From a virus: DNA of 64,000 nt. The stretch is taken from the IMG/VR virus record IMGVR_UViG_3300036770_003016; one strand, written 5' to 3'. The translations under genes and the position numbers were made by a program. Under the pieces are notes generated by a model, which had not been told where the DNA came from, did no database searches, and saw nothing but the letters and a program-made list of their open reading frames with translations. Shown here piece by piece: positions 1 through 64,000 of this stretch (the first letter of the stretch is position 1; every line of letters begins with the position of its first letter).

Positions 1-9
1 TGTTGCCAT
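1..9 (-). CDS. gp22: 5' end of probable prohead core scaffold protein (truncated by window edge)
   Basis: ATG GCA ACA preceded by GGAG SD and a TATAAATA late promoter, directly downstream of gp21; identity from T4 synteny only. Confidence 0.55.
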
Positions 10-31
10 TAGGATTCTCCTTATGATTTCT

Positions 32-39
32 TATTTATA
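32..39 (-). promoter_or_regulatory. T4-type late promoter TATAAATA
   Basis: Exact consensus between the gp21 stop and the next SD/ATG. Confidence 0.8.
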
Positions 40-42
40 AAA

Positions 43-693
43 TTAAAGTTTTCTGAGGTAATTTTCAAACAGTTTTAGAGCAACTTCTTCGATTTGTTTC
101 TTAGAAGCTCTCTGAATAGTTTTCTTTGCACGGTCATGGTCTGCCTCTACAAATTTACCGTCAATTAACATCCATTCTTTATTTTCCATGATGCCGTTAA
201 CGAAAGCACCAGGTGCAGATGGATCAGCCACAATATCAGCAGCAGTTGCAAGTCTAAGGTCATCTTGTACCAAATTATAACCTTCTTTAGTTTGAACAAG
301 AGAACCTAGTGCTCTGGATGAAACACCTACACTTATGTCGTTCTCAATAAAGTTTCTGACAATTTGACCATATGGTGTTTCAAGAATAAGTGCTTTACCA
401 AAAAATGTATTACCATTTTCAGTAAGTGATAGAATTTTGTGTGAGACTCTTTCTAAATTGAGTGAAGGCGTATCTGGGTGACCAAGTTCACCTAATGCAC
501 GACCTTCTTTAATATACTCTTCGGTATATCTAGCAACCTCATTACGCAATGTATCCATTTTGTACATACGATTGTTCTTGTTGACTCTATCACCAACAAG
601 AAAAGTTCCTTCAATGTAAAGTTTTTTCTTACCGTCTTCTGTTTCTTCGGTAAGATATTTTACATTCTCTACTGTTTCTCTAATTAGTTTCAT
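43..693 (-). CDS. gp21: Prohead core scaffolding protease
   Basis: MKLIRE start, YIEG.F, NKNNRMY, ALGELGHP, GVSSRALGSL, DIVADPSAPGAFV motifs. Confidence 0.97.
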   Translation of the reverse strand: MKLIRETVENVKYLTEETEDGKKKLYIEGTFLVGDRVNKNNRMYKMDTLRNEVARYTEEYIKEGRALGELGHPDTPSLNLERVSHKILSLTENGNTFFGKALILETPYGQIVRNFIENDISVGVSSRALGSLVQTKEGYNLVQDDLRLATAADIVADPSAPGAFVNGIMENKEWMLIDGKFVEADHDRAKKTIQRASKKQIEEVALKLFENYLRKL

Positions 694-694
694 T

Positions 695-1060
695 TTACAT
701 TCCTGTTAGTGATGGGCTGTATGTTGCTGTTTTTGCCAATTGTATAATTAATGTTCCACCTGAACCAGAATTGGTAATATGAACATTTGATGTAGCACTA
801 TTAGCAAAAGAAATATCATATTCATAAAGAACAAAATGTGTCGTGTTCAATAATTCTAAGATCAATTCTCCACTAGTGTTATCGCCTCTGTATACTCTCC
901 AAACACCATCTGTTGTTGCAGAGACTTGTGCGATAGCAGCTTCAGTTACAGTTTCAGCTGGACTTGCTGCCAATTGTGAAAGTGTAATAGTAGTTGCAGT
1001 ATTACCTGTAACTCTAATTGTAGATTTAGCTCTAAGAGCATTTAAAATTTCGTATGCCAT
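695..1060 (-). CDS. Hypothetical beta-rich protein in head gene cluster
   Basis: 121-aa ORF tightly packed between gp68-like and gp21. Confidence 0.75.
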   Translation of the reverse strand: MAYEILNALRAKSTIRVTGNTATTITLSQLAASPAETVTEAAIAQVSATTDGVWRVYRGDNTSGELILELLNTTHFVLYEYDISFANSATSNVHITNSGSGGTLIIQLAKTATYSPSLTGM

Positions 1061-1061
1061 T

Positions 1062-1517
1062 TTACCTTAATCCTATCGAGGCTCTTCTACGCATTGACAT
1101 CTTTCTCTTCATTAATGTCCTGCGTATTTTTGCTCTCCGTGTTGTTTTCCATGATCGTTTTAACAGTCTTGCTTTTCTTAATCTTTCAATAGTAGGTATT
1201 CTTTTAATTGTATTACCTTTACCTGCTATTCTAAAACCTTTAATACTTGATCTTCTAGCATTTTTTTGTACAACAATTCTACCTTTAGCATTTCTACGAA
1301 TTCTTCTACGAATTCTTTGCACTCTACCCATCTTAACAATGTTTGGATTTCTTTTTGGTGCAGCTTCATCTATAATTTCAACTTCTTCAAATATATCAGC
1401 TGCAATATATTTTTTTGCTTCTGCTAATCTTTTTCTCAATATTTCATTTAGATGATTTCTAATATCATCTTTTGCTTCTTGTAATTTATTATTTAAAATA
1501 AAATCTATAAATTTCAT
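1062..1517 (-). CDS. gp68: Prohead core protein, gp68-like
   Basis: Acidic segment then very Arg/Lys-rich C-half ending MRRRASIGLR, like T4 gp68 (KRRKALGLS); between gp20 and gp21. Confidence 0.75.
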   Translation of the reverse strand: MKFIDFILNNKLQEAKDDIRNHLNEILRKRLAEAKKYIAADIFEEVEIIDEAAPKRNPNIVKMGRVQRIRRRIRRNAKGRIVVQKNARRSSIKGFRIAGKGNTIKRIPTIERLRKARLLKRSWKTTRRAKIRRTLMKRKMSMRRRASIGLR

Positions 1518-2362
1518 TTTTTAACTTTACTAAATGCAAAGTCTGCTGCTTTTGCCAAATGTGCAGGTGATTTATGAACCATATCTGCAAACTTCTTTTT
1601 GTTATCATCGTTCAATGCTTTATGAACTTGTGTAATTGCCGATGCAGTATAGTGATCAACTGATTGTGTTTGACCATTACCAAATTTAACACTTTGTTTT
1701 TGTTTAGCTGCAACTATTTTATGTAGTTGATCCATTACTGCTTCTTCTAACTCAACATTTTCTACACTTTCAGCCTGAACTGGTGCATCAAGATTTTTAT
1801 CTGTAGAATAAGGAACACTAAAATACTTATTAATTTTATCACTGTAGTATAATGCTATTCTTGTATCATTTGGAAATAATCTAATTGCTTTTCTTTTGAG
1901 AACTAAAACAAAAGGTGGTTCTATTTGAGATAGTGACTCATCTAGTTCTACTTTATGTAAAACTTCTACTTCTTCTTTTTGTTGTTCGTCTTCTTCTCTA
2001 CCATACTGTTCATCACCAATTTTAATTCTATGTGCTTTATATTTTTTACCTGACTTAGTTGTTTTATAATCAGAAGTATCTAGAATACTTTCTTCTAATT
2101 CTTCACGAACAGCACGGCGAGTTTGTTGAAATATTTGTTTGTTATTAGAAATTAAATCAACCATTTTATTAAAAAGATTTTGAAGAATCATTCTATCTGC
2201 ATTGTTGAATACAGGTCTATCTTCTTTCATTTTGTCAAGAATCTTATGAATTCTTTGTAACTGTGCTTTGTTTGCAAGCCCAGCACGAACAAGCATATCA
2301 AACTTTGCGTAGTCTGATTCTTCTTCTATAATTGGTTGTTTAAATTCTGTTAATGATTTCAT
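1514..2362 (-). CDS. Probable internal head/core protein (start revised to MKSLTEFK at 2362)
   Basis: The longer ORF overlaps the upstream gene; several I/L-x-E motifs (LEE, LDE, IEE) resembling gp21 cleavage sites. Confidence 0.65.
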   Translation of the reverse strand: MKSLTEFKQPIIEEESDYAKFDMLVRAGLANKAQLQRIHKILDKMKEDRPVFNNADRMILQNLFNKMVDLISNNKQIFQQTRRAVREELEESILDTSDYKTTKSGKKYKAHRIKIGDEQYGREEDEQQKEEVEVLHKVELDESLSQIEPPFVLVLKRKAIRLFPNDTRIALYYSDKINKYFSVPYSTDKNLDAPVQAESVENVELEEAVMDQLHKIVAAKQKQSVKFGNGQTQSVDHYTASAITQVHKALNDDNKKKFADMVHKSPAHLAKAADFAFSKVKK

Positions 2363-2375
2363 GTTATTAATTCTA

Positions 2376-2774
2376 TTAAGGCATACGATCAAGGTCTCTG
2401 TGTAAACGACCTTGCATCTTATCCATTGCTTTTCCAAAACCAGCTAAATGTTTTTGTTTCTTTGCACCTTGTGGCATTGTTCTAGTTTTGTCAACTACTT
2501 TTCCAGCATAAGACTTTAAAGTTTCATTTGAAAGTTCATCAATCTGTTCTACTTCTTCTTGAGTAACAGTCTCTTCATCTTCAATAGGAGTATCAGCAGT
2601 ATCTTGTACTTCTACTTTTTCTTGACCGTTGTTGAATAATGTTGATGCAATTTCTTTTTTAAATGCATCTAATGATTCAAATGCTTTTGTTGAAAGAGCA
2701 TTATTAATTGATTCTTTAGCTGCAACATTGTCTCCTGCTGCTAACTGTTCAATAAAATCTTTAATTTGAGACAT
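2376..2774 (-). CDS. Acidic prohead core protein, gp67-like
   Basis: Immediately downstream of portal; acidic, EEVEQIDELS segment; AGGAG SD and late promoter upstream. Confidence 0.6.
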   Translation of the reverse strand: MSQIKDFIEQLAAGDNVAAKESINNALSTKAFESLDAFKKEIASTLFNNGQEKVEVQDTADTPIEDEETVTQEEVEQIDELSNETLKSYAGKVVDKTRTMPQGAKKQKHLAGFGKAMDKMQGRLHRDLDRMP

Positions 2775-2790
2775 GTTAAACTCCTTTAAA

Positions 2791-4440
2791 TTATTTTCTA
2801 TTTATATTAGTATACTTGTCAACTTGAGCATCTAATTCTGGTGTCATAGATTCTTGTTGTTGATCTTGTTCTGTTACATTATCTACTGGTGGTTGAGGTA
2901 TCATACCACCATTTTGTTGTTGTTGCATTTGTTCATATTGTTCAGCAGAGCCATCTTCTTGTATTTCTTTTTCCATCTCATCAACTTCTTCTTGTGTCAT
3001 ACGAAGAACATTCTTTTTAATCCATGTTTGTGAAAAATATTTACCAACAAATGGTTCTAACATGGTAAGTGTCTGTACTCTTTCACGAAGAAGTTCTGCT
3101 TCTCTTAACTCTGTAAAATTATTATCTTTCTTGAAGTCATAATAAATGTCTTCTTTAAATTGTTCCCATTCTTCTTTAGTACAAATGCCTTTTAAAACTA
3201 ATTGTGTTTTTAGAGCATTATCAAAAATCTGTGAGAACTTATTACGAAGTCTATTGATAAATTTGGCAAATTTTAATTCATCTCTAGTTACTTCTGTTGA
3301 TCTGCCAAGTGATGCAAAACCACCACCTTGTGTTTGATCCATTCTAGAATAAGGTACATTTAAAGACTGCAATAATTTTTTACGGAAGTAATCTACATCT
3401 TCTATTTGGCCAAGATTTTGACCTGCTGGAAGTGTAGTAATCTCTGTACCTTTACCACCTTCTCTTCGTGGCAACCAAAAATCTTCAAGCATTGACATGT
3501 GTTTACGATCATCACGCAACTCACCAGTATTGGCATCATATACCATCTTGTTACGATACTTGATCATAATATCACGAAGGTATTGTTCTGCTTTACCTTT
3601 TGGCAAATTACCTACATCAATATAGAACACACGGCGTTCTGGTGCTCTTGATAGTCTATAGATTACAACTGCATCCTCAATCATTCTTAATTGATTGAGT
3701 GGTTTGATGGCCTTGTGCAAATAAGAAATAACAAAAGTATTCTTTGCATCCATCAACCCAGAGTTCACATTGATAATTGAATCTGGTGCAATTCTTACAC
3801 CAGCATTTACTTGTGCGGTGTAAGTTTGTGTTGTTGTACCACGATCATTATAAACATAGTATTCTGCTATAGATTTAATTACCATAGCACCAGTTTTAGG
3901 ATCTTTTTCTTTTTGAATCTCACGAACTTTTCTGATCTTTCGTGGATCAATATATCTTAATTCTTGTATGCCTTCTTTTGGATTAGTATCATCAACTAGA
4001 ACATGATAGTATATTCTACCGTCAATGTACCATCTCTTGAAAAGATCATCTGCCAAATTATTGAAATTTAAAAGAGTTAAAATATTTTCAAACTCTTCTT
4101 CAATTTTCTTTTTAATTGTCTGTGGTTGTTTTAGTTTGTCCATGTTAATAGACACAACTTCACCTGATTCATCATGTGTTATAGATTCATTTACGATATC
4201 ATCAATGGCCTGTTCCAATTCTGGATGATTTGCCATCTCACGATAACGAGTGATCAATTCTAATTCATTACGAACTGCGCCTTCTAAATCTACATATGTG
4301 CCATAATAAGCGTTTTGAGTGATAGTAACTGCACCATCATCAAGTGCAGATGTTGGAAGTGCAAAAGTTTTTTGCTCAGGTGGTTGTTCCTGAACAACAT
4401 CTTTTTTGCCTATATTGAAACCAAAAAGCCGAATTGCCAT
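2791..4440 (-). CDS. gp20: Portal vertex protein (start revised to MAIRLFG at 4440)
   Basis: WYIDGRIYY, YRLSRAPERRVFYIDVGNLPK, EDFWLPRREGGKGTEITTLP, RDELKFAKFI; GGAG SD. Confidence 0.98.
   Translation of the reverse strand: MAIRLFGFNIGKKDVVQEQPPEQKTFALPTSALDDGAVTITQNAYYGTYVDLEGAVRNELELITRYREMANHPELEQAIDDIVNESITHDESGEVVSINMDKLKQPQTIKKKIEEEFENILTLLNFNNLADDLFKRWYIDGRIYYHVLVDDTNPKEGIQELRYIDPRKIRKVREIQKEKDPKTGAMVIKSIAEYYVYNDRGTTTQTYTAQVNAGVRIAPDSIINVNSGLMDAKNTFVISYLHKAIKPLNQLRMIEDAVVIYRLSRAPERRVFYIDVGNLPKGKAEQYLRDIMIKYRNKMVYDANTGELRDDRKHMSMLEDFWLPRREGGKGTEITTLPAGQNLGQIEDVDYFRKKLLQSLNVPYSRMDQTQGGGFASLGRSTEVTRDELKFAKFINRLRNKFSQIFDNALKTQLVLKGICTKEEWEQFKEDIYYDFKKDNNFTELREAELLRERVQTLTMLEPFVGKYFSQTWIKKNVLRMTQEEVDEMEKEIQEDGSAEQYEQMQQQQNGGMIPQPPVDNVTEQDQQQESMTPELDAQVDKYTNINRK
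2799..2806 (-). promoter_or_regulatory. Late promoter TATAAATA
   Basis: Exact consensus in the last codons of gp20, 24 nt upstream of the ATG at 2774. Confidence 0.7.
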
Positions 4441-5084
4441 CAGATGTATCTCCATTCTTTATTATTTTGCAATCTACACCATATCATCATATATGTATAA
4501 CCTTCAATTTGGCGTGAGGCTTCACTAATACTACCAAAAATACCAAATGGAGTTTCTATTTTTTTAGAATTATTGTTTTTACTACCAGATTGATTTACAT
4601 GAGGTCTTTTACCACGCATTTTTTGTTTGTGTTCTTCTGTTTTAAGAACACCTGTTAATTTTTCTTTTGCGGCTTGTGCAGCTAAAGGTTGAGTCCAAAA
4701 TCTAATATCATCTAAATGTTTTTTAACTTTTTGTTTGACTTCTGGTTTTTTATGGATTTGTTCCATTAATTTACCATGTTTTTCTTTATCAATAACAGTA
4801 TGTCCACCTTGTCCTTCTTCGTCACATAAATTTGCCCATTCTTTAGATTGTGTAACATTAAATTTTAAAGAATATTTTTTGGCAATTTCACGAAATTCTT
4901 TTTCATTTTCAGTTACAAAAAGACAAGTGGTTTTAACATTATTACCATGTTGCTTTAAATGTCTTTTCCAATATATTCCAGAACCAGTATATTTTTCACA
5001 TTCAGAAAATGAAGATGCAACATGTTTACACAAGTATTTCATACCTGTATCTACATGTTCTTTGACTAGTAAATATAATGCCAT
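4440..5084 (-). mobile_element. Free-standing Seg-like (GIY-YIG family) homing endonuclease gene with NUMOD-type DNA-binding tail
   Basis: LY...H..TG.KY.K...Y.GSG.YW..H...HG and WANL..E.G.GG N-terminal pattern; KTEEHKQKM (NUMOD3-like) and FGSISEASR HTH; inserted between gp19 and gp20. Confidence 0.75.
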
Positions 5085-5103
5085 ACGGTGTCTTTCATCC
5101 TAT

Positions 5104-5138
5104 AAAAAAATAATAGATGGGGTTACCCCCACCTATTA
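5104..5138 (-). terminator. Rho-independent terminator after gp19
   Basis: UAAUAGGUGGGG-GUAA-CCCCAUCUAUUA (12-bp stem with one G-U, GNRA loop) followed by U7. Confidence 0.85.
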
Positions 5139-5681
5139 CACTACACCAGTCTCTACAGATTCCCACCACTGATAAGACAGAGTTACAGAGAACTCTTCAA
5201 TTGTATCATTTGCACCCCAATCAACATCAATTGGAGTGATATCTGATGGGAATAGACCTATAAATTTATACTTCTTCAGAACATTACCAGCTTTACCAAA
5301 CTGAGTAACATCTCCATCAACACTATAACCTAATGGTGTTAATGCAATTGGACTTCTTACATTAGTACTATGAGTATTTAGGGCGTTCATCCATCTTTCA
5401 AAAGCGTTACGAATGATGAAGTCTTCGTCGTTAATAATTGTAATTGTCCAATCTACAAATGATCTATTACCTACAAACTTTAATTCTCTACCAAAGTATT
5501 GAACTGGCACAACACCAAGAGTTGATCCTGGTAGTTGTGCTGTCTTACACATGAATGTTAGTTTTTGTTGTGCGTTTCCTGGTAGTGAGAATACAGGAAA
5601 CGGCATGGATACTTCAAATAGATTGGGACGAGCTCCGTCTCCAGTCATTTGTGATCTAAATTCGTTTACTGAAAATGCCAT
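5136..5681 (-). CDS. gp19: Tail tube protein
   Basis: GARPNLFEV, CKTAQLPGS, GRELKF.G.R.F.DWTITIINDEDF.IR.AFE.W, IEEFSVTLSYQWW. Confidence 0.96.
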   Translation of the reverse strand: MAFSVNEFRSQMTGDGARPNLFEVSMPFPVFSLPGNAQQKLTFMCKTAQLPGSTLGVVPVQYFGRELKFVGNRSFVDWTITIINDEDFIIRNAFERWMNALNTHSTNVRSPIALTPLGYSVDGDVTQFGKAGNVLKKYKFIGLFPSDITPIDVDWGANDTIEEFSVTLSYQWWESVETGVV

Positions 5682-5701
5682 TTAATTATCTCCTGTTTTT
5701 C

Positions 5702-5709
5702 TATTTATT
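5702..5709 (-). promoter_or_regulatory. Late promoter variant AATAAATA for gp19
   Basis: Overlaps the gp18 stop, upstream of AGGAG SD. Confidence 0.6.
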
Positions 5710-7627
5710 AACCAAAACGACCAACTATTTCTTCAAATCTTACTCCAGTTCTTACTGCAATAAAGTTAAGTTGAATAAAGTTGATTGAACGAGCAGGTTT
5801 AATGTAAATGTCGCCAATAAATTCATTGCGATCAATTACTTCGGCTGTATTATTTGTTTCATCGCATACAACTCTGAAGTCACTAATACCACGGCGTCCT
5901 TGAACATCACGAAGATATGGTTCAACTAAGTTTACAAATTGTGCTCTTGTGAATTGATCATTAAATTCAAACAATGAAGAACGAGCAGCTCTTGCAATTG
6001 CTTTTTCAAGTACAATAAAGAGTCTACGAACATTGATACGATCAAATGCACTTGGTCTGGCAAGAAGAGTTTTGTCTCCAAATAACATTGTACCTTCGCC
6101 TGGGAAACTAACTACAGGATTAATACCTTTGACATATAAATCATCTCTTTCAGCTTTAGTTGGATTCCAAGAAAGTTTAATGATATTTTTAATTATGCCT
6201 CTATTTGAACCTGCAGGTGAATACCAAGGATCTCTTTCTAAGTCTGTTCTTGCACATAGACCTGCAATGTCAGCATTAAGTGGAACCCAACGATAAGTAT
6301 CATTGTACTTGTCGTACTGATATTTCCAACCAGAATCCATCACTGCAAATGAAGAAGATTTGTTTAATGTTGTATTACGGTATAATAATACATCAGTTGA
6401 TTCTGATCCGTAATTATCTACAACATCAGCTTTTAATGGTGATATAAATGCAACACAATCTTTGCGATCTTCTGCAATATCAATAATCTGAGATGCAACA
6501 GTATTTCCAGCAGGACCAGCAATAATTAGAGATATGTCTACAGAGTCAGGATTGGAAACTTGTGAGTATGAATTTGCTATATAATTTTCATTTACATCAC
6601 CATCTGCACCACCTCTAAGTGATACTGTAATTGCATCTTCTAATAAATTAAAATCTGTTGTGGCATTTTCGCCCCAATTCGTTGTAGGTAATGGGTGAGA
6701 TAACCACCAAACATATTTTGAACGATTATTTAAAACATCTTTGTAATAATTTGAAGTTCCATCTGGGTTTTTAGCATCAGCTGCTTTAGATACAAATGCA
6801 AATCTTTCTAGTACAGCATTTGCTGTTCCACTAAATGAACCTCCTGTATCAACTACTACAATATGTAATTCATCGTTAGCACCACTTAAATTTGAAACAT
6901 AATCTGATGTAGCTGGTTCATCTGTGAATAAAGATGCATATGCCCAACCAGTAAATGTGTTTGAATCTGCCATCTCTATAGTAATAGAATTCCCTAAAAC
7001 ACCTGGATATTTTGCAGCAAATTCACCATAACTATTTGCGCCAGTTGTATGATTTAATTGATAATCAATTTCATTTTCAATTTGAATATTATCAAATCTC
7101 AATTCAATTAAACCTGATTGACCATTCGCACCTAAAGCAGCAGTTAAAGTAGCAGGACTTATTGTGGGTATTTCAAAAAATGAACCGCCTTGTAAAACAG
7201 TAGCTGTATTAATAGTACCATTTGCATCAGTTGTAACTTGTATTACTGCATCAGATTCATTACCTAGCAATGTTATAGTGGTATTAACATTTGGTTCATA
7301 TAACACACCATTAACTTGAATAATTGCACTACCAATTGGATTTTTTGAAGTTGCATTATAAGAATCTGATGCGACTGAACGAACTACTTTGAGATTGTTT
7401 GAGTATGCTAGAAAATTTGCGGCTGAAAACCAGTATTCATAATTATCATTTGTAGGTTTACCAAATCTTTCGACTAAACGAATCTCGTCAGAAATAGTAA
7501 CTACTTCATTAGCTGGACCCCAAGCAAACTTCCCGGCAAATGCGCCAATAGAACTGGCAATTGAAGGCACAACTGTACTCAGATCAATTTCTGATACATT
7601 TACGCCAGCTGATAATTGAAATGCCAT
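5708..7627 (-). CDS. gp18: Tail sheath protein
   Basis: GVNVSEIDL, FAWGP, PWYSPAG..RG, FDRINVRRLF, FEFND.FTR, YIKPARSINFI.LNF. Confidence 0.98.
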   Translation of the reverse strand: MAFQLSAGVNVSEIDLSTVVPSIASSIGAFAGKFAWGPANEVVTISDEIRLVERFGKPTNDNYEYWFSAANFLAYSNNLKVVRSVASDSYNATSKNPIGSAIIQVNGVLYEPNVNTTITLLGNESDAVIQVTTDANGTINTATVLQGGSFFEIPTISPATLTAALGANGQSGLIELRFDNIQIENEIDYQLNHTTGANSYGEFAAKYPGVLGNSITIEMADSNTFTGWAYASLFTDEPATSDYVSNLSGANDELHIVVVDTGGSFSGTANAVLERFAFVSKAADAKNPDGTSNYYKDVLNNRSKYVWWLSHPLPTTNWGENATTDFNLLEDAITVSLRGGADGDVNENYIANSYSQVSNPDSVDISLIIAGPAGNTVASQIIDIAEDRKDCVAFISPLKADVVDNYGSESTDVLLYRNTTLNKSSSFAVMDSGWKYQYDKYNDTYRWVPLNADIAGLCARTDLERDPWYSPAGSNRGIIKNIIKLSWNPTKAERDDLYVKGINPVVSFPGEGTMLFGDKTLLARPSAFDRINVRRLFIVLEKAIARAARSSLFEFNDQFTRAQFVNLVEPYLRDVQGRRGISDFRVVCDETNNTAEVIDRNEFIGDIYIKPARSINFIQLNFIAVRTGVRFEEIVGRFG

Positions 7628-7669
7628 GGATTTCTCCTTATATTGTTTGGATCAATTTTCTTTATTGTG

Positions 7670-7677
7670 TATTTAGT
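7670..7677 (-). promoter_or_regulatory. Late promoter variant ACTAAATA for gp18
   Basis: In the gp17-gp18 intergenic region upstream of AAGGAG SD; non-canonical first bases. Confidence 0.5.
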
Positions 7678-7681
7678 GTTT

Positions 7682-9376
7682 TTACAATCTAGACGATAAA
7701 TACCCTGGAGGCAAAGCAGTTTTCTCTTCTGCCATGTTGTAATTGCCCCAAACATCTCCACCTTCTATCATCAACTCTTCTTGTTGTCCATCATTTAAAA
7801 ATCCTATAGGTAACATCTCTTCTTCGATCTGTTTAATTTTTTCTTCGTAGATTGCTTGTCTTAAATTAACATCCGTTATTTCTTTGAAGTATGGATTGGT
7901 AGTTAACCATCCAAAAAGAACTAGACACATAACTAAATCGTCATGATAACCTTCGTCGGCCTCATATGAATCTCTTTTTTCAATAAATGTTGACATCTCT
8001 GATATCACATCAGAGTCAAAAACTAATAACTTTTTCTCTTCAATTAAAGATTTAAAGTTAAAACAACCTATGCGTTTTATCTTTCTATCTGTATGAACTC
8101 CAAGTCTTGTCTTACCTGCACCACCAAAACCACCAGTTATTTGTTGCCCTCTTGAAGTTTTTGATACAAAGAATATATTTTCATACTCATATTCGGTATA
8201 TAAAATGTGTGCGACTTGTTCAGACATATTTACTTCAAGTAAAACATAAGCCTGATTGTACTGCGATGCAACTTTATAAATGACAGATGGATATACGAGT
8301 GGAGCTATACTATTGTTTCTATATTTGGCAACCAATTTATATGGTATTTCTGTAACATCTATGACAACAAATGCAGAATAATCACCACCTACGCCTTGTG
8401 CGGTATCAACGACAAGAACATATGATCTAGGTTTAACTAAAACTTTACCATGTTGATCTTTTTGTCCTACAACAGGATACTCATATACATCAAGACCCTC
8501 ATCTTGTAATATTGGAGTGTTATACGACATTTGTTCAATTGCATCTGCACGAATAAGAGTAAGTGCAGAACCAAGAAACTTACATAGAACTTCTTGATTA
8601 TATTTTACTTCTCCAAGAACACCTCGTTGTTCTGCTGCCCATTTATCATCACGACCTGGAATTTCCCAATATGGAATGAACAAAGGAACAAAACCGTTTC
8701 TACCATTCTCTGCATCATTCCAAAACTTCCAAAAGTGATTGTAACCAAGAGGTGTAGAAGTAATTAGAATTTTTGTTGTCTTACCAGCAGAAACTACAGG
8801 GTAAACAGAAGTAAAGAACTGGTCTGCAATATTGTTTGGAATGATTGCAGCCTCGTCAATATACAGAAGGTTGACTGACTTGGAACGAATACCTGCCGCA
8901 GTAGTTGCAGCAGTAAATACTTTAGAACCATTCTCTAGTTCTATGTCTCCTTTGTTCCATGTCTTAATACCTTGTTGCATCCATATAGGTAAATTCTCAT
9001 ACATCAACTGATAACGAGAAAGAATTTCTCTGGCTGTTTTGTCTTTGTTTGCTAGAATCGCAACATTCTTATCTGCTTGAAACAAAGTATACCATAAAAT
9101 ATATGCAGCAGATGTTGTAGTTTTTCCTGCCTGACGAGATTCCATAATGATAACTCTACGGTTATCATGAATGGTTTTTATTTTTTTCTTTTGACAATCG
9201 TAGAGTTTGAACTGTTGTATACCGTGATCAAGTGTAACGATGTAACAGTAGTTATCAATAAAGTAAATAGGATCTTCAGAACACTTTTGGTATTCTATAA
9301 TTTGTTCTTCACTAAATGATATTGGAATACCAACTTTTTTAAGGTTGGCATTTCCTAAGTAACTTGTATCAGACAT
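7682..9376 (-). CDS. gp17: Terminase large subunit
   Basis: Walker A SRQAGKTT, Walker B LLYIDEAA, ITSTP motif III, nuclease VDTAQG.G.DYS and HDDLVM; no intein evident. Confidence 0.98.
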   Translation of the reverse strand: MSDTSYLGNANLKKVGIPISFSEEQIIEYQKCSEDPIYFIDNYCYIVTLDHGIQQFKLYDCQKKKIKTIHDNRRVIIMESRQAGKTTTSAAYILWYTLFQADKNVAILANKDKTAREILSRYQLMYENLPIWMQQGIKTWNKGDIELENGSKVFTAATTAAGIRSKSVNLLYIDEAAIIPNNIADQFFTSVYPVVSAGKTTKILITSTPLGYNHFWKFWNDAENGRNGFVPLFIPYWEIPGRDDKWAAEQRGVLGEVKYNQEVLCKFLGSALTLIRADAIEQMSYNTPILQDEGLDVYEYPVVGQKDQHGKVLVKPRSYVLVVDTAQGVGGDYSAFVVIDVTEIPYKLVAKYRNNSIAPLVYPSVIYKVASQYNQAYVLLEVNMSEQVAHILYTEYEYENIFFVSKTSRGQQITGGFGGAGKTRLGVHTDRKIKRIGCFNFKSLIEEKKLLVFDSDVISEMSTFIEKRDSYEADEGYHDDLVMCLVLFGWLTTNPYFKEITDVNLRQAIYEEKIKQIEEEMLPIGFLNDGQQEELMIEGGDVWGNYNMAEEKTALPPGYLSSRL

Positions 9377-9798
9377 TATTTCTTAAGTAGTTTCATTAAC
9401 TCTGCTGTAGAACCAACAAATAAAGCTTTCTCAACATTTACATCTCCAGCTTTGTTTTGTGATGTTACCATCAAATCTTTTTTGCGTTTCTGTATCTCTA
9501 ACAAGTCTTTATTTAGATCAGACATATTCTTAATCAAAGTTGCCATAACTTCATATGCACGAGGATGTTGACTATCACGAGCAACAACTGCCAATTCATC
9601 TACAGCCTTACTTCCTTTTTGAAGTAAATCTTTAATGTTTTGTCTTGCAATCTCTGTGTCTGACTCTATAGGATTAGAAAACTCAATTGGAACAGTTTCT
9701 TTTTGTGGTTCTTGAACTTCTAAAGGAATAGGTTCTACATCAAATATTTCAGATAATTTTTCATTTGTTTTATGCATAATTTTCTTATTTTCTATCAT
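9376..9798 (-). CDS. gp16: Terminase small subunit
   Basis: HPRAYEV, LFVGSTAEL motifs; TAATG overlap with gp17 (alternative start 9777). Confidence 0.92.
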   Translation of the reverse strand: MIENKKIMHKTNEKLSEIFDVEPIPLEVQEPQKETVPIEFSNPIESDTEIARQNIKDLLQKGSKAVDELAVVARDSQHPRAYEVMATLIKNMSDLNKDLLEIQKRKKDLMVTSQNKAGDVNVEKALFVGSTAELMKLLKK

Positions 9799-11823
9799 TT
9801 AGAATCCTGTCATCTGACCCAATACAACATATTCGTTACCGCTAATACCGGTGCAAAGTATGCTAAATGTTACCACATCTATTCCAGTGTTAGTTGGTGT
9901 TGGAAGAGTATTGCCTTGCCATATGAGTGTTTTTGCACTACCTTCAATTTGAACAGCACTAGGATATCCAGGAGTTCCTGTTTGTTCTATAACTATGGTT
10001 AATACAGTAGCATAACCTTCGGCCAAGTTTAAATTAGTAAAGTTAGCAGTCCAGTTACCACTTACTGATGTGCAGTAAGATATGTATCCAGTGCTACAAT
10101 CAAAATCTGATGTAAATCCGCCACCATCTCCAGCTCTGATGGTTAAAACTTCGTGAACACCGTCTTCAATTTTAAGAACATTTGTTGTTATATTTCCAAC
10201 GGTTAATAAGTTACTGTCTGTTCGATAGGATAAATCTGTATCTGCTCTTACAACCACAGATCCAGTTGTAGCATCTACGAATGTTGGATACATCGTAGTG
10301 GTTAAACCATTTGTAGCCAATATGTCAACTGTTGCGGCATTCCCAGTAAATGCCGTGCTTTGATTTGTATTATCTGGAAATGTTAAAGTTAAATCTCTAT
10401 TAAATTGCCAAAACCCAGCTCCAGTAAAAGCAATCGCCAAAGTGTCATTGTAAGATTCAAGACCCGTTTCATTTATCCAAGTATTTGTTGTTTCTGAATC
10501 ACCTGGTTTCAAATCAATTTGTGGTAATGTTAAAGAACCACCTTGAAATATATAAGATACTGGAATACCACTTGTTTGTTCTATCACAAATGGTTCAGAA
10601 ACAGATAAATTGCCAGTTTCAGTTAATATAACAGAATATGAATTGTTTGATAACGTAGATGTTGATATTGTAAGAGTGTTTGCATAATCATAAGCATCTT
10701 GTGCTAATACATTTGCTGAATTTGCTATAGTAGAAATACTACTTATAATATTTGAATTATCGGTTAAATCTGCAACATCTTGTATATAATTTGCAACAAC
10801 CAAATACCAAATGTTTTCTTCTATTTTAATCAAGCGAGCAAAACTTCTGGCAGGTATAAACCATGATGCTCTTGCTTCTCCAGATCCAACAGCATAAATT
10901 TGAGCTTCAACTTCTTCAATGTGTTGAACTCTTTCAACTGTTATTCCAATACTTTCAGTTATAATTCCAACTTCTGAACCTATTGGAAAATCTAAGTCAC
11001 TGTCTCTTGGTACTGATATTGTCATATCATAACCACGAAGAATTCTCTTAGAATCAATTGATCTTATTGTATAGTTATCATTATCAAGCCAAACAACAGG
11101 CCAATCTAGTGGAACTGATGCAGTAATTTGAGTTGTTCCATCTTCAAAAATAACACCAACTTGATTAGAAGTATCAATCAATTCTCTAGTGTAAGCAAAA
11201 GAACCATTTGCACCCCCAACACCACCTAAATCCCATTGTGTAAATTTTACTTTATAATACTTATCATTTGTAATATCGTGCATAACCAATTCTGCACCAA
11301 CAATGTTACTTCCTACTTTTTTTCTTAATGCTTCTGTAAAAGTTCTATAGTGTCTAAATTTAACATTGTCAAGATTACTCCAACCAGTCCAATTCCATTC
11401 TGTATTTGCTGGACTTACATCTCTATTAAAACTTACTTCTACGGCAGAGTTATAAATTCCTTGTCCATTGTTTGCCCTTGCAAGAGAAAGACCAGTGTCT
11501 ATAACATCAGAAATATCCGTATTTGCTGCTCGTGTAAAAGTAATTATATTAGATGTAGGTTCATGTCTTTCAGTAAGTTCTATATGTGTGTATATTACTG
11601 TATTTGCAGCTGCTTGAGCTGTTGTATATGCTAAATTTGCTTTTTCTCGAGCTACAGGATCTACTTGCGTATCTGAAACAATACTATTGGCATAATTATA
11701 AGATGCTTGTGCAATATTATAAACTTCAGTAAAATTATCATTTACTTTAATAAATGCTGTACGCAGAGGATCACCTGTACCAGTATTTGGCCCTGTGCCT
11801 ATGTTAATTGTTTGTTTTGCCAT
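9799..11823 (-). CDS. Virion fibre-like protein with gp9/gp10-type N-terminal anchor
   Basis: N-terminus MAKQTINIGTGPNTGTGDPLRTAFIKVNDNFTEVY resembles T4 gp10 (MKQNINIG..DGTGDYLR.G..KINENF.E.Y). Confidence 0.7.
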   Translation of the reverse strand: MAKQTINIGTGPNTGTGDPLRTAFIKVNDNFTEVYNIAQASYNYANSIVSDTQVDPVAREKANLAYTTAQAAANTVIYTHIELTERHEPTSNIITFTRAANTDISDVIDTGLSLARANNGQGIYNSAVEVSFNRDVSPANTEWNWTGWSNLDNVKFRHYRTFTEALRKKVGSNIVGAELVMHDITNDKYYKVKFTQWDLGGVGGANGSFAYTRELIDTSNQVGVIFEDGTTQITASVPLDWPVVWLDNDNYTIRSIDSKRILRGYDMTISVPRDSDLDFPIGSEVGIITESIGITVERVQHIEEVEAQIYAVGSGEARASWFIPARSFARLIKIEENIWYLVVANYIQDVADLTDNSNIISSISTIANSANVLAQDAYDYANTLTISTSTLSNNSYSVILTETGNLSVSEPFVIEQTSGIPVSYIFQGGSLTLPQIDLKPGDSETTNTWINETGLESYNDTLAIAFTGAGFWQFNRDLTLTFPDNTNQSTAFTGNAATVDILATNGLTTTMYPTFVDATTGSVVVRADTDLSYRTDSNLLTVGNITTNVLKIEDGVHEVLTIRAGDGGGFTSDFDCSTGYISYCTSVSGNWTANFTNLNLAEGYATVLTIVIEQTGTPGYPSAVQIEGSAKTLIWQGNTLPTPTNTGIDVVTFSILCTGISGNEYVVLGQMTGF

Positions 11824-12719
11824 TATTGTTTATCCGTAGTTATAATAATTGAATCTGTAGAAAAAATTGTAGAATCTGTTGTAAATAAAGAAATAATATT
11901 ATTTGAATATTGTTGAGCATTAAAATATTCAGTTATTGTTTCAGTAAAACCAAATCCATCATCTGGTTCAGCATCTAATGGATTAGATTGAACTTCAACT
12001 TTTGCAGTTTTAGTATTCAAAGTAGGATCAACATATACATTACCTATAACTCCACCAAATCCACCTGTACCATCTAGACCACCTACATCACTATATTGAC
12101 CAATTAAACCACCACCAACTTTAACTGGTGGCCATATGTAACCTTTTGCAGTAAATGATAAGTCCCAAATAATAAGTCTTGTTGTTGACATATCACCTTC
12201 ATAATCAACATTTGATGTTACAGAATTCAATATGATTGGCATATCATATTTTTGTTCAAATGCATTTATAAAATCAACTGTTACAGTAAAATCTGGTGTA
12301 AAAAATGGAAGTATCTGTTCAAGTATTTGAGTACCGTCTTCTGTGTGTCTAACAAATATAGACAAAGAAAATTCAAAATTATATGGTACTGGAACAAACT
12401 GTGTACTTAAACCACTCTCAGAATTATATGCAAAATTTTGTAAAAGACTTTGTTGTTTTCTAGATATGTCATATGACAAACTATCAAGATTGAAAGACAT
12501 TCTTGGTACTACTGTGTTTACAGATTTTGTTAAATTTGGATCAGAAAGAATTCGTGTTAAATATTTTTCTTTAGCACCATAAGATAATGGTACAGTCATT
12601 TTTAATTGTGGTTGATTGGCTTTATTAAAACGAATAATTTCTAAATCATTAAAAAGTGTGCCAAATGCTACAACAACTTTTCTTATAGTTCGATTATAAA
12701 AATGTGGGTTACCTAACAT
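11823..12719 (-). CDS. gp15: Tail sheath stabiliser / tail terminator
   Basis: HFYN.TIRK.VVAFGTLFN, VPLSYG.KEK, PRMSF, QILEQILPFF.PDF. Confidence 0.95.
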   Translation of the reverse strand: MLGNPHFYNRTIRKVVVAFGTLFNDLEIIRFNKANQPQLKMTVPLSYGAKEKYLTRILSDPNLTKSVNTVVPRMSFNLDSLSYDISRKQQSLLQNFAYNSESGLSTQFVPVPYNFEFSLSIFVRHTEDGTQILEQILPFFTPDFTVTVDFINAFEQKYDMPIILNSVTSNVDYEGDMSTTRLIIWDLSFTAKGYIWPPVKVGGGLIGQYSDVGGLDGTGGFGGVIGNVYVDPTLNTKTAKVEVQSNPLDAEPDDGFGFTETITEYFNAQQYSNNIISLFTTDSTIFSTDSIIITTDKQ

Positions 12720-13621
12720 TAACCTTCTCCAAATGGATTTTTTTCAGACCAATCTAATATTTCATCACTCTCAGTTTGTATACGATTGTTGTCTATAATA
12801 TCTTCAAATGCATTATCTAAAGTGGCAAAGTCTGAAATTATATTTGAAGTGTAAATTGAACCAGAAGTATTGCCAATTAAACTACCTGATCCAAAAGTAC
12901 CGTTTACTCTATAAAGTTCAACAAATTTATTTGGGCCATTTGTTACAGAACTATAAACTAAAGCTTGTGCTGTTGCATTTGCTAAATCTGTTCCTTGGTA
13001 AACAATTTCATCATTTATATATTGGCCAGAACCGCTTGATAATGTAATTTTTGTTCTTGCATAACTATCTCTAATTTGACTATCAATTTCTTCTATGCCA
13101 GTTTCTACAATCTCATTAGAGAAAACAAATTGTTTTAATTTAAGAGCATATACATAAACATTACCACCACGACCTCTGCCTAAAGTATAGAACATAGCCT
13201 GATCATTTTCATGTTCTACAAATGTAATCTCAAAAAAATTCTCAACTAAAGGTATGTAAACTAAATCGCCTTCTCTTGGTCGTATTAGATTAGACCCGGC
13301 TGTAGCAAATTTAAATCTTCTTCTAGATACTAATAATTGAACTTCATCACGAATCTCTAAACCAAATTTAGAAATAAAATCACCTTCACCATCCATGCCA
13401 GAGACATTCTCTAGATACATTTCAATTGAATGAGCTCTAGTAAATTGTTTTAGTGGTTCATCTCCAAACAAATAGTCTGTTTCTGATTCATTAGATTTAG
13501 GTAAATAATATACATCCATACCATGTATCTGCATGGCCTCAATTACAAGGTCTTCTACAAGAAGTTGTTCTTGTGTTATATGATTTGCTGGAAAATTGTT
13601 AAAATAGAAATTTGTTGCCAC
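12719..13621 (-). CDS. gp14: Neck protein
   Basis: EQ.LVEDLVIE..QIHG.DVYYLP, SKFGLEIRDE, RPREGDLVY.P, NPFGE. Confidence 0.95.
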   Translation of the reverse strand: MATNFYFNNFPANHITQEQLLVEDLVIEAMQIHGMDVYYLPKSNESETDYLFGDEPLKQFTRAHSIEMYLENVSGMDGEGDFISKFGLEIRDEVQLLVSRRRFKFATAGSNLIRPREGDLVYIPLVENFFEITFVEHENDQAMFYTLGRGRGGNVYVYALKLKQFVFSNEIVETGIEEIDSQIRDSYARTKITLSSGSGQYINDEIVYQGTDLANATAQALVYSSVTNGPNKFVELYRVNGTFGSGSLIGNTSGSIYTSNIISDFATLDNAFEDIIDNNRIQTESDEILDWSEKNPFGEG

Positions 13622-13624
13622 AAT

Positions 13625-14578
13625 TTATCCAATAAAGATTTCAGAAGGAAGAGATCCCATCTGATACATTTCTTCTTCTATCTTACTTAGTTCTTCTTGT
13701 GCTTCTTGCATGATACGAGGGCCATCTAATGTAACTCCACCAGGTAATTGTATACCTGCAAACTTACTTAAATTAGTTCCCCATTGATATTTAATTTTTG
13801 CAGTAGCGTATCGTTTTAAAAATCTGTCATTCCAAACATCTGTATTTCCAGCAACTGTCATAGATACATTTGAACCAGATTGTGTTGGTTCATATACCAA
13901 TTCTATTTCTGTTGGAGATTTTATTTTACGGACTTGAAGACTTTCATTGCCAAAACTCACAACATCGTTTTCAACAATTTCTTGATCAAAAATTGTGTTA
14001 GTTCCAATTACAATTTTAGATGTGTTATCTAATGTAACTGTACCTGTAAGGTTTATAACATCTGGTATTAACTTACGATAACATTCTACAATTACATATT
14101 CACCAACATCTAAATCTCTTGTCCAATCTATGTCAAGAAACAATTTGTTTTGTTTACGATTGAATCTAAATTGTGGAGTACCAGAGAAAAGAAGATTGAG
14201 TGTTGTGATATGTTGCATTGTTATTTCATAAGACACATAAGATACCGATGTAAAATCATACAGATCATGAAGTCTTAATTGGTAACGCAGATCAAACATA
14301 TTGATTGATGAATTTGAGTCATCAAATCTTAATACACCAGTTACAAAAGTTACGGGATCTGGGCAGTAAATCCAACGACGATCAATATCAGCTTGAGTGA
14401 TTTGATGTTTCATATACAATTTTTCTGTACCATCATAGTGATAGTCTTGAAAAAACTGTAATGCATCATCTATACGATCATCAATTTGATCATCATCAAC
14501 ATTTATATCGATTACTGGCCATCCTAATCTACGAAGACAATAATCTTTAAATTGTGCTCTAGTTGTTGGTGTAGACAT
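13625..14578 (-). CDS. gp13: Neck protein
   Basis: YCLRRLG.PVIDINVDDDQ, QWG.NL.KF.G.QLPGGVTLDG. Confidence 0.95.
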   Translation of the reverse strand: MSTPTTRAQFKDYCLRRLGWPVIDINVDDDQIDDRIDDALQFFQDYHYDGTEKLYMKHQITQADIDRRWIYCPDPVTFVTGVLRFDDSNSSINMFDLRYQLRLHDLYDFTSVSYVSYEITMQHITTLNLLFSGTPQFRFNRKQNKLFLDIDWTRDLDVGEYVIVECYRKLIPDVINLTGTVTLDNTSKIVIGTNTIFDQEIVENDVVSFGNESLQVRKIKSPTEIELVYEPTQSGSNVSMTVAGNTDVWNDRFLKRYATAKIKYQWGTNLSKFAGIQLPGGVTLDGPRIMQEAQEELSKIEEEMYQMGSLPSEIFIG

Positions 14579-14601
14579 ATAAAACCCTTTGTTTTATAGT
14601 C

Positions 14602-14609
14602 TATTTATA
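14602..14609 (-). promoter_or_regulatory. Late promoter TATAAATA for the gp13-17 operon
   Basis: Exact consensus in intergenic region upstream of gp13. Confidence 0.8.
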
Positions 14610-14620
14610 CGAACAATAAT

Positions 14621-15388
14621 TTAAAGCTTTCTAATAATATCTTCTTCTATACATTCTTTTCCATACTGTATTTCAATAATACATAAATTATCTTTACCTA
14701 CATTTTCTAACCTGTGCCATTTTTTAAGTTCAACGAAATAACTGTCATGTTTTTGAATATTTTTTACTAAAACTTCTTCGTCATTAATCAATGTCGTTAT
14801 TTTACCAAACCCTTCTTCAACAAACCAAAACTCATTTCTGTTTTCATGGTATTGCATTGAAATTGATTTGCCAGGTTCCAATATCAATCTTTTAATCTTT
14901 GTTGTTTTAGAATCATAATATGTCATAAATTTACCCCATACTCTATTTTCGGTAGGGTGTTTCCATTCAGACAATATCCAACTAGAACTATTCTTTTTAT
15001 TTTCGCCACCTACACCAAATTTAAATTCTACTTGAGGATCGTCTTTAAAATTATTCATTTCTGGTATGTTGGTTTTTGTTCTATCTCCACCATTTGCAAA
15101 TATGATTTTTTGTTTTGGGAACATACTTTTTACTACAGAGATAGAATCACAAGCAGATCCATCAGAGTCATTAAAACCTATCGCCAACATCACGCCCTTT
15201 ATATTTTTAACTATATTAATTCTCTCTTCAAATGGCATGAATGCTTGGCCTTTTTTCTTTATCAACCACTCATCACTATTAACACCCACAACAACTCTTC
15301 CATAATTTTGAGCATCATGTATATAAGAAATATGCCCAGAATGAATGGGGTCAAAACCTCCAGTTACTATAACGATATTGTCTTTCAT
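14621..15388 (-). CDS. Cytidylyltransferase-family nucleotidyltransferase fused to mannose-6-phosphate-isomerase-type cupin
   Basis: TGGFDPIHSGH (HIGH motif), NSDEWL..KKG, FANGGDR; C-terminal RVWG, SMQYH..R.E.W, WHRLEN, EIQYG..C.EEDI. Confidence 0.9.
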   Translation of the reverse strand: MKDNIVIVTGGFDPIHSGHISYIHDAQNYGRVVVGVNSDEWLIKKKGQAFMPFEERINIVKNIKGVMLAIGFNDSDGSACDSISVVKSMFPKQKIIFANGGDRTKTNIPEMNNFKDDPQVEFKFGVGGENKKNSSSWILSEWKHPTENRVWGKFMTYYDSKTTKIKRLILEPGKSISMQYHENRNEFWFVEEGFGKITTLINDEEVLVKNIQKHDSYFVELKKWHRLENVGKDNLCIIEIQYGKECIEEDIIRKL

Positions 15389-16938
15389 AATTTTTTTGAA
15401 GATAAAAAACTACCTTTTTTATTTAACAGAGATTCAATTTTTGTTTTGCGTTTTTTCATTTCTTCAGATGAATTACTTGGATTACCAAACAAAAATGATT
15501 TCATTTTTTTATAAGTATCGTCAATTCTGAAAATTCTATCCCAATTTTCATATTGATTTTTACCAGTCCAACCAATATTGTGTATAAATTTAGATTTAAT
15601 TTCTGGGTGTTGAAAAGTACAGTTAGGATCAGACTGTATTCCTCCTTTACCATACTTGGAATTTAAATTTACATATTTTAAATCAGTTTCTTTTAATGAC
15701 TTAAAAACTACAAATCCATCATATGGTTCACCCATAGGAAGAAGTCTTTCAAATTTATAATTTTCTATAAAAGCTTCATTGAATATTTTAATGTCATTAT
15801 GTTTACCATTAAAAATTAAAATACCACTTTCAACATGATTTAAATCCCAATTTTCTTCTACTTGACAAGCTAAAAAATTATCTCCCAAAATATTTTTTGG
15901 AAAATTTGTATAATCGGCTTGTTTAAATACGCAATCTCCATCAAGCCAAATTAAATAATCGTCATTATGTTTTTGTAATACATCTTGAATAACAAAAGAT
16001 TTATAACTAAATCTCTCTATCATTGTTTTTACATAATCAGCATGTTTTGATTTTTTTCTCAATTCTTTTTTCCAACTGTCATGATGTGGTATTTCTGTAT
16101 TAAAATCTACATATGTGATATTAGGATGATTTATTTGTGGTACATTTCCTTCATAATAAATTTTAGCTTTAAAAGAAGTATAAAAATTTGAAACTTGTAT
16201 AAATGTTTCTATCCATTTTTTACCATACAATAAAAAACCATTTTCATTAAATGTTGTAAAAAATAATATATTGTTAGATTGGTTTCTTTTTTCTTGCATT
16301 ATTAAATTAGACATTCTCCAAGAATCATAATCATTTAAATGATTCATATTACTAGCTGCATGATGAATAAAAATATTTTTTTCTATTAGTAATTCATTAT
16401 TTAAAAATTGAACATCTTCATTGTCAATATAATTATTTCCTATAACAGAATAGTATTCACGCACTGCTCGATGTAAATTATGCATACCATATGATTGTGT
16501 ATCTTTATCTGTTATTGATTTTGCTTCTTCAATCATATAGTCTAATGCTAATTTTAAAACTGGATGATTTCTTTCAGCTCCAAAAAAGAAATTAGCTATG
16601 TTGTCTAATTCTTTCATGAATACTGCTTTTACTTTACCATTTACAAACTCATTTAAATTTTTCTTACAAGTAACATCCAAATCTGAATAGTAACCTCCAT
16701 AAATATAAATTACTGCTAAACGCCAAAAATCTGCTCGCATAATTGGTTGTGGCAATGATTCATACAACCTATGCACTTCTTCTCCAAAATTCTGTAATAT
16801 AAAAGCAGAACACATTTCATCACTACTAATTTTTCTTTTTAAATGTGGATTACTATACTTCCAAGAATTGTATTGATTCTTTAAAGACTTTGGAATATCT
16901 TCAGTTTTCCAAGTTTGCCATAATATATTAGGTATCAT
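15385..16938 (-). CDS. Two-domain glycosyltransferase (GT32/Och1-like DXD domain + second GT-A-like domain)
   Basis: MIP..LWQTWK, RADFWRL..IY.YGG.YSDLD; second domain RFSYK, LIWLDGD, ESG. Confidence 0.85.
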   Translation of the reverse strand: MIPNILWQTWKTEDIPKSLKNQYNSWKYSNPHLKRKISSDEMCSAFILQNFGEEVHRLYESLPQPIMRADFWRLAVIYIYGGYYSDLDVTCKKNLNEFVNGKVKAVFMKELDNIANFFFGAERNHPVLKLALDYMIEEAKSITDKDTQSYGMHNLHRAVREYYSVIGNNYIDNEDVQFLNNELLIEKNIFIHHAASNMNHLNDYDSWRMSNLIMQEKRNQSNNILFFTTFNENGFLLYGKKWIETFIQVSNFYTSFKAKIYYEGNVPQINHPNITYVDFNTEIPHHDSWKKELRKKSKHADYVKTMIERFSYKSFVIQDVLQKHNDDYLIWLDGDCVFKQADYTNFPKNILGDNFLACQVEENWDLNHVESGILIFNGKHNDIKIFNEAFIENYKFERLLPMGEPYDGFVVFKSLKETDLKYVNLNSKYGKGGIQSDPNCTFQHPEIKSKFIHNIGWTGKNQYENWDRIFRIDDTYKKMKSFLFGNPSNSSEEMKKRKTKIESLLNKKGSFLSSKKL

Positions 16939-17654
16939 TTTTGAATATACTCTTTATTTAAATCTTTCAAAGTAAAAGTATTTAAATTATTTGTTACTGT
17001 TGACAACTTTAAATTTTCTTGAGTTTTTTCTGTAGAAATTCTTTGAGCAGTTTTTAATGGTCCTAAAATATTCATGACTTCAGCTGGAGCTGCATTTGGT
17101 GAGATCATATTTGCTCTATTTTGTAGAGTCAACAATAAAGATTCTTCTTGATGTGTATTTACATTTTGTGTGTCAAAAGAACCATCATCAAGTTCAGCTT
17201 TTATTTTAGACCAAAGATCAAGTTCACGAATTCTATCTTTAGCAACTAATTGCATGTTGGCTCTACCATAAAGTTTTTGTTCAATTTCAATTTGAATAAG
17301 TTCTTTCTCTAATTCATCTTCTTCTTTTTCTAAATTTCTTTGAAGTTTTTTAATCTCTATTTCGTTTTTACGATATTCAAAAGAAAGTTGCATTGTAGTT
17401 TCAAAAAAAGCATTTTGCTCACGGACACATTGCCAATATTTTGATGCATTAGTTGGAAATTTAGCATCATTTAAAACCGACACTCTCATTTCCGTTTCAG
17501 TTCTAAAAATTTGTTTTTTGGACCATGTATCTTTTAGTTCGTCTTTGAGTTTTACCAATTTAGAGAAATCGTCTTCATCAAGAATATTAATTAAAAATTC
17601 TTTTTGATTGGCAAAAGTTGGTATTATATTACGCAATTCATTGTTGTTTTCCAT
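16935..17654 (-). CDS. Hypothetical coiled-coil protein
   Basis: 239-aa helical ORF with AGGA SD, ATGA-coupled to the glycosyltransferase. Confidence 0.75.
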   Translation of the reverse strand: MENNNELRNIIPTFANQKEFLINILDEDDFSKLVKLKDELKDTWSKKQIFRTETEMRVSVLNDAKFPTNASKYWQCVREQNAFFETTMQLSFEYRKNEIEIKKLQRNLEKEEDELEKELIQIEIEQKLYGRANMQLVAKDRIRELDLWSKIKAELDDGSFDTQNVNTHQEESLLLTLQNRANMISPNAAPAEVMNILGPLKTAQRISTEKTQENLKLSTVTNNLNTFTLKDLNKEYIQK

Positions 17655-17680
17655 ATTAAATCCTATAAAAATTATGTAAA

Positions 17681-18715
17681 TTATATTGTATTTATTGCAG
17701 GTACAATTTGATTGTATTCTTCTGTTGAAGATGATGGATAACCAAAACTATCCCCACCAAAAGTTAATGCTGCATTTTGAATGCCAGCACCAGCATGTTC
17801 TACTCTAGCTTGAATTAAATTACCACCAGCTGACCATGATGTACCATCGTATTCTTCTGTTAATGAAAGACGACCCCAATTATAACCACCAAAAGCTAAT
17901 CCTGCGTCTGCGGTACCAGCACCAACTAGAGAATCTCTACCTGTACTTAAATTACCACCAGCTGACCATGATGTACCATTGTATTCTTCTGTTGAGAGTG
18001 TAAGACCACTAGCCCAACCACCAAAAGCTAATGCTGCATCTTGAGTACCAGTACCAGCAAAAGAATACCTACCTGTAATTAAATTACCTCCAGCTGACCA
18101 TGATGTACCATTGTATTCTTCTGTTGAGGTTGATAACAGACCACTGGAGTTAAAACCACTAAAAGCTAATCCTGCATCTTGAGTACCAGCACCAGCATGT
18201 TCATATCTACCTGTAATTAAATTACCACCAGCTGACCATGATGTACCATTATATTCTTCTGTTGAGGATAGATAAGCATTATTTATATCAAAACCACCAA
18301 AAGCTAATCCTGCATCTTGAGTACCAGCACCAGAATGTTTATATCTACCTGTAATTAAACTACCACCAGCTGACCATGATGTACCATTGTATTCTTCTGT
18401 TGAGGATAAACGAGTAAAACCACTATTATAATTAGCAAAACCACCAAAAGCTAATGCTGCATATTGAGTACCAGCACCAGCATGTTCTAATCTAGCTTGA
18501 ATTAAATTACCACTAGTTGACCATGTTTGAGTTATAGCATAATTTAAAATTAAACCTACCGCCTTTATTTTACCTGTAGACATATTATAAAAAATATCGC
18601 CAATATCAGATACAGTTGGATTAGGCATATCGCCAATATAACTATTTACCAAACTAGAATTTTCTAAATTAGTATTTGAAATTTCTTTTGCCAATAATCG
18701 TGTTATAACGCCCAT
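17681..18715 (-). CDS. Six-bladed Kelch-like beta-propeller protein A
   Basis: Six W-S-x-GGNL-x3-R-x3-AGAGTQxAxLAFGG-(loop)-STEEY repeats. Confidence 0.85.
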   Translation of the reverse strand: MGVITRLLAKEISNTNLENSSLVNSYIGDMPNPTVSDIGDIFYNMSTGKIKAVGLILNYAITQTWSTSGNLIQARLEHAGAGTQYAALAFGGFANYNSGFTRLSSTEEYNGTSWSAGGSLITGRYKHSGAGTQDAGLAFGGFDINNAYLSSTEEYNGTSWSAGGNLITGRYEHAGAGTQDAGLAFSGFNSSGLLSTSTEEYNGTSWSAGGNLITGRYSFAGTGTQDAALAFGGWASGLTLSTEEYNGTSWSAGGNLSTGRDSLVGAGTADAGLAFGGYNWGRLSLTEEYDGTSWSAGGNLIQARVEHAGAGIQNAALTFGGDSFGYPSSSTEEYNQIVPAINTI

Positions 18716-18718
18716 TTT

Positions 18719-19750
18719 TCACTCTGATAAAAAAATTTGTTCGAATAGATCAGTATTAGCAGTAATTGAGTATTCTTCTGTTGAATTAGATGATGAACCA
18801 CTAATATACCCACCAAAAGCTAATGCTGCATATTGAGTACCAGCACCAGCATGTTCATATCTAGCTTGAATTAAATTACCACCAGTTGACCATGATGTAC
18901 CATTATATTCTTCTGTTGAGGATAGATCACTAAAATAATACCCACCAAAAACTAATCCTGCATATTGAGTACCAGCACCAGCATGACTATATCTAGTTGT
19001 AATTAAATTACCTCCAGCTGACCATGATGTACCATTGTATTCTTCTGTTGAATTACCAACAACATTAGAAGGAATCCCACCAATAGCTAATCCTGCATCT
19101 TGAGTGCCAGCACCAGCATGACTATATCTAGCTTGAATTAAATTACCACCAGTTGACCATGATGTACCATTATATTCTTCTGTTGAGGATGTAACGGTAA
19201 AAGTAACACCAGATATCCCACCAATAGCTAATGCTGCATCTTGAGTACCAGCACCAGCATGATCATATCTAGCTGTAATTAAATTACCTCCAGTTGACCA
19301 TGAAAACCCATTATATTCTTCTGTTGAGGATGTAATGGTAAAATCAACAGTAGATGTCCCACCAAAAAGTAATGCTGTATCGTGAGTACCAGCACCAGCA
19401 TGATCATATCTAGCTGTAATTAGATTACCACGGGATATCCATATTGTGCCATTATATGTTTCTGATGAGTTTCTAGCAAAAAAATCAAGCCCACCAAAAG
19501 CTAATCCTAATCCTCCATCTTGATTACCAGCACCAGCAGCAGAAATTCTGGATCGAATTAAATTACCACCAGTTGACCATGTTCCAGGTAATCTTTTTCC
19601 AGATACATATCTTAGGTTATCACCAATATTATAGGTTAACACCTGACCAAATTTTCTGTCATTTAAATCATAAAAAAATACATTTCTAAGAATAAAAGAT
19701 GAACTTTCTCCACGAATTTTGCTTGCAAATTTTCTGGTAATTGTTCCCAT
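18719..19750 (-). CDS. Six-bladed Kelch-like beta-propeller protein B
   Basis: Six repeats of the same unit. Confidence 0.85.
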   Translation of the reverse strand: MGTITRKFASKIRGESSSFILRNVFFYDLNDRKFGQVLTYNIGDNLRYVSGKRLPGTWSTGGNLIRSRISAAGAGNQDGGLGLAFGGLDFFARNSSETYNGTIWISRGNLITARYDHAGAGTHDTALLFGGTSTVDFTITSSTEEYNGFSWSTGGNLITARYDHAGAGTQDAALAIGGISGVTFTVTSSTEEYNGTSWSTGGNLIQARYSHAGAGTQDAGLAIGGIPSNVVGNSTEEYNGTSWSAGGNLITTRYSHAGAGTQYAGLVFGGYYFSDLSSTEEYNGTSWSTGGNLIQARYEHAGAGTQYAALAFGGYISGSSSNSTEEYSITANTDLFEQIFLSE

Positions 19751-19761
19751 ATTTTATTATT

Positions 19762-20070
19762 TCAAACAGGCAAATCGACAGATGTTGGTCTTTCACCTAA
19801 CATTTGTATTCTTCTATTTTTCATCTCATCTGTTTCGTTCTCTATAACTAAATTAAACTGTTCATCCCAATTGGTTTGCATAGACTCTAAACATATATTT
19901 TGAGCTTCTTCTAAAGTTTTTTCAACGCCATTAACTCTATTTTTCCATTCTAATGCAACATTATCAGCAACAGCGTAAATATTTCCAGCATGCCCACTAA
20001 AATGACCAAGTTCTCTGTCTTGATGAGTGATAAAACCTTTACCAGTATTTATTGCTTGAATATATTTCAT
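19762..20070 (-). CDS. Hypothetical protein inside the propeller cluster
   Basis: 102-aa ORF with AAGGA SD. Confidence 0.75.
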   Translation of the reverse strand: MKYIQAINTGKGFITHQDRELGHFSGHAGNIYAVADNVALEWKNRVNGVEKTLEEAQNICLESMQTNWDEQFNLVIENETDEMKNRRIQMLGERPTSVDLPV

Positions 20071-20084
20071 ATATTTTCCTTTAT

Positions 20085-21098
20085 TTAATTATAAACCATA
20101 CTTCTAGTTGTTTCTGAATGTAAAGCAGCTGTTTTTGATCCATGAGATGCTCCAGTTCTATCATAATTGTTAGTTTCTCGAAATAATAATGTACTAGTAT
20201 TTGTCCATGATATGCCATCATATTCTTCTACAATATTTGACCCCCAAGTAACTTCAACATATGTAATACTTCCATAAATAATAGTTTGATCTATATTTAA
20301 AGAACACGCATTTGCTTCTACTCGAGCTCGATTGGTATTAGTGCTAGTTGACCATGATGTACCATTGTATTCTTCTGTTGAGTATGTAAGATAAGGTGCA
20401 TTACTAAAAGTACCACCAATAGCTAATGCTGCATCTTGACTACCAGCAGCAGAAGGTACATTTCTACCTGTAACTAAATTACCACCAGCTGACCATGATG
20501 TGCCATTATATTCTTCTGTTGTTGAGGTTACTCCAGCATTACCAAAAGTTAATGCTGCATCTTGAGTGCCAGTAGCATCATTCCTAAACCTATTTGTAAT
20601 TAAATTACCACCAGCTGACCATGATGTACCATTGTATTCTTCTGTTGAGTTTAATGTATTACTATTAACATCCCAACCACCAATAGCTAATGCTGCGTTT
20701 GGACCACCAGTTCCAGCGAAATATATTCTAGATGTAATTATGTTACCCTCAGCTGACCATGTTATACCATTATATTCTTCTGTTGTGTTTGTATAGTCCC
20801 AAACAATCCGACCACTAAAAGCTAGTGCTGCATTTTGAGTGCCAGAACCACGATGAGTATTCCTACTACTGATCATATTGGATATATAAGTCCAAATTTT
20901 AGTTTGTGGAACTATTGTACGAATATGATATCCATCGAAATAGAGTTCTATAAACTTTAATTTGTTTTCAGTTGTGTTATACCATATTAAAGCATTGTTG
21001 CTTGAATTTGGTTCATAATCAGTAGACCTTTTAACTAAAGGAATACCAACAGGACCATTACCATAAATACTGTTTGCAAATTTTCTAGCTTTAGACAT
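20085..21098 (-). CDS. Kelch-like beta-propeller protein C (terminal blades degenerate)
   Basis: Four clear and two divergent repeats. Confidence 0.8.
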   Translation of the reverse strand: MSKARKFANSIYGNGPVGIPLVKRSTDYEPNSSNNALIWYNTTENKLKFIELYFDGYHIRTIVPQTKIWTYISNMISSRNTHRGSGTQNAALAFSGRIVWDYTNTTEEYNGITWSAEGNIITSRIYFAGTGGPNAALAIGGWDVNSNTLNSTEEYNGTSWSAGGNLITNRFRNDATGTQDAALTFGNAGVTSTTEEYNGTSWSAGGNLVTGRNVPSAAGSQDAALAIGGTFSNAPYLTYSTEEYNGTSWSTSTNTNRARVEANACSLNIDQTIIYGSITYVEVTWGSNIVEEYDGISWTNTSTLLFRETNNYDRTGASHGSKTAALHSETTRSMVYN

Positions 21099-21109
21099 TT
21101 TTTTATTTA

Positions 21110-23416
21110 CTATAAAATAGGAAGATATCTTACGACAATTTCAGCTTGAGCGCTTGGAGCTTCTACAAACACTAAACTAGTACCGCTTACAGTATAATCT
21201 TCAGTTGGTTCAAAACAAAGACCATTCACAAATACTAAAATATTATCAACATTTCTTCCAGATTCCCATAATGAAAAAGAAGTTGTAGTACCATTACCAG
21301 TAAATTTTTGTCTTGAATATGATAATGTAACTGATGTTGCAACAGAAATTGTACCAGATGCTAAATCTGTTAATGTCGTATTAGCTGTACCTGTAACATC
21401 TCCAGTAAGTGTAACTGTTATGACTGGATCAGGTTTATTGGTCATATTGGCCCAATCAAGGTCTACACTACCTCCAATTGGTCCCCATTCTGTACCATTA
21501 TGTCCTTCAAATCCTTTTGTTTGTGGATTATATCTGAACATTCCTTCTGAACCGTATGTGTCTAAAATAGAATAATCAAATGTTGTTGACTCACTTTGAT
21601 AAATTGTTATGATATAATTAGTTGCTGGTTGATTCGTCACAACAGTTAATGCTGCATCTGATGGAGTATTGTATAGTTCTGTAAGTTCTGGTGGAATTCT
21701 AAATTCTAAAGCATCAAAGAAACCTAGATAATTATCAATTTTTTCTACAAATTCTAATTGTATTGTTGTTGGAGAACTTCTATTCTGTAAAAAACTTGGA
21801 TATTGACTAGAATAATAGACAGTAGGGATAGTAATATCATACAGCTCACCAGGCACTAAATCGTCAAATGATTTGGTTGTTGTGAAAGTGCCAGTTGGTG
21901 CATATATCCACATTCTTGAAGTTCTATCTGTAACACCAATTTGAGGATACAGAGTGTCCATATTTAAAACTATATTAATACATTCATCATTTGTAGTTGC
22001 AGTTCCATTAGCTTCAACTACAGATGTATTAAGATTCATTTCAAATGGTTCAGTTGTTTCAGATGGAACTATTTGATTAAATTTTAAATATGTTGGATTA
22101 GTCGAAGAAACTGTTATTCCTCCGTCAACAATAATTTCTGGAGTGGCATATAACTGAGTGTTTATTGGTGTGATAACATTGTCTACAATAACAATATCGG
22201 TCAATACCAATGAAGTACCAAAAATGTTTTCACCAAAAATATCTTTAACAGATATGTCAGAGTTAATGTTTAATAAAGGAGTAACAACTTCTATTTCAGT
22301 AGGTACCAACTCTTTTATAGTTGTTAGACTTTTATTATATTCTTCTGTTGAGGATACATAACTAGTGTTATATCTATCACCACCAAAAGCTAATGCTGCA
22401 TCTTGAGTACCAGCACCAGCATGCCAGGCTCTACCTGCAATTAAATAACCACCATATGACCATGATGTACCATCGTATTCTTCTGTTGAGGAAAAATATG
22501 TATAATTAGCAATACCACCAAAAGCTAATCCTGCATTTTGAGTACCAGCACCAGCATGACTTGATCTAGCTGTACTTAAACTACCACCAGCTGACCATGA
22601 TGTACCATCGTATTCTTCTGTTGAAGATAGATAATTGTCAACACTATACCCACCAAAAGCTAATCCTGCATCTTGAGTACCAGCACCAGCATGATTTGAT
22701 CTAGCTGTAATTAAATTACCACCAGATGACCATGATGTACCATTGTATTCTTCTGTTGAGGATAGATAAGTGTTATTCCCACCAAAAGTTAATCCTGCAT
22801 CTTGAGTACCAGCACCAGCATTCCAGCCTCTAGCTGTAATTAAATTACCACCAGCTGACCATGATGTACCATCATATTCTTCTGTTGAGAATTGAAAACC
22901 ACCATCAGTTTGGCCACCAATAGCTAATCCTGCATCTTGAGTACCAGCACTAGCTAAATCATCTTTAGCTTGAATTAAATTACCACCAGCTGACCATGAT
23001 GTACCATTGTATTCTTCTGTTGAGGATAGATAATCACTAGATTGACCACCAAAAGCTAATGCTGCATCTTGAGTACCAGCACCAGCATGAAACATTCTAC
23101 CTGTAATTAAATCACCACCAACTGACCATGCTGCAATTAATACTTGTACATCAGTTTCTACATCTTGAATTTCTGTAGAAACTGATTGATCTGCCAAAAG
23201 ATTTATCTCTTCAAAGTAAATTCCATTTTTCAAATATATGTTGTACCAAGAGTTAGTTGATAGACCTATGTCATATACACCATCAATTGCTGGAACAACA
23301 TCTTCCATTATTTGAGAAAGGTCAGCTTGGCCACCTTCTGCCGAAACGCCAGAGTACCCAGAATAACCTGATACTCCAACATAAGTGCTGCCTAAAAAAT
23401 TACTTAATCTGATCAT
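21110..23416 (-). CDS. Virion fibre protein containing six-bladed Kelch-like propeller D
   Basis: Short SGYSG N-terminus, six blades, then fibre-type modules (FRYN....FEG.NG.EWG, GDVTG, FTGNG.TT.F...VFVNG...P..DYTVSG). Confidence 0.8.
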   Translation of the reverse strand: MIRLSNFLGSTYVGVSGYSGYSGVSAEGGQADLSQIMEDVVPAIDGVYDIGLSTNSWYNIYLKNGIYFEEINLLADQSVSTEIQDVETDVQVLIAAWSVGGDLITGRMFHAGAGTQDAALAFGGQSSDYLSSTEEYNGTSWSAGGNLIQAKDDLASAGTQDAGLAIGGQTDGGFQFSTEEYDGTSWSAGGNLITARGWNAGAGTQDAGLTFGGNNTYLSSTEEYNGTSWSSGGNLITARSNHAGAGTQDAGLAFGGYSVDNYLSSTEEYDGTSWSAGGSLSTARSSHAGAGTQNAGLAFGGIANYTYFSSTEEYDGTSWSYGGYLIAGRAWHAGAGTQDAALAFGGDRYNTSYVSSTEEYNKSLTTIKELVPTEIEVVTPLLNINSDISVKDIFGENIFGTSLVLTDIVIVDNVITPINTQLYATPEIIVDGGITVSSTNPTYLKFNQIVPSETTEPFEMNLNTSVVEANGTATTNDECINIVLNMDTLYPQIGVTDRTSRMWIYAPTGTFTTTKSFDDLVPGELYDITIPTVYYSSQYPSFLQNRSSPTTIQLEFVEKIDNYLGFFDALEFRIPPELTELYNTPSDAALTVVTNQPATNYIITIYQSESTTFDYSILDTYGSEGMFRYNPQTKGFEGHNGTEWGPIGGSVDLDWANMTNKPDPVITVTLTGDVTGTANTTLTDLASGTISVATSVTLSYSRQKFTGNGTTTSFSLWESGRNVDNILVFVNGLCFEPTEDYTVSGTSLVFVEAPSAQAEIVVRYLPIL

Positions 23417-23460
23417 TTATAAACCCTCGGTGCTTTTTATATTTTTTTTAATGTTTTTGA

Positions 23461-23904
23461 TTATAAAGTCGGCCATACTATGTTAGATGGATCATTTTGA
23501 TTTGTCACATCTCGTAAGTTTTGTATATAGACATCTATCTTATTTATCTCTTCTGGACTGTCATCTGTTGGTATTCCCAATCTAATTTGAGACTGATATC
23601 TAAATAATCTCCATTCAACTTCTTTTATCTTTTCGTCTCTTTTGAATCTTATCGTTTGCCATTCTCTTTCAACTATTTCTGCTATCTCTTCTTCTGAGAA
23701 ATCTACAATTTGCCAAGTTGTACCTGACCATACAAGTCTTTGTCTTTCATTATGAATTGGTGGGTCTTCAGCTAAAACATAACCAGCATTAGCAATTTCT
23801 TCTTCTGTGAAAGTGTTTTTTTCTGTACGAGTCAAACCATTAGACAATCTAATCCTGTCTGGTAAAGAACTTGGATAACCACCTTTATAACTATATAAAC
23901 TCAT
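23461..23904 (-). CDS. Tail fibre assembly chaperone-like protein
   Basis: W..IR.KRD..I...W...Y.Q.LRD...Q.DP.NI.WP pattern. Confidence 0.75.
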   Translation of the reverse strand: MSLYSYKGGYPSSLPDRIRLSNGLTRTEKNTFTEEEIANAGYVLAEDPPIHNERQRLVWSGTTWQIVDFSEEEIAEIVEREWQTIRFKRDEKIKEVEWRLFRYQSQIRLGIPTDDSPEEINKIDVYIQNLRDVTNQNDPSNIVWPTL

Positions 23905-23918
23905 TTTTTAAAACTCCT

Positions 23919-25661
23919 TTAATAACCAGTGCCTGACATATAACTACCAGCATATATCGTCCATGATGTTCCAGTTGAATTGCCAACAAATACATAACTT
24001 TGGTTTGCAGTCAAAGTAAATGATGCGTAAGCTGTATTTGTTGAGGCTATCATTCTTTGGCCAGTTGTTCGATTATGATTTCCAACTAAAATTTCTACAA
24101 CAGGAACATTTCCAGTTGAAGTTTTATTAAAAAATGTAGCTTCATATACAATTCCTGGCGAACCTACTGTACCACTAGTACTTGCATTTCCTTCGTATCT
24201 TATACGGGTATAATTTGTTCCAGAAGAAATAGTTGATACCCTTTGATATGAATTGTCAGCAGCTCCAATATGTATTTTATTAAAAGGTGGATTAGTTGCA
24301 CTTAAACTGCTGTATGCAGTTGAACCAGAACCAAAAGTTAAATATGTATTTGAACCAACAAAAACAGTTGTATAATTAGTAGAATTGATAGTGAATGTTG
24401 GTATAGTTACGGATATATTCGCATCATCAGAAGAAGAGTTTTGTAATCCTGTCCAACCTGATCCAGGATATGAAGCTCCACCAGCACCTAATGTTGGCGC
24501 TTTTGTTCCAGATACTCTTGTGTATGATGACCCAGCTGGAGTTTGTGATGTATCATTGATAGTTACTGAACTTGAAGTTGCTATTATGGTTCCACTAATG
24601 CTGTTAGCTCTTAAACGAAATTGAAAAGATTCTGCTGCACTTTCAGTAGTTAAATCTGAATTTAATGTAAATGTTACTGAGCCAGCACTACCGGATATAG
24701 CAACACTACCTCCACTAGTAGCATTAGCAGGTGAACTAAAATCAGCAGCAGTAACAGAACCAGAAGTAATCATTTCCCAATATAATGTTCCACTAGAAAA
24801 ATTACCACTAGTAATGCTTATATTAAATGTGACAGAACTACCTTCATTAACTGAACTTGTAGTTGGAGTAACAGTAGCTGTAATTGGAGTAGAACTATCC
24901 GTAATAGTTAAAGAAGCACTACCTAAATTGAAACCATTATAACTGACTTGAACATTTAAAGTTTCTGTACCTTCAGTAGTAACATCTGCAATTGTTGTAT
25001 AAGTAACATTTGTAGTTCCAGGACCTATATCAATCAAACTAGGTAAAGATGTAAAATCCGAAGCATTTGCTGTAGAACCAGTATATGAAAGGCTAGCAGC
25101 TGCATCGGTAAAAATAGAAGATAATGAACCTACATTTCCAATCGTAATCTGTAGAGTGCTTGATGAAGAATTTTCATTTATTGTAGAAGATGTTAAAGTT
25201 ACAGAACTAGTACAAGCAGGGATGTTGTAGGTTCCAGAAGTGTATACAACTGGACCACTAGTGCTACCTGTTCTAATTTCAATTTGAAATGTTTTAGTTG
25301 TTTTTGATGTATTTCCTATAAATTTTGTAGCTACGTAAAAAGAACCAGTTTGTGTAGCACTAAACACAGTAAAACTTCCAGAAGTAACACCACTTGCAAA
25401 ATCAGCTGAACTTGAATTTGAATGTAATATTGTATAATATAATGTTGTGTTTGTTAAAATACCTTCAGTTGTTAAAGTTATTACTTGTGATGTATATTCT
25501 AAAATTGTTCCGCTGTTAAGTGATAATGACAAATATTTAATTGTTTGTGGCCAAAGATTAGATTTTTTTGCATTGTAAGCATCAAACCTATCGTAAACAC
25601 CTGGTGCTTCTGCTAAAGAAGTTTCTCTTTTTACACCAATTAAACCAGTATTTCTTCTCAT
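23919..25661 (-). CDS. Ser/Thr-rich virion protein with Ig/Calx-beta-like repeats
   Basis: Repeated V.EG.SVTF.I...TLY......ADF......D.TTE..E.F...R.GS.SG units; N-terminal GLIG motif. Confidence 0.65.
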   Translation of the reverse strand: MRRNTGLIGVKRETSLAEAPGVYDRFDAYNAKKSNLWPQTIKYLSLSLNSGTILEYTSQVITLTTEGILTNTTLYYTILHSNSSSADFASGVTSGSFTVFSATQTGSFYVATKFIGNTSKTTKTFQIEIRTGSTSGPVVYTSGTYNIPACTSSVTLTSSTINENSSSSTLQITIGNVGSLSSIFTDAAASLSYTGSTANASDFTSLPSLIDIGPGTTNVTYTTIADVTTEGTETLNVQVSYNGFNLGSASLTITDSSTPITATVTPTTSSVNEGSSVTFNISITSGNFSSGTLYWEMITSGSVTAADFSSPANATSGGSVAISGSAGSVTFTLNSDLTTESAAESFQFRLRANSISGTIIATSSSVTINDTSQTPAGSSYTRVSGTKAPTLGAGGASYPGSGWTGLQNSSSDDANISVTIPTFTINSTNYTTVFVGSNTYLTFGSGSTAYSSLSATNPPFNKIHIGAADNSYQRVSTISSGTNYTRIRYEGNASTSGTVGSPGIVYEATFFNKTSTGNVPVVEILVGNHNRTTGQRMIASTNTAYASFTLTANQSYVFVGNSTGTSWTIYAGSYMSGTGY

Positions 25662-26839
25662 AGGAATGTCAATTCTGCTAATCTGTTATAACTAGTGCCA
25701 TTAAAACTTGTAAACTGTCCGCCAACATAAAATGTTTTGGTTGTTCCTGGTTTTAAAACTAATGTAGCAACAGCGTTATTAAAACCAGTTCCTATATTAA
25801 AGTTCGTATCTAAAGTACCATCAGAGTTCAATCTAAATAATCTTCCGTGAGTAATACCATTAAAAGCACCAAAATAACCATAAACTAATATTTTATTATC
25901 AGGTTGTATATGCACACCAGATACAGTTCCCCCGTCAGAACCTGTACCAATATTACTATTAAAAGTTGTATCTTCGACAAGAGTAGCACCTATTCTTCGG
26001 CTAAGACCTCTAGCATTTCCAGCAATAAAATTTCCAGTGAAATATATTTCAGTGCTTGATATTGTTAAAGAATTTACAATACTAGAATTGTATGTATAAG
26101 AAGTAACTGCACTACCATCATAATTTAATCTAACATTATAATTTCTAGTAATAGAATTAAATTGTGTGAAACTACCAACAACAATAAATTGACTGGAAGA
26201 TGTGCTTGTTATTTTAAAAACTGTACCATTAGCACCTCCACCAAAATTAAAAGTAGTTGTATCTCTTGTTCCATCACTATTTAATCCTGCTATTCTATTA
26301 GCACTCACTCCATTATAAAATTGAAAATCTCCACCAATCCATATTTTTCCAGTTGAATGTAAAAAAATAGTTTGAACTTGTCCTGTAGGTCCAATTCCAC
26401 CAGTATTAAAAGATGTGTCTAATGTGCCATCACTATTTAATCTTAAAAAACGAATCTGTTGGACGCCATTATAACCATTAAAATTTCCTCCAACTAATAT
26501 TTTACCATCAGGTTGCAAAACAATATCTGATACTACAGAATCAAAACCAGAACCGCCTGGATTAAAAGTAGTATCTACACTGCCATTAGGCAATAATCTA
26601 ACTATTCTATTTTGGGTGGTTCCTTTATAGGTATCAAAATTTCCTCCAACTAATAATTTACCATCAGGTTGTACAACTATTGTATTAACTATTGCTGTAC
26701 CACTTGTTAATGAAAAACCAGTACCAACATCTAATGTTGAAGATGAATTTAAAAATTTTAAATGTAAATCTCCAACACCAGTAAAACTATTTTTTTGGCC
26801 TGTTCCAATTAAACCACCATCTTTAGTATAAAACCCCAT
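25658..26839 (-). CDS. Delta-60 (DUF5122-like) beta-propeller repeat protein
   Basis: Repeated QPDGK.LVGG.F and RLNSDGTLDT.F. Confidence 0.85.
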   Translation of the reverse strand: MGFYTKDGGLIGTGQKNSFTGVGDLHLKFLNSSSTLDVGTGFSLTSGTAIVNTIVVQPDGKLLVGGNFDTYKGTTQNRIVRLLPNGSVDTTFNPGGSGFDSVVSDIVLQPDGKILVGGNFNGYNGVQQIRFLRLNSDGTLDTSFNTGGIGPTGQVQTIFLHSTGKIWIGGDFQFYNGVSANRIAGLNSDGTRDTTTFNFGGGANGTVFKITSTSSSQFIVVGSFTQFNSITRNYNVRLNYDGSAVTSYTYNSSIVNSLTISSTEIYFTGNFIAGNARGLSRRIGATLVEDTTFNSNIGTGSDGGTVSGVHIQPDNKILVYGYFGAFNGITHGRLFRLNSDGTLDTNFNIGTGFNNAVATLVLKPGTTKTFYVGGQFTSFNGTSYNRLAELTFL

Positions 26840-26845
26840 TTATTT

Positions 26846-27208
26846 TTAACTCAATTCTTCATAAGAACAAACTGCTTCTAAATCACCAGTAGCACTAGCT
26901 GTAAGTCTAATACTATCATTTTCTTCTAGATAAATTGATGTATCTTTAGAAATTAAAACTAAAGTAGAATCTGCTGGAACAGAAATCGTAAATGCTAGTC
27001 TAAATGAAGTAGCACCATTTTTCAAAACATCAGCAGTAATATCTGCTGGAGCACTTCCATCAACATTAGATATTGTAAGAGAATTAATTTTAAATACTTT
27101 ATTTGATCCAGAAGAGTTTGTAACAATTGCTTGAGCTGATGTTGTAACAGCTAAACCAACTGTCTTTCCTGTAATAGTTGCAACATTAAATATGTTTGGC
27201 GCTGCCAT
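26846..27208 (-). CDS. Small beta-sandwich adaptor-like virion protein
   Basis: 120 aa, MAAPNI.NV.TITGKT...IYLEE.DSIR; AAGGA SD. Confidence 0.65.
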   Translation of the reverse strand: MAAPNIFNVATITGKTVGLAVTTSAQAIVTNSSGSNKVFKINSLTISNVDGSAPADITADVLKNGATSFRLAFTISVPADSTLVLISKDTSIYLEENDSIRLTASATGDLEAVCSYEELS

Positions 27209-27222
27209 TTTTTATTTTTTCC

Positions 27223-29895
27223 TTATCCGAAAACGAGTGCCATTGTTATGGCTTTACCAACACTGGCTGATGCTGCTGAACCAGAATAACCAGAAATACC
27301 TGAGAAACCAGATATTCCAGTACCAGAATAACCAGACCATCCTGATCTACCAGAATAACCAGAAATGCCAGAATGACCAGAGATTCCTGAGTAACCAGAT
27401 ACCCCTAATCCAGAATACCCAGAAATTCCAGCACCAGAATAACCAGAGTAACCTGATGTTCCAGCACCAGAATAACCAGACCATCCTGATCTACCAGAAA
27501 AACCAGATATACCAGAAAAACCAGACAACCCTTCTCCAGAATAACCAGAGTAACCAGATGATCCAAGACCTCCAGTTCCTTCTCCAGAATAACCGGATAC
27601 ACCAGAAGAACCAGCTGAACTAATTATTTTCCAAGTACTTCCATTATATATCAATATTAAAAATATACCAGTTACATCCAATAGTAAATTTTCAGCTTCA
27701 TTTTCAATAGTAGAACCATTTCTATCTATTGTTAAATTATTGTTTGCCCAACTATCCCCATCAACAAGTTCTATATTATCATTTAAATTTGGAGTTAAAG
27801 GCAAAGATATAGTAAACGGACCACTACTTGTATCAGCTATTATTCTTTGTTTATGTGATGCTGTATAATTACTAGTTATACGATCCCAAGAAGAACCAAT
27901 TCCTGAGTAACCTGAAACTCCTTGAGATCCAATACTAGTAACTACTTGCCATGTTGTTCCATCATAAACAAAAACGACAGAAATACCCAATACATCCAAT
28001 AGTAAATTTTCAGCTTCATTTTCAATAGTAGAACCATTTCTATCTATTGTTAAATTATTAATGGCCCAACTAGAACCATCCATGATCTCAACATAATTCC
28101 CAATAGAAGGTGATAAAGGTAAAGTTATAGTAAACGAACTATTACTTGTATCTGCAATAATTTTTTCACCAGAAGATGCTACATAGTTTTCAGTTTTACG
28201 AATCCATGTCGAAGAACCTCCTGGTAAACCAGAATACCCAGAATACCCAGATAAACCAAAACCAGAATAACCTGAAAGTCCTGGTTCACCAGAGTAACCT
28301 GATTCACCAGAGTAACCTGAGAAACCTAATTCGCCAGAATATCCTGAGAAGCCAGATTCACCAGAATATCCTGAAAGTCCTGAATCACCAGAAAATCCTG
28401 AAATACCAGAGTAACCTGAGAATCCAGATTCACCAGAGAATCCTGAAAGTCCTGAATCACCAGAATAACCAGAAATTCCTGAGAAGCCAGATTCACCAGA
28501 GAATCCTGAAGTTGAGTTACCACTAAATCCAGAAAGTCCAGAAATACCTTGAGGGCCTTGTGTTGTAAGACCAATAGTAACATAATCTATTTCTACATTA
28601 ATATTAGCAAAACCCTCAGAATAATGATATATTCTTGTGTTGACATATCCATTATTAATATATGGTACATCACTAATTACATCAAATATATGTGAAGCAA
28701 AAACTAAATTTGTTCCTGTAAATGTACCTATTATATCCCAAGAAGAAGAGTTATTATTATAGATTTCAAAATAAATTATATGATTCGTGTGTGTATATTT
28801 TAATGCTAATTCTACTCTATTAAAATTAGCAACACCTGTAAAATCAATCTCGATAGAATAACCTGGAGATCCACTGACTTCAGAAACAACATAGTAATTG
28901 TCATCACCAAAAGTTTGAATGTCTGTTACATCACCTGAAACATATGTTCCTGTAACTGTTGTTATAGAATTAGCATCATAGAAAATTGAATCTGGTGCAA
29001 CACCACTAAAACCACTATAACCTGAAATACCTGATCCTGAATAACCTGAGAAACCTGAATCACCAGAAAATCCAGAAATACCAGAATATCCAGAAATTCC
29101 TGAGAACCCAGATTCACCAGAGTAACCTGAGAAGCCAGATTCACCAGAGAATCCTGAAAGTCCTGAATCACCAGAGAATCCTGAAATACCTGAGAAACCT
29201 GATTCACCAGAGTAACCTGATTCACCAGAGTAACCTGAAAGTCCTGAATAACCTGAAATACCAGAATAACCTGAGAAGCCAGATTCTCCAGAGTAACCTG
29301 AGAAACCAGATTCTCCAGAGTAACCTGATTCACCAGAGTAACCTGAGAAGCCAGATTCACCAGAGAATCCTGAAAGTCCTGAATCACCAGAGAATCCTGA
29401 AAGTCCTGAATAACCTGAAAGTCCTGAATCACCAGAATAACCAGACCATCCTGATCTACCAGAATAACCAGAAATGCCAGAATGACCAGAGATTCCTGAG
29501 TAACCAGAATAACCAGATGCGCCTGGTGATCCTTTAATTTGTCCTATAAGTACCCAAGAAGTTCCATCCCAATAATATAAGTTTCCTTCACTCTCAACAT
29601 AATAAACATCACCTTGCGTATTATCATTTTCAGGTAAATTAGAAAAATCGGATACTGAACCTTTAATTTCAATCGATGAACCTGGAGCTCCACTGTACCC
29701 AGATAGACCTTGTACATCCGCAGTATTTACCCATGTTCTAGTTCCATCTGTGTTTGCTGTTAAAACATAAGAATTTCCTTGAGGTAATCCTAAGTCTGGT
29801 TCAGCTTCACCTAAACTTAAAAATTCATATCTACTTGAAGATACATTAGATGAAGGTATCTTTTTTACTTTTCCGCTGTGTATTCTATTATTCAT
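27223..29895 (-). CDS. Collagen-like (Gly-X-Ser)n fibre protein 1
   Basis: Three long SG[YFIELD] blocks separated by globular domains, two of them duplicated (IIADTS...F.I.LP..P...NNLTIDRNGSTIE). Confidence 0.8.
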   Translation of the reverse strand: MNNRIHSGKVKKIPSSNVSSSRYEFLSLGEAEPDLGLPQGNSYVLTANTDGTRTWVNTADVQGLSGYSGAPGSSIEIKGSVSDFSNLPENDNTQGDVYYVESEGNLYYWDGTSWVLIGQIKGSPGASGYSGYSGISGHSGISGYSGRSGWSGYSGDSGLSGYSGLSGFSGDSGLSGFSGESGFSGYSGESGYSGESGFSGYSGESGFSGYSGISGYSGLSGYSGESGYSGESGFSGISGFSGDSGLSGFSGESGFSGYSGESGFSGISGYSGISGFSGDSGFSGYSGSGISGYSGFSGVAPDSIFYDANSITTVTGTYVSGDVTDIQTFGDDNYYVVSEVSGSPGYSIEIDFTGVANFNRVELALKYTHTNHIIYFEIYNNNSSSWDIIGTFTGTNLVFASHIFDVISDVPYINNGYVNTRIYHYSEGFANINVEIDYVTIGLTTQGPQGISGLSGFSGNSTSGFSGESGFSGISGYSGDSGLSGFSGESGFSGYSGISGFSGDSGLSGYSGESGFSGYSGELGFSGYSGESGYSGEPGLSGYSGFGLSGYSGYSGLPGGSSTWIRKTENYVASSGEKIIADTSNSSFTITLPLSPSIGNYVEIMDGSSWAINNLTIDRNGSTIENEAENLLLDVLGISVVFVYDGTTWQVVTSIGSQGVSGYSGIGSSWDRITSNYTASHKQRIIADTSSGPFTISLPLTPNLNDNIELVDGDSWANNNLTIDRNGSTIENEAENLLLDVTGIFLILIYNGSTWKIISSAGSSGVSGYSGEGTGGLGSSGYSGYSGEGLSGFSGISGFSGRSGWSGYSGAGTSGYSGYSGAGISGYSGLGVSGYSGISGHSGISGYSGRSGWSGYSGTGISGFSGISGYSGSAASASVGKAITMALVFG
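27322..29508. repeat. Exact internal direct repeats: 78 bp (27322-27399 = 29431-29508) and 69 bp (27673-27741 = 27991-28059)
   Basis: Read directly from sequence. Confidence 0.9.
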
Positions 29896-30220
29896 TTGCT
29901 GATTCTAATATACTTAAGACTATTTTTAATTCATTATTTGCAGATGCAGAAATTTTAACTGAACTGCCTGTTTCCAAAACTAATTTACCAACTGTTCCAG
30001 ATATAGCATCAGTTTTAGGAACATCAAACTGTTTTAACAATTCATAATCTGCAACTCCATCATTTAATACAAATGTGACATTTGATGTATTTTCTGATAC
30101 ATTACTTATTTGAGCCATCAAAACTATACCAGTATAACCAGATGGAGAAGTATAAATTGTTTCTAAATTTGTTGTTACATTTGCAGTAATTGTTTTAAAA
30201 CTATTTAAAGCTGTTGCCAT
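29888..30220 (-). CDS. Small adaptor-like virion protein
   Basis: 110 aa, IYT.P.GYT.IVL.AQ.SN...KLVLETG; overlaps fibre 1 start. Confidence 0.65.
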   Translation of the reverse strand: MATALNSFKTITANVTTNLETIYTSPSGYTGIVLMAQISNVSENTSNVTFVLNDGVADYELLKQFDVPKTDAISGTVGKLVLETGSSVKISASANNELKIVLSILESANE

Positions 30221-30223
30221 ATT

Positions 30224-31627
30224 TTATCCTTCTAACGCCAATATATATGGCGTCATTACTGTGAATAAACTTCGATTGAATGTTCTACCTTCAATAGTAC
30301 CCTTTGCATTTATAAATGACAATTCACCACCTATTTGAAAATTACCATATTGATCTGTACTTGAATAAAACACTTTACCACCATTTAATTGAACTGCTTC
30401 ATTTGCAGGTATAGGTTCTCCACCTGCTATAGGTATTGCATTAGCTAATGTTGTTCCTGCACCAACATATTCAAAAGTATGCCCAGATGCACTAATAAAA
30501 CTTCTACGATAAAAATCTACCTGTGTGTCATTAGGAATTGATGTTGGCAATGTTTCTGCTACTGTAATGGTTGTTTGACCAGATACTAAGCCAGTTGTTG
30601 AAATAATTGTATAGAAAGTATTTCCTCCATCAAAAGTTGCAACATCATTCACAGCAGGTTTAGTTGAAAGACCATCAATAACTACATTTGCACGGTTAGT
30701 GTCTGGGTTTACACCGTTTGTTGAACCAGAAAATAATAGTGAACTTTTGCCATTTGCAACGAGACCTCTGTCTCCAAAAGAACTATTTGAGTTTGTAATT
30801 GAACATTGACCACCTGATTCGCAAAGAACAGATTCAGTACAGCAAATAGTAAACAAACTTACTAATTGTGCATAACCAGAATTTAAAATATGAACGCCTA
30901 TTCCACCTTGATTAAATTGTGTATATGCATCCAATACCATAGATTTTAAATTGCCAGTTACATGAGAACCATCAATTCTCATGCCTGTTCCAGTAGTGGT
31001 TATTGAAGAGCAATCTTGAACATAAGGACTTGTGGTTATATTTCCAGCAGAGCCATTAGGATTAAATGCTACTGCTGCTGCAGGAGAAACATGATCTCTG
31101 AATGTCATACCTGAAAGATAACATCCATTATTCACATAAAATAAATCTTGATTTGTTGTTTGTGGTCTTACTGTTACTGTTCTTAAATTATCACCAATAA
31201 TTGCAACACCCTCTGGAACTGTAACTGGATTTATCTCAGTATAATCTCCAGACTTTACGAAAACAGTAGTTCCAGTATTTGCAACTGCAAGTGCAGCTTT
31301 AATTGTTAGGAAAGGTTTATCTAAACTTTTGCCATCATTTGAATCATTTCCAGATTTTGATACATAGAGAACACTATCTACACCAATTAAAGAAGAAGGA
31401 ATTTGCCATTTAACACCTTCTGCTGTAGCAAATAAAGCTTCACCAACATTACCTTTTGATTTTGTAAAATCATAAAGAGCATTGGAAAGCTTTATATCAC
31501 CATTAACAGATATTAAACCATTTTCATTTATGGAAATTGTTGCTGTGTTAGATTCTGCATCATATACAAAATCTATATTTTGAGTTTGTAGTCCGTTTTT
31601 GACTACAAATTTTTTATCATTTGCCAT
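30224..31627 (-). CDS. Virion structural protein with probable pectin-lyase-like beta-helix
   Basis: YVSKSGNDSNDG.S...PF.TI..AL, G.Y.E..P..VP..V.I.GD.LR, SPYVQ.C.S, SGHTFEYVGAG. Confidence 0.7.
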   Translation of the reverse strand: MANDKKFVVKNGLQTQNIDFVYDAESNTATISINENGLISVNGDIKLSNALYDFTKSKGNVGEALFATAEGVKWQIPSSLIGVDSVLYVSKSGNDSNDGKSLDKPFLTIKAALAVANTGTTVFVKSGDYTEINPVTVPEGVAIIGDNLRTVTVRPQTTNQDLFYVNNGCYLSGMTFRDHVSPAAAVAFNPNGSAGNITTSPYVQDCSSITTTGTGMRIDGSHVTGNLKSMVLDAYTQFNQGGIGVHILNSGYAQLVSLFTICCTESVLCESGGQCSITNSNSSFGDRGLVANGKSSLLFSGSTNGVNPDTNRANVVIDGLSTKPAVNDVATFDGGNTFYTIISTTGLVSGQTTITVAETLPTSIPNDTQVDFYRRSFISASGHTFEYVGAGTTLANAIPIAGGEPIPANEAVQLNGGKVFYSSTDQYGNFQIGGELSFINAKGTIEGRTFNRSLFTVMTPYILALEG

Positions 31628-31669
31628 TTATGTTCCTTGGTTCCCTATCCCCAATGGATGTTATTATTA

Positions 31670-31677
31670 TATTTATA
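31670..31677 (-). promoter_or_regulatory. Late promoter TATAAATA
   Basis: Exact consensus overlapping the stop of 31673-32266. Confidence 0.7.
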
Positions 31678-32266
31678 TTAGCAATAGATTGCCAGATACT
31701 TTATATACGGTGTTATTTGAAGAAGTGCTTGTAGTCATTAATCGAACTGTGTTAGAATCTATGTCTACTTCCAAATCAAATAGATTGCCATTTGTTCTTA
31801 TGATGGCATATTCCGTAGCATAGGCAGTAACAGAATCATGTACAACTAGAAGTTCAGTAACTTGCCTTTTATTTGAATCTGATGCTTGAATAACAAATTT
31901 GCCAGAACCATATTTGTTTGTGGAAAAAGAATATAAAACTGTGGAAGTATTACTGGTTGTAGTTAATTCAGTACCAACTATATCAAAGGCAGAATTAACA
32001 TTTGTCTTTACTACATTTAATGTTGAATTTGCTTTGTCATATGTGAAATTAGAATTTGCACCAAGAACGCCAGAATCATTAAATTGTATTTCAGTATCTA
32101 ATCCAGAAGGGCCTGGATAGTTTTCAATTGAACTGATTGTGTTTAGATGGTTTCTATAAAATATCTTACCATCGTATGAATTTATTGCTAATTCACCAAA
32201 TTCTAATTGACTTGGTGTATTTCCGCTGGCTGTAGAATACTTTAGTTGGATTACTGTATTTGACAT
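31673..32266 (-). CDS. Fibre segment with Mtd-N-like N-terminal domain
   Basis: IQLKYS..SG..P..L.FGELAIN..DGK.FY. Confidence 0.65.
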   Translation of the reverse strand: MSNTVIQLKYSTASGNTPSQLEFGELAINSYDGKIFYRNHLNTISSIENYPGPSGLDTEIQFNDSGVLGANSNFTYDKANSTLNVVKTNVNSAFDIVGTELTTTSNTSTVLYSFSTNKYGSGKFVIQASDSNKRQVTELLVVHDSVTAYATEYAIIRTNGNLFDLEVDIDSNTVRLMTTSTSSNNTVYKVSGNLLLI

Positions 32267-32778
32267 TAAAATGAACTACCATCTAAAACCTTCTGTAGAT
32301 TATTTTCAATAACTTTAATTTCATTCTCTGCTGCAACTTTTTCTGGGTTAATTTTTTTCAATTTAGTAATTGAGATATTCTCTTCTAGTTTTGTGATGTA
32401 TGCTTTTAAATTATTTAATTCTTCTTTTAATTCTTCTAACTCTTTATTTTTTTCTATCTTTATTGAATCTATTTCTTTCTGTAAAGAAGAGTTTTTCTTC
32501 ATAGAATCATTTAATGCTGCTTGTATTCTATTTTTTTCTTCATGTGCAGAACTATTTTGTTCAGCCTTTACTTTGTAAGTTTGTAACTGATTAACTTCAT
32601 TTTTAGTAGAATTGTAAAGAGAATTTATTTCTTCAAATTTTTTTTGAAGTTCTTCCTTCTCTTTACCTGTTTTATCTACCAACTTTAGTTGCGTTTGAAA
32701 TACAAAATTTTGTTTAATAACTGAAATCAAGTTGTCAAGTAAAATTTCTTGATAAGCATTACTAAATTCAACACTCAT
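32266..32778 (-). CDS. Coiled-coil protein
   Basis: K/E-rich heptads; C-terminal LDGSSF; AGGAG SD. Confidence 0.7.
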   Translation of the reverse strand: MSVEFSNAYQEILLDNLISVIKQNFVFQTQLKLVDKTGKEKEELQKKFEEINSLYNSTKNEVNQLQTYKVKAEQNSSAHEEKNRIQAALNDSMKKNSSLQKEIDSIKIEKNKELEELKEELNNLKAYITKLEENISITKLKKINPEKVAAENEIKVIENNLQKVLDGSSF

Positions 32779-32798
32779 AAACTCTCCTATTAAATAAT

Positions 32799-34214
32799 TT
32801 AAAATGTACCGCCAGATATCATTTCAAATGTTGGAACACCTGAAGAATTGATTGTTAATACATGACCTTCTGTAGAAGAAGAAACTGTAGTTATTGCACT
32901 AGTTCCTTGGCCTAAAAGGACTCCATTTGTTGTAAATGTGTTTGCACCAGTACCACCTCTTGGAACCCCAAGTATACCAGTTGTTACTTGAGATGTGTCG
33001 ATATCAATTAATGTGTTTACTACATTTGATACTCTACCATATTCGTCTACAGTAATTACTGGAACATGTGACGCATTAGCATATGTTCCTGTTGATGTTG
33101 TATTTGCAAGTTCTAATAAACCACCAGTTCCATTACCAATTATAATTGAACCTGTTGTGAATGTATTTTGGCCTGTACCACCATCTGAAACTACAATGAC
33201 TTCAGTTAGTCCCGATACTTTACCACCAGTAATATTTGCTACAAGATTTGCAGTAACAAATGTTGGGTCAGCAATATTAATCGTATTAAAATCATGTATA
33301 AAATGATCTGTATAATTTTCAAACAGATACCATTTTCCATCTGCTGCATGACGAACAAGACCTGTATGATTATTTCCACCAACACCATAATGTGCTGTCA
33401 TACCAATATCAAGTAAATCTCCTTGATCATTGTTTGCAGCTAATAACATTATAGAGTCGTTTACTCTTATTGTTTCCGTATCGAGAGTAATTGTATTGCC
33501 AGAAACAATTAAGTTACCAGTAATTCCTAAATCACCAGTAATACTTTGATTACCAGTTGTTCGAATAACTGTATTATCAACATCAACAACGATTGTGTTT
33601 GTTGTATCATTTGCAGTTGTTGTGATACCATCACCACCTTCAAGTGTGAAGGTGTCAGTAAGTAAATCTAAAGAACCTGTTGTGGGACCATCTGCTGAAA
33701 ATGCAAGTGTTGTTGCAACATTGACTGTGTTTGCATCAGTAAGTCTACCGTCTTCATCGACAGTAAAGACAGGTATCTGTGTTGTTGAACCATATGATCC
33801 TGCATTTACTCCAGTATTGACAAGTTCTACTGTGAGTGTTACATTAGCAGCTCCATCGATTGAAACATTACCAGTTACATCTCCATCTAATCCCAAATCA
33901 AATGGTTCTTTTAATTGTGTAGCAGAATTTGAATTACCATCAATTTCTGCAATAATAAGATTACCAGTAATAACATTGAACGATGCTGAACCTTGAGCAT
34001 CACGAAGAACTAATGTTCCTGGTGTAGAAGCATCAGTTGCATCATCGATTGTTTTGGTATAAAAATAACCACCAATATTTAGAGTTCCATTGCCAGCAGG
34101 ATTTCCAATAAACAGAGTGTTACTACTATATGAATATGCCGGTTCAGCTGTATTAAGAGAAACAGGAATATCCGTTACTGTCGAGTATTTTAGTTGTATG
34201 AGTGTATTAGCCAT
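32799..34214 (-). CDS. Tail fibre-like protein with Mtd-N-like N-terminus
   Basis: IQLKYS...P.SL...E.AYS....LFIG; GDVTG, G.YG..T..PV.TVD..GR, GGTG repeats; ends ISGGTF. Confidence 0.75.
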   Translation of the reverse strand: MANTLIQLKYSTVTDIPVSLNTAEPAYSYSSNTLFIGNPAGNGTLNIGGYFYTKTIDDATDASTPGTLVLRDAQGSASFNVITGNLIIAEIDGNSNSATQLKEPFDLGLDGDVTGNVSIDGAANVTLTVELVNTGVNAGSYGSTTQIPVFTVDEDGRLTDANTVNVATTLAFSADGPTTGSLDLLTDTFTLEGGDGITTTANDTTNTIVVDVDNTVIRTTGNQSITGDLGITGNLIVSGNTITLDTETIRVNDSIMLLAANNDQGDLLDIGMTAHYGVGGNNHTGLVRHAADGKWYLFENYTDHFIHDFNTINIADPTFVTANLVANITGGKVSGLTEVIVVSDGGTGQNTFTTGSIIIGNGTGGLLELANTTSTGTYANASHVPVITVDEYGRVSNVVNTLIDIDTSQVTTGILGVPRGGTGANTFTTNGVLLGQGTSAITTVSSSTEGHVLTINSSGVPTFEMISGGTF

Positions 34215-34217
34215 TTT

Positions 34218-34418
34218 TTAAAACGAGCCTCCGGCAATGAATGGTATTGTTTTTACTGTATAAGAATTCGTATTCGCATCATAAACTAAAATCTCACCAT
34301 TATCTGGATTTGTAGCATCAACATTTGTTATTTGTCCTAGAGAAATACTAGGTTTAGGACCAATATTAACAGATGAAACAGAAGACTTATTAGGTTTAAT
34401 TGTTACTTTTATTGACAT
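34218..34418 (-). CDS. Small fibre-linker protein
   Basis: 66 aa, L..V......G.LVYD, ends AGGSF. Confidence 0.65.
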   Translation of the reverse strand: MSIKVTIKPNKSSVSSVNIGPKPSISLGQITNVDATNPDNGEILVYDANTNSYTVKTIPFIAGGSF

Positions 34419-34428
34419 ATTTATGTTT

Positions 34429-34764
34429 TTATCTAGTTACATTAGGCAATATTGTAGCTATACCTTCAAATATTCTTGTCACTGTTCCAGTACTAACTTC
34501 TTCAATTTCTACATCATAAACATATCTACCTGCTCGTATACTAGACGTAACATCTGCACCTAGTTTTAACTCTATGGAACCATTTGGAGCATCTATCATA
34601 GTAATTGTGAAATTTACTGCATTTGTAGAATAATAAGATTTTCTTAATTGTGATCTAACAGTATAACCATTTAAATTTTTTGGTAAACCAGAGGCATCAC
34701 TCACATCAACTTGTGTGACAAATGTAGAACCTGCTTCTATTTGTAGTTCAACAAAATCTGCCAA
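34429..34764 (-). CDS. Small Ig-like (BppU-like) virion protein, TTG start
   Basis: L.GYT..SQ.RKSY.S, GRYVYDVE, R..EG..T..P.VTR; AGGAG SD and CATAAATA at 34783-34790. Confidence 0.7.
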   Translation of the reverse strand: MADFVELQIEAGSTFVTQVDVSDASGLPKNLNGYTVRSQLRKSYYSTNAVNFTITMIDAPNGSIELKLGADVTSSIRAGRYVYDVEIEEVSTGTVTRIFEGIATILPNVTR

Positions 34765-34797
34765 AATACTCTCCTCTAATTCTATTTATGCTATTAA

Positions 34798-35163
34798 TTA
34801 TGGCGTACCTAAAGCAGTAATGTTGTTGGAAGTAATGAATCTTCCATATTGATCTAATGATGCTATTTTTGTTGTTCCATAATAAAAAGATAATTTGCCA
34901 TCAGCTTCTTTGATTGAAAATGTAGTTGGACTTGTAACTAATTCTTTAGCAGTATTGGCAGTATTGGCAGAATCGGCGTCTCCTCCTCCACCACCTATTG
35001 GTCCCCATTCGATTCCATCGTACCCCTCAAAGGTATCTTCATCTGTATTAAAACGAAGCATACCAACAACCGGCGGAAAAGGTCTGTTTTGTGTGGTATT
35101 GGCAGATACTCTTACGACTTCACTATCGTAAACTACATCACTGCCGTTAATTCTAAATGCCAT
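34798..35163 (-). CDS. Small fibre-module protein
   Basis: RP.....GMLRFN.D...FEGYDG.EWG.IGGG module. Confidence 0.65.
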   Translation of the reverse strand: MAFRINGSDVVYDSEVVRVSANTTQNRPFPPVVGMLRFNTDEDTFEGYDGIEWGPIGGGGGDADSANTANTAKELVTSPTTFSIKEADGKLSFYYGTTKIASLDQYGRFITSNNITALGTP

Positions 35164-35187
35164 TAATGCTCTCCTTTATCCGTATTA

Positions 35188-35436
35188 TTACCAAGAATCA
35201 GTAGAAGAAATTCTACTCCAAATATTAGAAACTCCAGTATAATCTTCTGAACAATAATATAGATAATTATTTGCCAAATAAACTGAACCTTTAATATCTC
35301 CAGTTGTACCAACAGGACTAGTAGGAGCAGTATCTACATAAAAAATAGTATTGTTCGCAAGGTCTACTAATGATTGTGTGGTTGTCAACCAATCTAAAAA
35401 AGTATTTGATGTATTTATCTGATTAACTATTGGCAT
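35188..35436 (-). CDS. Minimal fibre-anchor protein
   Basis: 82 aa, TF..W...T N-terminal anchor-like motif plus C-terminal GD..G....NYLY.C...W.R module. Confidence 0.6.
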   Translation of the reverse strand: MPIVNQINTSNTFLDWLTTTQSLVDLANNTIFYVDTAPTSPVGTTGDIKGSVYLANNYLYYCSEDYTGVSNIWSRISSTDSW

Positions 35437-35665
35437 TATTTTTTACCTCTGCGATATCTAATAACAAAGATTTGATTATCTGCATATCTTTTTCCATCTG
35501 TTCCATTCTTAATTTCATTTCTTCTTTTTCTTCGTTTTGTTTTCTACTTAATTCTTTCTTCATAAGATATTCATTTAACCCATTTTTATCTGTACTCAAA
35601 ACAGCCTTAGAATGAATATCTCTGACTAAACCTCTGTTATCCTTTATCTTCACTAAAGTTGACAT
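35423..35665 (-). CDS. Small coiled-coil protein following the VrlC-like gene
   Basis: L.RD..S.A...D...Y pattern then heptads. Confidence 0.7.
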   Translation of the reverse strand: MSTLVKIKDNRGLVRDIHSKAVLSTDKNGLNEYLMKKELSRKQNEEKEEMKLRMEQMEKDMQIIKSLLLDIAEVKNNANS

Positions 35666-35667
35666 GA

Positions 35668-38600
35668 TTAACCTCCAGGTAATGCGATTGCACGAAGTTC
35701 TTTAATTCTTGGCACATTTACAGAATCATTACTTGCCATAACAATCTTAATTGCAAAAGTTTTAAATGTATTGTATGTAATGTTGTTTGAAGTGTATGTT
35801 ATTGAATTACTTGCAACACCATTTGTACCTGGAGCATAAATCATTTCTCTAAAATCATTCTTATTAGTTGATACAAAGTTTGTACTTGTAATTGGGGTCA
35901 TTAATTGCCATTCTACATCTTCAAAAATACTTGGGTCAGATGCAGACAACATTTTAGCATAAACATATACTTCAGACTGTGCCGGTTTATACACATTGAG
36001 ATAAACACGCAAGTCACTGGAATCAAATCCATCGTTTAGTGTGACTCTTCTAGTTATGTATCTTGCTTTTGCTGGCCCACCTCGTTTACTTGTTTCACCT
36101 AAAATTATTGCTTGAGCACCAGAACCACTGGCCAAAGATATGTTTATCGTTGGTGTTGTAGTGTAACCAGAACCAGCATCAACAATATTAATTGCATCTA
36201 TTGAACCATTAACAACATTTGCTTCAGCGGTTGCACCACTACCATTTCCACCACTAATTGTTATAGTAACATCTTCAGGACCAACTATGCCAGTACCACC
36301 ATTTAATATGACGATGTTATTATTTGACAGCCCTAAATCATTAATTTGATTGTGTACTGCCAAGAAACCCATTCTAGAAATATCAATAAAAGGAGAAATG
36401 TCTGGGTTTGATGATTGTAATTGAGCACTTAATATAAATGATGCATCACCTTTTTCTACAGATAATTGTCTAGTTCCACCACCATCATTCATATCATAAT
36501 CACTGAATGGATTGATTGCTTTGTAGCCAACATAATCACCAGTTAATGTTTCGGAGTTAAACTCATACTTTAATGCTGTATTACCCATTGTGACATCTGC
36601 GGTAATCAAATGCGTGAGATCGTAAGGAACGGCTGATGTTTCTGGAAAATCTACTAAGAATTGTGCGTTTACTGGACTTGTAGAGAAAGTATATCTAAAC
36701 AGTCTAAACATCATATCAGAGTTTTGATCTGCTGTCCATGTTGAACCATTCTGAGATAAGAATAGTGAACCACCATATGGTTGTTCAGATATTAAACGAT
36801 TTGTTGTTAAATCTGTTTTACCAATCTCAGCACTATAAATTTCATACTTGTTAGAATTTGCCAAAAGAACAAAGCAGTGTTCACCAGGTTGCATGTATAG
36901 TGGTGAATTGAAAATAAAATCTGTGTATTTTGTTGGATCATCTAAACTTGGTGTGTCAGTAACTTTAACTTTATCTGGAGTCAATGTTACTGTTCCAAAT
37001 GGATATATAACAGAGCTTGATGGATATCCATTTACAGCAGGTCTTATTTGTAATGTTACTGGGATACTATCATCTTTTGATTTAAAGCAAACACGAATTT
37101 TATTCAAGAAAATTCCCTGTGGAAATTGAACTGGACTCACTAAGAAAGTTTGTGCTAATGGGTCTGTCCATACAACTGCACGACTAGTAGTTGTTGTTAC
37201 TGGCACAACTCTATCATCTTGTACATTAGTTCTTTGAATTTGTGGTACTCTAGTAGAAACAATCGTTTCTTCTACAGTATTTAATTGACCTTGAGCAAAA
37301 AATGATGCATCTCCACTTGTAGAAGATGATGACAAATCACCACTTGGACTATCCATTAATCTGAACAGTTTCTCACCAGTTCTAAATTTACCTTCTGGAA
37401 TTGTAAATATTCCGGCAACAGAACCATAAGCGTCAACTTTCATATCACCAATAGAATAAATTGATGGATTATTAGGATCAGAGTTATATGGTAAAGTTGT
37501 CCAATTTGAATTTACTGTTGCAACTCTAGTGGTTGAGTTATAATTTGTTATTGTTCGTACTTGTCCTACTCCAGTTCCTTGTACAATTCGTATTTCTTTA
37601 CCAACAAATGTACTAGAATTAATAGCTCCAGCAGCATCTTGTCTAAGTGTAATAGAATTAGATGTAGCACCTTGAGATGCAGCTCCGTTATGTTCGTAAC
37701 CAGTAACTTGATAAATTTTACCAGTGCTTTGACCTTCAATTGTGAATGATGTGCTAGAGTTGGTAAATGATTGTGTTGGAACAACATTAGTTACATAAAT
37801 TATATTATTAGATGCATGTACAACAAAAGCAGTACCAACTACTGTAGAGCCATCTTTAATTGTTATTGTTTCTGGGTCATCTAAGTTTACTCTCAATTCA
37901 ACATTATTGGTATTCAAGAAAAATTTATTAGTACGATTACCAACATTTTCTCTAACTGAAATATTATCAAAGAATGGATAAACTGTAGAATTTGGTTTAA
38001 AATCTGTTCCAATGAAAAGAATATTTTTACTTCTCATGTAAGGTATGATCGTAGAATCTACAATTCTATTACCTAAAGATTGAGTTATTGTCTCTGGGAT
38101 AATTTGATTTGCTGTACCAAATCTGCGTTGGCTCTGATCTACTGTTTGAGTAGTATGACGAACAATATCGTTTGCTCCACCAACACCAGCATTTAGATTT
38201 TGCCAATCTGCTGATCTATTATTTTGTACATCAAAACTACCATTTCTTGCTTCACCAGTACCAATAACTTGCCAACTACCCCAATCTGCTTCTGAAGCAA
38301 GAAGTTCGTTTGCAGATGCAGCAAGTAATTCCCAAGCATCTCTGTCACCAGTCAAATTGACTAATACATCTGCTTTTTGATTTATATCATACCAAATGTC
38401 ACTAGAAGGATTTAAAGTAATTTTACCTAAGAAATTAGTAATGTTGAATGGATTGACATTAATGAATCTAGAAGCTTTAGGTTGGTCTATTAATATTACA
38501 CTTGAAGCTTGAGATGTAACTAAAGCACCATTTTGTAAATAACCAGTAGAATTAGCAGTATCAAATTTTAAAGAGTAATTATAAATTTTGAAAGATGGTC

Positions 38601-41600
38601 TTAATTCTTTATTTCTACCATCAATAGATGCTTTATAATCTATATCTGTAACATCAGCAACAGAAGAGCCAGTAAATGGGTCAACTAATATACCATTTTT
38701 AAATCTAGGAATATTTTCAGAATCAATAATTGTTAAGTCTTGTTTTGTTACAGTTTCTTGTTCTAATAATGACAATGAAGTATAATACTCTAAATTCTCT
38801 ATTCGTTTTTCTAGAGAACCAATATCACGCATAGTATATCGTTTATTATTTACATATTGAACTTGTACTTGTGATGGATTAGAAACATAAGGTTGATATC
38901 TCAAAATATACAAAGTCATTGATGTATCAGTATCATTTGGTACAGCTGGAGAAAGAGATGAAACACCTTGTATCACTTCAAATTTTTTGTTTTTATCTAA
39001 AACAACTCTGTCTATTCTTGGTAAAAAGTATGAATAGTCTACTATGAAATCATCGTTTGTGAATGGAATTTTTGGACCAGTAGAACTTGGTTCAACATCA
39101 AAAAACACATTATTACCAGAACCAGTAATTGCATCAAAACGAACAGGTCTAAAGTCTAAACAGTCTCTTAATAGAAATGCATTATTTGTTCTTGGAGATA
39201 CATAAGAAGGTATTCTACCATAATCAATTTCATTGTAAGAGTCTACAGTAAAGAAACCAGAACCAGAAGATTTAAATCTATTATAGAAAACAACTATTGG
39301 CCCAACTGGTGGTCGTGCTGAAGGTTTTAAACGAATAGAAGCATGATCATAATAAGAATCTCTTTGACCATTGTCTAATGTGTATTTTGTAGTTACATCA
39401 ACTGACGATGCCAAATTAGCTTGACTAATAGATTGCCCAAGAAAATCTCTAATCTCTACTATTTCTAAAACATCTGACACAAACAAAGATTGAGATTCAT
39501 TTGGATTTTTAATTAGATAATCTTGTTGAATATGTGTCTGACCTAAATCTGTAAAAACTTGAACTATAGTATTTGAAGAACCAAATACATTTACAGGACT
39601 TGTAGTGCCAATTGTATTCACATTTGTCTCAACATACTCTTTTGCTTTTCGTGTTGGATTAGATACATTTATTGTTACTGTGATATCAGCTTCCATATTA
39701 AAAGCATCTTCAACAGTAATTCTTCTTGTTGTTGGATCTACTGTAAATTTATCTGATGGAATGACTTGACCAACAGCATACGTTGAATCATTGGGTTGTT
39801 TTACCGTTATATAATAATTTTCTGATCTTCTATTTGATGTTGTCGCAGAAGGTATACTTTCACCTGCACCTAAAGATATAGCAGAAGATGTGTTTGCAGA
39901 AAAACTCTGATTCAAATACATTCTCTTATATGAATAAGACATGTCAGAGAAAGTACTTGGCGTTATATAACTTTGACCTAATGGATAAATTAATGGTTCA
40001 TTTTCAGCTTCAGAAATAAAAACATTTTCAGCAAAGTCTTTTGAAAAATTACTAATATTAGCACCGTGTTCTAATGTGGTACTAGAAAATGAAGCAAAAG
40101 AACCAATATCTTTAATTTCAAATTCAATATTCCAAACAGAAGATGATGTTGGTGTATTAATGAAAGGTTGATTTAAAGTTACCACTTTAGTAGCACCATT
40201 ATAATCAACAATGGTTTTTACTGGTTCACCACTTCCTGGACCAGTAATAATTCTGAATTTAGCGCCAACATATGCACCACTGTAATCTGAATAATTTGAA
40301 CCACTGGCTCCCAATCCAAGTTCGGTACTAGTACTAACATTATCAAGATTCACATTTCCAGAAATACGATTGTTAATTTTTACATCAAAAACAAAAGTTC
40401 TATATGTATATGTTGAAGAATCTGAGATATCAGTAGAAGAATCAAACTCTACAGATTTAACTCTTACAGTTCCAATTTTAGTGTTTGCTATGGTTGCAGT
40501 ACTTGATGTTTTAATATTTGCTAAAGGAACACAATGCACATCTACAGTATCTAAATTATAAATTGGAAATGAACCATAGTGTTCTGTTGTGTAAATAAAA
40601 TTACCATATTCAGCAGAAATTCTTCTATTTTGTGTGTTACTTGTGATTCTTGGCTTGTCAACTGTTAAAGTAGTTGGAGAATTTGTTTCAAATTCATAGC
40701 CATAAACATATGCTTTACCTGGAGACAATGTAATATCTAATTGTGCAGAATTTGCTTCATTATTGTCTAAAGATATTTGAAACTGTTTTACTGTATAGTT
40801 ACCAGACTCATCGAATGTTCTTCTGGCTAATGATTCTTCTAATACAGAATAAATTGGATATTTGTATTCTTTTGTAATGTCGGATTCTTCAATACGAACT
40901 AATTCAATAAACAACTCATCGTCTTCAGAATCAATTGATCTGGTGTTTAGTATTAAATCTACTTTTACTCTATCTGCACCTGGTGCTTGATAATTAGAAG
41001 AACCTAAAGCAGGGTCTAATAATGATGTATCAGAGCTTGAAGAAACAACACTCTCTACAACATCAAATCCTACACGAAGAGAAACATTAGCAGAAGTATA
41101 CTTTGATAATGCTATAGTTTGTGGTAATGTTTTAACAAACAAACCCTCATAATAAAAAACACCTTCATTAACAGAAAATATTTTAGCTTCGTTTATACCA
41201 CCAGTAGCAAATATTTGTGCAAAGTATGGACTAGCATCTGTTGTTTTTACAACTTCTTCATTAGTAAATGGTTCACCATAAATTTGTTTTATAATAAAAG
41301 TTTTTGGATCACCAGTACCCTGATCTGCTTCATATACTCTAATAACTTCTGCTCTTTTTGTAGCGTCTAAAGAAGTAATAGTTTTGCCAACAAAATTGTC
41401 AACAATAACTGTGGCACCAGAATACTCAGAATTAATTTTTAATGATGTTGCATCTTGGAAAAATGTTTGACCGCCAGTAACAAGTGAACCATTTTTGAAA
41501 ACATGATTACCAAATCTTTCAACTTGTTTTTGTAATATGGATTGTATTTGAGTTAATTCTCTTGCCTGAACAGCAAAAGATGGTTTAAACAACATACGAT

Positions 41601-41661
41601 AGAAGTTTTTATCTTCATTGTAATCGTCAAAATATGGATTTATATTATATTTGTCTAACAT
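35668..41661 (-). CDS. Large baseplate/virion structural protein, VrlC/DUF4815-like
   Basis: PYFDD......FY..LFKP...VQARELTQ.Q, APGADR, ARRTFDESG.Y.V, RYTMRDIG.LE.RI..LEYYT.L, DPLAQTF, P....LRAIAL. Confidence 0.85.
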   Translation of the reverse strand: MLDKYNINPYFDDYNEDKNFYRMLFKPSFAVQARELTQIQSILQKQVERFGNHVFKNGSLVTGGQTFFQDATSLKINSEYSGATVIVDNFVGKTITSLDATKRAEVIRVYEADQGTGDPKTFIIKQIYGEPFTNEEVVKTTDASPYFAQIFATGGINEAKIFSVNEGVFYYEGLFVKTLPQTIALSKYTSANVSLRVGFDVVESVVSSSSDTSLLDPALGSSNYQAPGADRVKVDLILNTRSIDSEDDELFIELVRIEESDITKEYKYPIYSVLEESLARRTFDESGNYTVKQFQISLDNNEANSAQLDITLSPGKAYVYGYEFETNSPTTLTVDKPRITSNTQNRRISAEYGNFIYTTEHYGSFPIYNLDTVDVHCVPLANIKTSSTATIANTKIGTVRVKSVEFDSSTDISDSSTYTYRTFVFDVKINNRISGNVNLDNVSTSTELGLGASGSNYSDYSGAYVGAKFRIITGPGSGEPVKTIVDYNGATKVVTLNQPFINTPTSSSVWNIEFEIKDIGSFASFSSTTLEHGANISNFSKDFAENVFISEAENEPLIYPLGQSYITPSTFSDMSYSYKRMYLNQSFSANTSSAISLGAGESIPSATTSNRRSENYYITVKQPNDSTYAVGQVIPSDKFTVDPTTRRITVEDAFNMEADITVTINVSNPTRKAKEYVETNVNTIGTTSPVNVFGSSNTIVQVFTDLGQTHIQQDYLIKNPNESQSLFVSDVLEIVEIRDFLGQSISQANLASSVDVTTKYTLDNGQRDSYYDHASIRLKPSARPPVGPIVVFYNRFKSSGSGFFTVDSYNEIDYGRIPSYVSPRTNNAFLLRDCLDFRPVRFDAITGSGNNVFFDVEPSSTGPKIPFTNDDFIVDYSYFLPRIDRVVLDKNKKFEVIQGVSSLSPAVPNDTDTSMTLYILRYQPYVSNPSQVQVQYVNNKRYTMRDIGSLEKRIENLEYYTSLSLLEQETVTKQDLTIIDSENIPRFKNGILVDPFTGSSVADVTDIDYKASIDGRNKELRPSFKIYNYSLKFDTANSTGYLQNGALVTSQASSVILIDQPKASRFINVNPFNITNFLGKITLNPSSDIWYDINQKADVLVNLTGDRDAWELLAASANELLASEADWGSWQVIGTGEARNGSFDVQNNRSADWQNLNAGVGGANDIVRHTTQTVDQSQRRFGTANQIIPETITQSLGNRIVDSTIIPYMRSKNILFIGTDFKPNSTVYPFFDNISVRENVGNRTNKFFLNTNNVELRVNLDDPETITIKDGSTVVGTAFVVHASNNIIYVTNVVPTQSFTNSSTSFTIEGQSTGKIYQVTGYEHNGAASQGATSNSITLRQDAAGAINSSTFVGKEIRIVQGTGVGQVRTITNYNSTTRVATVNSNWTTLPYNSDPNNPSIYSIGDMKVDAYGSVAGIFTIPEGKFRTGEKLFRLMDSPSGDLSSSSTSGDASFFAQGQLNTVEETIVSTRVPQIQRTNVQDDRVVPVTTTTSRAVVWTDPLAQTFLVSPVQFPQGIFLNKIRVCFKSKDDSIPVTLQIRPAVNGYPSSSVIYPFGTVTLTPDKVKVTDTPSLDDPTKYTDFIFNSPLYMQPGEHCFVLLANSNKYEIYSAEIGKTDLTTNRLISEQPYGGSLFLSQNGSTWTADQNSDMMFRLFRYTFSTSPVNAQFLVDFPETSAVPYDLTHLITADVTMGNTALKYEFNSETLTGDYVGYKAINPFSDYDMNDGGGTRQLSVEKGDASFILSAQLQSSNPDISPFIDISRMGFLAVHNQINDLGLSNNNIVILNGGTGIVGPEDVTITISGGNGSGATAEANVVNGSIDAINIVDAGSGYTTTPTINISLASGSGAQAIILGETSKRGGPAKARYITRRVTLNDGFDSSDLRVYLNVYKPAQSEVYVYAKMLSASDPSIFEDVEWQLMTPITSTNFVSTNKNDFREMIYAPGTNGVASNSITYTSNNITYNTFKTFAIKIVMASNDSVNVPRIKELRAIALPGG

Positions 41662-41670
41662 TTATTAACC

Positions 41671-43278
41671 TTAAAATTGAAATACTAATTTGACTTCTTC
41701 TGCTTGTGCCTGCGATCTCTGAATCTTATTAAAATTTCTAGCATATAAAATATGTCCAGAAAAAGGTTGTAAATCAGGATTTATAACTTCTAAAATTCTA
41801 TATTGTCTACCAGATTCTAAGCCTCTCAACAATGCATTTGTGTCTGGAGTTTTATATACATTATTTAATCTAACTACATTTATTTCTTGAGAAACAACAT
41901 AACCAACAAATGTTGGATCATTTATATTTCCTTGATACACCATCTCACCAACTACAAAATTAGAAGTTCCCAACAATTCTAAATTTAAAGTCAAACTTAC
42001 TGAGTTTGGAGCTGTCAATTCTGTTACTCTATCTACTTCACCATATTTATGGGGATTTATAAGAAGACCATATTGCCTAAAAAATATATCATCTGGTATT
42101 TTACCACTTTCTGTAGAATCTATTTCTCCAACCCTACTTATGATCATAATGTTTGTTGCACCAAGTTCCATAGCAGGGTTATGACCATGACCATATTTTG
42201 GTGGTAAGATTGCTCTTGCTTCAGCACCAGTACCACAACCATATATCGTAACATTAGCTCTAGTATAATTTATTCCAGCATTTATAATATCTATTTTATT
42301 AATTTCATTTTGATTATTTAAACGAACAGAAGTTATTGTATTAGTTCCATCACCGTCAACAACAACTCTTGTTGATAATGTAATTATATTTCCTACTACA
42401 TTTCCACCACCTGAACCTATTGTTGGTCTTGAAAGATACAACTTTTTGGGTTGAGAAGAACTAATAGTAGTTATATGTGTATCATTTGCAAAAATTCCAT
42501 TTCCAGAAACCGCCATATTAACTGCTATGAACGGGCTAGTAGAAACATCTATATCATCTGTAATATCTAACTCTTTAACTCCAGCCACAAATGGTGCAAC
42601 ATTTACTGTTGGATGATAATAATCTAACCCACCGTTTTCTACAACTATTTTGTTTAAAGTTCCGTCTAGTAAATTTTGAGTGTTGTAATTATAATCTGTG
42701 TAGTTTGTACTTGGTTGAATATATGGAACTGGCATCCAATCTGGAGTCAAAAATTTATTTGAAAATTTTATGTTATACATGTACTTCCAAAGATAACCAT
42801 TTTCGTCACTAAATTCTGTTTGTATGAAACCAGAATTTTCTACATAGTTGCCAGTAGGTTCTACTTGAGATAAAGTAGAAACATTATTACAAAGACACTT
42901 GTAGACATTACCTTCAGATGTCATAGCATACATTGGATAAACAGTTTCACCGTCAATGATAGAGATACTTGTTAAATCTTCCAATGGAAGAGTGTCATCA
43001 TATTGTTTATATCTAGTATTTGGTTGCCAAAGAACTCTTGGTATTACAAATTCTATATCTTTTGGAGATACTCTTTTGGCCCCAACCATATTTTGCCAGT
43101 TGTTTCTTTCATCTGGTGGTAAATCTACCATATCAACAGGTGTATCATTGTTTGTAAATTCTGTAGTCTTTCCAATGTACATATAACCAATAGATTTTAA
43201 AGCAGACTCTTTGAAAGAGTCTCTAAATGCTTTAGCTGTTAATACTTTTGTTTTATATGAAGTGTAACTTGTTGTCAT
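41671..43278 (-). CDS. gp8: Baseplate wedge subunit
   Basis: W..M.G.KR, PR..W, VYKCL.N, P.G, GY.WKYMY, GHG..P..ELGA, FRQ.GL..NP, Q.EE.K.V..F. Confidence 0.85.
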   Translation of the reverse strand: MTTSYTSYKTKVLTAKAFRDSFKESALKSIGYMYIGKTTEFTNNDTPVDMVDLPPDERNNWQNMVGAKRVSPKDIEFVIPRVLWQPNTRYKQYDDTLPLEDLTSISIIDGETVYPMYAMTSEGNVYKCLCNNVSTLSQVEPTGNYVENSGFIQTEFSDENGYLWKYMYNIKFSNKFLTPDWMPVPYIQPSTNYTDYNYNTQNLLDGTLNKIVVENGGLDYYHPTVNVAPFVAGVKELDITDDIDVSTSPFIAVNMAVSGNGIFANDTHITTISSSQPKKLYLSRPTIGSGGGNVVGNIITLSTRVVVDGDGTNTITSVRLNNQNEINKIDIINAGINYTRANVTIYGCGTGAEARAILPPKYGHGHNPAMELGATNIMIISRVGEIDSTESGKIPDDIFFRQYGLLINPHKYGEVDRVTELTAPNSVSLTLNLELLGTSNFVVGEMVYQGNINDPTFVGYVVSQEINVVRLNNVYKTPDTNALLRGLESGRQYRILEVINPDLQPFSGHILYARNFNKIQRSQAQAEEVKLVFQF

Positions 43279-45470
43279 TTTTTAATTTCTTTTTTCAGTT
43301 CTTTTATTGCCTGAACTAAGATTGGGATTAATTGCACATAAGATACTGATTTCAAATCTCCAGATGTTTTAACAATTTCGGGTAACACTTCTTCTATTTG
43401 TTGTGCTATAAATCCAAAAGATTTCTCATCGTTTGTTTTCCAATTAAAACTAAATGGATTTATTTTATCTAAGACATCTAAAGCATTATCTATATTATTG
43501 AAATTGTACTTCAAACTAACATCAGATAAACTATTAAAATTTAAAGCATGAAACTCAGTGGCATGTAAATTGCCATCATAATTTAGACGAGTTGAATTTG
43601 ATGGAGCTGCTGTTCCATTGTATAAAGCACCATTTTGTTTTGTTGAACCATTATATCTAAATGCACCAGATAATGTATCACTAGCAGTTCTTAGATCAAC
43701 TGATGTGCCAGAAGCACCAGACCATCCAGAAATGCCAGAGTAGCCAGAAAAACTAGAGTAACCAGAGTACCCCGAGTACCCTGATGTGCCTTCAGCTCCT
43801 GATCCAGACCATCCAGAAAATCCAGATGTTCCAGATTTACCAGAATAACCAGAAGTTCCAGAATAACCTGAAGGACCTGGTAAATTACCAGAGTAACCAG
43901 ATGTGCCAGAATAACCAGAGTAACCAGAAAGTCCCGAGACGCCAGACCATCCTGATCTACCAGAATAACCAGAGTATCCTGATATGCCAGAATAACCAGA
44001 GATTCCAGAATAACCTGATGGCCCAGGAGAAACAGCAGAATATCCAGAGAATCCTGAAGTGCCAGAATAACCAGATGTTCCTATTGTTGCAAAAGAAAAT
44101 CCATATATTGTTCCAGACCAATTCGTTCCTAAAGTTGGAGATTTTGCAAGCATATTAACTGTCAGCTCAAAATAACCTCCTTCGTTGGTCATGTTTGTTA
44201 CTTCATATAATACATAATTCGAATAGATTGCACTATATCTTTCATTAGACTCTGTTGTTTCGTATACTATTATATTTGTTGTTTTACCAACATAATATTG
44301 TAATAAATTGTTATAGTCAAAAAGTGAAGAGTGATCTAAATTATCTAATTTAATTGTTGTTGTTCCAACAAACCCTAAATTGTTTGTTGAAAAATCTGCA
44401 CTTCCAAGTGGTGTTCCACCATTGGTATCGAGTAAACTTGAGAGTATATACAGACCACTTGGTACACCATTGATTGCAGAATAGCCAGAGTAACCAGAAA
44501 TTCCAGAATAACCTGATAGACCAGAATAACCAGATGCACCAGGATTTTCTCCAGACCATCCAGAAATACCAGAGTATCCAGAATAGCCAGATGGGCCAGA
44601 CCAACCAGAAACTCCAGAGAAACCAGATTTACCAGAATGTCCAGAATAACCAGAAAGGCCGGAATACCCTGAGTAACCAGAAAGACCTGAATAACCAGAT
44701 GTGCCAGGTAAATCTCCAGAATAACCAGAAATACCTGAGTAACCAGAATAACCAGAATCTCCAGAATATCCAGAGAAACCTGAATAACCGGAGATGCCAG
44801 AATAACCTGAGTAACCTGATACTCCAGAAACTCCAGCAAAATCACCAAGTTCTATCCAATTTGAACCATCCCAAAAATATAATAGATTAGTGTCTAGTAC
44901 ATAATATACATCACCAGTATTAGGTGTTTCTGATGCTAAATCTGTATAGAGATCAACTACACCAGCAAGTTCTAATCCTGGTCCTGGATAACCAGAGTAT
45001 CCTGAATAACCGGATATACCAGAACCAGAGTAACCAGAATAACCTGATTGACCAGAGTAACCAGAATACCCAGAAAGTCCTGAGTATCCAGATTCGCCAG
45101 AAAACCCAGACTCACCAGAAAATCCAGAAAAACCAGAAGTACCAGATTCACCAGACCATCCAGAAATTCCAGACCATCCAGAATAACCAGAAGTGCCAGA
45201 AAATCCAGAATAACCTGATACACCTGAACCAGAGTAACCTGAATAACCAGATATACCTGAATAACCAGAGTAACCTGATGGACCAGAGAATCCTGAGTAA
45301 CCAGATAGTCCCCTAATTAATAACCATGCAGTACCATCTGAATACCACAATTCTCCATCACTACCATAAACTAGTGAACCAATATATGGTTCTGGGTCTA
45401 GTTGTATAGGAACAGGAACTACTATTCCTTGGCCAAGTGTTTGCTCTTTTCCAGATATAAGCTTATTCAT
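43275..45470 (-). CDS. Collagen-like (Gly-X-Ser)n fibre protein 2 with C-terminal intramolecular chaperone (peptidase S74-like)
   Basis: Three SGX blocks; SD..LK.N...I.NAL..L..I....F.WK......GFIAQ..E..LPE.V...V.Y..L...LV.AIKEL. Confidence 0.85.
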   Translation of the reverse strand: MNKLISGKEQTLGQGIVVPVPIQLDPEPYIGSLVYGSDGELWYSDGTAWLLIRGLSGYSGFSGPSGYSGYSGISGYSGYSGSGVSGYSGFSGTSGYSGWSGISGWSGESGTSGFSGFSGESGFSGESGYSGLSGYSGYSGQSGYSGYSGSGISGYSGYSGYPGPGLELAGVVDLYTDLASETPNTGDVYYVLDTNLLYFWDGSNWIELGDFAGVSGVSGYSGYSGISGYSGFSGYSGDSGYSGYSGISGYSGDLPGTSGYSGLSGYSGYSGLSGYSGHSGKSGFSGVSGWSGPSGYSGYSGISGWSGENPGASGYSGLSGYSGISGYSGYSAINGVPSGLYILSSLLDTNGGTPLGSADFSTNNLGFVGTTTIKLDNLDHSSLFDYNNLLQYYVGKTTNIIVYETTESNERYSAIYSNYVLYEVTNMTNEGGYFELTVNMLAKSPTLGTNWSGTIYGFSFATIGTSGYSGTSGFSGYSAVSPGPSGYSGISGYSGISGYSGYSGRSGWSGVSGLSGYSGYSGTSGYSGNLPGPSGYSGTSGYSGKSGTSGFSGWSGSGAEGTSGYSGYSGYSSFSGYSGISGWSGASGTSVDLRTASDTLSGAFRYNGSTKQNGALYNGTAAPSNSTRLNYDGNLHATEFHALNFNSLSDVSLKYNFNNIDNALDVLDKINPFSFNWKTNDEKSFGFIAQQIEEVLPEIVKTSGDLKSVSYVQLIPILVQAIKELKKEIKK

Positions 45471-45473
45471 TAG

Positions 45474-45944
45474 TTATGACTCCACTCCAATGTGTTCACT
45501 GGATAATTTCTCTTCAGCAGAAACCCAAACATCTATTGAATTTGATTCTTGTGCTTTAATTAAGATCATGTCTCCATTTGCAGAATCAGGATCTCTTTTA
45601 AGTAAACTTCTTCCTTGTAATGGAACTAAAGTTGTTTCGCCTTTAGGAATATTCACTAAAGTAATTTCTATATTAGCGCCCTCTTCAGATTGAAATGTGA
45701 CCTCTAAACTTACTGTATTTGAAGCATGTTTATTTTTAGCATACATTGGTGTCAGTAAGAAAACTTCACCAGGTCTTATTGCTCTAGAATCATCTAATGG
45801 GTCTCTATTTGGTAAAGAATTAGAAGGATCTGGAACAGAAAAATCTGGGGCTTCAATTAAAGGCGTAAATGTAGTTGGAACATTCTCATATATTGCGTTT
45901 AGTGGTTTACCTGTTGAAGGTGTACGGCATGTTATTCTAGACAT
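45474..45944 (-). CDS. Small adaptor-like protein
   Basis: 156-aa ORF in the same relative position as 29888-30220. Confidence 0.65.
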   Translation of the reverse strand: MSRITCRTPSTGKPLNAIYENVPTTFTPLIEAPDFSVPDPSNSLPNRDPLDDSRAIRPGEVFLLTPMYAKNKHASNTVSLEVTFQSEEGANIEITLVNIPKGETTLVPLQGRSLLKRDPDSANGDMILIKAQESNSIDVWVSAEEKLSSEHIGVES

Positions 45945-45946
45945 TA

Positions 45947-47611
45947 TTAAAAACTCCTTGATATGACTGTTTTTGTTGCGATTCTATTTACCGCAGAAAT
46001 AAATGGTGGTCCAGAAAGTTCACCAGTGTCAGCGTTAATTTCTAATCCCCCAACAAATATTGCAGAACCTTGATCGTCTTGTCCACTTGCTATAACTAAT
46101 CCTCTTTCTAATTCAAGTATGCTATCTTGTATTTTAGCAGAGTTTTTGGCAGGAGGTATCTTAGTTAATGCAACACCTGCCATTACTCCACTCCAAGTAT
46201 GACCTATAGCAGTTATAGTAGAAGGTTCAAGTATTCTTTTTGGATTTTGTAATGTACTATTTATTGCGTCTACAGCATCGATAACTATAGTTTGTGCATT
46301 TCCACTTATACCAGGCAAAGCATTTATTTCGTCTCTTAAGTACTCAAAAGAATATTCAAATGCTGCTTGCTTATCTTGTGTAAAAACTGGTTTTGTATTT
46401 GCATCCCAAGGTGTAGGATCACTTGGATCAGCTTCTGTTGTAAATAATGATTTAGTAAAATCTAATATTGGTTGTTCATTTTTAGTCAATAATACCCATC
46501 TAAGAGATTGTAGGAATGTTGCAGCATCTCTTCTCGTAAATTCTTCATCTTCGGCGTTCCAAGTTGCAGTATATCCTTCTGACACTAAAGAGTTCCACAG
46601 ACTGTCAATTAAAGCTTCAGTATATTCATCTATTAATTGATCTGCTTCTGCTCCTTGTGCTTCAGTTATGGAAATCGTGCCTATTTTATAGGGATCAATC
46701 ATTTGACGAACACCTTTGGCAACCATTGTGTAATCACCAAATTGCGTACTACAGCTCGATAGGATTATTTGACCACCACTAAGAGCATAAAAGTGTCTAT
46801 GTGACCATAAACAAACAGCATTAACAGCGTTAATTAAACCACCATTTTTTGCACAATATCCAATACCGTTATGTGAAACTGGAGTAGCACCCCATGTCAT
46901 AATATTAGGAAATATACTATAAGGAGAACAAACAGAACCATCCGCTAATGCAACTCCAGCACCCCTACCAACATAAGGATTTGGTTCACCTTCTTCTGGG
47001 TCTCTATCTAGAGGAGGAGCTACAAATGACCATGTTGGTGTAGTTCTAACTGCTATCTTGTGTGCATATGGCACTCTTCGTATTACCGCACCAGGCCTAA
47101 ATGAAACAGCAAATCCTTCAGTTGGATTATCCATATCATCTAAACGCCAATCTTCAAATATTGGCCCCTCTAAGAAACAACCAGAACCTAAACGAAACAC
47201 ATTTCTTTCTTCAAATCCTGGTTTTGGACGAAAGACAGCACTTCTATGTGCAGCTCTTATAATCGTATCATCTGGAACATCTAAATGACCTTCAGTTAAA
47301 TATACTCCAGCTCCTAATTCAATAAGGGTCAACATCTCTAATTCTTCTACAACTTCTAAAGCCTTTTCAATCGTTTGAAATGCTCTGTCCCAAGATTTGC
47401 CGTCAAAATTATCATTACCATATGGTGAAACATAAAAAACATTTGGTGCTTGACCATACTCTCTTAAGTCTTTAAGAAAGTTTTCTAGTGTTATCTTTTT
47501 TGTTTTTAAGTAATCGTCTTCTTCTTCAAGATCAACCATCACTAAAAGATTATTCGCAGTATTAGAACTTACTGTTTGTAGTTCTGGCAGTTGCGTAATT
47601 TTAATAGGCAT
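45947..47611 (-). CDS. Virion structural protein, distant paralogue of 30224-31627
   Basis: FYVS..GND..DG.S...AF.TI.KAL; C-terminal GHTW..V.AG...G.V..S..D..G...G...I....G...G..F. Confidence 0.7.
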   Translation of the reverse strand: MPIKITQLPELQTVSSNTANNLLVMVDLEEEDDYLKTKKITLENFLKDLREYGQAPNVFYVSPYGNDNFDGKSWDRAFQTIEKALEVVEELEMLTLIELGAGVYLTEGHLDVPDDTIIRAAHRSAVFRPKPGFEERNVFRLGSGCFLEGPIFEDWRLDDMDNPTEGFAVSFRPGAVIRRVPYAHKIAVRTTPTWSFVAPPLDRDPEEGEPNPYVGRGAGVALADGSVCSPYSIFPNIMTWGATPVSHNGIGYCAKNGGLINAVNAVCLWSHRHFYALSGGQIILSSCSTQFGDYTMVAKGVRQMIDPYKIGTISITEAQGAEADQLIDEYTEALIDSLWNSLVSEGYTATWNAEDEEFTRRDAATFLQSLRWVLLTKNEQPILDFTKSLFTTEADPSDPTPWDANTKPVFTQDKQAAFEYSFEYLRDEINALPGISGNAQTIVIDAVDAINSTLQNPKRILEPSTITAIGHTWSGVMAGVALTKIPPAKNSAKIQDSILELERGLVIASGQDDQGSAIFVGGLEINADTGELSGPPFISAVNRIATKTVISRSF

Positions 47612-50012
47612 TTGAATCCTCTGTTGATATTACATTAGGTTTGTTATTCTGAGTAGTCGCAGCCAATTCTCTCCAATACTCAGTGACAACACCTCTGTAG
47701 TATGGATATGGCACATAAATCGTCAAACCAACATTAGTTGATGTGAATTCAAAAGGTTCAGAAACAGTTATCGTTGTATTATTTATAATAGTATTTACAA
47801 TTCTTATTTCAGAATTAACTACTATGTAAGTTCCTTCTCCAATTAATCCTAAAGTATTTGCCAAAACAAAATAAGTGTTGGTTCCAGTAATTGTGTAAGA
47901 ACCAGCAGTAACATTAACAGAACCAGTTCCAGCAAGTTCTTTTGATACATTTTCATATACTGATTCTGTAGTTAAAACTTCAACATTATCTTCAAAATTA
48001 TATCTAGCATAATTTATGAAACCAGTTGGATTTAAAAGATCATTTGCTAATTTTCTATAACGATTAAACTCTATTTTTGAAGTTATAACATAAGAAAAAT
48101 CAATGTAATAATTTTCTCCCTGTATTCTCATCTCATCTGATGACAGAAGGCCATCTGCACTTGTCCATTTTCCAGGTAAAGAAACATACGAAGAAGATAT
48201 TGTCGATGTTAATTGAGCATCACCGTTACCACTAAATGTCAAATCTGGAAGTGGACTTGATTCATAACCACTTCCTTTATCGACTATTTCCACTTTCAAT
48301 ACTTTTCCAACCACTCCATCATCTACATCATACTCAAACTCCGCTCCTTCATACATGAATAAATCAACTTGCAGATTTGCACCAGTACCTTCACTATCAA
48401 CTACTATTGTTGGAAGATAATCTTTGTTGTAATTTATACCTCCATCTAAAACTCTAACACTTGTTATTGATCCATTTGAACTTACAGCATTGACTTCTGC
48501 TCTGGCTCCTCTTCCAAAATAATGACTTTTATGTACAAACAAAACCTCATCACCTACGCTATAGCCTTGGCCTCCGTTGTTTATTTTGACTGAAGCTATA
48601 GAACCAATATCTCGTATTGTTACTTCATCATTGGTTGCTGGATTAGTATATAAAACTACATCATTAATTGTAAAAGTAATATTTGGTGTATTTGGTATTT
48701 GACTAGTTACTATAAAAGTATCTAAGAGAGGCCCTAAACCATCCATAGTGAATAAATTTAAACCATCAGAAATAATAGAATTTAAATTTATAGTTTCTTG
48801 TTCTTTAATACCAAAATCAACAGAACTTATATTAATAGATGAATAGTCATCAATGACATCAATGTTATAACGAATAAAATTTGGTCCACTTAAAGAGGTA
48901 TCGTCTACACTACTAACTACAGCTACAAATTCAGCTGATGTGTAATTATTGGCATCAATTTCTAAACCTGTTTTGTAACCTTGGCCAGTTTTATCAATTT
49001 TCACAAATAGTTTTTCAATTTTTCCAGAACTAACTTCTGATACAAAACCTGTTGCTTTTCTGGCACTTTTTCCTAAAAAATTAACTGTATCACCAACGAC
49101 ATAATTACTTCCAGGATTTACTATTTGTATATCTTGAACTTCAGATAAAGTTTGAAAACTAAATGGTATTAATTGTTCACCAACAATAACAGTACAATCT
49201 ATAATTTCACCATTTATAAAATTACCAACTTTAGTTTTTTCTTCTATAAAAAATTGAAAAAAATCTTCTCCAGCAATTCTTCGTCTTCCAACATTTTCAA
49301 CTAAAGCTTTAGCACCAGATTTTTGTCCAACTAATTGTCTGTTATTAAAAATATCTAAATCAAAATTTATCAAATATCTTATTTCAATTTTATCAATAAA
49401 TATCGGAGGAACTAATAATGTAATTTTTTTTAATTCTTTTCTTAATGAATATTGATTTGTTAAAATGCCATCAAATCTAACTTCTATTTGATTTTCAGTT
49501 AATTCATATGGTAAATAATATGTTAATATATTTGGATCAGCATCGTAAACACTAGTTACTATAGGCTCAGTTCTCAGTATATTTTCAATTGTCCATTTAC
49601 CATCAGATGCTCTAAGAATATTGTTTCTTGGATATTCTACTTTAATTTCTTCTTTAAAAAGTAATCTAAACAATAATTCAAATGATTTGAGTGTACCTTT
49701 CGATCTATACAAAGGTAAAAGATTCTTCATAAAAAAAGATTTATCAAACACACTCTCACTAGGAATCAATGAAGCAAATGTATTAAAAAAGTTTTCTTCA
49801 AATTTTTCTAAAGATTCGTCTAAATCAAAAGCATTTTTAATATTTTTTGCTTCTTCTATTAAATTATTTTTTTGACTAATAGAATTAGAATAAAATTGTT
49901 CTTTCTCTAAGAACTCATAGTATGCTTCTAAAAATGAAATGAAAAGAGGATAATCCTCTCTTACAAATTCTGGTACTTGTCTATTGACTAATAATGATGT
50001 TCTCAAATCCAT
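47601..50012 (-). CDS. gp7: Baseplate wedge protein, gp7-like
   Basis: Q.PEFVREDYP.F..FL.AYY, Y.SKGT..SF..LFRLLF, YP...IL.ASDGKW, YY..FSYV..S; follows gp6. Confidence 0.7.
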   Translation of the reverse strand: MDLRTSLLVNRQVPEFVREDYPLFISFLEAYYEFLEKEQFYSNSISQKNNLIEEAKNIKNAFDLDESLEKFEENFFNTFASLIPSESVFDKSFFMKNLLPLYRSKGTLKSFELLFRLLFKEEIKVEYPRNNILRASDGKWTIENILRTEPIVTSVYDADPNILTYYLPYELTENQIEVRFDGILTNQYSLRKELKKITLLVPPIFIDKIEIRYLINFDLDIFNNRQLVGQKSGAKALVENVGRRRIAGEDFFQFFIEEKTKVGNFINGEIIDCTVIVGEQLIPFSFQTLSEVQDIQIVNPGSNYVVGDTVNFLGKSARKATGFVSEVSSGKIEKLFVKIDKTGQGYKTGLEIDANNYTSAEFVAVVSSVDDTSLSGPNFIRYNIDVIDDYSSINISSVDFGIKEQETINLNSIISDGLNLFTMDGLGPLLDTFIVTSQIPNTPNITFTINDVVLYTNPATNDEVTIRDIGSIASVKINNGGQGYSVGDEVLFVHKSHYFGRGARAEVNAVSSNGSITSVRVLDGGINYNKDYLPTIVVDSEGTGANLQVDLFMYEGAEFEYDVDDGVVGKVLKVEIVDKGSGYESSPLPDLTFSGNGDAQLTSTISSSYVSLPGKWTSADGLLSSDEMRIQGENYYIDFSYVITSKIEFNRYRKLANDLLNPTGFINYARYNFEDNVEVLTTESVYENVSKELAGTGSVNVTAGSYTITGTNTYFVLANTLGLIGEGTYIVVNSEIRIVNTIINNTTITVSEPFEFTSTNVGLTIYVPYPYYRGVVTEYWRELAATTQNNKPNVISTEDSNAY

Positions 50013-50013
50013 T

Positions 50014-52071
50014 TTATGTTACTAATGTAGTAGAAATAGAAGAAGGGTCATTTGGGTCTATGGTTATAATAGTATTTTTATTGGATTCAATTATAGTATT
50101 TCCAGCTCCAACATCTAGTTTTATAAAATTATCTGTAGAGTATGTAGACAAAATATTTAAATTAAATAAATTTATTTCTCCAGTATCATAATCTATAGTA
50201 CCTACTTCTGGGTCAACAATCTGTCTTTCTGTATTTTCATTAAAATATATTAAACGCAAAATGCCAAATTTATTGTTAATTATAGATACAGCAGAAGCAC
50301 CAAATCCACCACCACCACTAATTGTAACTGTGGCCTTTGTATAATTTTCACCAGGACTTGTTATTCTTATAGACTCAATTCTACCATTTACTATTTTGGC
50401 TCTAGCAGTAGCACCACTACCATCACCAGTAATTGTGACTGTTGGTTCTGTTACATAACCTGAACCAGGATTTAAAACAAGAATATTATAGATTCCAGAG
50501 AAAGAATCTAAAACTTCTTCAATCTGAACTGTTCGTCTAATACCAAAACTATCAAATACATCAAACTCATCCGAAATAAGTCTATTTAAAATGTTACCTT
50601 GCAATAAAGATTGATTAAATTGTATTTTATAATTTGTAGAAACATTTAATTGTGGTAAAAATCTTTTTTCTAATCTTAGAACAGAGTCTACACCAATTAT
50701 AGATGGATCAATCTTGTTCATCTCTTCTTGTAGTTTAGATAGAACAAATGTCTTATTAAAATTATTCACATTACTTTCAAAAAAGTTTAACACTAATGTT
50801 CTAACATTGTTTTTAAATGTTTCTGTAGTTAAAAGATTTTTTTGTGGATCATACTTTATTGTATTAAATATTTTAACAAAAACAAATTCAGGATCTCTAA
50901 TTATACTCTCTATAGAAATTACAGATTTTGGTTTAAGTATCTCTTCTACAATTCTTCTTTTTTCGGTTTCAGAAATATAATAATTATCTTTAGTTTTCAA
51001 CGAAATAAATATTTTTCCAAAAATTGGTGGACTTTCTTCATTGCCACCCCAAACAGATACAGCCTCTAAACCTGGATAATTTTGCATCAAATATTTTTCA
51101 TAATCTTTATTTGTTATTAATCTGTTCTGTGAAGCATAATGTAATGGTGCATAAAATTTAATAGAATCAATAGATTCTCTTTCTAGACCACCAGTGGAAG
51201 ATTGAACTACTGTAATTGTCGATCTTATTAACTCATCATTTCTACTATCTCTAACAGAAGTTGCACTTACAACAAAGTCATTTGCTTTATTTGCTAAAGA
51301 AGAATTAGTTGAAAGATAACTGATAGTAACTATATTACCATCTGTTAAAGCTTTACCAAGTGAGCCATTTCCAAAAAAGATTTGATAATTACCTTCTTTG
51401 GATTCTTGTAAAAAATACACAGGAGAATTAGAATCTATGTCTAAAATATCTTCTGCTAAATTATAAACTGTTGTTGTTGGGTTTGTACTAGATTCTGTAA
51501 CATACACTTTGATAGTATCAGTATCAACATTAGAATCTGAAATCGTAAATATTTGTTTTGGATTAGTCTGTATGTTATAAGTATATTGGTAATTTCCAAT
51601 AACGCCTTCATAAATTTTTAAATTTTCAAAAACAAAAGTTCCATCAGCTTTTGTTGCAGTAACATCATCTAACAATAAAAATTCATAAGAAACATCGTCA
51701 ATTTGATTTGAGGAAAAAGAAAAACCTCTAGGTAATGTTAAACTAGATGGTTCGTTATTTGTTGCTTGAAACTCTAAATTTATTACAGCAAAAGATGCTT
51801 TCTTAGATTTTGGAGTATAACCTAAACTCTTTGCATGAGAAACAATTGAATTTCTAAGCAGTGCTGAGTCTAAGAAAGACTCTTTTAATGCCATGTTTAG
51901 ATAGTATGCATTGTAATGTGTATTATATGCTAAAACATCTAAAAGAACATTTAACCCTGAAGCTTCAAAATCGTAATCTTGAAATTCTGATTGTGATTTT
52001 AGATAATTTTTAAGATTTTCCTTTATTGTAGAAAAATCTAATTCTGTTACATTTAAATTAGAATTTGCCAT
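50014..52071 (-). CDS. gp6: Baseplate wedge subunit
   Basis: LDF..IK..LK.YL..Q.EF.DYDFE.S.L..LLD.LAYNTHY, IFFG.G..G, QNR..T..DY, WGG, G.IDY.TG. Confidence 0.96.
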   Translation of the reverse strand: MANSNLNVTELDFSTIKENLKNYLKSQSEFQDYDFEASGLNVLLDVLAYNTHYNAYYLNMALKESFLDSALLRNSIVSHAKSLGYTPKSKKASFAVINLEFQATNNEPSSLTLPRGFSFSSNQIDDVSYEFLLLDDVTATKADGTFVFENLKIYEGVIGNYQYTYNIQTNPKQIFTISDSNVDTDTIKVYVTESSTNPTTTVYNLAEDILDIDSNSPVYFLQESKEGNYQIFFGNGSLGKALTDGNIVTISYLSTNSSLANKANDFVVSATSVRDSRNDELIRSTITVVQSSTGGLERESIDSIKFYAPLHYASQNRLITNKDYEKYLMQNYPGLEAVSVWGGNEESPPIFGKIFISLKTKDNYYISETEKRRIVEEILKPKSVISIESIIRDPEFVFVKIFNTIKYDPQKNLLTTETFKNNVRTLVLNFFESNVNNFNKTFVLSKLQEEMNKIDPSIIGVDSVLRLEKRFLPQLNVSTNYKIQFNQSLLQGNILNRLISDEFDVFDSFGIRRTVQIEEVLDSFSGIYNILVLNPGSGYVTEPTVTITGDGSGATARAKIVNGRIESIRITSPGENYTKATVTISGGGGFGASAVSIINNKFGILRLIYFNENTERQIVDPEVGTIDYDTGEINLFNLNILSTYSTDNFIKLDVGAGNTIIESNKNTIITIDPNDPSSISTTLVT

Positions 52072-52476
52072 CTATCTTGTTCTTTCCAATAAAAAACTTA
52101 TTGAAACTGGTTCTGTTCTGTTGAGTATATTAAAAAGCAATTCTACTTGAAAAGAATTCTCATCAAATTTTGGTGTTACACTTAAATTTATTACTTCAAC
52201 TCTAGGTTCAAAATTTTGAATAGTCTGTGTGATTTCTTTCTCTAAAGCTGCAGCTGTAATAATGTCTAGATTCTCAAACAATAATTTTCTGACATTACTG
52301 CCATATTCTGGCATAAAAGGCTTCTCATAGTGATTTGTCAAAAGTAAATTTTTCAAAGCATTAATAACTGCCATTTCACCAACATGCTTGTTTACATCTT
52401 TTCGTATTGGATGAATAGTGAAATTTAAGTCTAAATCACTATAATTTCTTGTTTTTAGTTGAGTTATTGTTGCCAT
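52072..52476 (-). CDS. gp25: Baseplate wedge subunit / sheath initiator
   Basis: YSDLDL.F..HP, NLLLT..YEKPF.P..GS....LFE, I.NFEPRV. Confidence 0.95.
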   Translation of the reverse strand: MATITQLKTRNYSDLDLNFTIHPIRKDVNKHVGEMAVINALKNLLLTNHYEKPFMPEYGSNVRKLLFENLDIITAAALEKEITQTIQNFEPRVEVINLSVTPKFDENSFQVELLFNILNRTEPVSISFLLERTR

Positions 52477-52483
52477 TTATTAT

Positions 52484-53320
52484 TTATGTGTTTGCTTTTA
52501 GTCTATCTGTACCTATAAAGTCATTAATTAAATTATTCTCAGTTTCACCTAAATCTTTATATCTCTTCATCTCTTCAAATTTTTCTAGAAGTATAGTTGT
52601 GTTGGCATAGAAATTTTCATCATGAGTTCTTCTAGTATTGAATAATGTTGTGATCGAACTGATATCGTTTGCTATATCTTGTATCTCTTCTGTAGTTAAA
52701 GTACTTGCATAATAGGTAATAACATTATCACCATCCATTTCTGTAAACTCTTCAATACTAGTTTCTATTAATTCTGGATAATTATTTATCGTCTGTAACT
52801 TATCTTGCAACTCTTCTTCAATAAAAAGACTAGTAAAAGATCCTATCATTGGAGCATTATTCTGTATTCCGTCTGCCTGGTAAACAATCATCATGACTGT
52901 TTTTGCCATTCCAATTGCAAGATCATAATGTGGTAAATCAGAAGTATTTTCGTTTGGCTCTACAAGACCACTTATTCTATCAGTATGAGCTATAAAATTA
53001 GGCCCTGAAACAGAATATACAGTATTTGCAGCAGTGCTTACACCAACTAAATTCCCAACAGAATTTGCAGGATCATCTGGGTCTGAACAAGCTGCAATTA
53101 TAGATAAACATTTACTTCTTATAGATTCAGTAACTATTTTAACTGGATTTACAAGATAGTTTGTTGTTGCTATGTCATTGTTTTTTAAATCTTCATATTG
53201 CCAATCTTCTAAAAGTGGTGGCAGACTATCTAAACTCTTAATAACTTCTGGTGAAAAGTCACTGACTTCGTTTGCAGAAGGTGTGTAATTGTATCCTAAA
53301 CTATCAAATATACTGGGCAT
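52484..53320 (-). CDS. Hypothetical acidic helical protein in baseplate operon
   Basis: 278-aa ORF with AAGGA SD. Confidence 0.75.
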   Translation of the reverse strand: MPSIFDSLGYNYTPSANEVSDFSPEVIKSLDSLPPLLEDWQYEDLKNNDIATTNYLVNPVKIVTESIRSKCLSIIAACSDPDDPANSVGNLVGVSTAANTVYSVSGPNFIAHTDRISGLVEPNENTSDLPHYDLAIGMAKTVMMIVYQADGIQNNAPMIGSFTSLFIEEELQDKLQTINNYPELIETSIEEFTEMDGDNVITYYASTLTTEEIQDIANDISSITTLFNTRRTHDENFYANTTILLEKFEEMKRYKDLGETENNLINDFIGTDRLKANT

Positions 53321-53329
53321 TTTTATTCC

Positions 53330-54151
53330 TTATACCATACCAACAATTGGTGGTCCTGTTCTTCCTTTTGGAGCTATGTGGAAGTGTCTACTATAAATTT
53401 TAGAGTTTACATTGTCTGTCATCAAACCTGCTCTCATTACTCCAAAATTTCCTAAAGGTGAGTTTACAGAAACACCAGCATTTACTAATCCAACGCATAT
53501 GACATTACCAGGAACAGCTGCAGGTAACCCTATTGCCAATCCACCAAGAACAGATGTGAATCCTAATGGGCCTGCACTAACTCCAGTTCCAGCATCAATT
53601 CTAGTCAAAGAAGTGATCATGTCTGCTGTCATATCTCCCCCAACAGAAAGATCACCAGAAACATAAACATTGTCTCCACTAGTAAGTCGAATAGAACCTA
53701 ATCCAACAGCAGAACCTGCAGCAATAGTTGTATCTTCATTTGATGCAAGAGTTGTTTTCTTGTGTACATAAGTTGACATATCACCAAGAACTTCTAATTT
53801 ATAGTCACCATCTACTTTTTCAATTCTGTCACCACGAACATGAAGTATAGAATCTCCATTAATGGTTATGTTACAATGTCCTTCGATCAATACATTTTTG
53901 TTTTTAATTGTGATTTCATAACCGTCACCATAAACTTTATGTACTTCATCACCATTTGGATGCATTTCGATAAATGTACCAGTTCTATGCTGTAGACGAA
54001 TTCGTTCTCTATTTGGTGTATCATCCATTTCAAATGAATGACCAGACCTAGTTTGTGTACAGTTATTATATGGATACTGTGGTGGTGTTTCGTCGTTTGC
54101 TGGTGACTCTGGTTCTAACCACCCATGATCGTCTGCTGGTCTCTCTGCCAT
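53330..54151 (-). CDS. gp5: Central spike, gp5 C-terminal (beta-helix) portion
   Basis: YPYN...T.SGH..E.DDTP.RERI...H.TGTF.E.HP.G; V.G repeats; C-terminal HFH. Confidence 0.85.
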   Translation of the reverse strand: MAERPADDHGWLEPESPANDETPPQYPYNNCTQTRSGHSFEMDDTPNRERIRLQHRTGTFIEMHPNGDEVHKVYGDGYEITIKNKNVLIEGHCNITINGDSILHVRGDRIEKVDGDYKLEVLGDMSTYVHKKTTLASNEDTTIAAGSAVGLGSIRLTSGDNVYVSGDLSVGGDMTADMITSLTRIDAGTGVSAGPLGFTSVLGGLAIGLPAAVPGNVICVGLVNAGVSVNSPLGNFGVMRAGLMTDNVNSKIYSRHFHIAPKGRTGPPIVGMV

Positions 54152-54155
54152 AATT

Positions 54156-55256
54156 TTAGTGTTGTTTAAATTCGATTACAAAAGTATTGTCTGATAATAC
54201 ATCATCTTTTGATGGTAATGTATTCAGTAAAAATGTTTCTACTTCTTGACCAACTTGATTTACAGCTTCTGGTGATGCTGGGTTTGCCAATGCCTCTACA
54301 ACTTGTCCTGGTATGGCTAATGTTTCTGCTGCCTCTGCCAACAAATCTCTACTTGCCTGTACTATGTTATTGAACTCTGCTTGAAGGGCTGCAATATCTC
54401 CTATTGTACTACCTCCTTCTGGTGGTGTCAATAAGTCTGCAAATCCTTTTGCGAGTGCTGCATATGCCTTATCTAAACATTCTTGTAAAAATCTTCTTGC
54501 TTTTTCTGGCAAACTCAGTATGTAATCAATCAATGCTCTTATTTTCATTGCAAAGAGAATTAGTATTTGAGCTAAATCATTCAACTCACTAATTATACTT
54601 GTTATATATTTTATCTCTCTAGCAATTGCTTTTGCAAATTGAATAACTTTAGAGACTTCGCCATTTGTGTCAGAAAAACCTAATGCTTTCAATGCAGCAC
54701 GAATTGCCTTTCGTATCTCTTCAATAATTATACCAAATTTGGCTCTAACATATGCTACTGCTTTGTTTACTTCTGGTGATATATCACAGACAGACTTTCT
54801 TTCTTGATTTATAGCATTTGTTAAAGTGCCATCCATGACACCTCTTGTAATTCTAACTTGAGTTGGTTCTCCAATAACTCTGTCAACTTGTGATGATCTT
54901 GGTTTAGATGCGGAACCTTCTCTTCGAATTGCTTCTTGATAAACTATACTAGATTGAGAACTTTCAACTCCAGGTAGTACATTTAGAACAACAGGAATTT
55001 GAGCAAACTCACCATCTTGAAAAAATCCAAGAACCCAATCTCCCTCTCTGGGAGTAGCGTATGTATTTGGCGCATTTGTTGATAGTGCTACTTGAGCCCA
55101 AGGTAAAGTGTTTGTTGGAACAAGTTTTTTATCTTCAGAATGAAGACCAATAATCCTGACTCTAACCGAGCCAAGTTTTAATGGATCTAAGACATCTTCT
55201 ACGATGCCAATCCACCAAATAAAAGGTCGTTTTCCGTAAAAATCTTGAGGTATCAT
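54156..55256 (-). CDS. gp5: gp5 N-terminal OB-fold portion with helical extension
   Basis: WWIG.VED..DPL.LG.VRVRI.G.H, LPWA, P.EG.WV.GFF.DG...Q.P. Confidence 0.85.
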   Translation of the reverse strand: MIPQDFYGKRPFIWWIGIVEDVLDPLKLGSVRVRIIGLHSEDKKLVPTNTLPWAQVALSTNAPNTYATPREGDWVLGFFQDGEFAQIPVVLNVLPGVESSQSSIVYQEAIRREGSASKPRSSQVDRVIGEPTQVRITRGVMDGTLTNAINQERKSVCDISPEVNKAVAYVRAKFGIIIEEIRKAIRAALKALGFSDTNGEVSKVIQFAKAIAREIKYITSIISELNDLAQILILFAMKIRALIDYILSLPEKARRFLQECLDKAYAALAKGFADLLTPPEGGSTIGDIAALQAEFNNIVQASRDLLAEAAETLAIPGQVVEALANPASPEAVNQVGQEVETFLLNTLPSKDDVLSDNTFVIEFKQH

Positions 55257-56566
55257 ATTTTACTTGAATCTGTACAAATTTCTAACAATGTTTCGTGTCT
55301 GTTATAACGAATAATATGTCTAACTCCAGTAATTATATATCTACCACTCAATGTATCATCTAAGACTTCTTCTTCCTTGGTTGAAAATTTAGGATAATCT
55401 AGATTCACTAAAAACCCAGGATTATAACCAAAATTACCAGGCATTGTGACTTGCAATCTCTTCTGCATCATATTTGCAAAATAAGATTTTCTTTGAAACA
55501 CATAATTGTGAGTATCATCAATTACAGTAGAGGCTGTTGGATTATTTTCTCTTATGTAAGCAGTCTGAACTCTTGGTAAAGCAAAAGGATATGTAACAAC
55601 TCTTGAATCATACATGTCTCTAAAATCTTTGTTGTCTTTCGTTTTAGAGTCAGTTAGATTATCATATTTATTGCCATGTTTGGCATTAGTCTGCAACTCG
55701 AAAGCATTATTCACTCGACGAATAACTTGTGTTTTAGTAAAAGTGTCAAACCCAACAAATTTTCCAGCATAAGAACCATTTTTAATATTATCGATCATAC
55801 TAAATTGAGATAAAACTTTTACATCTCTGGCACCATAAAATTCATTCTCATTATTCGTAACATCTTTACCTAAGTTTTTAGGAATAACATTTATGTTGAA
55901 CAATGAATCTAAAGACCAAAGAAAAGATACTGGAACAAAATTATATCCAGCCGCAGACTCATAGAAAACATAGTCTGGTATTTTATATTCGTTAGAAATT
56001 GATTTCTTTGTTATCCAATTTATCGCATCAAAAGGAGTTAGATTTGGAATGATAAAATCTTTTTTGGTATCTGTTGGAAAGATTGTACCAATACCAGAAT
56101 TTCCTCTAGAAACAGCTGCATTTGGAACTTTTAAATGATCTGTAAGAATTTTCAATACAGTATTTGAATATGTTCCCGTATAGCTTTGAGAAATCTTTTT
56201 TTGATTAGAATAAATGAAGTCTTCGTTTACAAAATGTAAAATGTAAGTCTGTGTAGTTAAATTTTTGTTGTTTCTATTTGTTACTTTGTAAATCTTAAAT
56301 TTTTTCTCAAAGATAAATCCACTAGGATTATCATCCATTTTTTCTATGTTTATTTTTAGTGTTTCATTTCCACTAATGTCTAATTTTTCAAAAAGATTTA
56401 TTGAGTCTTCAATTAAAATGTTGCCTGATCTACATGGTGTAAAAATATTGTCAAATAAATTTAACTCTACAAATATATTGGTCAAATCAATATTTTGTCC
56501 TGAACTCGTAGACAAAAATAATTCGTTGACTTTAAATTGTATAGATTGCGTTAAAACTGAACTCAT
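55253..56566 (-). CDS. Baseplate hub protein, gp27-like
   Basis: E.N.F..I......G...I.DS..L, IPN..P..AI.W, FYE...G..F, PG....G..V, LSG.Y.I...RH; between gp53 and gp5. Confidence 0.6.
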   Translation of the reverse strand: MSSVLTQSIQFKVNELFLSTSSGQNIDLTNIFVELNLFDNIFTPCRSGNILIEDSINLFEKLDISGNETLKINIEKMDDNPSGFIFEKKFKIYKVTNRNNKNLTTQTYILHFVNEDFIYSNQKKISQSYTGTYSNTVLKILTDHLKVPNAAVSRGNSGIGTIFPTDTKKDFIIPNLTPFDAINWITKKSISNEYKIPDYVFYESAAGYNFVPVSFLWSLDSLFNINVIPKNLGKDVTNNENEFYGARDVKVLSQFSMIDNIKNGSYAGKFVGFDTFTKTQVIRRVNNAFELQTNAKHGNKYDNLTDSKTKDNKDFRDMYDSRVVTYPFALPRVQTAYIRENNPTASTVIDDTHNYVFQRKSYFANMMQKRLQVTMPGNFGYNPGFLVNLDYPKFSTKEEEVLDDTLSGRYIITGVRHIIRYNRHETLLEICTDSSKI

Positions 56567-57234
56567 TGTTGATATAACTCTTTTATTTCATTTTCTAAGA
56601 CAGAAACAAAATCTTGCTTTAATATTTTTATCTCTCTCTTAGATTCGTTCAATTCATATTCGTAATCATAATACGTTTTAATTTCTTTACTATAAGAATA
56701 TGTGAGAAAAGAACCACTATGCAATAAAATTTCACCATTGACACCATTTTGCATATATTCTTCATTACTGTAGTATGTGTTTGCGTCAACAGGAAGTTTA
56801 GTAACAGTTGTTACACCTTCAACAGTCTTTGTAATTACTTTATAGAAAGAATGATAGTTATCAACATTGGCTACTGTATTTTTTGCCCATCTTATACCTT
56901 CACCCTTCTCGTTCGTATTTGCATATTCTGATTGAGAATATTTGTAATCAACATATTCGTTGAATTGATCGTACTGCAAAGGCCAATCGTATTGTGGATC
57001 AACAATGTTATTCATCATTAAAATGATCCAATATCTTTCGGATGAATTATAAAATTTTGCAGCTAAATTATCTGGGGTATCACCATCACGAATATCATAG
57101 GTGTAATATACAGCAGTATTTTCTAAAAATTTATTTTCAATTGACGCAGAAGAACTTAAATTGGTAACATAATTGAAATTAGAATTGTCAGCTACATCAT
57201 AATAAATTTTTGGTAAAAGTTTTAGATATTTCAT
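56563..57234 (-). CDS. gp53: Baseplate wedge protein (LysM-like)
   Basis: Y.I.DG.TP..LA.K.Y......WIIL..N.I.DP..DWP; YE...NE.KR.IK.L. Confidence 0.92.
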   Translation of the reverse strand: MKYLKLLPKIYYDVADNSNFNYVTNLSSSASIENKFLENTAVYYTYDIRDGDTPDNLAAKFYNSSERYWIILMMNNIVDPQYDWPLQYDQFNEYVDYKYSQSEYANTNEKGEGIRWAKNTVANVDNYHSFYKVITKTVEGVTTVTKLPVDANTYYSNEEYMQNGVNGEILLHSGSFLTYSYSKEIKTYYDYEYELNESKREIKILKQDFVSVLENEIKELYQQ

Positions 57235-57240
57235 TTTATT

Positions 57241-58368
57241 TTAAGAAGTAGGAAAATTATAATCATCATATTGTGTTGATTGTGCAGTAAAACGATCTGC
57301 ACCAAAAAATGATTTTGTAACAATGTCTGTTTCTTTAAATTGCAAACTCATTCTAATAGCAACAGGCATACCTGTTCTACCAATACTAGGTTTAGGTTCG
57401 TTTGGAACTTCATAAGCAGTAAAACCATTTGGTGCATAATCTAAATCTATACTCTCCAAGACACATGTTGTTATTCTAGGAATGTTTGGATTTATTTTTC
57501 CGTTGTAATAAAATTGAACATCAAATTCTGATGGTGGAACTAAAAAGAATCCTTTACCTTCAGTTGAAATTTCTGGAGCCTGATGAAATTTTAAACGTGT
57601 AATTATTTTCTGAACTTCTGTTGCTTCCGATTCACTACGAGGATAAAAAACAAAATCAAATCTAAATGTTCTAAAAGAAGGAGTACTGTATATCAATTCT
57701 AATTTTGGATTTTGAACTACACCAAATATTGCTGCAAATCCAGAAGTTAAAAATGCACTACCTTTGGCTACTTCATTTGCAATAAATGGACTTAAGTTTT
57801 TAAATACATCGATTGCTCCTTGTTTAAATTCACTACTTTTTCGTATAGTATCTACAAGAGTTGATGTTGCATCAAGACCTCTTGCAATTGGATCATTACC
57901 AATTTCTAAACCAGAATACCCTTGATTGTGAATATAACTTAGAGTATCTGGCATGTATAGTGCGACAGTATCTCGCACTCTCTCAATCGTTCGTGTGAAA
58001 TTTAAAGTAACATCAGTTGTTGCTTTAGTTATATTTTGAACGGTTTCAGAACTTCCAAATACATTTTCAAATTTAGTTGAGGCTAAATTTGTCAAATCCG
58101 ATAATGATTGACCAGGAGAATATGATCTACCTTCAACTCTATCTTTTATGATCGTTGGTTGATCTCCAGTAGTTTGCCCTTTAAAATTCGTTTTCTTTTG
58201 TTGATTTATATGGAAAACGATATAGTGACCTTTATCAGCAGAACCTAAGTCTTGAGGATATCTGTAAATATCATAACTGTACTGACTTTCTAAAGCCAAT
58301 CCATTAGTTCCAAATCCAGTTCTTTTTGTGTTTTTAAAAGATATATCGGCAAAAGAGAAGAGTGCCAT
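57241..58368 (-). CDS. gp48: Baseplate tail-tube cap (start revised to MALFSF at 58368)
   Basis: YP.DL, LYMP, NP..E..Y..P.FR.F.F.F.F.P.S..E, P.EF...F, C.L....DY.PNG, F.E. Confidence 0.85.
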   Translation of the reverse strand: MALFSFADISFKNTKRTGFGTNGLALESQYSYDIYRYPQDLGSADKGHYIVFHINQQKKTNFKGQTTGDQPTIIKDRVEGRSYSPGQSLSDLTNLASTKFENVFGSSETVQNITKATTDVTLNFTRTIERVRDTVALYMPDTLSYIHNQGYSGLEIGNDPIARGLDATSTLVDTIRKSSEFKQGAIDVFKNLSPFIANEVAKGSAFLTSGFAAIFGVVQNPKLELIYSTPSFRTFRFDFVFYPRSESEATEVQKIITRLKFHQAPEISTEGKGFFLVPPSEFDVQFYYNGKINPNIPRITTCVLESIDLDYAPNGFTAYEVPNEPKPSIGRTGMPVAIRMSLQFKETDIVTKSFFGADRFTAQSTQYDDYNFPTS

Positions 58369-58384
58369 ATTTTTCCTTGAAGAG

Positions 58385-58401
58385 AATAAATAGTATTTAT
58401 A
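58385..58401. promoter_or_regulatory. Overlapping opposed late promoters (ATAAATA-G-TATTTAT palindrome) at the strand switch
   Basis: AATAAATA on + (58385-58392) and TATAAATA on - (58394-58401) in the 32-nt gap between the gp48 and gp4 starts. Confidence 0.8.
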
Positions 58402-58835
58402 TGAGCTACAAAGGAATTTATACACCAAAAAACCCGGCAAAATACAAAGGAGACCCAAATAACATCATATGGAGATCAACTTGGGAAGCAAGGGTTATGA
58501 AATGGTTGGATTTATCTGAAAGTGTACTATGGTGGTCTTCTGAAGAACTACCTATACGCTATTTCAATCCTATTGACAATAAGATCCATAGATACTTTCC
58601 AGATTTTATTGTAAAGATGAGAAAGAAAGATAACTCTGTTAAGACTTATGTGATTGAAGTGAAACCAGAATATCAGACTAAACAACCAGTTAAGAAAAGA
58701 CAAACACAGAAATTCATTAACGAATCAGTAACATACATAATCAATCAGTCTAAATGGAAAGCTGCAACAGAGTTTTGTAAAGATCATGGTTGGGAATTCA
58801 TGATACTTACAGAGAAGGACATAGGTATTACTTGA
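58401..58835 (+). CDS. gp4: Head completion nuclease (start revised to MSYKG at 58401)
   Basis: Y.G...P.NP.KY.GD...I..RS.WE, W.SEE..I.Y, H.YFPDF, EVKP..Q, N..KW.AA. Confidence 0.95.
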   Translation: MSYKGIYTPKNPAKYKGDPNNIIWRSTWEARVMKWLDLSESVLWWSSEELPIRYFNPIDNKIHRYFPDFIVKMRKKDNSVKTYVIEVKPEYQTKQPVKKRQTQKFINESVTYIINQSKWKAATEFCKDHGWEFMILTEKDIGIT

Positions 58836-58901
58836 AAGCGGACACCTGTACTTATAATGCTTTTATTGAGATTTTAACTAAAATAGTAAATAAATAATGA
58901 C

Positions 58902-59480
58902 ATGGCATATCTAATAGAAAAAATTAAACTCTCTCTCGCAAAAGAGGGAATACAATCAAGGACAAATAAATCTAGAGATTGGATTAAAGCTAAATTAAAA
59001 GAGTTGAACCCAAGACAACAATCGGTAACTAGAGATAAGATTCGACTGAGAGATAGAAGTTTGATTGGAGAAATGTACTTTTTTTATTATGAACCAAAAC
59101 TAAAGGATTCGTTGCCATATTACGACAGGTTCCCATTGGTCTTACCAATAGAACGATACTCAGACGGTATACTAGGGTTGAATTTACATTACATTCACCC
59201 AAAGCAACGAATTATCCTTTTAGATAAATTGAGTGAGTTTTTGAACAATAGTAAATATGACGAAAGTACTAAATTTAAAATCAATTACAGTATTTTAAAA
59301 AATGCATCAAGAATATATGAATCGAAACCATGTCTGAAGAGATATCTGTACTCACATATTGAGTCTAGATTTATTCGCATTAGTCCAGATGAGTGGGACA
59401 TCGCAGCTTTGTTACCATTAGAACTTTTTGAAAAACATAAAACAAGTAAAGTATGGTACGATTCCAGAAAGAAATTTTAA
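58902..59480 (+). CDS. gp2: DNA end protector protein
   Basis: G.MYFF.Y.PK.K..LPYYD.FPL, GLNLHY, PC.KRYL..H, W..A..LP. Confidence 0.95.
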   Translation: MAYLIEKIKLSLAKEGIQSRTNKSRDWIKAKLKELNPRQQSVTRDKIRLRDRSLIGEMYFFYYEPKLKDSLPYYDRFPLVLPIERYSDGILGLNLHYIHPKQRIILLDKLSEFLNNSKYDESTKFKINYSILKNASRIYESKPCLKRYLYSHIESRFIRISPDEWDIAALLPLELFEKHKTSKVWYDSRKKF

Positions 59481-60254
59481 ATGTCATTTTCACCAAATTT
59501 ATTTTTATCTAACTTAAATGCAAAAGACGGTTTGGCAAAACCAAATCGTTTTGAAGTTATTTTGCCAATACCACAGTACATCAATAACTTTATTGGCAAT
59601 TCGTTCATCGAAAAAATATTAAATTTACCAAATACAATTATAGCAGATGTTACTGATATTATAAGAAGAACATCTACAGATCAACAGTCAAGAAGTGACA
59701 ATCCTTCAATGACTCGTTACTTATCTTTGCAATGTGAAGCAGCAGAGTTACCAGGAAAAAGTTTAATCACACAAGATGTCAAAATATATGGCCCAACTTT
59801 TAAAGTTCCATATCAGACACAATATCAAGATACAAGTTTAACATTCCTTTGCACAAATGAATTCTATGAAAGAAAATTATTTGAAAAGTGGACTGAATCT
59901 ATCATGCCAACTGACACAAATAATCTCAGATATGCAAAAGGAAACGATACAAGATATCTAACAAATATAAAGATCATACAGTATGATGAATTCATTCGTC
60001 AAATATACATTGTTGAATTGCTAGATGCATTTCCTATTTCTATAGGCAATCAAGCTTTGTCTTGGAGTGATGATAACTTTCATAGACTGACTGTACAATT
60101 TGCATATCAAAAATACCGTGTTGTGTATGCTGGTAATTATGATCTAGTTCAAGCTGCAACAAGTTTATTTGGTTCAAAATTAACATCGTTTACTGAAAAA
60201 TTTTCTTCTGCAATTTCAAAACCTGTGGGATCAATATTTGACTTAGTAACATAA
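59481..60254 (+). CDS. gp54: Baseplate tail-tube initiator (gp19-family), gp54-like
   Basis: GLA.PNRFEV, L.CE.AELPG, F..W, L..AFP..I, L.V.FAY. Confidence 0.7.
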   Translation: MSFSPNLFLSNLNAKDGLAKPNRFEVILPIPQYINNFIGNSFIEKILNLPNTIIADVTDIIRRTSTDQQSRSDNPSMTRYLSLQCEAAELPGKSLITQDVKIYGPTFKVPYQTQYQDTSLTFLCTNEFYERKLFEKWTESIMPTDTNNLRYAKGNDTRYLTNIKIIQYDEFIRQIYIVELLDAFPISIGNQALSWSDDNFHRLTVQFAYQKYRVVYAGNYDLVQAATSLFGSKLTSFTEKFSSAISKPVGSIFDLVT

Positions 60255-60269
60255 CAATGGAGATATAAG

Positions 60270-60989
60270 ATGGCTTTACCTAAAATTGATGTGCCAATTC
60301 ATACGATAGATTTACCTTTAACTAAAAAGAAAATTCGTTATCGTCCGTTTTTAGTAAAAGAAGAAAAGATTCTTCTTATGGCAATGGAATCGCAAGATGA
60401 GAATACAATTTTTGATTCAATAAAACAAATAGTAAATAACTGTTCGTTAGATGAATTAGATGTTGATGATTTGCCAATAACAGATTTAGAATATTTCTTT
60501 TTACATCTAAGAGCTAGATCGGTTAGTGAAGTTGTTGATTTACAATATAAGTGCAACAACAAAATTAAAGAACAAGATTGTGGTAACATTGTAAAAGTTA
60601 AAGTAAACATATTAGAAATAAAACCAGAGTTTCAAAAAGACCATAGTACGAAAATACAAATAACAGATGAACTTGGTTTAATTATGAAGTATCCAAGTTT
60701 AAAAGTTATTCAAAACATAAAATCTGAAAATGAAGTAGATAGACTCATGGAAATTATTTTGAAATGTATAGATGCAATCTATGATAAGAACTCAATGTAT
60801 TATACTAAAGATGTGAGTGAAGAAGAATTAAAAGATTTCGTTGAGGGACTAACGCAACAACAATTTGTAAAGATACAGAAGTTTTTTGAGTCTGTTCCCA
60901 AGATGAAAAAGAATTTAAGCTTCAAATGTAATAAATGTGGGTATGAAGATACTGTTCTCGTAGAAGGTATACAAAATTTTTTCGAATAA
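60270..60989 (+). CDS. gp26: Baseplate hub assembly protein
   Basis: MALPK...P...L....YRPFLVKEEK.LL.A, D.EY.F..LRA.SV.E, KYP, C.KCG, EG.Q.FF. Confidence 0.92.
   Translation: MALPKIDVPIHTIDLPLTKKKIRYRPFLVKEEKILLMAMESQDENTIFDSIKQIVNNCSLDELDVDDLPITDLEYFFLHLRARSVSEVVDLQYKCNNKIKEQDCGNIVKVKVNILEIKPEFQKDHSTKIQITDELGLIMKYPSLKVIQNIKSENEVDRLMEIILKCIDAIYDKNSMYYTKDVSEEELKDFVEGLTQQQFVKIQKFFESVPKMKKNLSFKCNKCGYEDTVLVEGIQNFFE
60977..60983 (+). promoter_or_regulatory. Candidate -1 ribosomal frameshift heptamer T TTT TTC
   Basis: X XXY YYZ heptamer in the gp26 frame, one sense codon before its stop; -1 frame open to 61180. Confidence 0.7.
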
Positions 60990-61039
60990 CTTTTTGTCAT
61001 GATAATTTAAAAAACCACTATGAAACTAACTTCGCACTC

Positions 61040-61180
61040 ATGCAACATCACAAGTATAGTTTGGCAGAATTGGATAATTTGCTGCCGTGGGAAAAATCAA
61101 TTTATATAACACTACTGATGAATCACATTGAAGAAGAAAATGAAAAGATCAAACAACTAAACGCTAATAAAAAGAGATAA
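61040..61180 (+). CDS. gp51: gp51-like baseplate hub assembly protein (46 aa from ATG; absent from ORF track; probably the frameshift extension of gp26)
   Basis: Translates MQHHKYSLAELDNLLPWEKSIYITLLMNHIEEENEKIKQLNANKKR, like the short cyanophage gp51; frame open back to the slippery site; no SD. Confidence 0.8.
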   Translation: MQHHKYSLAELDNLLPWEKSIYITLLMNHIEEENEKIKQLNANKKR

Positions 61181-61183
61181 TAA

Positions 61184-63007
61184 ATGGCATTTGCAGACGT
61201 TATTAGAAAACAGAGAAGTGGTGGAAAGGGAGTCTTTGGTTCTCTCTCTAGTGCAGCAACAGAATCACTAAAAGAAAAAATGGATCCAAGAAATCTATTG
61301 GATCAAAAAGGTGTTCTGACTGCTCTGTTTCCAGGTCTAAAAAGTTATAAGACTAAACAAGTAGAAAGAAGTAGTAGGAGAATAGCTACTGGTCCAAGTT
61401 TAGTTTCTGTAAATAATGACACTCTAAATGCCATGAATGAGAAGTTAGATTTTATTGGCAAAAATACAATGTCATTACCAATAATGATGCGTGACATTAA
61501 TGTCATGCGTCAGAGTATGATTAAATTAGTTAAGTTACAAGGTGGGGAACAAAAAGATAGTGCTGATAAATTCTTTAAGACTTCTGCTGAACAAGAAAAA
61601 CTGTATGAGAATACATTAAAATCGAAAAAGGGGTCTACAGCACCAACAAAAGTTGGTGGAGAAGTTAAGACAAGTTCTATGGGTAATCTTGCATTAATGG
61701 CAACAGTATTTTTAGGTGTTCTTGGTGCTTATTTTACGAGTTCAGAATTTAAAGAGAAAGTCGATAACTTAATTGGTGGTTTAGTCAAGTCTGTTTTTGG
61801 AGAAACAACTTTTTCTGATTTAGTAACTGGTGTTACTGCTGCTATTGGAGCTTTAGCAGTATTGAAATTAACATTTATGGCTTTTGATACATTTATGAAA
61901 GGAATGATGACTCGACTTGGTACTAAAATATTTGGTCCTGGAGCTCCAGTACCAACACCAGGTGATGTTCCAGATGTTGATAAAGATAAAGCAAAGGGTA
62001 AAGGAAAATCCAAATATGGGACTATACAAGATAGACCAAAAGGCAATTTAGATAAAGCAAAAGAACTTGCAAGTAAAGCTAGAGGCGCAATGAACGCTAC
62101 TAATTTTGCAAGAATGGGCGCCCTTGGTCTTCTTGTTGGTGAAGCATATATGTTATATAAATTGATTGAGAGTGATTCACATGAAACGCCAAGTCAGGCA
62201 GATGTAGAGGAGGGTGTTGATGGTGGTTGGACACCAGAACAAGGGTTTACTGCTGACGGCGGTCCTGTTGATACAGATAAGATAAAGGGATTACCAAATG
62301 TACCAAACTATGTTGATCCAAGTGGAGCTAAAGCAGAACAAAATAGATTGAGCAATTATAAACCTTCAAGAGTTAGTAATAATGAACTTTTAGAAATGAT
62401 TGGAAAAGCTGAAGGTGGTGCCATGGGGTATGATGCCATCAATAAAGGCAAAGCAGGTGATACCCCAGAAGGTTTGCCTGGGTTATCAAACATGACTGTT
62501 GGACAAGTAATGCAACTTCAGAAAGACAAAAAAGTATTTGCTGCTGGTAAATATCAAATAATACCTACAACACTAAAAGGATTAGTTGATAGTGGTATCG
62601 TTAAGATTGAAGATAAATTTGATTCTGCTACACAAGACAAACTTGCAAATGAACTAATACAAAGACGATTGAATAGAGCTGGGTCTGATCCAATACAACA
62701 ACAATTAGAATTGTCTAAAGAATTTGCTTCAATAGCCAATCCACATACCGGCAGTTCATATTATGATGGAAAGGGAAATAACAAAGCAAGTATTGCTAGT
62801 ATTTTCACAAGAACTCCTGGTTCTACAATTGCAGCATCATCTGTCGCTGTTGCTGATGGTAAAATGGCTTCATCTATGCCACCTGTTGTTATCAATTCAC
62901 CACAAACAGTAAACAACATGGCTCAATCTGGTTCAAGTAATATTATTACTGCAAGTGTACTAGATGAAGAATTTGCTAGACTTCTTTTCGAAAGAGCAGT
63001 AATTTAA
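61184..63007 (+). CDS. Tape measure / hub protein (gp29-like) with C-terminal lysozyme-like domain
   Basis: 607 aa with hydrophobic helical segments; I.KAEG...GYD, MT..QV...Q, AAGKYQ.IP.TL, F....QD.LA, L..E.AS muramidase-like motifs; follows gp26/gp51. Confidence 0.7.
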   Translation: MAFADVIRKQRSGGKGVFGSLSSAATESLKEKMDPRNLLDQKGVLTALFPGLKSYKTKQVERSSRRIATGPSLVSVNNDTLNAMNEKLDFIGKNTMSLPIMMRDINVMRQSMIKLVKLQGGEQKDSADKFFKTSAEQEKLYENTLKSKKGSTAPTKVGGEVKTSSMGNLALMATVFLGVLGAYFTSSEFKEKVDNLIGGLVKSVFGETTFSDLVTGVTAAIGALAVLKLTFMAFDTFMKGMMTRLGTKIFGPGAPVPTPGDVPDVDKDKAKGKGKSKYGTIQDRPKGNLDKAKELASKARGAMNATNFARMGALGLLVGEAYMLYKLIESDSHETPSQADVEEGVDGGWTPEQGFTADGGPVDTDKIKGLPNVPNYVDPSGAKAEQNRLSNYKPSRVSNNELLEMIGKAEGGAMGYDAINKGKAGDTPEGLPGLSNMTVGQVMQLQKDKKVFAAGKYQIIPTTLKGLVDSGIVKIEDKFDSATQDKLANELIQRRLNRAGSDPIQQQLELSKEFASIANPHTGSSYYDGKGNNKASIASIFTRTPGSTIAASSVAVADGKMASSMPPVVINSPQTVNNMAQSGSSNIITASVLDEEFARLLFERAVI

Positions 63008-63010
63008 AAT

Positions 63011-63034
63011 AAAAAACCCCGCCGAAGCGGGGTT
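63011..63034 (-). terminator. Rho-independent terminator for gp32 with C(UUCG)G tetraloop
   Basis: AACCCCGC-UUCG-GCGGGGUU followed by U-tract, between convergent genes. Confidence 0.9.
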
Positions 63035-63052
63035 GCATGGGAACGAATCTGT

Positions 63053-63943
63053 TTAATCAGACTCGGCAAGGGACTTGAAGTAATCCAAATCTTCATCATC
63101 TGCAATAGATGTTTTCTTATTCAGAATTTCCTCATCATCAAACTTTGTAACAATCTCATCGTCAGCCTTAGATTTGATTGGTGCAGCACCACCTTCAAAA
63201 CCAAGAACTTTGTCTAAACGACCTTTGAGTTGATCATAAGACTTGAATTGTTTCTTCTCAGTAAACTCTTTGAGAGAGAATTCTGATTTCCAAAGTTTCT
63301 CAAGCTTCTCGTCATCACCATTGAAGAGTGCCTCTGCACTATCAAATTCTGATTTATCGTAATTGCGATAACCTTCTACATTACGAATCTTGAGTTTGAA
63401 GTTTGCACCTTCCCAGAAGTCAAACGGATTGATTGGCTTCTCATCTTCGAATTCTGGGTTCATTGCCTCAGAAAGTTTATCGAAAATCTTCTTGCCAAAC
63501 TTAAACAGTTTAACTTGACCTTCGTTTTCTGGATTCTTGGGATCAGAAACAACAAGAATATTTGCAATATAACTTAGTTTGCGTTTCTGTTTACGAGCAA
63601 TATCTTTGTTTGCTTCAATACCAGAATTCCATAGAACGGAATTGTGTTCGCAAACAGGACATTTTTCATTGATTGTTGTGAGACAGTTATCAATCAACCA
63701 ACCACCAGGTCCTTGAAACCCGTGATTGAAGATTCGTACCCAGGGTAGAGCATCATCACCATCTGCTGCGGGTGCGGGGAGAAAACGAATGATAGCCATT
63801 CCGTTACCAGATTTATCTACTTCTGGTGCCCAGAACCTTGTATCGTCTTTGGAGTTTTCTGTTGATTGGGTTGTGGCTTCGATAGCCTTTGTGAGTTTCT
63901 CAAAAGAGTTTTTATTTCGTTTGAGATTTGCAAAACTAGACAT
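63053..63943 (-). CDS. gp32: Single-stranded DNA-binding protein (start revised to MSSFANLK at 63943)
   Basis: D.RFW, GNG.A.IRFLP, HGFQGPGGW...NC.TT....CPVCE, GKKIFDK, GANFKLKI, NYD.SEF, acidic tail; AAAGGA SD. Confidence 0.97.
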   Translation of the reverse strand: MSSFANLKRNKNSFEKLTKAIEATTQSTENSKDDTRFWAPEVDKSGNGMAIIRFLPAPAADGDDALPWVRIFNHGFQGPGGWLIDNCLTTINEKCPVCEHNSVLWNSGIEANKDIARKQKRKLSYIANILVVSDPKNPENEGQVKLFKFGKKIFDKLSEAMNPEFEDEKPINPFDFWEGANFKLKIRNVEGYRNYDKSEFDSAEALFNGDDEKLEKLWKSEFSLKEFTEKKQFKSYDQLKGRLDKVLGFEGGAAPIKSKADDEIVTKFDDEEILNKKTSIADDEDLDYFKSLAESD

Positions 63944-64000
63944 AGTATTTCCTTTCGTATAAACGGAGTATAAACGGTATATTAACGACTTATCCACATA

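Follow-up and report, generated by a model that had tools for sequence, protein, structure and literature searches.

The window analysed here, a stretch of 64,000 nucleotides from the IMG/VR virus record IMGVR_UViG_3300036770_003016, carries four neighbouring propeller genes in the tail module of an uncultured T4-like phage. All four, as well as the flanking genes described below, lie on the minus strand. Genes A (17681-18715, 344 aa) and B (18719-19750, 343 aa) were identified by ORF calling and repeat detection, and each encodes a six-blade propeller, with the blades at 17702-18523 and 18758-19579, respectively. Gene C (20085-21098, 337 aa) encodes the most diverged propeller of the four. 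Gene D (21110-23416, 768 aa) has a different architecture, in which a short Gly-X-Ser collagen-like N-terminus is followed by a six-blade Kelch-type propeller (aa 97-364; blades D1-D6 at 22325-23128) and a C-terminal part of 400 aa without recognisable family and without relatives in the PDB, IMG/VR or metagenomes. An ORF of 102 aa (19762-20070) between C and B has no Pfam, PHROG or NCBIfam match, but its association with propeller genes is conserved within the phrog_27227 family: it shares 33-34% identity with ORFs directly upstream of propeller triplets at two other loci (E 2e-10 and 3e-13), and 34 of 68 related loci contain a homologue. Directly downstream of A, a 239-aa ORF (16935-17654, phrog_1409) likewise accompanies propeller genes in many relatives, with tblastn matches in 42 of these 68 loci. 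The gene directly upstream of D (23461-23904) encodes a tail-fibre assembly chaperone (Pfam Phage_tail_APC, E 1.4e-8, above the cut-off) that also matches several tail-fibre-assembly PHROGs. Together with collagen-like fibres and a baseplate wedge gene nearby, it places the propeller genes in a tail context.

All four proteins match the phrog_27227 profile (A 9e-50, B 1.5e-47, C 7e-27, D 1e-44) and are paralogues of a very large, uncharacterised phage tail-module family. This family, unnamed and of uncharacterised function, is found in tail-fibre modules and comprises at least 2,861 proteins in a protein search and at least 599 stretches in IMG/VR. Some relatives end in a Peptidase_S74 domain, and a distant homologue in phage phiERICV is encoded immediately after tail protein I. 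From this setting we infer that the propeller proteins are most likely located in the virion and bind ligands on the host surface. Among the unnamed protein families of aquatic T4-like phages it is one of the larger, and its members appear to occupy the host-recognition module, often in several copies. Should the propellers be adhesins, they would be a major factor, so far unstudied, in setting the host range of phages in the environment.

Kelch-type fold and variable sites

A reading made from the sequence alone (hereafter the sequence-only reading) had proposed four genes with about six Kelch-like blades each, and indeed 24 blades of 42-49 aa, six per gene, could be placed in the four ORFs. 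Tandem Repeats Finder reports a period of 135-141 nt with 5.7-5.9 copies and 78-83% matches for A, B and D. The array of gene C is more degenerate, with C1-C4 clear and C5 and C6 barely recognisable. Kelch repeats are recognised by a length of about 44-56 aa, a GG doublet and conserved Tyr, Trp and Arg residues, and these hallmarks are contained in the blade unit W-SAGGNLITAR-xxH-AGAGTQDAALAFGG-loop-STEEYNGTS, which is present in 22 of the 24 blades. The AlphaFold2 model of gene A (pLDDT 83.5 overall and above 90 over the propeller) shows 24 strands that form six four-stranded antiparallel blades round a central axis; it also contains an N-terminal helix modelled at low confidence and a short C-terminal strand at 340-343. 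Ring closure by a strand from the opposite terminus ('velcro') may apply, as a Trp strand lies ahead of the first full blade and the final unit stops after STEEY, but the model has the additional C-terminal strand. In Foldseek searches the model matches Kelch domains with E-values of 1e-17 to 3e-19 and TM scores of 0.6-0.8, the top PDB matches being SAKe6, NS1-BP, Keap1 and KLHL12. Pfam Kelch models all score below their gathering thresholds (Kelch_1 15.4 versus 20.1 bits, Kelch_4 15.0 versus 21.6), as does PF24681 (18.7 versus 50), and membership in the Kelch group therefore rests on fold and motif and not on a sequence model.

Each blade contains two hypervariable sites, namely the two residues that follow the conserved Arg (entropy 3.0-3.1 bits) and the loop after the GG doublet. 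The variation had been thought to include a third residue after the Arg, which is however mostly His and not hypervariable. The GG loop is 5-12 aa long, with Ser, Tyr and Trp overrepresented 2.3-2.6-fold and Lys and Glu underrepresented. Substitution rates separate scaffold and variable sites: dN reaches 0.83 at the three codons after the Arg, compared with a dS of 0.10 and a dN of 0.11 in the scaffold, and the loops are unalignable. The resulting scaffold dN/dS of about 1 is unusual for a conserved scaffold. Strand topology and the AlphaFold2 model assign the two variable sites to the D-A and B-C loops and hence to a single face of the propeller, in line with the earlier proposal. Kelch ligands bind at the face built by these loops. 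Loop fragments recur between genes, as had been noted, and they keep their codons (TAT CTA TCC in A2, D1 and D3; GCT AAT TAT in A1 and D5). Identical loop residues share codons at background level (7/17, 7/14 and 63/131).

Scaffold homogenisation across the four genes

The DNA of the scaffolds is far more alike than their protein sequence demands. Blades A1 (18441-18525) and B6 (18810-18894) are identical at 82 of 85 nt and the 17-mer TGACCATGATGTACCAT occurs 15 times, both in agreement with the sequence-only reading. Exact scaffold tracts of 25-67 nt are common to all four genes, and the longest exact matches measure 50-54 nt between genes and 67 nt inside B. Where two blades have the same scaffold residue in the same column, they use the same codon with a frequency of 0.89, compared with an expectation of 0.48 based on codon usage in the genome and with 0.57 where these residues stand in other columns of the blades, so that the proposed near-invariance at synonymous sites holds. 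Among 29 arrays compared this value ranks first, the others lying between 0.43 and 0.84. The fixed codons differ by column (GCT or GCA for Ala, ACA or ACT for Thr), and scaffold codon identity therefore reflects shared descent and not codon bias.

The homogenisation extends across gene borders. Scaffold identity within and between A, B and D is 0.85-0.90, the value between A and D (0.896) equalling those within A (0.881) and within D (0.899), and the scaffolds of C are 0.77-0.81 identical to those of the other genes. Blades at the same position are hardly more similar (0.881) than blades at different positions (0.870). The maximum-likelihood tree of the blades is star-like, with none of 19 inner branches well supported. 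Labels of blade position are distributed randomly on this tree; the expectation that blades would not group by gene was borne out in part, since gene clustering is weak but not absent, and pS is slightly lower within than between genes (0.085 versus 0.101, permutation p = 0.024). For this comparison 22 scaffolds were aligned after removal of a single indel in B1. Among 494 blades from 31 arrays, the nearest neighbour of all 22 compared blades is another blade of the window. The N-termini of the four genes are, as claimed, much more divergent than the blades: their DNA identity (0.42-0.53) equals that of shuffled controls, and thus A-D are not recent whole-gene duplicates. Four-gamete incompatibilities are seen in 115 of 253 site pairs; these can arise by repeated mutation across 22 lineages and are no proof of conversion.

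Possible origins of the pattern

Concerted evolution is in our view the probable explanation, with recombination making the scaffolds uniform and selection maintaining differences among the binding loops of a putative host-binding family. We infer recombination as the homogenising force, and it would take place between scaffold blocks of 42 nt and 60 nt, keeping scaffold DNA near-identical across the four genes by gene conversion, unequal exchange or re-amplification, either within a genome or with relatives present in the same infection. It is probably carried out by T4-type machinery that the phage itself encodes, and selection would hold the two ligand-facing patches of each blade different. 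Such a process would run on an evolutionary timescale and would not be programmed, with new specificities arising mainly from swaps of whole propellers or short patches and from fixed loop changes.

A close relative of the phage with orthologous genes was not found, nor were strain variants of it. Traces of exchange are seen in relatives. In one comparison a whole propeller is replaced and the next two are identical. Of the 18 differences between genomes of 99.85% identity, 16 are concentrated in two mostly synonymous patches (73 and 21 nt), for which no donor was identified. Recombination inside scaffolds, as had been postulated, is seen in relatives. Relatives encode 6, 12 or 18 blades per ORF, and gene number varies at one locus. 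Their scaffold codon identity between genomes equals the within-genome value; homogenisation there may draw on a pool shared by the population instead of taking place within a single genome. The contig, which is 68% complete, encodes T4-type UvsY and gp32; searches for RecA/UvsX and for a reverse transcriptase (RVT_1) gave no match. The presence of UvsY and gp32 and the lack of an RVT_1 match agree with the suggested route to diversity through T4-type recombination and without reverse transcriptase, although such a route is not without precedent (see below).

An alternative source of the clustering by genome would be a burst of amplification specific to this lineage. One blade would then have been amplified recently and copied into four gene contexts, and its loops rewritten by positive selection without continuing exchange. 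We consider this unlikely, although several observations agree with it: scaffold dS is low, the tree is star-like, pS is lower within genes, and the loops of the adjacent blades B2 and B3 are clearly homologous (24 of 30 nt match) with all differences nonsynonymous, as duplication followed by selection predicts. However, the B3 loop is nearest to B2, yet the B3 scaffold is closer to B4, B5, D3 and D4 (94%) than to B2 (84%). Copying of a whole six-blade unit predicts clustering by position, which is absent, and almost every loop differs in length, compared with the one indel among 22 scaffolds at the same low dS. Furthermore, no DNA homology can be detected between the N-termini, and the architecture of D is different; under either reading, recombination must therefore have transferred propeller DNA from one gene context to another.

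Recombination could also be much more active than concerted evolution implies. It seems improbable to us that the phage machinery continually exchanges short, scaffold-bounded patches, both between its 24 blades and with relatives in the same infection, so that populations carry many mosaic propeller faces. If true, it would amount to receptor diversification without reverse transcriptase or invertase, and the identity of scaffold DNA would be maintained as a recombination substrate. We think it quite improbable that T4-type recombination reshuffles blades or loop patches in each infection and yields bursts with many receptor variants. The exact scaffold tracts in all genes, the recombination mediator UvsY together with gp32, the patches and whole-propeller swaps in relatives and the most extreme scaffold homogeneity of the 29 arrays would fit such a scenario. 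Against it, arrays of near-identical relatives are either identical or wholly replaced, with no blade shared in shuffled order, and none of 180 nt at hypervariable positions differ in close pairs; no loop-targeted mutation was seen in relatives. The units exchanged in relatives are whole six-blade propellers or short, mostly synonymous patches, and the suggested shuffling of single blades is not supported. Every gene has exactly six blades, so frequent unequal exchange would mostly yield non-folding products. Silent donor cassettes are absent as well, all seven matches in the 120-kb record falling inside the four complete, expressed-type ORFs; this argues against an assembled receptor of the antibody or VLR type. 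The ongoing combinatorial diversification of the sequence-only reading is not supported.

Finally, mis-assembly of strain variants or selection at the nucleotide level (codon bias, RNA structure) is hardly credible, even though the contig is a metagenome assembly of an AT-rich genome with biased codons, because the longest exact repeat of 67 nt is probably short enough for assembly from reads to resolve, the four frames are open with six blades each, same-column codon identity exceeds that of other columns (0.89 versus 0.57), and other lineages fix different synonymous codons at the same scaffold columns.

Among the arrays compared, the window is the cleanest case of scaffold homogenisation combined with loop diversity. 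It could serve as a model for studying how a phage obtains new binding specificities in the absence of dedicated diversity machinery, and a natural, highly symmetric Kelch scaffold with 22-24 loop sets could interest protein engineers.

Comparison with known systems

Diversity-generating retroelements, such as that of Mtd in Bordetella phage BPP-1 or those of the tentaclins (PMC10743442), also diversify phage receptor-binding proteins at defined surface positions. These elements require both a reverse transcriptase and a template repeat and introduce only adenine-templated changes without change in length. A retroelement target was rejected here, as the loops vary in length and the 68%-complete record has no RVT_1 match. 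The six-bladed Kelch fold and its GG, Tyr, Trp and Arg hallmarks are shared with the BTB-Kelch adaptors Keap1, KLHL12, KLHL3 and NS1-BP and with the designed symmetric SAKe6, but sequence identity is 20-27% and the phage proteins have no BTB/BACK domain. Blades of cellular Kelch proteins are diverged and, unlike the phage arrays, do not form homogenised multi-gene arrays. Structural similarity extends to Kelch-like proteins of the phages PhiPA3, Noxifer, Phabio, PS119XW, Pectobacterium phage CBB and BcepSaruman (Foldseek against BFVD models, E 1e-10 to 1e-17), several of which are annotated as virion structural, at a sequence identity of 12-24%. To our knowledge, homogenised blade DNA or hypervariable loops have not been reported for these proteins.

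The pattern of conserved repeats with hypervariable sites is, judged by analogy, already known from gp38 and from the fungal HNWD genes. T2-type gp38, a protein with which T4-like phages bind their receptor, has hypervariable loops that contact the receptor and are framed by conserved motifs. Its specificity is swapped without reverse transcriptase and without invertase. This reportedly occurs by recombination between the conserved motifs, as attributed to Tetart et al. 1998 and Trojet et al. 2011. Hypervariable binding positions flanked by conserved motifs are a feature of these adhesins (PMC12892980). In contrast to the propellers, gp38 is a polyglycine-II sandwich encoded by a single gene, without DNA homogenisation across 22-24 repeats, and Pfam and PHROG searches found no sequence relationship between the two.

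The HNWD/NWD WD40 family of Podospora anserina (het-d, het-e, het-r) offers the second parallel. There, about ten genes contain repeats that are near-identical in DNA, alike within and between genes, whereas the remaining domains of these genes have diverged; repeats from one genome group together and not with their orthologues, and each repeat has a few hypervariable positions on the interaction face (PMC1805685, PMC2873952). The published explanation is concerted evolution through unequal crossing-over or gene conversion, combined with positive diversifying selection (PMC1805685, PMC2873952), and recombination between conserved parts is documented (PMC1805685). The systems differ in that HNWD proteins are intracellular NLR-type receptors of a fungus with WD40 blades, four hypervariable point positions, a freely varying repeat number and a contribution of fungal RIP mutation, whereas the phage propellers are tail-module proteins with Kelch blades, a two-residue site and a length-variable loop, a fixed number of six blades and no counterpart of RIP. 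In both, however, propeller repeats are homogenised in DNA within and between genes and carry hypervariable positions on one face, the interaction face of the fungal proteins and the putative binding face of the phage propellers, and near-identical repeats in otherwise diverged genes are found in A, B and D (0.85-0.90) as in the fungal family.

Four propeller genes in a phage fibre module

Four neighbouring genes of an uncultured T4-like phage, all encoded on the minus strand, A (17681-18715; 344 aa), B (18719-19750; 343 aa), C (20085-21098; 337 aa) and D (21110-23416; 768 aa), contain head-to-tail repeats of 135-141 nt. We delimit 24 blades of 40-49 aa each, of which C5 and C6 are degenerate, with the blade unit W-SAGGNLITAR / xxH / AGAGTQDAALAFGG / loop / STEEYNGTS. 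The genes are situated within the fibre module. The gene directly upstream of D (23461-23904) encodes a tail-fibre assembly chaperone; further upstream come a Ser/Thr-rich 580-aa gene, then, two genes away from the chaperone, a second and unrelated propeller gene with five DUF5122 repeats (25658-26839, minus strand; E 1.6e-60), and a collagen-like fibre gene (27223-29895). The 120-kb IMG/VR virus record containing the window (GC about 33%), estimated to be 68% complete, carries T4-type structural genes for portal, sheath, large terminase, baseplate wedge subunits and collagen-like tail fibres. The T4 late-promoter motif TATAAATA shows no enrichment, and the propeller region contains a single copy, which falls within gene A and is upstream of none of the four genes.

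Pfam Kelch models score below their thresholds, an NCBIfam search returned nothing for A, D, the 102-aa ORF between C and B or the 239-aa ORF downstream of A, and the C-terminal 399 aa of D had no match in a PDB sequence search. The AlphaFold2 model of A (mean pLDDT 83.5, above 90 across the propeller) contains six four-stranded blades, and Foldseek matched it to the designed symmetric Kelch proteins SAKe6, to NS1-BP, Keap1, KLHL12 and others (E 1e-17 to 3e-19) and, in BFVD, to Kelch-like virion proteins of other phages. In this model strands A-B and C-D are joined by short turns (QD and NGTS), the D-A loop ends with the residues after the conserved Arg, and the segment that follows GG forms the B-C loop. 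From this strand topology the D-A and B-C loops, and with them both variable sites, are predicted to lie on the same face of the four-stranded meander, as the sequence-only reading had expected. In Keap1-type proteins this is the ligand-binding face. A set of 578 distinct blades from the family likewise varies most at the first two columns that follow Arg (3.5-3.7 bits), with loops of 3 to 14 residues. In the window, Ser, Tyr and Trp are overrepresented among the variable residues, and Lys and Glu underrepresented. The A-D proteins are probably virion-borne binding modules.

Uniformity of the scaffold DNA

The DNA of the scaffold, the conserved part of the blade, is more uniform than codon bias accounts for. 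Where two blades share a residue in a scaffold column they also share the codon in 89% of cases, against 48% predicted from genome codon usage. Codon bias as the explanation was rejected, since the same four- or six-fold degenerate residues in different columns of the same blades share codons in only 57%. The fixed codons are column-specific, Ala being GCT at five columns and GCA at two, Thr ACA at three and ACT at one, and in related phages these columns carry different fixed synonymous codons (e.g., GCA for GCT at column 3, GGA for GGT at column 5). Among 29 arrays compared, that of the window is the most homogeneous, the others ranging from 0.43 to 0.84 in same-column codon identity. Codon sharing between identical residues is no higher than background in the variable segments (7/17, 7/14 and 63/131), which fits with loops that are older than the scaffolds or convergent, a reading weakened by alignment uncertainty. 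Scaffold divergence is low (dS 0.10, dN 0.11) compared with a dN of 0.83 in the three codons after Arg, in keeping with the near-invariant framework and variable residues described from the sequence alone. Further particulars of that description are reproduced: two blades match at 82 of 85 nt, a 17-mer is present 15 times, the listed tripeptides follow the Arg, and the recurring loop fragments use the same codons. Between blades (17681-23416) scaffold dN/dS is about 1, though the scaffold is conserved family-wide; possible reasons are that homogenisation is very recent or that a few columns tolerate alternative residues (A/T/S, T/Q, A/G, D/Y/N).

Uniformity extends across genes. Scaffold identity between them (A-B 0.854, A-D 0.896, B-D 0.866) equals that within genes (0.845-0.899), exact identity tracts of 25-54 nt are found between genes, and a shared position brings blades of different genes no closer together (0.881, against 0.870 where positions differ). 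In a maximum-likelihood tree of 22 blades no inner branch is well supported and position labels are random (15 changes; shuffled mean 14.9), bearing out the proposal that blades do not cluster by position. The companion proposal, that they do not cluster by gene, holds largely, although weak gene clustering remains (10 changes; minimum possible 3, shuffled mean 12.5) and pS is slightly lower within than between genes (0.085 vs 0.101, p = 0.024). For all 22 blades compared, the nearest neighbour among 494 blades of 31 arrays is another window blade. Four-gamete counts were set aside as evidence, because repeated mutation across 22 lineages could produce the same result.

The N-termini had been called far more divergent than the blades, and indeed the N-terminal coding DNA of A-D is as dissimilar as shuffled sequence; moreover, the architecture of D differs from that of A, B and C. 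The genes are thus not recent whole-gene copies, and therefore propeller DNA has been exchanged or homogenised between them. BLASTP of the window-gene N-termini against the relatives did not establish orthology. It is possible that a recent amplification burst was followed by strong positive selection, and blades B2 and B3 resemble such a pair; however, a burst predicts clustering by blade position, which is absent, and would still require recombination to put propeller DNA into unrelated gene contexts.

The protein family and exchange among related phages

All four proteins match phrog_27227, a family of unknown function, with at least 599 matching stretches in IMG/VR and at least 2,861 matches among 8,000 candidates scored in a protein search; the closest protein to A among the matches listed has 62% identity. 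Some relatives carry a C-terminal Peptidase_S74 domain, which is typical of fibres and spikes, and the sole match in the phage record collection is a Paenibacillus phage structural protein encoded directly after tail protein I. Related loci have several propeller genes each, and their ORFs contain 6, 12 or about 18 blades, hence strings of one to three propellers (L017:872-4087, L022:7779-11081, L009:7395-14559). In 34 of 68 related loci a homologue of the 102-aa ORF (19762-20070, minus strand; 33-56% identity) adjoins propeller genes, and in L018, L020, L056 and L075 it immediately precedes a tandem array of three. The ORF has no family assignment and possibly encodes an assembly factor or adaptor. 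The 239-aa ORF (16935-17654, minus strand; phrog_1409, unknown function) has tblastn matches in 42 of the 68 loci and is therefore part of the conserved propeller module. Close relatives of the phage itself were found neither by megablast against phage records nor in IMG/VR via the C-terminal part of D or the 102-aa ORF, and the C-terminal part of D had no relative in metagenome contigs.

Relatives with 99% identical flanks have arrays that are either identical or wholly different. The L008 and L009 propellers are identical by best-hit chaining. An example of difference is L017, with one 18-blade ORF, and L022, with ORFs of 12 and 6 blades plus others between near-identical flanks; no blade is common to both above 88%. 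L017:1424-4087 and L021:3728-6979 have an 18-blade gene in common between flanks of 83-89% identity. The second and third propellers of this gene are nearly the same in both, with 3 differences in about 1,870 nt, but the first six blades form an entirely different propeller, which suggests a recent transfer with one whole propeller as the unit of exchange. On a smaller scale, L014 and L011 show 18 differences in 11,964 nt (99.85% identity). Sixteen of these, mostly synonymous, cluster in two short patches, 73 and 21 nt long, within blade scaffolds (L014:2184-2256 and 2919-2939; L011:7150-7222 and 7885-7905). These patches are the product of short-patch recombination with a diverged homologue. 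Patches of the same kind separate L048 and L052, and a search of all the related loci retrieved yielded no donor for either pair. In the hypervariable codons after Arg, close pairs of relatives differ at 0 of 180 nt, and there is therefore no sign of loop-targeted mutation. Scaffold codon identity in relatives is the same between genomes as within genomes, and the homogenised pool may be the population, not one genome.

Two further pairs of loci deserve mention. L056:3133-6009 and L075:4944-7821 contain three positional orthologue pairs with nearly identical 38-aa N-termini and flanks that differ by 4%; their propeller bodies are nonetheless as far apart as those of paralogues, and just 2 of 9 blades find their closest counterpart in the positional orthologue. 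In their first 4,800 nt, a stretch that contains the propeller genes, L018 and L020 show just 2 differences, and the downstream genes (L018:4800-5877) are abruptly 25-35% divergent, a sharp mosaic boundary outside the propeller genes.

Proposed roles of recombination and selection, and known parallels

The best-supported reading is that the scaffolds evolve in concert through homologous recombination, while the ligand-facing loops are kept distinct by selection. Recombination would homogenise blade scaffolds within and between genes, and selection would maintain the differences among loops. UvsY (G000:C1:102557-102958, in the same record outside the window) and the single-strand-binding protein gp32 (63053-63997, minus strand, at the end of the window) are encoded on the contig; a RecA-family (UvsX) match was absent from the 68%-complete record. 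Identity tracts of 25-54 nt come close to the minimum that efficient T4 recombination requires. A diversity-generating retroelement was rejected, as no reverse transcriptase was found in this incomplete record. The observation behind the sequence-only reading is thus confirmed in every specific statement checked, and its interpretation in part: an active diversification system working within an infection has no direct support and is improbable.

Our literature search found no paper describing these phage Kelch propellers. In gp38 adhesins of T2-type phages, conserved glycine-rich motifs flank hypervariable regions (PMC12892980). The pattern in the window closely parallels the WD40-repeat family HNWD of the fungus Podospora, in which homogenisation likewise affects repeats of one gene and of different genes, selection acts on four hypervariable surface positions, and the grouping of repeats by species demonstrates concerted evolution (PMC1805685, PMC2873952).

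Follow-up and report, generated by a model that had tools for sequence, protein, structure and literature searches.

Among long-tailed phages, tail assembly chaperone genes are regarded as almost universally subject to programmed -1 frameshifting, and T4 and its relatives are treated as being without such a chaperone-gene frameshift. In 2004, Xu, Hendrix and Duda reportedly described a -1 frameshift that is conserved in the tail assembly chaperone genes of long-tailed phages, and in 2002 Christie et al. are said to have found that E and E' of phage P2 arise from a -1 shift on a six-T heptamer located shortly before the short ORF ends and 5' of the tape measure gene. In the dnaX gene of E. coli, a -1 frameshift is accompanied by a Shine-Dalgarno-like element upstream and a strong hairpin downstream.

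For T4 itself, gp26 (208 aa) and gp51 (249 aa) appear among the hub assembly chaperones in Table 2 of Leiman et al. (2010; PMC3004832), and both a requirement in hub assembly and the absence of gp51 from the virion are known for T4 only (PMC3004832). In one Ackermannviridae record, that phage's own gp26 carries the label 'confirmed structural protein'.

Here, we analysed a window of 64,000 nt (32.8% GC) from the IMG/VR virus record IMGVR_UViG_3300036770_003016, in which a gp26-like gene overlaps a second open frame. The features to which we refer are the following:

59481..60254, + strand: tail-tube-family gene (gp54-type), directly upstream of the gp26-like ORF (phrog_45 'tail tube', E 2.9e-35)
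60270..60989, + strand: gp26-like baseplate-hub chaperone ORF in the 0 frame, short product of 239 aa (PF12322, phrog_150, AlphaFold2 model)
60963..60967, + strand: Shine-Dalgarno-like GAAGG, read from the sequence, 9 nt 5' of the heptamer; a possible upstream stimulator whose action has not been shown
60977..60983, + strand: slippery heptamer T_TTT_TTC in X_XXY_YYZ phase, the proposed tandem -1 slippage site
60980..61180, + strand: -1 frame extension, made up of the re-read Phe codon, 65 codons and TAA; predicted C-terminal 66 residues of the 303-aa long product, partly called 'gp51' in databases
60987..60989, + strand: 0-frame stop TAA, one codon past the heptamer
61040..61042, + strand: internal ATG, the usual 'gp51' start and residue 21 of the extension; first ATG/GTG/TTG in frame after the gp26 stop
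61184..63007, + strand: 607-aa protein with hydrophobic segments and a muralytic-like domain (~residues 394-539); a tape-measure candidate in the position of gp29, not shown to be one

We consider it very probable that the gp26-type gene makes two proteins, of 239 aa and 303 aa, by a -1 ribosomal slip on TTTTTTC, and that the long form is the counterpart of T4 gp51. Most ribosomes would read AAT TTT TTC GAA and then stop, which would yield a 239-aa hub-assembly chaperone of the gp26 type. A minority, with tRNA-Phe on UUU in the P site and on UUC in the A site of U_UUU_UUC, would move one base back and read 65 more codons in the -1 frame; the resulting 303-aa form would share the same body and carry in addition a helical C-terminal domain of ~65 residues. 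In T-even phages, the counterpart of this long form would be gp51, encoded there by a separate, duplicated gene, and the 46-aa 'gp51' ORF of the records would therefore not be a gene of its own. The slippage itself and its efficiency are inferred, and no protein, ribosome-profiling or reporter evidence is available for either. We found no published report of a gp26 frameshift in the searchable literature, which is weak evidence of absence, as most subscription journals lie outside it.

The short ORF is clearly a member of the gp26 family. In a Pfam scan, residues 10-239 gave a full-length match to the PF12322 (T4_baseplate) profile (E 3.6e-58) whose 197.3 bits exceed the curated cut-off of 24.5, and the ORF covers positions 5-233 of the 282 positions of the phrog_150 profile (E 9.4e-65). 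The AlphaFold2 model of the gp26-like protein has a mean pLDDT of 88.6; the short ORF and the extension were modelled separately, and there is no model of the 303-aa fusion. A tube-family gene is likewise followed by gp26 in the phages Vibrio nt-1 and Sinorhizobium phiN3, whose records annotate the upstream gene as gp54 or tail tube. At its 3' end, the window's ORF reads CAA AAT TTT TTC GAA TAA, and the -1 frame is open from 60947 to the TAA at 61178-61180, giving products of 239 aa and 238+65 = 303 aa. The anatomy put forward in the original prediction, with this gene end, a heptamer at 60977-60983, a 65-codon -1 frame ending at 61180 and products of 239 and 303 aa, is thus exactly what we observe, and the same is true of its remarks that ATG 61040 has no Shine-Dalgarno sequence and that GAAGG lies upstream of the heptamer. 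When the extension served as query for longer fusions occurring in nature, only five odd proteins came back, apparently deletion or chimeric products, to which we gave no weight.

To examine how the overlap evolves, we used relatives found with a single-protein query, comprising 80 IMG/VR loci that are 44-62% identical, and took 47 representatives that are <90% identical to one another for entropy calculations. The -1 ORF is open for 59-70 codons in every IMG/VR relative whose locus reaches its end, and the stretch from the heptamer to the 'gp51' Met is free of stops in every relative. The entropies at the three codon positions of the -1 frame are 0.99/0.61/1.30 from the gp26 stop to the Met and 0.93/0.52/1.30 after it; by this measure, the 20 codons that precede the Met of the annotated 'gp51' behave in the -1 frame like coding sequence. 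The -1 peptide matches positions 229-278 of the 282 positions of phrog_150 as well as positions 53-120 of phrog_634, both from the heptamer onward, 23 codons ahead of the Met, and in the model of the extension a helix at residues 10-24 spans the internal Met.

These data also bear on the possibility that no recoding takes place and that a small, separate 'gp51' is made independently, either from ATG 61040 (46 aa) or, in relatives, by termination-reinitiation (~62 aa). Such a protein is what every public record examined annotates, and the Met is nearly invariant, its only replacements being the GTG or TTG found in some relatives. Moreover, some loci have an ATG at codon 0 or 1 past the stop, and in about a quarter of the relatives an ATG lies at or overlaps the gp26 stop, so that a separate product of ~62 aa made by coupling is possible there. 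Depending on the locus, the first ATG/GTG/TTG after the stop falls at codon 0, 1, 7, 10, 11, 17 or 18, and the window and many relatives have none from the stop to codon 18, yet these codons are conserved at the protein level and display coding periodicity. The alignments with the family profiles and with T4 gp51 reach all the way to the heptamer, and inspection by eye revealed no GGAG-like motif upstream of the ATG at 61040. An independent start would also leave unexplained why the six T are invariant, why the variable preceding codon has a fixed third base and why T4 gp26 lacks the T run. The genome record contains one gp26, one extension and no separate gp51, and the combination of two overlapping frames, a conserved in-phase heptamer and no conserved start for the second frame meets the criterion for a G/GT-type arrangement as in lambda. 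We regard independent synthesis as unlikely. The original prediction held that a -1 frameshift fuses gp26 to the short 'gp51' and that the extension is not an independent gene, a view that these sequence comparisons support: the stretch ahead of the 'gp51' Met is free of stops in relatives and evolves as coding, and the start upstream of the conserved peptide that would have argued against the prediction is absent from the window and inconsistent among relatives.

In an AT-rich window such as this one, the heptamer by itself proves little. In-phase TTTTTTY occurs 8 times among 20,093 codons, six other ORFs of >=150 codons carry in-phase slippery heptamers <=20 codons from their stop, and from the window alone the site is not beyond chance. 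We judge it to be more than chance because of its comparative conservation, that is, an invariant in-phase run of six T set against variable third positions nearby. The heptamer is present in phase in all 80 IMG/VR loci (TTTTTTC in 77 and TTTTTTT in 3), the entropy across the 47 representatives is zero at the six T and 0.85-1.94 bits, mostly ~1.7, at neighbouring 0-frame third positions, and the 0-frame stop lies exactly one codon 3' of the heptamer in all representatives but one (46/47). In-phase TTTTTTC/T and an open -1 frame also occur in seven cultured phages of distant lineages, Sf-CH11, P-SSM2, P-TIM40, S-ShM2, Vibrio nt-1, Aeromonas AS-sw and Stenotrophomonas Bhz51, and the rhizobiophages Sinorhizobium phiN3 and Rhizobium RHph_I1_18 have T_TTT_TTT and T_TTT_TTA, respectively. 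Conservation among T4-like relatives, on which the original prediction could have failed, thus extends from the metagenomic loci to isolates of cyanophages, vibriophages, rhizobiophages and phages of Aeromonas and Stenotrophomonas, and heptamer, frame and peptide are kept together in 80 metagenomic and 9 cultured relatives, down to ~25% protein identity. The codon before the heptamer varies (AGT, AAT, TCT, GCT or GAT, encoding N, S, A or D) and its third base is always T. Where this codon encodes Ser it ends in T in 31 of 31 cases, compared with 49% elsewhere in the same genes, and the two Phe residues at the site are encoded by TTTTTC in 43 of the 47 representatives, compared with 17% elsewhere in these genes. 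Judging from the invariant T and this codon choice, the heptamer site is under constraint at the nucleotide level. In more distant lineages the site reads just ATT TTC in Ackermannviridae and CTT TTC in two Vibrio phages, and neither of these is a canonical heptamer.

Any stimulator of the proposed slip remains a matter of inference. GARGG is nearly invariant in the 47 representatives; as the motif also encodes a conserved Glu-Gly, its conservation may stem from protein constraint, from a nucleotide-level role or from both. RNAalifold predicted 0 pairs over 42 sequences 3' of the heptamer and thus no conserved RNA structure, the window's own 92 nt downstream fold no better than shuffled sequence (z +0.88), and the frameshift region matches no Rfam family. 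A search of the + strand for a promoter or terminator between the two frames gave nothing above shuffled expectation. The lack of a detectable downstream RNA stimulator of ribosomal slippage would suit slippage during transcription, in which RNA polymerase adds one U on the six-U run and the extension is in frame in some of the mRNAs. Inserting one base into the T run would give exactly the 303-aa product, and homopolymer runs are a known substrate of this process. Documented cases of transcriptional slippage in bacteria involve runs of ~8-10 bases, however, against which a run of six is short, and the run never exceeds 7 in 89 loci, though longer runs would slip better. In addition, position 7 is C in 43/47 representatives, which fits an X_XXY_YYZ codon pair better than plain run length, and related lineages retain only four T. 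We therefore hold slippage by the polymerase to be even less likely than an independent start, and continue to favour a slip of the ribosome.

A further comparison, and in our opinion the strongest point, was missed by the original prediction: T4 gp51 is the in-frame equivalent of the fusion. In T4 gp51, PF12322 extends over residues 1-201 and is followed by 48 further residues, and this single frame covers positions 13-280 of phrog_150 as well as phrog_634; T4 gp26 ends at position 235. From its first residue, the window's extension aligns with residues 200-244 of T4 gp51 in BLASTP, with modest similarity (E 0.002, 24% identity), and hhalign aligns the extension profile with residues 200-241 (E 4e-5, probability 70%). 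In an alignment of 12 proteins, the junction Phe is invariant and is followed in gp51 by the tail. Because T4 gp51 consists of a gp26-family body plus a tail that aligns with the -1 peptide, the window's gp26 and 'gp51' taken together correspond to T4 gp51, and a C-terminal tail of the gp51 type is present in the window only via the -1 frame. The 3' end of T4 gp26, GAG TTC TTT GAG TTA CTA TAA, is not slippery. When the gp26 profile was compared with the T4 gp51 body by hhalign, only a local, zinc-ribbon-like match was obtained, and it was the Pfam and PHROG scans that settled family membership. Full-length, in-frame gp51 occurs in 1375 phage records, which, according to an organism tally and 40 sampled rows, are mostly from T-even-type phages of enterobacteria, Acinetobacter and Aeromonas. 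The family as such is represented in 1744 phage records. That the -1 frame is merely open by chance in AT-rich DNA and the overlap without function, a notion encouraged by how common in-phase slippery heptamers near gene ends are in this window, is contradicted so firmly by the conservation in 80 metagenomic and 9 cultured relatives and by the homology of the extension to the T4 gp51 tail that we practically discount it.

What the two forms would do can only be inferred. By analogy with lambda G/GT, P2 E/E' and T4 genetics, the two probably cooperate while the central hub is assembled around the tail-length protein, the long form being the scarce one. Residues 1-95 of the gp26 model match 3fgx (Z 7.8) and the HK97 chaperone 2ob9 (Z 7.1, rmsd 3.2 over 80 residues), followed by B. 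subtilis YqbN (3klu, Z 6.8) and 5ir0 (Z 5.6), and unrelated structures start at Z 4.2; scores of Z <8 may, however, reflect a common arrangement. We found no match for the gp26 model in a Foldseek search of the PDB at E up to 0.001, no Phage_TAC family for the gp26-like protein in the Pfam scan at E up to 1, nothing in a search of PDB sequences with the gp26 profile at E up to 10, and a probability of only 0.1% when hhalign compared this profile with HK97 gp13, which is annotated together with its frameshift product in NC_002167. The missing sequence link to the chaperones weakens the case for homology but not for analogy, since these families are very diverse.

The 607-aa protein that follows the pair is similarly ambiguous. 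Its size, the low confidence of its model and its hydrophobic segments are typical of tape measures, and it resembles no named family: it has no sequence match in Pfam, NCBIfam or the PDB and no BLASTP similarity to T4 gp29, and it matches phrog_30077 and phrog_37890, both of unknown function. Lysozyme or SLT domains occur in its neighbours in the Atlas, where its own model has a mean pLDDT of 0.50. In one rhizobiophage record, the tape measure label sits on the protein two genes after 'gp51'. The original prediction had placed an equivalent of G/GT just upstream of a tape measure gene; this proposal gains from the chaperone-like N-terminal domain of the gp26 model and remains without a sequence link to the chaperones, and the tape-measure part of it finds no backing in similarity of the 607-aa protein to T4 gp29.

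If the slip is real, the T4 superfamily would join the rule for long-tailed phages, gp51 could be read as the long, 'GT-like' form of gp26, and the short 'baseplate hub assembly catalyst' ORFs annotated in cyanophages and vibriophages would in fact be C-terminal pieces of a longer protein. A broader reading is that gp26/gp51 is the missing G/GT-type chaperone of the whole T4 superfamily, with the six-T -1 frameshift being ancestral and prevalent and the T-evens alone having switched to gene duplication; here our belief and our doubt are evenly balanced. Were it true, cyanophages, rhizobiophages, vibriophages of the KVP40 type and many uncultured lineages would still use the frameshift, the old puzzle of a 'catalytic' gp51 in hub assembly would be explained, and the gene annotated in hundreds of database records would be no more than part of a frameshift product.

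Outside the T4 group, the locus resembles lambda gpG/gpGT, with which it shares a short product and, by prediction, a C-terminally extended one, a 0/-1 overlap, a proposed slip near the end of the short ORF, and a location flanked by a tube-family gene on the 5' side and a long protein of poor conservation on the 3' side. It differs in that gp26 has roughly double the length of G-type chaperones, with an extra domain of ~140 residues that bears invariant Cys pairs, and in that the window's downstream protein has not been shown to be a tape measure. For HK97, the resemblance lies in the N-terminal domain of the gp26 model, for which 2ob9 is the best or nearly the best match, whereas our sequence and profile comparisons linked gp26 neither to gp13 nor to any chain in the PDB. 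P2 offers a contractile tail and a -1 shift on a six-T heptamer near the end of the short ORF, but its E/E' proteins are not known to be related to gp26 at the sequence level. Like E. coli dnaX, the window has a Shine-Dalgarno-like element ~10 nt 5' of a homopolymeric heptamer; in dnaX, however, a strong hairpin lies downstream, where none was found in the window, and the shifted frame stops almost at once, whereas that of the window would add a domain.

T4 itself is the remaining point of comparison. The PF12322 family is common to both, the short form corresponds to gp26, the short form plus extension is collinear with gp51, and the genes are set among baseplate and tail genes. In T4, gp51 is followed by genes 27, 28 and 29, whereas the window's pair leads directly to the 607-aa protein. 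T4 obtains the two forms from two divergently transcribed genes and the window from one gene, apparently by frameshift; if the slip is real, this would amount to a natural experiment on a single function, for which most lineages rely on recoding and the T-evens on a pair of genes.

All that the original prediction stated about the end of gp26, its heptamer and the -1 frame proved correct when the window was read again:

60270-60989, + strand, gp26-like ORF of 239 codons, ending CAA AAT TTT TTC GAA TAA
60977-60983, + strand, slippery heptamer T_TTT_TTC in X_XXY_YYZ phase
60947-61180, + strand, open -1 frame, closed by TAA at 61178-61180
61040, + strand, ATG, the first ATG, GTG or TTG in the -1 frame past the gp26 stop
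61184-63007, + strand, the next gene, a 607-aa ORF

As computed from the sequence, a tandem -1 slip at the heptamer would give 238 + 65 = 303 residues, and a GAAGG lies 9 nt 5' of it. The window by itself is insufficient to argue for a frameshift, because its G+C content is 32.8%, slippery heptamers lie in phase within 20 codons of the stop in several other large ORFs, and TTTTTTY occurs in phase 8 times among its 20,093 codons. On the - strand (region 14621-16938), an AAAAAAA heptamer stands one codon ahead of the stop of a 517-aa ORF (15385-16938), and the gene after it is in the -1 frame; this has the look of a simple 4-base overlap between genes, not of recoding.

Nevertheless, we believe that the gp26 frameshift is very probably real, and the heptamer proved to be conserved in relatives. 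We compared 80 IMG/VR loci, in which gp26 shares 44-62% identity with that of the window. Every one carries the in-phase run (TTTTTTC in 77, TTTTTTT in 3) and a stop one codon past it. Two loci run off their contigs before the -1 ORF closes; in each of the remaining 78 it stays open for 59-70 codons. A like anatomy is found in cultured phages of distant lineages: the cyanophages Sf-CH11, P-SSM2, P-TIM40 and S-ShM2, Vibrio phage nt-1, Aeromonas phage AS-sw, Stenotrophomonas phage Bhz51 and, with the run T_TTT_TTT, Sinorhizobium phage phiN3. In Rhizobium phage RHph_I1_18 the run is T_TTT_TTA, nine codons ahead of the stop. Across 47 representatives that share less than 90% identity over the junction, entropy is zero at all six T and 0.85-1.94 bits at nearby 0-frame third positions. 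The codon ahead of the Phe pair ends in T in 47/47 (AGT 27, AAT 14, TCT 4, GCT 1, GAT 1), as do just 49% of Ser codons elsewhere in the same genes, and Phe-Phe is written TTTTTC in 43 of the 47 versus 17% of other Phe-Phe pairs. These counts, which are not phylogenetically independent, do reveal a constraint that acts on nucleotides and not on amino acids.

The claim that the short annotated 'gp51' is a frameshift extension, and not a gene begun at the ATG at 61040 (Met, residue 21 of the extension), was likewise upheld: codons before this Met evolve as coding in the -1 frame, and possible starts vary by locus. From the gp26 stop to Met, the three codon positions of the -1 frame have entropies (0.99/0.61/1.30) that are indistinguishable from those past Met (0.93/0.52/1.30) and similar to those of gp26 itself (1.07/0.61/1.57), and the peptide ahead of Met is conserved in all relatives compared; the overlap thus appears to be translated. 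The first possible -1 frame start falls at codon 0, 1, 7, 10, 11, 17 or 18, no ATG precedes the conserved Met in the window or P-TIM40, and the window has no GTG or TTG there either. Modeled alone (AlphaFold2, mean pLDDT 73), the extension has a predicted helix at residues 10-24, which initiation at Met would cut because the helix spans residue 21.

In the simplest reading, two tRNA-Phe would slip -1 in tandem on U_UUU_UUC. Transcriptional slippage on the six T, which would lead to an identical protein, is not ruled out, although the run is short and prefers C at position 7, and lengthened versions of it never occur. For a ribosomal slip, we found no stimulatory RNA structure: RNAalifold predicts no pairs over 42 sequences, in the window itself the 92 downstream nt are folded no more stably than shuffled sequences, and an Rfam search gave no match. 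The upstream GARGG is nearly invariant, at a spacing compatible with dnaX-type stimulation; it is a possible stimulator, but its role is undecided because the same bases encode a conserved Glu-Gly. The fixed 0-frame stop one codon past the site may matter for the mechanism, or its position may just be a consequence of the hydrophobic residue (NTA or NTG) that the -1 frame conserves. More distant lineages have a homologous -1 ORF (50-66 codons) with just four T and no canonical heptamer, gp26 ending ATT TTC ATT TAA in three Ackermannviridae (loci L009, L092, L093) and CTT TTC NNN TAA in two Vibrio phages (L095, L096); their route to the long form is unexplained. LIMEstone1 has a TAATG coupling, and its gp26 is labeled 'confirmed structural protein'; Marshall and vB_KpnM-20 lack a start codon at the junction, and the stretch is left unannotated.

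The gene upstream of gp26 belongs to a tail-tube family. Downstream, the gene proposed to be tape-measure-like is no more than a candidate: its 607-aa product shows hydrophobic segments, low model confidence and a muralytic-like domain (about residues 394-539), which would be in keeping with many tape measures, but no similarity to T4 gp29 or any named family. One rhizobiophage record places a 'tape measure' label on the protein two genes past its 'gp51'. That the 607-aa protein is the gp5 spike is ruled out because the gp5-type gene lies on the opposite strand, as do the gp48- and gp53-type genes. The spike seems to be split into two adjacent ORFs (53330-55256, - strand), the match of one being limited to the N-terminal part of phrog_430 (positions 15-140) and that of the other to a stretch in its middle (332-468), neither with a lysozyme domain match; possibly, the cell-wall enzyme has shifted out of the spike and into the candidate tape measure. 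Between the gp48-type gene on the - strand and a gp2-type DNA end protector on the + strand there is a 157-aa ORF (58362-58835, + strand), which shares its first 97 bases with the 5' end listed for the gp48-type ORF.

The proposed equivalence of gp26 and its extension to the lambda tail assembly chaperones G/GT found partial support in the predicted fold and none in sequence. When the confident gp26 model (pLDDT 88.6, pTM 0.82) was compared exhaustively with 48,161 PDB representatives, the top four matches were small proteins, all aligned to residues 1-95: an uncharacterized Bacillus protein (3fgx, Z 7.8), the HK97 tail assembly chaperone (2ob9, Z 7.1, rmsd 3.2 over 80 residues), B. subtilis YqbN (3klu, Z 6.8) and V. 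cholerae PLE ORF19 (5ir0, Z 5.6); the next was unrelated (Z 4.2). The ranking favors a chaperone-like N-terminal domain in the predicted structure, although, as the tool is calibrated, values of Z under 8 do not decide the matter. Foldseek gave no match with the gp26 model, and no sequence or profile link of gp26 to chaperones was found. Unlike G-type chaperones, gp26 continues through residues ~95-239, which have no counterpart there and hold three (104, 220, 223) of the four Cys invariant in 40 gp26 proteins, the other being residue 58; a zinc-binding module is possible. The C-terminal half of the model weakly resembled peptide-binding domains of Hsp40 (Z 3.0-3.4). Whether the pair works like G/GT is, in our estimation, close to a coin toss, and we do not class it as a member of that family.

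Leiman et al. (PMC3004832) list T4 gp26 and gp51 as chaperones of hub assembly and make no mention of a frameshift, our full-text literature search found no report of one in gp26, and every database record inspected annotates two separate genes. The window thus very probably holds a tail-chaperone gene that is recoded, within a family and phage group that carry no such annotation. T4 serves as the comparison.

Profile coverage of the window's two frames and of T4 gp51 and gp26 (phrog_150, 282 positions; phrog_634, 121 positions)
Window 0 frame (gp26-like): PF12322 E 3.6e-58, residues 10-239; phrog_150 5-233; phrog_634 none
Window -1 peptide: PF12322 none; phrog_150 229-278; phrog_634 53-120
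T4 gp51 (249 aa): PF12322 residues 1-201, then 48 more; phrog_150 13-280; phrog_634 matched by residues 147-246
T4 gp26 (208 aa): PF12322 residues 1-206; phrog_150 14-235; phrog_634 none

Both PHROG matches of the stop-to-stop -1 peptide start at its residue 9, which is the heptamer, 23 codons ahead of Met. From residue 1, the extension aligns with T4 gp51 residues 200-244 (BLASTP E 0.002), and its profile (40 sequences) matches gp51 by hhalign (E 4e-5, probability 70%); a 12-protein alignment has three invariant columns, the junction Phe among them, and gp51 runs on past this Phe into the tail. T4 gp51 weakly matches zinc ribbons. Accession PF28602.1, recorded on two extension-carrying proteins (P0001, P0002), is absent from our local Pfam copy; a recent release may already define a gp51-tail domain under it, although its description was not read. 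The window's own genome record (120 kb, estimated 68% complete) has one gp26 and one extension, and no separate gp51 was found in it. Full-length, in-frame gp51 occurs in 1375 phage records, mostly of enterobacterial, Acinetobacter and Aeromonas T-even-type phages as judged from an organism tally and 40 rows sampled across the ranking, the remaining records being uninspected. In T4, genes 26 and 51 are separate and transcribed divergently, and gp26 ends in the non-slippery GAG TTC TTT GAG TTA CTA TAA, with no shift needed. Taken with the profile coverage, the tail alignments and the junction Phe show that the window's 0 frame and -1 frame together reproduce T4 gp51 collinearly, and such a match across two frames is the pattern classically expected when a gene is frameshifted. 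The frameshift, which would give T4 gp51 an interpretation, is directly testable.
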